Of a stretch of 17,101 nucleotides of DNA, positions 1 to 17,101 are shown one piece after another (positions within the stretch are counted from its first letter, which is position 1; each line of letters starts with the position of its first letter). Source of the stretch: Candidatus Fraserbacteria bacterium (lineage in GTDB: Bacteria > Bipolaricaulota > Bipolaricaulia > RBG-16-55-9); assembly GCA_037442925.1 (NCBI GenBank), contig JBBIPG010000049.1, forward strand, positions 1-17,101, written 5' to 3'. A program made the position numbers and the translations under genes. The notes under the pieces are model-generated. The model saw only the letters and a program-made list of their open reading frames with translations. It did no database searches and had not been told where the DNA came from.

Positions 1-85
1 GCCCGCCCTTGGGCTTGGGCGGTTCCGGGGGTAAGAGGGGTTCGATCACATGCCACAGTTCGTCGCTGAGTAAAGGTTTCGCCAT
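1..85 (-). CDS. IS5-family transposase, N-terminal fragment (truncated by window)
   Basis: ATG at 85-83 translates MAKPLLSDELWHVIEPLLPPEPPKPKGG, the typical LSD-x-x-W-x-x-IEPLLP...GGRP N-terminus of IS5 (DUF4096-type) transposases; too short for the ORF track. Confidence 0.88.
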   Translation of the reverse strand, partial: MAKPLLSDELWHVIEPLLPPEPPKPKGG

Positions 86-126
86 GCCTCATGATACCCC
101 GTCTACCCCAGTTTTGTTAGGCGCTC
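1..126 (-). mobile_element. Left end of an IS5-family insertion sequence (element continues beyond window start)
   Basis: Minus strand reads GAGCGCCTAACAAAAC (126-111), resembling IS5-family terminal inverted repeats, flanked by TA/TAA at 127-129; a transposase start lies about 40 nt inside. Confidence 0.8.
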
Positions 127-220
127 TAAGGACCACAGCAAGAACTAGAAGCCCGATGAACGTATAACGTATGCGCTTCTCAACGGACATATGAAACTCC
201 TCCTTTTGTGGTTGTTATCT

Positions 221-2635
221 TCAAACTTTCTGATAAATAGCCTCTTGAAAGGTCCCATCCCCATTACCCAAGAACACAGCTAGAGCATTATCTGCAAAGA
301 AAGTGGCTGTCACTAAGTCCGGATTCTTGTCCCCGTTAAGATCCGCGAGCGCTATAGCCCATGGCGCACCCCTTACCTCAAGCTTCTGCTGCTCTACGAA
401 GGTACCGTCTCCCAACCCCAGCAGCGCGGATACCGTTGACCCGAGGTCAGCCACCACAAGATCTTGCTTCCCATCGCGATTGAGGTCACTCGCAGATATA
501 GCGGACGGAAAAAGATCAACCATAAAGCGCAGGGGCTTTTGGAAAGTCCCATCTCCTTCACCTAAGAAGACAGAAATGCCGTGCATGAACTCGGTCACTG
601 CCAGATCTTGGAGGCCGTCAGCATTGAAGTCTGCTATGGCGAAGGAACGTGGTAGACTCATGAACCCTATCTCGGAGGACACTTCCAGGGCACCATTTTC
701 TTTCATAAGCAACACTACTAACGCGAAAGACGTGGTATTCAAAGCAATCAAATCGGGCTTCTCATCGCCATTGAAATCCTTGGCCCGCAAGACCTCAGGG
801 TCAAAGCCCATAGCCCAGCTCGACCCATCACTGAAAGTGCCATCGCCCTTGCCGTACAGCAACGCGACATTGTCGGCATGAGCAACAGCTAGATCTAGTC
901 TGCAATCATTATTGAAGTCATGAACAACAACATCCTGAGGTGGGCTCCTGACCTTGATTTTGCCTGTAAGCTGGAACCTCTCTTGTCCCTCTCCTAGGAA
1001 CACATCGACGTCATTAGAGCCCGAATTGGCCACTACAAGATCCTGTCGGCCATCCCGGTTGAGATCACCCATGGCCACCGTCATGGGTGCCTTACCCACT
1101 TCGAGGCTTACAGGTTCTTGAAAGCTTCCATCTCCCTTTGCAAAGAGGATGGATAGATTGCTTGCGTTCTGGTTGGCTACGACGGCATCTGGAATCGCAT
1201 CTTGGTTGACATCGCCAATAGCAAGGGAGTAAGGACCTCTGACAGTCGTGGGTGCAACCTCTATGCCATTGACTGCCAAGGGGTCTACGAAGGGATCTGC
1301 AGTCTCGGCAAAGATCCCGGTACAGAACGGTTCCTTCCTTTTCGGATCACGATCTTTGTTTTTCACACCGAAGAGGAAGGTCACCGTAGAATTCTCCTGG
1401 GGCCTACTTGACTGTCTGTTCGCTACAGCCAAGTCCCAACACCCATCTCTGTTGAAATCGGCCTTGGCAAGGGAGCTGGGGTTTGGCCCCACAGGATATT
1501 TCTCATTGGGTTCGCCACCCGGCCCAATTAGCTCGAATCTTAGACTGAAATTCCCTTCCTTCTGAGTACCAGTACTCTTATTCAAAAACACAGAGACGTT
1601 ATCTGTACCGGAGTTTGTAACAGCTATATCCTGATCGCCATCTCGATCAAAGTCCCCTAGTATGGCGGCAGTAGGCTCGTTACCATGAGTCTTTAACTTT
1701 ACTTGCGGTTGGAAGGTACAATCCCCATGTCCCAGTAGGATCGAGATATCATGCGATCCCTTATTGACGACGACGAGGTCTGGGATACCATCGCCGTTGA
1801 AATCAGGGACAACGGGGTAGAGCAATTCCGGGAAGATGAACTCCAGCCAGCCCCAGCCGAAGCTCTGAATGACATAGCTGGGTTCTAGCCCAACTTTCAC
1901 TGTTGCACAGAACTCAAACTTGGGGTCTTCTCTGCCTGTGCCTCGAAGGATGTGGATGTTGTCATCGAGTCCATTGCTCACAACCAAGTCTTGGATGGCA
2001 TCCCCATCGAGATCCAGAACAGCCACGGAGTTGGGCCTGTTGCCGACAAGGAATCTCTGATAAGGGGGTGGGAAGCGACCTGTATTGTCCCCTTGCAGGA
2101 CGAAGATGTCATCGGAGATCTGATCCACCACCACGACATCTTGATGCCCATCTCTAGTGAAATCTCCAACGGCCGCAAAGACCGGCTCCCCCTCTAGCTC
2201 AGGTATCTTAATAGGACTGTTGGGTCCCGGCTGAAATCGTAAAGTGCGTTTGCAGTCGATTCCTAGCAAGATCGAGATATCGCGGGAGGTCTCATTCGCT
2301 ACGACCAAGTCTTGGCAGCCGTTGCTGTCGAAATCTCCAACAGCAAGAGATATCGGCCCTTCTCCTACAGATATGAAGCTTATCCCGAAAGACACTGGGC
2401 CAACTGCACAAGCGGCTCCACCGCTCCATAGGATGGTAATGTTGTTTGAGCTGTGGTTGGCTACGGCCAAATCGGGAATGCCGTCTTTGTTGAACTCGCC
2501 TGCAACGACGGAACTGGGGAGAATACCTACCGGACAAGCGGGAAACGTGGGAAACTGAAGCGAAGTTGTTGCTCCTCCGCTGGACGTAAACAACACGAAG
2601 GCTAACACCATCGTGACTGAAATTCTCTTGTCCAT
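221..2635 (-). CDS. Secreted FG-GAP/VCBS repeat protein (probable double 7-bladed beta-propeller)
   Basis: Signal peptide MDKRISVTMVLAFVLFTSSGG; 14 D-F/L-N-x-D-G-x-x-D-L-x-V repeats with GDGTF turns; RBS AAGGAGAGG upstream of ATG. Confidence 0.92.
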   Translation of the reverse strand: MDKRISVTMVLAFVLFTSSGGATTSLQFPTFPACPVGILPSSVVAGEFNKDGIPDLAVANHSSNNITILWSGGAACAVGPVSFGISFISVGEGPISLAVGDFDSNGCQDLVVANETSRDISILLGIDCKRTLRFQPGPNSPIKIPELEGEPVFAAVGDFTRDGHQDVVVVDQISDDIFVLQGDNTGRFPPPYQRFLVGNRPNSVAVLDLDGDAIQDLVVSNGLDDNIHILRGTGREDPKFEFCATVKVGLEPSYVIQSFGWGWLEFIFPELLYPVVPDFNGDGIPDLVVVNKGSHDISILLGHGDCTFQPQVKLKTHGNEPTAAILGDFDRDGDQDIAVTNSGTDNVSVFLNKSTGTQKEGNFSLRFELIGPGGEPNEKYPVGPNPSSLAKADFNRDGCWDLAVANRQSSRPQENSTVTFLFGVKNKDRDPKRKEPFCTGIFAETADPFVDPLAVNGIEVAPTTVRGPYSLAIGDVNQDAIPDAVVANQNASNLSILFAKGDGSFQEPVSLEVGKAPMTVAMGDLNRDGRQDLVVANSGSNDVDVFLGEGQERFQLTGKIKVRSPPQDVVVHDFNNDCRLDLAVAHADNVALLYGKGDGTFSDGSSWAMGFDPEVLRAKDFNGDEKPDLIALNTTSFALVVLLMKENGALEVSSEIGFMSLPRSFAIADFNADGLQDLAVTEFMHGISVFLGEGDGTFQKPLRFMVDLFPSAISASDLNRDGKQDLVVADLGSTVSALLGLGDGTFVEQQKLEVRGAPWAIALADLNGDKNPDLVTATFFADNALAVFLGNGDGTFQEAIYQKV

Positions 2636-2884
2636 GACCCCTCCTTATCCTTATTTGTTGCGTTACTTGCTATTTTGGTTTGCCCTCTCCTTGCTTTGGA
2701 CGCCACTAAGCGAATGCAGGGAATCCCTTAGTCGGCGCCATCTGCCTTGAAACTATACACCCTCGATGTACTAAAAAGGTGAAAAGGAGCTATCGAATTT
2801 GTTAAAAAATTGTGAAATGCAAAAGGGAAATGGGCTTGCTATGCGGGTTAACAAATCATCTGTAGTTTCTTAGACGACTCAGCT

Positions 2885-3232
2885 TTAGAGTAGGTCTAGA
2901 GCCAACCTCAGTCGCGCCTCCACTCCCCTCAAATCCCCATCCGTCAGCTTTCCCAAACGATAGCGCACTAACGCAGGCTCTAAAGTCGCCAGCGATGCCT
3001 TCACCACGGAAGGCGCAGAGAGCCCAGCCTGCCGCCAGTCCTGTAGATAGTAATCCATCTGCCCTCGGTGAACTGAGACTTGGCTGGTGATGGCCATCAC
3101 GATGATGTCGTGTTCACTGCGATTGTAGAGCGCGCTACTCACGACCAGAGCCGGCCGCACTTTGCTGGTCGTTACGTCAGCGAAAGGAAAGGGGACGAGC
3201 ACCACCTCACCGCGACTTGGCTTTCTTGGCAT
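2885..3232 (-). CDS. Type II TA toxin, PemK/MazF family endoribonuclease
   Basis: RGEVVLVPFPFAD...KVRPALVVS...MAITSQ...GLSAPSVVK; likely start is ATG 3232 (MPRKPSRG), overlapping the antitoxin 3' end by 26 nt. Confidence 0.93.
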   Translation of the reverse strand: MPRKPSRGEVVLVPFPFADVTTSKVRPALVVSSALYNRSEHDIIVMAITSQVSVHRGQMDYYLQDWRQAGLSAPSVVKASLATLEPALVRYRLGKLTDGDLRGVEARLRLALDLL

Positions 3233-3482
3233 GGCGTTTCTCCCAGTCATCCCACAGCTGCGCATCCACAGGATTGTCCCAGACGCGATTCAATGCGGAA
3301 GCTGATAGTTCCGTAAACGCCCTTCGGTCAGCTACGGCCCAGCTGAAGGTGGCCTGTTGGAGATAGCGTCGAACGGCTTCTCGGAAGAGTTCACTGCGGG
3401 AGCGCTTCTCCAAGCGCGCCAGCTGGTCCGCCTCTTCGAGCAACTCCTCTGGCAATGAGATGTTGATCACCTTCGATGCCAT
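3207..3482 (-). CDS. Ribbon-helix-helix (CopG-like) antitoxin
   Basis: MASKVINISLPEELLEEADQLARLEKRSRSELFREAVRRYL is a classic RHH; C-terminal SALNRVWDNPVDAQLWDDW resembles tails of PemK-partner antitoxins; RBS GGGGGTG before ATG 3482. Confidence 0.9.
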   Translation of the reverse strand: MASKVINISLPEELLEEADQLARLEKRSRSELFREAVRRYLQQATFSWAVADRRAFTELSASALNRVWDNPVDAQLWDDWEKRHAKKAKSR

Positions 3483-3519
3483 GCAGACACCCCCTAGTTT
3501 ATCTAAAGATTCAACAAAG

Positions 3520-3548
3520 ATTGTAGTTAGAGAGCGGATGACTGTCAA
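3520..3548 (-). promoter_or_regulatory. Sigma70-type promoter of TA operon 1
   Basis: Minus strand TTGACA-N17-TACAAT, with the -10 about 37 nt upstream of the antitoxin ATG; AAAGATT direct repeats at 3505 and 3516 overlap the -10/TSS. Confidence 0.75.
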
Positions 3549-3595
3549 TGATAAAGGGGCCATGGACCAGCACGATATTATTTCTCACACTGGGC

Positions 3596-3625
3596 ACACT
3601 ATAAGAGATGGTGTATAATACCTCT
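3596..3625 (+). promoter_or_regulatory. Probable -10 box and operator region of TA operon 2
   Basis: TATAAT at 3614-3619 flanked by AAGAG...CTCTT dyad and CACACT repeats (3586, 3595); no clear -35. Confidence 0.45.
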
Positions 3626-3642
3626 TGAAAGGGGAGAGAGCC

Positions 3643-3885
3643 ATGCCTGCCCGGCAAATTTCGGCCACGGTCGATGGCAAGCTGTACAAGGAATTCGAAG
3701 AGCTGCGATTGCAGACAGGTCACAAGAAGAGAAGTGAGGCTGTGGAGGAGGCCATTAGGTTGTGGATCAAGGCCCAAAGCGATGCCCTCATCGCTGAGGG
3801 GTGTAGAGCTTCACGAGAAGACGATCTCGCTATGGCAAGAGCTAGTAAGCAGAAGACCCTAAGAGCCCTCTCTAAAGACCTCTAA
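3643..3885 (+). CDS. Ribbon-helix-helix antitoxin
   Basis: MPARQISATVDGKLYKEFEEL...KRSEAVEEAIRLWI RHH plus ndoAI/MazE-like tail LIAEGCRASREDDLAMA; RBS GGGGAG before ATG 3643; 3 nt before the toxin. Confidence 0.85.
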   Translation: MPARQISATVDGKLYKEFEELRLQTGHKKRSEAVEEAIRLWIKAQSDALIAEGCRASREDDLAMARASKQKTLRALSKDL

Positions 3886-3888
3886 ACG

Positions 3889-4230
3889 ATGCCCGGAGAC
3901 TCGCCCCTACGTGGAGACATCTACCACATCGACTTGCCAGCCCCTGTGGGGCCACACTACGCAGTTGTGATTACAGCAGATGCCATCAACCAAAACTCCG
4001 ATACCGTTCTCGTGGCTACAATCACAACAAAGCGTCTGGACAGAATCTACCCTCATGAATTCAAAGTCCCGCGCGGGCTGCTCCCACAGCCTTCTAAGGT
4101 TAAATGCCAGAGCATAATAATGGTTGAGAAAAAGGAATTGACTGCCAAGAACTACGTCGGCACAATCGACAAGCAGGATATGCAGGGCTTGGATCTTGCG
4201 TTGCTGAAAGCACTCGATCTCTGGATTTGA
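3889..4230 (+). CDS. Type II TA toxin, PemK/MazF family
   Basis: LRGDIYHIDL...AVVITADAIN...VLVATITT...GLLPQPSKVKCQSI...LDLALLKALDL follows the MazF fold pattern. Confidence 0.9.
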   Translation: MPGDSPLRGDIYHIDLPAPVGPHYAVVITADAINQNSDTVLVATITTKRLDRIYPHEFKVPRGLLPQPSKVKCQSIIMVEKKELTAKNYVGTIDKQDMQGLDLALLKALDLWI

Positions 4231-4240
4231 CAGTTGCCAA

Positions 4241-4269
4241 TTGCCATGCGCTCCCCTTCGCAGTATCAT
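4241..4269 (+). promoter_or_regulatory. Sigma70-type promoter for the sigma-like gene
   Basis: TTGCCA-N17-TATCAT, 38 nt upstream of ATG 4308. Confidence 0.55.
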
Positions 4270-4307
4270 AATGAGAAAATCTCGATGGGCATCAAGGCAG
4301 GGCGCTC

Positions 4308-5471
4308 ATGAACAACGAGGAGGCACTACAGCAACGCGAGCTGATCCGCCATCTGTCTCTGGAGTTGCTCCGCGCATGGGGCTTCCACAGCGAGCAGCTC
4401 GAACAGCTCTTCAACGGCCAAGATGCCCAAGGCCGATCCCGCCAGCTGACGGATCTCGAAGACGCCGTGCTCGAAGCGTATTCAGAACTCTGGCAGAAGC
4501 TCCAGAACGAGCAGATTCGCGTGATCTGCCCAAAGACCGTCCGCTATGTTCTGATCGATGCCCTGCGTTGCCGTGGGTTGGATAGAAAACCCTTCACTAC
4601 TCAAGAGCTGCTCAACGGGATTGCTAAGAGCCAGAAACCCGAGACGCGAAACCGCTACCTCAGCTGGGCCAAGTATGAACTGCAGGACGAACTCAAGACT
4701 CGCTTCGCCACGCTCTTCAACACATCTAATCACACTTCTCTCGAAAGTCTCATGGATTATTTTCTGGCCGAGTTCGTGCCACGCCAATACGCTGAACTGA
4801 AAAGTTCTTGCTCGAAATGCTCACCCCTTGATCGACTGTGCACAGCTTTTCTCAAGTCTGAAGGCGACCTTCGCCGAGCATCCCGCTATCGAGCACGGAT
4901 CGTTCCCATCTGCCCGCGACTCGTCTTCTACGAGGAGGCTCGCCACGAGCTAGAAAGCCGCGCATGGGCGTCATTCGAAGAGCAACCTGAATACAAGGCA
5001 CTCATCACTCTCGAGCGTCTGCGATACCAAGATCAACTGATTCGTTGCCAGCGCCCGGACGATGAACTAAGCCGCTATTTCGTGGATCTGCGCGACCCGA
5101 CGGAGCAGCGACGCTTAGAAATTTGCACGATCTTCGCCCATCTGAAGCGTGAGTCGCGTCGCTCGCCGGCAAACTTGAAAGCGTACATGATCTACGCCTT
5201 CAGTCATTTCCCAGCGGTCGGGCGAAGCCAACCACCCCCGTGTATGCCCTTGGAGTGTGTGACACTCGATATGATCCAGGGATGCGAGTTCACGTGGGAT
5301 GAAGTCTGCCGTCGTTTCCCCGGCGGCCCACAACCCGGCGACTACACGACCAAGCGCCGCATCGAGCGCGATATCCTTGCCCTTGCCCGAGAGTTAGGGT
5401 TCATACATGATGAAGAGAACCCAGAGAGAGGAGCTGGCAATGCCCGCGAATCAGAAGCCAAACGGACATGA
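4308..5471 (+). CDS. Hypothetical protein, probable highly divergent ECF sigma-factor-like protein with a large central insertion
   Basis: aa 49-65 DLEDAVLEAYSELWQKL and aa 79-87 RYVLIDALR resemble ECF region 2; aa ~327-362 EFTWDEVCRRF...TTKRRIERDILAL resembles region 4 HTH; immediately followed by a zf-HC2 gene. Confidence 0.6.
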   Translation: MNNEEALQQRELIRHLSLELLRAWGFHSEQLEQLFNGQDAQGRSRQLTDLEDAVLEAYSELWQKLQNEQIRVICPKTVRYVLIDALRCRGLDRKPFTTQELLNGIAKSQKPETRNRYLSWAKYELQDELKTRFATLFNTSNHTSLESLMDYFLAEFVPRQYAELKSSCSKCSPLDRLCTAFLKSEGDLRRASRYRARIVPICPRLVFYEEARHELESRAWASFEEQPEYKALITLERLRYQDQLIRCQRPDDELSRYFVDLRDPTEQRRLEICTIFAHLKRESRRSPANLKAYMIYAFSHFPAVGRSQPPPCMPLECVTLDMIQGCEFTWDEVCRRFPGGPQPGDYTTKRRIERDILALARELGFIHDEENPERGAGNARESEAKRT

Positions 5472-6062
5472 GTGTGAGTCTTTCTTGAAGCCAGCGTTCA
5501 GAGGGGAATCGCCCCCGCGCCGCGCTATGCGGGGCATCTCACCACAGAGCTGATCGGGGCATACGCAGCTGGCGAGCTGGACGAAGCGGACAAGCTGAGC
5601 GTCGCTGCTCATCTCAACAGTTGTGCCCAATGCCTCAATGAAGTGAATGAGTTACGCACCGCCTGGGAGCACCTGACGGACCGGCTGAGCGCCGCTCTGC
5701 CGGAGCCGGATGCTCTTTTTGAAGAATCGCAGAAACTCGAAATCGCTCGACAAGCCAAGGGATTTCTAGCTAGACATCAACCCGAGACACTTGAGCTTTT
5801 CGATGAGATCTGGGGATTACTGAGTGCGAAGCCACTTCGCAAGATCGCACGCGCTCGGCCTCAAATGGTGCGTGGTGAACTGTCTGGTGGGCAAATCGGC
5901 GTGACCGTCTTGGCCTCGTTGGCTGCGATCTTAGAGAGCGAGCAGGTACGACGCTTGAGTGAAATTCCAAGCTCACGCCTAAGAGAACTCATCGCTCAAA
6001 CTACAAGGGAGTGCGGCCTTTCTCCTGAGTGGGCTGAGAAGCTAGAGGCGTATCTCGTCTGA
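5440..6062 (+). CDS. zf-HC2 (zinc anti-sigma domain) protein, frameshifted near 5500-5535
   Basis: The frame of ORF 5643..6062 extends upstream as GHLTTELIGAYAAGELDEADKLSVAAHLNSCAQCLNEV (HxxxCxxC) without an ATG/GTG/TTG start; an AGGAG-led ATG at 5440 is in another frame and stops at about 5551-5553. Confidence 0.75.
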
Positions 6063-6065
6063 TCA

Positions 6066-7721
6066 CTACGATAAGTACAAGAGCGGCGCCGCCCACGCTG
6101 GATCTTCCCAGTCAAACGCAGTGCCTACGGCCAATCTGGCTCTTCGCAAGGCCTCCGCTGCGTCACCCAGCTTGGCAAGGGCTTGATAGAACGTAAGCGC
6201 CAATTCTCGCGCCCCGCGATCACTCACAGGCCAGCGCATCCCGATGACACAGGGAACGCCACTCTGCACGAACGCATCCGCCAATCCAGCCAACGCGACG
6301 TGAGAATGCCCTGTGGCCGAACCGCTCTCGCAGGAATTGAGAAAGATGAATTTGAGTCCGCATTCTTGAATTAGGCGTCGCAGCTCCTCAGCACGCAGTT
6401 TACGTCCTTGATTCAACACGAGATGGCTGGCACTGGCCAACTCCGGATCGTGATGCGAATGGCCGGAATAGTGAATGGCATCAAATGCACCCATCTGAAG
6501 TGTCTGGATGATCTTCTCTTTCGTAGCTTCTTGTCCCAAAAGAACTTCAACATCGATGGCGAGATCTTTTGTTAGCACATCATGAATCGCTTGAGTCTCC
6601 ACCAGAGCTTCGTCCAGATCGCTCTCCGGAACGATGATTAAGACGCGCTGCACAGGTCCAAAAGACTGTGAGAACTCGGTGGCTTGAATCGGTGTGCGTG
6701 CCAGGGGCAAGAGCAAGGCCAGAAAATCTTCGCCGTTGTGAAGCAACTCCCAAGGGAGCGCGCTGGTTTCGCCTTCGACCTCAATGCGAAACGGTCCTTG
6801 GGGATGAGCATCGAGCAGGGAGGTGAGGTAGCCATGCGTGTCTTTAGGAATATAGAGACCATATAACTCGCGCCCCAGCTGGACCAGGCGTTCGTGTAGA
6901 TCACGCCCCACGGCGTGGCGCTCCGGGGTTCCTCGCCGCGTACTGAAAGCGCTTCCTGCACATGCAAGTTTCTCGAAAGATGAAATCAACCGGCCTCGTT
7001 CTTCTGGGCTTATGCGGACGGTCTCCTGTCCCCGCCGCGGGCGTGGAGCGTTCGTGTGAAAGCGAATCAAGGTTTGGTCTCCCGCTTTGAGGATGCTGAG
7101 CAACGCCGTGGCTCGAGGTCGTTCTACAGCCGCAGTGTGAGATGTCTGGGTGCGAATTTCGAGGTGTTTTCTCAACCGTTCGCGCTGCTCGGACGTGGAC
7201 AGCAAACCAAGCAGTTCATCAGGAGGATCATGAGAAAGTCGTTCGGCCGCGCGCCCCAAATTGCCACACAAAGCATAGAGCGTCTCTTGCCATAGGCTCT
7301 GACTAAACCCAAGCCAGAAGTTCATCCACACTCTAGAAAGCGGCCGAAGACGTGCCTGGACTATCAATTCCTGTCCATCCGTATGGGAATTCACATCGAG
7401 TTGCCAGGCGATGCCAATGGGTGGGAACCGAGCTGAGAACCTTATCACCAAGCTCCAGCCGCCGCGCTCCGGTTCTTCTAGAGATGCTGAGAGCGTCTTC
7501 CATTCAACCCTGAGTCCCAAAAGCCTTCCCCAGTACACCCCTTCACCAGTCTGAGACAGCTCAAGCGAGGGATCAATCAGAGATAGTGCAATATCCGGAT
7601 GGAGCACTGCAAACTGAAAATCATCTTGACGTGCTTGGAAGTGCCAACTACGGACCTCTTGCGTTCCAGCGACCGAGCGCTGCGGATGACGCACTCGCGG
7701 CTTTTTGGATGCAGCCTCCAT
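6066..7721 (-). CDS. CHAT-domain (caspase-like) cysteine protease with N-terminal SRPBCC/START-like domain
   Basis: ALPWELL, AIHYSGHS (catalytic His), FIFLNSCESG (catalytic Cys), GLADAF, GMRWPVSD, FYQAL, WAAPLLY; RBS GGGGAG; N-terminal ~165 aa show a helix-grip-like pattern. Confidence 0.92.
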   Translation of the reverse strand: MEAASKKPRVRHPQRSVAGTQEVRSWHFQARQDDFQFAVLHPDIALSLIDPSLELSQTGEGVYWGRLLGLRVEWKTLSASLEEPERGGWSLVIRFSARFPPIGIAWQLDVNSHTDGQELIVQARLRPLSRVWMNFWLGFSQSLWQETLYALCGNLGRAAERLSHDPPDELLGLLSTSEQRERLRKHLEIRTQTSHTAAVERPRATALLSILKAGDQTLIRFHTNAPRPRRGQETVRISPEERGRLISSFEKLACAGSAFSTRRGTPERHAVGRDLHERLVQLGRELYGLYIPKDTHGYLTSLLDAHPQGPFRIEVEGETSALPWELLHNGEDFLALLLPLARTPIQATEFSQSFGPVQRVLIIVPESDLDEALVETQAIHDVLTKDLAIDVEVLLGQEATKEKIIQTLQMGAFDAIHYSGHSHHDPELASASHLVLNQGRKLRAEELRRLIQECGLKFIFLNSCESGSATGHSHVALAGLADAFVQSGVPCVIGMRWPVSDRGARELALTFYQALAKLGDAAEALRRARLAVGTAFDWEDPAWAAPLLYLS

Positions 7722-7746
7722 TTTAGGGACTCCCCAATCCCGTCTG

Positions 7747-7814
7747 ATAATAAGACAATCTTGCTCGATGTGTCAAATCCCCAATTGACAGCCTCCGAGG
7801 TAAACAACTACTAT
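7747..7814. promoter_or_regulatory. Back-to-back divergent promoters for the CHAT and TolB-like genes
   Basis: TGTCAA-N8-TTGACA (7771-7790); minus strand TTGACA-N18-TATTAT, plus strand TTGACA-N18-TACTAT. Confidence 0.5.
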
Positions 7815-7826
7815 GGAGAAAATCAT

Positions 7827-9095
7827 ATGCTGCCATCACAAGTCGTGGGAGCTATACTGCTTGTTGGCTTGGGGTTGGCTGGAGGAGTGTTGCTCTGCCT
7901 CGCGGTGGGGCAAGCGTACTGGGCATCTACCGCATTACGTGTGCAGCAACAGTTGCAGCGAGGTAGCGATGCGAAGACGGTCAGTGGCCGACGCCTCTAC
8001 GGTCTAGCCGCCGTGTGGCTCGGATGCTCTGCTCTTGTAATCGGTGGAGAAGTCTTCGCGGTCAAGGCCGTGTGGGAGCGCTATTTCGCACCGCTCCCGT
8101 TGCACCGCGTGATCGCCTACGTATCAGACCAGAATGGCAGCAACGATATCTGGCTCATGGACGAGTACGGCCGCACGCGGGCGCTGACGTTCGATATGGC
8201 CAATGAGCGACAACCCCGCTGGTCGCCCGACGGCCAATGGCTCTTATTTTTGTCCGACCAAGCAGGCAATGATGACATTTTCGTCATGAATGCCGAGGGC
8301 ACTATGAAACAAGCACTCACACAGACCCCCGAAAGCGAGGATTGGATCTCCTGGTCGCCCGATGGCAAGGCCATCTTGTTCACACGAGGACGACTCACGG
8401 ACAATCAACTCTGCATTCTGAGCGTGGATATGATCCGTCAAGTGGCCACGGGCGAGAGCTGCATCTTCATAACAGAAGGGAAGATCAATAAACCCAGCTT
8501 CTCCTCGGATGGCAGGCAGATTGTGTTCAACTTGGGCCATGATGGCTGGTTTCGCCTCTGGATCGTGGGTAGCGATGGGACGGATGCTCACCCGCTCGAC
8601 TCCGCCGCACAGAGCGGGATTGCCTCTTGGTCGCCGGATGGGAAACGCATCATCTACCGGCGGGCCGCCGACTACAACAAACCTTCTGATTTACAGATCA
8701 TTTCTCCTGACGATGGAGCTCTGCGTCATGTGCGTCATATCGAGGCATCGCAAGTGCAAGCCAACTGGTCACCTGATGGTCAAAGACTTTACTTCACGAG
8801 CGATCCCAGCGATCCGCCGCTGGCTGACATGGGTCGATTGGGCATTGTAAGCGCCGATGGCTCCAAGTTGATCTGGCTCGACGACGGTGAGAACTGGGTC
8901 TACGGGCAAGCGCAATCCTGGCAGATTGAGAGTTGGGATGAACACAATAGAATCGTTTACTCTCACAAAGAGGACGGACAATACGATCTTTACTTAATCG
9001 GCTCCGACGGCTCCGATCGCACTCCATTGACAGACACACCCGCGAATGAATTCCACGCCGTCTTCCGCCCCGTGCTGCCGCTCAAGCAACGGTAA
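7827..9095 (+). CDS. Membrane-anchored TolB-like (PD40 repeat) beta-propeller protein
   Basis: Two N-terminal hydrophobic helices, then IAYVSDQNG..DIW, repeated WSPDG/FSSDG motifs and LTD/LTQ linkers; RBS GGAG before ATG 7827 (the 7599 start overlaps the CHAT gene). Confidence 0.88.
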   Translation: MLPSQVVGAILLVGLGLAGGVLLCLAVGQAYWASTALRVQQQLQRGSDAKTVSGRRLYGLAAVWLGCSALVIGGEVFAVKAVWERYFAPLPLHRVIAYVSDQNGSNDIWLMDEYGRTRALTFDMANERQPRWSPDGQWLLFLSDQAGNDDIFVMNAEGTMKQALTQTPESEDWISWSPDGKAILFTRGRLTDNQLCILSVDMIRQVATGESCIFITEGKINKPSFSSDGRQIVFNLGHDGWFRLWIVGSDGTDAHPLDSAAQSGIASWSPDGKRIIYRRAADYNKPSDLQIISPDDGALRHVRHIEASQVQANWSPDGQRLYFTSDPSDPPLADMGRLGIVSADGSKLIWLDDGENWVYGQAQSWQIESWDEHNRIVYSHKEDGQYDLYLIGSDGSDRTPLTDTPANEFHAVFRPVLPLKQR

Positions 9096-9098
9096 AGA

Positions 9099-9182
9099 AT
9101 CTGTCAACGGATCTAGAGCCGATTAACGGATCATGTAGCTTGCAGCCATCCGCTCACTGTTCTTCTCCATCCGTTGACAGAT
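9099..9182. repeat. Perfect 14-bp inverted repeat with internal repeated boxes
   Basis: ATCTGTCAACGGAT (9099-9112) / ATCCGTTGACAGAT (9169-9182); extra copies TTAACGGATC (9123-9132) and CATCCGCTCA (9147-9156). Confidence 0.85.
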
Positions 9183-9247
9183 CCCACCAGGTGTCAGGTT
9201 TCCCCCGAATTCGGCGGCAGTCTTATTTTGGGGAGGTACTCTCAACG

Positions 9248-10084
9248 ATGGCCCTAAAAATCCAGCTTTTCGGGGAGCTGCGCGTCTGGCGGGAGGGTGA
9301 AGAAAAGCCTGTCGAGAAACAGGAGTGGCTCGATCGCAAGTCCATACAGCTCTTTGTGATCTTGGTCAGCGAGCCGGGCCGTGTCTTCCACAAAGACGAG
9401 TTGATGGAGTGGCTTTGGCCGCGCTCCGATCCGACACAGGCCCAGACTTCCCTACGCAACCGCATCAGCCGCTTGCGCCGACTCTTGGAACCCAAACTGG
9501 CTAAGGGGATCAGGTCCCACTACATCAAGACTTGCCCCGGGGGCTATTGTTTCGAGCCCGAAGCAGAGTACGAGATCGATATCCTCTCTTTTGAGGCATC
9601 GTATCGAGAAGGGCGAGCCTCGGAGCAAGCAGAGCAGTGGCATGAGGCCATCGCCCACTACACACGCGCGGCAGCCCTCTACAAGGGTGATTATCTCAGC
9701 GAAGAGCGCTATGAAGCGTGGGTTCTAGCACGCCAAGAGCACTGGAAGCGTATCTATTTGGAAGTCCTCGTGCACCTGGCCGAGTGCTGGGCGCGGGTGG
9801 GGCTATATCGAGAGGCTGTGGAGCACGGTGAGCAAGCGATCGAGATTGCCCCCACATGGAGCGAGACGATGTATCGTCAATTGATCAGTTACTATGCCCA
9901 TCTAGGCGACCGTGCTGGGATGATGCGAACCTATGCGCGCCTCGAGCAGATGCTGGCTGAGTATTTCCACGCGGAGCCCTCGCCCCAGACGAAAGAGCTC
10001 ATTGAGAAGATAGTAGACACATGCTCTATTTCCCGAAGACTTCGAGCAGGATGCGCACGACGATCAATACCCAGCCCACGATGA
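9248..10084 (+). CDS. SARP-family transcriptional regulator (OmpR-type wHTH plus BTAD)
   Basis: LKIQLFGEL, DELMEWLWP, SLRNRISRLRRLL, GGYCF, ID...F, ALYKGDYL, EPSPQT; RBS GGAGGT before ATG 9248. Confidence 0.92.
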   Translation: MALKIQLFGELRVWREGEEKPVEKQEWLDRKSIQLFVILVSEPGRVFHKDELMEWLWPRSDPTQAQTSLRNRISRLRRLLEPKLAKGIRSHYIKTCPGGYCFEPEAEYEIDILSFEASYREGRASEQAEQWHEAIAHYTRAAALYKGDYLSEERYEAWVLARQEHWKRIYLEVLVHLAECWARVGLYREAVEHGEQAIEIAPTWSETMYRQLISYYAHLGDRAGMMRTYARLEQMLAEYFHAEPSPQTKELIEKIVDTCSISRRLRAGCARRSIPSPR

Positions 10085-10340
10085 CCACCAACCAGGCCAG
10101 CTTCTTAGCCACTTCTATCAGAATGAGAAAGAGCGTCAAGAGGATCAAGAATCCCAAGGGATCGACGAGATCTGTGGGCATCTGATAGCCGACGATGTAC
10201 TCAATGAGCCCTGTGATGAGTTGCCCCGCCCAGTGGGCCAACGTGTAGAGAAATGTCAGCAATTGATCGAAAAGCTCTCGCAGACGGCTCTCAGCCGGCG
10301 GTTCCTCCTGCGCGCCAAGCCAGATCCAGGTTGTGTACAT
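10026..10340 (-). CDS. Small integral membrane protein
   Basis: Two to three hydrophobic segments (DPLGFLILLTLFLILIEVAKKLAWLVVIVGWVLIVVRILL); overlaps the BTAD gene 3' end by 59 nt. Confidence 0.75.
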   Translation of the reverse strand: MYTTWIWLGAQEEPPAESRLRELFDQLLTFLYTLAHWAGQLITGLIEYIVGYQMPTDLVDPLGFLILLTLFLILIEVAKKLAWLVVIVGWVLIVVRILLEVFGK

Positions 10341-10547
10341 AATGGATTCACCGCACGAGTCCTATCATACTTTCTCGCTTGAGGTCAATTTGACCCCATA
10401 ACCGCAGACCCAAGTCCACTGACGACCCGAAGAGAGTCTCAACAAGAAGGGGCAGAACCGTCCTATGCTAGGACTGGGCTTCCTTCTTCTCGGATGATCT
10501 AGCCGTTACGCTGAGGGTACTTGCTAGACATTTAGCGTGAGAAGAGG

Positions 10548-10577
10548 GCGGGGGCACTCTCATGAGGAAGCCCCCGC
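10548..10577 (-). terminator. Probable intrinsic terminator after the M20 peptidase gene
   Basis: GCGGGGGC...GCCCCCGC stem immediately after the stop, followed by pyrimidine-rich CCTCTTCT on the minus strand. Confidence 0.6.
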
Positions 10578-11942
10578 TCACGCTTGCTCACCAAAGCGCT
10601 CCATCACCGCTGCAATCCATTTCGTGCCGGAAATCAAAACATCGATCCGTTGGTTCTCATTGGGGGCGTGAGTATTGCTGTACGCATGATTGCAGCCGAT
10701 AGCCACGGTGGGCAGCTTCAACACATGCGTGAAGAGATGCATCGGACCAGAACCTGCGGAGCTTACGTGCACGATGGGTTCGGAGCCAAAAACCTCATGG
10801 GCCGTGTCACAGGCGATGCGCGCGATTTCTGCGTCGAGCGGCGTGCGGGCCGCCGGGTTCTCCGCCTGAATGGTGAGCTCAATATCGCCAAAGCCGTGTT
10901 GCTTCAAGTGATCTCGTAAGAGCCGGGCGAGCTTTTCTGGGTCTTGATCCGGCACCAGACGAAAATCCATCTTGGCTTTGGCATAGGCGGGCAAGACGGT
11001 CTTATGGCCATCGCCGATGTAGCCAGAATAGAAACCTGCAATGTTCGCTGTGGGGTTTCCCGCCAAGGCCTTCTTCAGTCCCAGTCCCGACATGCCTGCG
11101 AGAAATCGAGTGATCCCAAGATCGCTCTTGAGTTGTTCTTCTTGCAGTGGCTCTTTCTCGAGGGCTTTTAGTTCCTCTGTGGTGAACTCACGCACGTCAT
11201 CGTACCAGCCGTTAATAGAGACTCTACCCTGGTCATCGCGGAGGGTGCCGATGGCTCGCAACAGTCGCCATGCCGGGTTCTCGACAATGGCCGCTCGGGC
11301 AGAGTGAGAGTCCTTTGCCAAGGTCTTCACGAAAAACTCCACATAGAGCATGCCCTTAAGCCCCAGCGTCACTGCCGGGATATCACCGTAGTCGAGCCCG
11401 CCGAACTCCCAGATAGCTCCATCTCCTTGAAGTTGAGCACGATGTTGGTGAACGAACTCTGCAAAATGGGGACTGCCGATCTCCTCCTCGCCTTCGACCA
11501 CAAACTTTACGTTGCAGGGGAGATCTCCCTTCACTGCTAAGAAGGCTTCTATGACAGCGAGGCGAGAGATGATGTTCGCTTTGTTATCGGCTGCACCGCG
11601 CGCGTAGACCTTCCCGTCTCTCACTTCGGCCGCCCAGGGATCGCTCTCCCACAGCTCCAAGGGCTCCGGCGGCTGAACGTCATAGTGGTTGTAGAAGACG
11701 AGTGTCTTTGTAGAAGACCGGCTTCTACGCTCACCGTAGACTACGGGCGGGCCTTCTTCGAGGGGCACAAGCTCCGCTTTGAGCCCAATCTCCTTCATAA
11801 GATCTTGTACCCGCTCGGCACACTCACGAAGCCCAACACCTTGGGCGGAGACGCTCGGTTGTTGACAGAGCCTTTGGAGGCGCTCTACCGTCTGACTCGC
11901 GTGGTCGTCAATATACTGATCTACATTCTTATCACGGATCAC
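10578..11942 (-). CDS. M20/M25/M40 family metallopeptidase (DapE/ArgE-like dipeptidase)
   Basis: YNHYDVQP, YARGAADNK, EGEEEIGSP, DSHS, DFRLVPDQDP, HAPNEN; GGAGGG RBS before GTG start. Confidence 0.95.
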   Translation of the reverse strand: MIRDKNVDQYIDDHASQTVERLQRLCQQPSVSAQGVGLRECAERVQDLMKEIGLKAELVPLEEGPPVVYGERRSRSSTKTLVFYNHYDVQPPEPLELWESDPWAAEVRDGKVYARGAADNKANIISRLAVIEAFLAVKGDLPCNVKFVVEGEEEIGSPHFAEFVHQHRAQLQGDGAIWEFGGLDYGDIPAVTLGLKGMLYVEFFVKTLAKDSHSARAAIVENPAWRLLRAIGTLRDDQGRVSINGWYDDVREFTTEELKALEKEPLQEEQLKSDLGITRFLAGMSGLGLKKALAGNPTANIAGFYSGYIGDGHKTVLPAYAKAKMDFRLVPDQDPEKLARLLRDHLKQHGFGDIELTIQAENPAARTPLDAEIARIACDTAHEVFGSEPIVHVSSAGSGPMHLFTHVLKLPTVAIGCNHAYSNTHAPNENQRIDVLISGTKWIAAVMERFGEQA

Positions 11943-12011
11943 AGCATCCCTCCCCTTTTATACTGGGGAGTATAGAGCGGGGAGGGATCTGCGGGCAAAC
12001 GGCATTGTGTA

Positions 12012-12797
12012 CTACTGGCCTTCTTTCTTGAGGATGTTCAGCTGGGATTTCAGCGTGAGGACCTCGGAGTTGCCATAGCCACCGGCATTGCAGCTGAGCA
12101 CACCGCTCATCCACGAGTTCTCGGCGTCCGGGGCCTGCAAGGTCTTGGCTTCATACAGGAGGACCTTGCTCTCTCCGGCCTTCATGCCGATCCAGACCCC
12201 CGATGGCTCATGAAGCAGATGAAACTGAGGGAACCAGATGTTGTCCTCCCAGGTGACGATTTGCACGTCCTGCTTGGCCTTGAGGGTGACTTGCACGGTG
12301 AATCTTTCCCCCACGCGGATCTTCTCCGGTAGGACGCGCTCGAACGAGCAGAGTTCGCCTTCTTCCACATCGCGCTGCACGTTCAGCTCAGGCTGGGGAG
12401 CCTCTTGAACGACAAGCTCGATCTTATCTCGGCCCTCTGCGCCCGTGGAGGTGATGACGCGCAGTCGAACCTGATATGTTCCTGGTCTCTCATAGCTGTG
12501 GGTGACATATTGTCCTTCATCACTGGTCGCATCCCCAAAATTCCAGCTGTAAATCATAACTTTCTCGTGGTCGGGGTCCGGCAAGGTGACTTCCGCGCGG
12601 AAGCGGAAGGTCATGGCTTGGGCTCCACCCTCCGGCTGAACATAGACGATCTGAGCTTTCACTTCCGATGTCGGGGGAGGTTGTCCGTTGCTGCCTGGGT
12701 CTGGTGTGGGAGTTAGGGGTTCCCAACCGCAACCTCCCAGAAGCAACATCAGGGGCACGATTCCTGCAATTCCCATCCAAGAGAAGATGCGTCTCAT
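12012..12797 (-). CDS. PKD-domain lipoprotein
   Basis: ATG 12797 with GGAGGG RBS; signal with lipobox LLLGGC; Pro-rich linker; YSWNFGD...HSYERPGTYQVRLRV PKD motif; second Ig-like domain (ERVLPEKIRVGERFTVQV). Confidence 0.88.
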   Translation of the reverse strand: MRRIFSWMGIAGIVPLMLLLGGCGWEPLTPTPDPGSNGQPPPTSEVKAQIVYVQPEGGAQAMTFRFRAEVTLPDPDHEKVMIYSWNFGDATSDEGQYVTHSYERPGTYQVRLRVITSTGAEGRDKIELVVQEAPQPELNVQRDVEEGELCSFERVLPEKIRVGERFTVQVTLKAKQDVQIVTWEDNIWFPQFHLLHEPSGVWIGMKAGESKVLLYEAKTLQAPDAENSWMSGVLSCNAGGYGNSEVLTLKSQLNILKKEGQ

Positions 12798-12973
12798 GTG
12801 GTATCCCTCCTCATAGACAGAGCATGACACGGCCTTCTCGACGTTATGACGTGATGGTACGGCAGAGATGCTCGTAGGGCGCGGGGGCATGCCTGGTTAA
12901 AAAGAGAATCTCAAGTTCACGGGGGAAGACGGCGCTCACTTGGAGGTGGGACGTACGTCCGGGCGCGTATCTC

Positions 12974-13049
12974 TGGTGGGCCCAGCAGGACTCGAACCTG
13001 CGACCTTCTGGTTAAAAGCCAGCTGCTCTACCACCTGAGCTATGGGCCC
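12974..13049 (-). tRNA. tRNA-Lys (anticodon UUU)
   Basis: GGGCCCATAGCTCAGGTGGTAGAGCAGCTGGCTTTTAACCAGAAGGTCGCAGGTTCGAGTCCTGCTGGGCCCACCA, 76 nt with encoded CCA. Confidence 0.98.
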
Positions 13050-13063
13050 GCAGACGCACCCTA

Positions 13064-13092
13064 AGCTTACTTAAAGAGCGTTGCAGCTTCAA
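13064..13092 (-). promoter_or_regulatory. Promoter of tRNA-Lys
   Basis: TTGAAG-N17-TAAGCT ending 14 nt upstream of the tRNA. Confidence 0.55.
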
Positions 13093-13104
13093 CACCGACG
13101 GTAC

Positions 13105-13400
13105 TTATTTATACTCCAGCGTTTCGCAATTGAATTCGGATTTGCCCCGCTCGCTGCCGTCCGGGTCGCCGTAGTGGCATCGATCTATCTCTTGATTCTG
13201 ATCATTTTTTAGGACAACCGTGTCTTCCCCGTTGTCCCCGATCTGCGTTCTGGCGCACCAGTAGAGCTGCGACATCGAACTTCACCGTGGACTTCGCATC
13301 GGCCTCCAGACCGTCGGTCCCATTGGAGATGAGCTCTCCGCCGAGGACGGTCACGTACGCCGGGTGGCTGCACTCGTTTGTGAATTCATAGTTTACTTGT
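13105..13400 (-). pseudogene. Decayed lamin-tail-domain-like gene remnant
   Basis: 13275-13105 reads MSQLYWCARTQIGDNGEDTVVLKNDQNQEIDRCHYGDPDG...; a shifted frame upstream reads NYEFTNECSHPAYVTVLGG; together they resemble the LTD pattern YxF...VTVxxG...LYW...NxGDTVxLxD...IDxxxY. Confidence 0.45.
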
Positions 13401-13490
13401 CCTCATCTCCTCCTGCAAACGGGCTGCGTTGAGAGCGGCTACCGGTTGACGTATCGAAGAGAATGGATTAAGCTCTACGCAGGAGAGCAT

Positions 13491-15182
13491 ATGGGATGCG
13501 GGGTTGTGGGAGTTCTGCCCTTTCGTGAGGGGGATACGCGTGAGGCTTTGGGGCTGACCATCGAGCTCCTCGAGGACTGCCGCAACCGCGGAGAAGACGG
13601 CACCGGGCTCTTGCTCTACGGCCACGGGCTCTTCCCTCAGCTCTTCCACTTGGAGAAGTGGTTCGGTTCGGCCTACGAGATCCCCAAGCACCTCTACGAG
13701 TTGAATTTGTCGCACCACCCAGAGGTTCTCCTCGGGCATACCCGCTACGCGACCCGTGGAGTCATCTCGGAAGAGAACATCCATCCCGTTTGGGCCAGCT
13801 ATTCCGCGCAAGGGCGCGACGTCAATCTCTTCTTGGTGATGAATGGAGAGCTCTCGTTCACCGAGCGGTGGATCCGCCAAGCGCAGGATGTGGGCATCAA
13901 CCTGCACGGCTCTACAACAGACACGACGGGTTGCGCAGGCAAGATGCTGGGCCTCTATCTGGACTTGCACGATTTGGGGGCTGCGCTCACAGAGTTCTAT
14001 AAGCAGGCATTCCCTTTTGGGGGCTTCACATTCTTGGGTCTTCTCATCGACAACGAAGACGCCTTCTTCTTCTACGTGCGAGATGGCATGCGCCCGCTGC
14101 ACGCGGCGCAACCGGAGGGCTTTTCGATCTTCGTCTCTGAGACCAAGCCTCTTACGAGTCTCGGCCTCAAGTATGATGAGATCGATGTCATCCCACCGGG
14201 CACGGTAGGCTTCTACTCGCTGGCCCAGAAGCGCTGGGAGCGACTCGACATGAATCGCATCTTGAAAGGTCGCGCCAGCCGCGGCGAGTGCTCGTTTGAA
14301 TACGCCTACTTTCAAGAGCCCAACTCCATCATGCACGGGCGGAGCATGGATGAGTTACGAACGGAATTTGGCAAGGCTGCTTGCAAAGAGCACCCGCCTC
14401 CAGATGATCATGAGGAGCATCGTATCATCGTCGCTCCCATCCCCAAGTCAGGCATCAGTGCCGCCTATGGCTACGCCGAACAGGCTCTTAGAGACGACAG
14501 AGACGTGCACCTCGGAGCGATCGTGCTGCGTCGCAGCGGAGCAGACACGCGCTCCTTCTTAGGGGAGGGGCGCTCTGAAATTGTCCGGCGCCTGAAGAGA
14601 AAGTTCGAGATCAACGTTCAAGAGGCCAAAGATGCCGTCGTGATCAATGTGGATGACAGCATCGTGCGCGGGAATGTCTCGGCGTGGATTGCCAAGATGG
14701 AGCGAGATGCCGGTGCGAGAGAAGTGCGCTTCGTCTCTGCCTGGCCGCCCATCATTGGACCTTGCTACGCAGGGATCGCCATCGATGTGGGCCAGCCTCT
14801 CGCAGAAATCGTTGCCGAATTCGACCCGCCAGAGCTCGTTGAAGATCACAGTCCTTTAGAGGAAAAACTCAAGGAAGGCTACGAGCATGAGGAATTCGGA
14901 GTGACTCAATTCGACGATGTCGGCTACGTCAGTCCTAAGGGCGTAACGGACATCCTCAAGAAGATCATCCCAGGAGATTTCTGCACGGGTTGTTTCTCTG
15001 GGCTGTACAACTACATCAACCCACTCAACATTGGGGGGAAACCCTACCGCTATGCGAAATGGCTGGATGAGTTTATCCGGCTCAACGGGGTAGAGATGCC
15101 CGAGATCAAGGAGGTTCCGGATGTACCTGCCGCAGTCATGCTCAAGGAGCAAGCAGGGACAGCGAATCGGAGTAAGAGCTAG
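13491..15182 (+). CDS. purF: Amidophosphoribosyltransferase-like protein (divergent PurF, 4Fe-4S type)
   Basis: MGCGVVG N-terminus, GHTRYAT, RDGMRPL, CSFEYAYF, PIPKSG, PRPP-binding VDDSIVRG, PCYAGI, FCTGCFSG; AGGAG RBS before ATG 13491. Confidence 0.85.
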   Translation: MGCGVVGVLPFREGDTREALGLTIELLEDCRNRGEDGTGLLLYGHGLFPQLFHLEKWFGSAYEIPKHLYELNLSHHPEVLLGHTRYATRGVISEENIHPVWASYSAQGRDVNLFLVMNGELSFTERWIRQAQDVGINLHGSTTDTTGCAGKMLGLYLDLHDLGAALTEFYKQAFPFGGFTFLGLLIDNEDAFFFYVRDGMRPLHAAQPEGFSIFVSETKPLTSLGLKYDEIDVIPPGTVGFYSLAQKRWERLDMNRILKGRASRGECSFEYAYFQEPNSIMHGRSMDELRTEFGKAACKEHPPPDDHEEHRIIVAPIPKSGISAAYGYAEQALRDDRDVHLGAIVLRRSGADTRSFLGEGRSEIVRRLKRKFEINVQEAKDAVVINVDDSIVRGNVSAWIAKMERDAGAREVRFVSAWPPIIGPCYAGIAIDVGQPLAEIVAEFDPPELVEDHSPLEEKLKEGYEHEEFGVTQFDDVGYVSPKGVTDILKKIIPGDFCTGCFSGLYNYINPLNIGGKPYRYAKWLDEFIRLNGVEMPEIKEVPDVPAAVMLKEQAGTANRSKS

Positions 15183-15651
15183 GCCCTCCTCGCTTTGGGC
15201 GGTGGCGGTCGCCCTGAGCATATTACTCATCAGTCTTGTGGGATCATCGCAGGAGACGTCGGCTCTTCTTCGGGTGGGAGCGGGTGTGGCCTTCGTGGGG
15301 GACGGCTTTACTCCTCTGGGGCGCGTGGTTGTCGATGTGCTGCCTCTTTTGTTTGTTACGGTATCGCTGGATGCTGAATACTGGCTTTTCTCGGTAGGCA
15401 GTCAGCAACTTCTGCCCTTTCTTACGGCGAACATGCCCTTGATCTTCCGCGCTACGGCGGGGATAGCACCCATCGTGACGATCTCTTCTCAGGGCATAGC
15501 GTTGGTGCCGCATACTCTCGCCGTAAAGGGAGGACTGGAAGTGCCTGTGGGTCCGCTGGGTATCTTTGGCGAGGCGCTCTTTTTGGTCTCTTCTCGAGAT
15601 GTGTATTCGGATGGATTCTACGTGGCAGTTGGGGTTACGTTAGGGTTCTAG
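15121..15651 (+). CDS. Exported protein, probable small outer-membrane beta-barrel
   Basis: Hydrophobic signal-like segment, alternating Gly/hydrophobic strands, C-terminal FYVAVGVTLGF with terminal Phe; AAGGAG before ATG 15121; exact start uncertain. Confidence 0.6.
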   Translation: MYLPQSCSRSKQGQRIGVRARPSSLWAVAVALSILLISLVGSSQETSALLRVGAGVAFVGDGFTPLGRVVVDVLPLLFVTVSLDAEYWLFSVGSQQLLPFLTANMPLIFRATAGIAPIVTISSQGIALVPHTLAVKGGLEVPVGPLGIFGEALFLVSSRDVYSDGFYVAVGVTLGF

Positions 15652-15729
15652 ATGCTTTTTCAGATTGGTTCAGAGAAGGGCGGATCTCAGGGGAATGGGG
15701 CGGAAGTCAATCGGCTTAAGGAACAGTAT

Positions 15730-15795
15730 TGCGGCATAACTCCCTCCTCGGGTATGTTATGCCGCATGTAGCGGTATAATCACTAGTTATGCGCC
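15730..15795 (+). repeat. Integron att-like recombination-site repeat cluster
   Basis: TGCGGCATAAC (15730-15740) / GTTATGCCGCA (15756-15766) perfect IR, then GTATAAT-CACTA-GTTATGC (15774-15792). Confidence 0.5.
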
Positions 15796-15819
15796 AAATA
15801 GAATCGAAAGGTGTTGTAA

Positions 15820-16998
15820 ATGCCGAGTCCAGCTTATGAATCAAAGGAAGACGAATACTGGTACAATGTTTCCCCTCAAGATGACCTACCATTGGCAGGC
15901 CAAGTAGATCTTGACATTGATCTAAAATCAGTATCCGAGTTCTTTCTCAGGCTTTCTGCTGCAACTGATGAATCCTCAGCTAAGAGGATTATCTTAGAAA
16001 ACCTTGTTTCTAATCCCCTCATTTTCAGTTATGGCAGACAGTTTCTTGGGCTGAGTGACAAAAGAGCCTATCTAGACCTTTCCTATCTAGCCAGTCGCAC
16101 ACCGCACCCTACGCAACCCACAAGCCTTAGTGGGTGTCACCCATGGACACTTACGCGCCATCCAATGGCATTCTTTCTTAGGTTGTTGAGTGGTTCTCAA
16201 GGCAAGCAAGTTCAAATTGCTACTGCGGATATGATAGCCACCTATCTAATCCAGCAGGGCCTATATCAGGCGGCACAGGGATTCTCTGGGATGTCACAAG
16301 CCTTGATGGAGTTGGTCTATACGCGCCTTATTGCTCCAAAGGAGTATCAGCAAAAAGCAGCTAAACGACGTGGACACGGTTGCGAAGCCGCTCTAGCTAC
16401 AGTTCTAGAGAAATCTGGTGTGGATATTCTTCCGCAGAATAAAGCTACAAATCCAATGGGAGCAAGTGATCCTCACCTCAATCTAGAAACTATGACGGTA
16501 TCAGATCGGCAAGCTGGCACAACCCATGCCTTCGATATGCTGATTCTGTCCAGAGGTCGCGTCCGGGTGGCGATTCAATCTCTGATACATACATCAGATC
16601 CAGGCCAGTATGGTGTGGATAAGAGCAACGAGACTGTCGCTATAGCCCAGAAGATTCGAAAGTGGAACATTGAGCACAAGTCCAAGATGCCTGTTGAGCT
16701 TTGGGGACTACTGGATGGAGTTGGATTTAGTGAGAACAAATCAGACACTATTAATAAACTGCTGAGGGAGTTTGACTATTTTATTCAGCTTAGGACGCTT
16801 TATAAAGCACCGCTCCGATTACATTTACTAGGCCTGATGACGGTAAAGGGAATTCGCTTTTCGGAATACTACGACACAGAAGACATTTCTGCTATAAGAG
16901 AGCGATACATACCAAATGATGTGGAAGTCATTGCAGATGTTGCAAGAATACCGAGCGATTGGGTGCCTATTCAGGGTAGTGTAGAGTTTGGTGTGTAA
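15820..16998 (+). CDS. Hypothetical protein, probable PD-(D/E)xK-fold type II restriction-endonuclease-like nuclease
   Basis: RGHGCEAALATVL helix, AFDMLIL...VAIQS, GQYGVDK, GLLDGVGF arrangement resembles DpnII/MboI-like nuclease cores; visibly AT-richer codon usage than neighbours. Confidence 0.55.
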   Translation: MPSPAYESKEDEYWYNVSPQDDLPLAGQVDLDIDLKSVSEFFLRLSAATDESSAKRIILENLVSNPLIFSYGRQFLGLSDKRAYLDLSYLASRTPHPTQPTSLSGCHPWTLTRHPMAFFLRLLSGSQGKQVQIATADMIATYLIQQGLYQAAQGFSGMSQALMELVYTRLIAPKEYQQKAAKRRGHGCEAALATVLEKSGVDILPQNKATNPMGASDPHLNLETMTVSDRQAGTTHAFDMLILSRGRVRVAIQSLIHTSDPGQYGVDKSNETVAIAQKIRKWNIEHKSKMPVELWGLLDGVGFSENKSDTINKLLREFDYFIQLRTLYKAPLRLHLLGLMTVKGIRFSEYYDTEDISAIRERYIPNDVEVIADVARIPSDWVPIQGSVEFGV

Positions 16999-17035
16999 AA
17001 AGGGGTGAGGTAGAAATGTTGAGACACCAAGAGGG

Positions 17036-17101
17036 CTCCTTCAAGATGAGTCATCACACTCACAAAGGAGGTCCTGATGTCTCAACCAGATCTAAGATCC
17101 A
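17036..17101 (+). CDS. Start of a downstream gene, truncated by window (ATG 17036 or ATG 17077, different frames)
   Basis: Both ATGs have an RBS (GAGGT; AAAGGAGG) and both frames stay open to the window end. Confidence 0.35.

Follow-up and report, generated by a model that had tools for sequence, protein, structure and literature searches.

The window analysed here, a stretch of 17,101 nucleotides, carries a conserved cassette of five genes for a sigma-like protein, an anti-sigma factor, a START-CHAT protease, a beta-propeller protein and a BTAD/TPR regulator (Table 1). The anti-sigma gene is frameshifted in this genome. We give an even chance to a mechanism in which a hydrophobic ligand activates the START-CHAT protease, which cuts the anti-sigma factor and thereby likely releases the predicted ECF-like sigma factor.

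Four of the genes had been described in the original prediction and all of them are present between positions 4308 and 9095. The accompanying statement that the window contains no TPR repeats was wrong, as the next gene encodes a wHTH-BTAD regulator with TPR matches. It is the fifth conserved gene and has an equal position in the other copies of the cassette. Order and orientation of the cassette are kept at L014/L024 (on one contig), at L025 and on the X5 contig, while the flanks differ among the copies. Co-occurrence of the homologues, on which the original prediction depended, is therefore observed. Six further sigma-CHAT or anti-sigma-CHAT pairs are indirectly suggested by protein matches on contigs of the same length. 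Pairwise dN/dS values range from 0.11 to 0.33 in 13 of 15 comparisons (those that were computable), with dS near saturation. The propeller orthologue (E<=1e-40) was found in only 2 of the 184 genomes of the phylum, and START-CHAT together with this orthologue is present in the identical two. An Rfam search of the window gave a single match, a tRNA at 12977-13049.

Table 1. Coordinates of the cassette genes and of the sites associated with them.
Feature	Position	Strand	Remarks
Sigma70-type promoter-like site upstream of the sigma-like gene, TTGCCA-17-TATCAT	4241..4269	+	10/12 consensus; predicted
Divergent ECF-like sigma factor (predicted), 387 aa	4308..5471	+	sigma2-like residues 1-93, helical insert of ~100 aa, sigma4-like residues 260-368
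Soluble zinc-binding (ZAS/zf-HC2) anti-sigma gene	5440..6062	+	frameshifted: 2 extra nt near 5513
HxxxCxxC zinc-binding motif	5610..5633	+	sequence; Pfam zf-HC2 E 9e-8
ARPQxVRG motif, anti-sigma C-terminal domain	5853..5876	+	candidate Arg-Gly cleavage or docking site
START/SRPBCC-CHAT caspase-like protease, 551 aa	6066..7721	-	catalytic H421 (6459-6461) and C464 (6330-6332)
N-terminal START/SRPBCC (helix-grip) domain, residues 19-165	7227..7667	-	predicted
Sigma70-type promoter-like site ahead of CHAT, TTGACA-18-TATTAT	7747..7776	-	11/12, best in region
Sigma70-type promoter-like site ahead of the propeller, TTGACA-18-TACTAT	7785..7814	+	10/12; similar site in L024
Two-TM TolB-like (PD40) beta-propeller, 422 aa	7827..9095	+	PD40/TolB matches
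Conserved non-coding element upstream of the BTAD gene, GGTGT(C/T)AGGTT ... CGGC	9190..9219	+	conserved in 3/3 loci
wHTH-BTAD (SARP-like, TPR-type) transcriptional regulator, 278 aa	9248..10084	+	Pfam BTAD E 7e-21, Trans_reg_C, TPR_2

The 387-aa open reading frame was recovered as predicted. Its product has no match in Pfam or NCBIfam and nothing significant in PDB sequence or Foldseek searches, and its assignment as a sigma factor therefore rests on profile-profile and fold comparisons. These give moderate support to the expected order of a sigma2-like part at the N-terminus and a sigma4-like part at the C-terminus, in agreement with the original prediction. An Atlas cluster with 47% Sigma70_r2 at 0.92 is a lead only. 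In contrast to ECF (group 4) sigma factors, in which sigma2 and sigma4 are detectable with Pfam or NCBIfam, the linker is short and the size is compact (~200 aa), about 165 aa separate the two parts here. The middle insert was considered as a second sigma2, which hhalign did not support; a weak sigma4.2-like match in it (E 0.037) is likewise a lead only.

The family of this protein belongs to Bipolaricaulota, was matched in 54 of the 184 phylum genomes and is not detected by an RpoD profile. Its members are fused, split or sigma4-only; sigma2 and sigma4 lie on separate polypeptides at 16 of 55 loci examined. The protein might be derived from a sigma factor and no longer function as one, acting instead as a decoy, an anti-anti-sigma factor or a DNA-binding regulator without forming a new holoenzyme. 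None of 12 aligned members gives a Pfam sigma match and only 1 of 73 others reaches Sigma70_r2 (E 0.01), the cassette clade sits on a long branch and lacks ~25 residues together with the aromatic FxxYL of sigma2.3, and sigma4-only members are present in most genomes of the order. However, both sigma domains are predicted in the right order, purifying selection acts along the 387-aa gene, and a ZAS anti-sigma gene lies directly downstream at all 31 long-form loci examined, an obligate partner typical of working ECFs. We thus consider a loss of sigma function improbable and retain the assignment as a predicted sigma factor.

The start of the anti-sigma gene lies inside the end of the sigma-like gene, so that the predicted overlap of the two genes stands, but the anti-sigma gene is not intact because of a +2 frameshift. 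Its stop is 3 nt from that of the CHAT gene, as predicted, and the HxxxCxxC of zf-HC2 is also borne out; the H, C and C of this motif are invariant in 32 of 32 aligned anti-sigma factors of the family. The N-terminal His...HxxxCxxC domain that characterizes class I ZAS proteins is intact in relatives and severed from its start codon here. The homologous start is the ATG at 5440, the equivalent of which is conserved in relatives along with a ribosome-binding site. This ATG is in another frame than the zinc finger and gives only a 37-aa peptide (5440-5553), and the zinc-finger frame contains no ATG, GTG or TTG upstream of the motif. A relative's contig has 2 nt fewer at 5513 and its gene is intact at that site.

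An assembly error is disfavoured as the cause of the frameshift, as the probable source run shows the same letters at depth 15 without gaps. This match is not independent, contigs drop rare alleles, and neither X2 nor X3 covers the site. Read-through from the sigma into the anti-sigma frame to give a single protein, for which the frames coincide over TGA-GTG-TGA, was rejected because relatives have separate genes. Restart at CTG 5550 or GTG 5643 is not supported as a rescue, as it would cost the His that is the first zinc ligand or the motif in its entirety. Because of the frameshift, this particular copy can hardly be expected to function as a switch, which is probably disrupted in this strain, with either an unrestrained sigma or a cassette that has begun to decay.

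The soluble C-terminal domain in which an ARPQxVRG motif is invariant is confined to the CHAT-linked anti-sigma factors. At the long-form loci, 24 of 31 anti-sigma factors are membrane-anchored (22 by hydropathy and 2 by homology). The motif is invariant in 8 of 8 homologues and forms the densest invariant window of 10 columns (8/10, the next best being 5; permutation p 0.054). RG was also considered as a universal mark of CHAT substrates and rejected, as it is not conserved between L179 and L235. On a separate branch (L139), a soluble anti-sigma factor with RG motifs is encoded beside a trypsin-like protease for which no signal peptide is apparent.

The convergent CHAT gene was found as described (Pfam E 9e-37) with its His/Cys dyad intact, and H421 and C464, the dyad of a caspase-like protease, are invariant in 15 of 15 homologues. 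No TPR repeats were detected in this protein. The ligand domain that had been proposed for it corresponds to a predicted START/SRPBCC domain, with the modelled helix-grip arrangement, in which a curved antiparallel sheet surrounds a long helix at the C-terminus. The protein also possesses a conserved hydrophobic-R-G loop of its own, in which R263 and G264 are invariant in 15 of 15 homologues. The loop is also present in an orthologue (L176) that occurs without a sigma-family gene and is the only START-CHAT among 301 sampled genomes of its class.

It is conceivable that the sigma/anti-sigma pair is real and that START-CHAT cuts something else, namely itself, the BTAD regulator, the cytoplasmic loop of the propeller or general proteins, the protease being merely co-regulated or parallel. 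The existence of L176 would agree with this, the R263-G264 loop could be a site of self-processing, and the secreted M10 or S8 proteases that adjoin other sigma-family loci may be mere regulon members. Nevertheless, the anti-sigma factor of the CHAT-linked clade is without a membrane anchor and carries the invariant motif, and the CHAT promoter looks housekeeping-type, unlike a target of the sigma. A different substrate is therefore judged unlikely, though it is the alternative that we take most seriously, and the anti-sigma factor is kept as the candidate substrate.

As originally described, 105 nt separate the ATG of the CHAT gene (7721) from that of the divergent propeller gene (7827). The CHAT promoter-like site has a -35 core, GTCAA, that is shared by 3 of 3 loci; this core was considered as an ECF site and rejected because it belongs to the -35 of a sigma70-type promoter. 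Housekeeping-type promoters are predicted before the sigma, CHAT and propeller units, and the protease would therefore be present before any signal. The propeller has PD40/TolB matches and the two N-terminal hydrophobic segments noted earlier, and by the positive-inside rule its propeller part is probably periplasmic. The conserved element that precedes the BTAD gene is a candidate alternative-sigma promoter or operator. A genome-wide regulon was rejected for it, as its exact form is single-copy in the genome and is not seen before six BTAD paralogues.

In the mechanism favoured here, the predicted ECF-like sigma is likely held by the ZAS domain of the soluble anti-sigma factor. A ligand in the START domain (lipid, quinone or isoprenoid) would switch the protease on, cleavage would occur after the Arg of ARPQxVR-G, and degradation of the ZAS fragment would follow. 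The sigma may act on the conserved element in front of the BTAD gene and so reach a second tier of transcription, and the membrane propeller could serve as an envelope-side input or as an accessory. A narrower version is offered tentatively, in which a one-component lipid receptor-protease, directly activated by a START-bound membrane lipid, quinone or isoprenoid, cuts the zinc anti-sigma factor at ARPQxVR-G and thereby releases a sigma factor from an unrecognised family that is fused, split in two genes or reduced to sigma4 alone across Bipolaricaulota.

The cassette could also be read as an anti-phage or abortive-infection system, with a protease that kills or arrests the cell. Its patchy spread (2 of 184 genomes) and variable flanks are in keeping with this, as are the two PemK/RHH toxin-antitoxin pairs that adjoin it in this genome, the closest solved CHAT structures, which are defence-linked, and partial PADLOC matches to BovA and SAVED-CHAT. 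However, the PADLOC matches are generic and confined to the CHAT domain, with none in the 7 other proteins scanned, the toxin-antitoxin pairs were not found beside L014/L024, L025 and the X5 copy, and the cassette lacks genes for a cyclase, SAVED/CARF or Cas and any evident effector. We regard this reading as very improbable. Relatives of the cassette sit amid housekeeping or envelope genes, and the defence half of the original prediction finds no direct support. A role in signalling the state of the envelope or of lipids, and not in phage defence, is likely for the cassette. START-CHAT relatives were found neither in viral contigs nor in plasmids at E<=1e-20. The predicted absence of Cas genes holds for the window and cassette genes scanned, which also lack Cas7-11 or Cas10 with a TPR-, SAVED- or CARF-activated protease; the Cas3 match of this genome is on another contig.

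The sigma/anti-sigma/CHAT theme is less unusual than the original prediction implied, in view of DdvS/DdvA, Csx29/Csx30, ECF54 and loci L179 and L235. In the accessible parts of the published descriptions, DdvA of Myxococcus xanthus (PMC11506125; PDB 8ROT) is a single transmembrane protein whose TPR-CHAT is periplasmic. The ZAS domain, TM helix and TPR-CHAT of DdvA are thus in one chain, whereas in our cassette convergent genes encode the anti-sigma factor and the protease as two soluble proteins, START takes the place of TPR as the predicted sensor, the sigma departs from the canonical ECF type, and no CBASS or CRISPR island is attached. Closest to the mechanism proposed here is the type III-E craspase, as far as it is described in the part of PMC10028731 that was available: the cytoplasmic CHAT of Csx29 (TPR-CHAT) cuts a loop in the soluble anti-sigma Csx30's C-terminal domain, distant from the sigma-binding N-terminus, and relieves inhibition of CASP-sigma, a precedent for cleavage of an anti-sigma factor by CHAT. 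There, however, Cas7-11 and target RNA activate through the TPRs, Csx30 does not belong to the ZAS proteins and CASP-sigma is plainly an ECF, while no Cas gene is present in our cassette. Arg-specific bacterial caspase-like proteases and separase offer further precedents in the sections consulted (10.1101/2024.10.24.620036, PMC11506125). In the SAVED-CHAT/PCaspase/PCc-sigma system, according to the accessible text (10.1101/2023.06.23.546230; PDB 8TL0), the ligand cA3 binds the SAVED domain, and another caspase serves as substrate in place of an anti-sigma factor; here the pocket is a predicted START helix-grip and neither a second caspase nor a cyclase is found.

The ECF54 and ECF+caspase+DUF1822 neighbourhoods, as far as the consulted portions of PMC7826278 and PMC8195603 describe them, are similar in that the ECF genes lie next to a conserved CHAT or caspase gene, whose product has been proposed to regulate them; START or the present sigma family is not described for them in those portions. 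ECF54, which is actinobacterial, has no anti-sigma factor and uses TPR-CHAT (PMC7826278), unlike our cassette. No paper combining CHAT with SRPBCC or START, and no relevant one on sigma factors in Bipolaricaulota, was found in a search mostly of journals open without subscription, and the main text of a 2026 review of bacterial START proteins mentions neither caspase nor peptidase, nor CHAT.

The general sigma/anti-sigma/CHAT arrangement being already known, the new elements here are START as the predicted sensor, a cryptic family of sigma-like proteins and the ARPQxVRG motif. In the available accounts, what activates CHAT is an RNA-guided complex, a cyclic oligonucleotide or an unknown cue from the periplasm. 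Gating of CHAT by START, if true, would add hydrophobic ligands to these inputs and provide a small-molecule-gated caspase route to transcription that is independent of nucleotide messengers and CRISPR. The circuit consists of three soluble proteins with a named candidate cut site and bears on whether stand-alone CHATs open ZAS anti-sigma factors. As the sigma-like family is invisible to Pfam in spite of its spread through the phylum, ECF censuses may overlook a group that is lineage-wide and has natural split forms among its members. The separate sigma2 and sigma4 polypeptides of these forms resemble SigO-RsoA of Bacillus subtilis, as described in the accessible part of PMC7826278, in architecture; the gene in the window is fused, and the split relatives retain the ZAS anti-sigma gene.

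The cassette of the window is real and conserved and represents a further form of protease-gated sigma switch, in which the cleavage step is proposed and of which the copy here is broken. All five genes (Table) keep their order and orientation in the loci of two relatives, L014/L024 (one contig) and L025, where the flanks are unrelated and the cassette proteins share 45-69% identity with those of the window. The original prediction had set co-occurrence of the homologues as a condition beforehand, and this arrangement bears it out. The positions it claimed for the sigma-like, zf-HC2, CHAT and propeller genes were all found as stated in this 2.07-Mb genome of 94% completeness, of which the window comprises contig C49 in full. 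Homologues bear the source labels Candidatus Fraserbacteria or Bipolaricaulia, and the host probably belongs to Bipolaricaulota. Its remark that no TPR repeats are visible in the window did not hold, since the BTAD regulator, which it overlooked, has TPR matches.

Table. Features of the window
Feature	Position	Strand	Remark
FG-GAP repeat secreted protein	221-2635	-	outside cassette
387-aa ORF (sigma-like)	4308-5471	+	
zf-HC2 anti-sigma frame	end at 6062	+	
551-aa CHAT gene	7721-6066	-	stop 3 nt from end of zf-HC2 frame
Two-TM PD40/TolB-like propeller	7827-9095	+	105 nt from CHAT start; probably periplasmic
wHTH-BTAD regulator	9248-10084	+	adjoins propeller gene
104-aa membrane protein	10026-10340	-	convergent with BTAD gene
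tRNA gene	12977-13049	-	outside cassette
PurF-like amidophosphoribosyltransferase, divergent	13446-15182	+	TTG start; NCBIfam 108 vs cut-off 350 bits
392-aa ORF	15820-16998	+	lower GC, ~46-48%

The frame with the zinc motif of the predicted anti-sigma gene is present, but a frameshift had been overlooked and no standard start codon was found upstream of the motif. In L024 and L025 the anti-sigma starts downstream of a conserved AGAGAGGAG, at the position equivalent to ATG 5440 of the window, from which the window frame yields a peptide of only 37 aa (50% identity to a relative's anti-sigma N-terminus over 24 residues). Contigs of four sequencing runs were compared with the locus. The contig of X1, the probable source run, matches the window without gaps at a depth of 15, and the 42.5-kb contig of X5, ~90% alike to the window, lacks 2 nt at 5513; this site lies outside the span of the X2 and X3 contigs. 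The anti-sigma gene is therefore frameshifted in the strain of the window and intact in relatives, and its loss predicts either that output is constitutive or that the cassette is beginning to decay.

The X5 contig spans 4317-10200 of the window, and divergence sets in just upstream of the sigma start. Protein matches on equal-sized contigs (9271, 5679, 11153, 7044, 31769 and 3879 nt) indirectly suggest six more copies. Values of dN/dS were 0.11-0.33 in 13 of 15 pairwise comparisons and saturated in the other two, with dS near saturation throughout. Full-length START-CHAT and the propeller orthologue occur in the same 2 of 184 phylum genomes, which marks the cassette as a rare accessory element whose parts are inherited together. 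A role of the cassette in phage defence seems to us quite improbable. Two divergent RHH-antitoxin/PemK-toxin pairs lie to its left (2885-4230) and were not seen beside other copies.

The family of the 387-aa protein was compared by profile with 28 canonical ECFs of the same phylum. Its N-domain aligns with sigma2.2-2.4 (E 4.7e-5, probability 68%) and its C-domain with the sigma4.2 helix-turn-helix (E 0.0078), which lends moderate support to the sigma2 and sigma4 parts specified in advance; the CHAT controls reached E values of 0.24 and 0.19, and both domains scored above 60/60 column shuffles. Among 16,199 host-genome ORFs, the top non-family match of the family profile (E 0.12) is an ECF-type sigma according to Pfam. 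We assign the family as sigma-like with good confidence. Counting against this, ~25 residues are missing from the cassette clade, as is the FxxYL that the family has at sigma2.3, and the clade's branch is long; that its protein is a non-functional sigma mimic appears rather unlikely.

The family comprises 83 representatives at 50% identity, with matches in 54/184 phylum genomes. Of the 55 loci examined, 15 encode a fused protein (one of these is broken and also truncated by the end of its contig), 16 have it as a pair of neighbouring genes and 24 have the C-terminal domain only. A ZAS-motif gene lies directly downstream at 31/31 long-form (fused or split) and 13/24 C-only loci, which are kin and not independent. 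The split genes (~257-280 and 138-165 aa; L006, L017, L019, L136-L138; L145-L154) form two separate clades, keep the ZAS gene at 16/16 loci and recall SigO-RsoA. The sigma4-like-only gene (~150 aa; G000:C52:8102-9110 in what is apparently the host genome, L023, L155-L174) occurs in most of the order's genomes and forms one monophyletic clade (24/24, support 100/99). No sigma2 half was found adjoining it or elsewhere in G000, and it could act in trans as a half-sigma or be an HTH regulator under ZAS control. Two members carry additional N-terminal domains, EAD7 on one of P0047 and P0051 and XRE HTH on the other.

Of the anti-sigmas at the 31 long-form loci, 24 have a membrane anchor, assigned from hydropathy in 22 and from homology in 2. 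The others are 3 short or apparently truncated proteins, 3 of the cassette type and that of L139. In the cassette type the C-terminal domain is soluble and contains ARPQxVRG, invariant in 8/8 sequences; this is the densest invariant window (8/10 columns, compared with 5 for the zinc motif; permutation p only 0.054). Genes for a canonical ECF, a soluble ZAS protein and a CHAT protein are likewise found together in L179 and L235. The most likely mechanism, held with middling confidence, is that ligand-activated START-CHAT cuts the anti-sigma and frees the sigma. The ZAS protein would hold the sigma; a hydrophobic ligand bound by START would activate CHAT, which would cleave the anti-sigma within its C-terminal domain, the bond that follows the Arg of ARPQxVRG being the probable candidate site. 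The ZAS fragment would then be lost and the freed sigma would reach its targets, perhaps via a conserved element upstream of the BTAD regulator.

Several observations count against this link between protease and anti-sigma. The CHAT protein has an invariant RG loop of its own. The LRG of L179 is not conserved in L235. L016 has a soluble-looking anti-sigma and no protease in the two neighbours scanned. Neither a sigma nor a ZAS gene lies close to a full-length START-CHAT orthologue in an Aminicenantes genome (L176:6527-9724), and the cassette profiles found no match in that genome. It is conceivable, if doubtful, that the protease has another substrate or that the genes are only co-regulated. 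The L176 orthologue directly precedes a 4Fe-4S/FAD (ferredoxin-FAD) oxidoreductase of the amine-oxidase/desaturase type, a context that may point to a lipid or an isoprenoid as the ligand.

On a separate branch, L139 (4466-8037) combines a trypsin-like protease gene, a family sigma and a soluble anti-sigma that has RG motifs and a beta-rich tail as well as three ZAS-like repeats. This locus may be a serine-protease counterpart of the switch. Beside family loci with membrane anti-sigmas there is often a gene for a secreted M10 metalloprotease or S8 subtilase (downstream in L015, L020 and L141, upstream in L017); these are either site-1 proteases or regulon members.

The proposed mechanism works like Csx29/Csx30/CASP-sigma, where cutting the inhibitor at a loop within its C-terminal domain relieves the inhibition of the sigma (PMC10028731), and like the model put forward for DdvA/DdvS (PMC11506125); the protease resembles SAVED-CHAT in architecture (10.1101/2023.06.23.546230). 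The cassette belongs to none of these. ECFs have already been linked with TPR-CHAT neighbours in ECF54 (PMC7826278), and ECF and caspase neighbourhoods were noted in PMC8195603. Arg specificity has precedents in the type IV Thoeris caspase (10.1101/2024.10.24.620036) and separase (PMC11506125), in contrast to craspases, reported to cleave after Met or Leu (PMC11506125). No description of the START-CHAT fusion or the sigma-like family was found in the literature searched, the coverage of which was incomplete. The predicted START sensor, the Pfam-invisible sigma family and a testable candidate cut site make the cassette distinctive.

Elsewhere in the window, the 392-aa ORF has no match in Pfam, NCBIfam or PADLOC and, by its appearance, may be a restriction-endonuclease-type gene. 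Homologues of the 104-aa membrane protein adjoin the sigma4-like-only gene in two genomes of the same family (L021, L022), which may be a coincidence.
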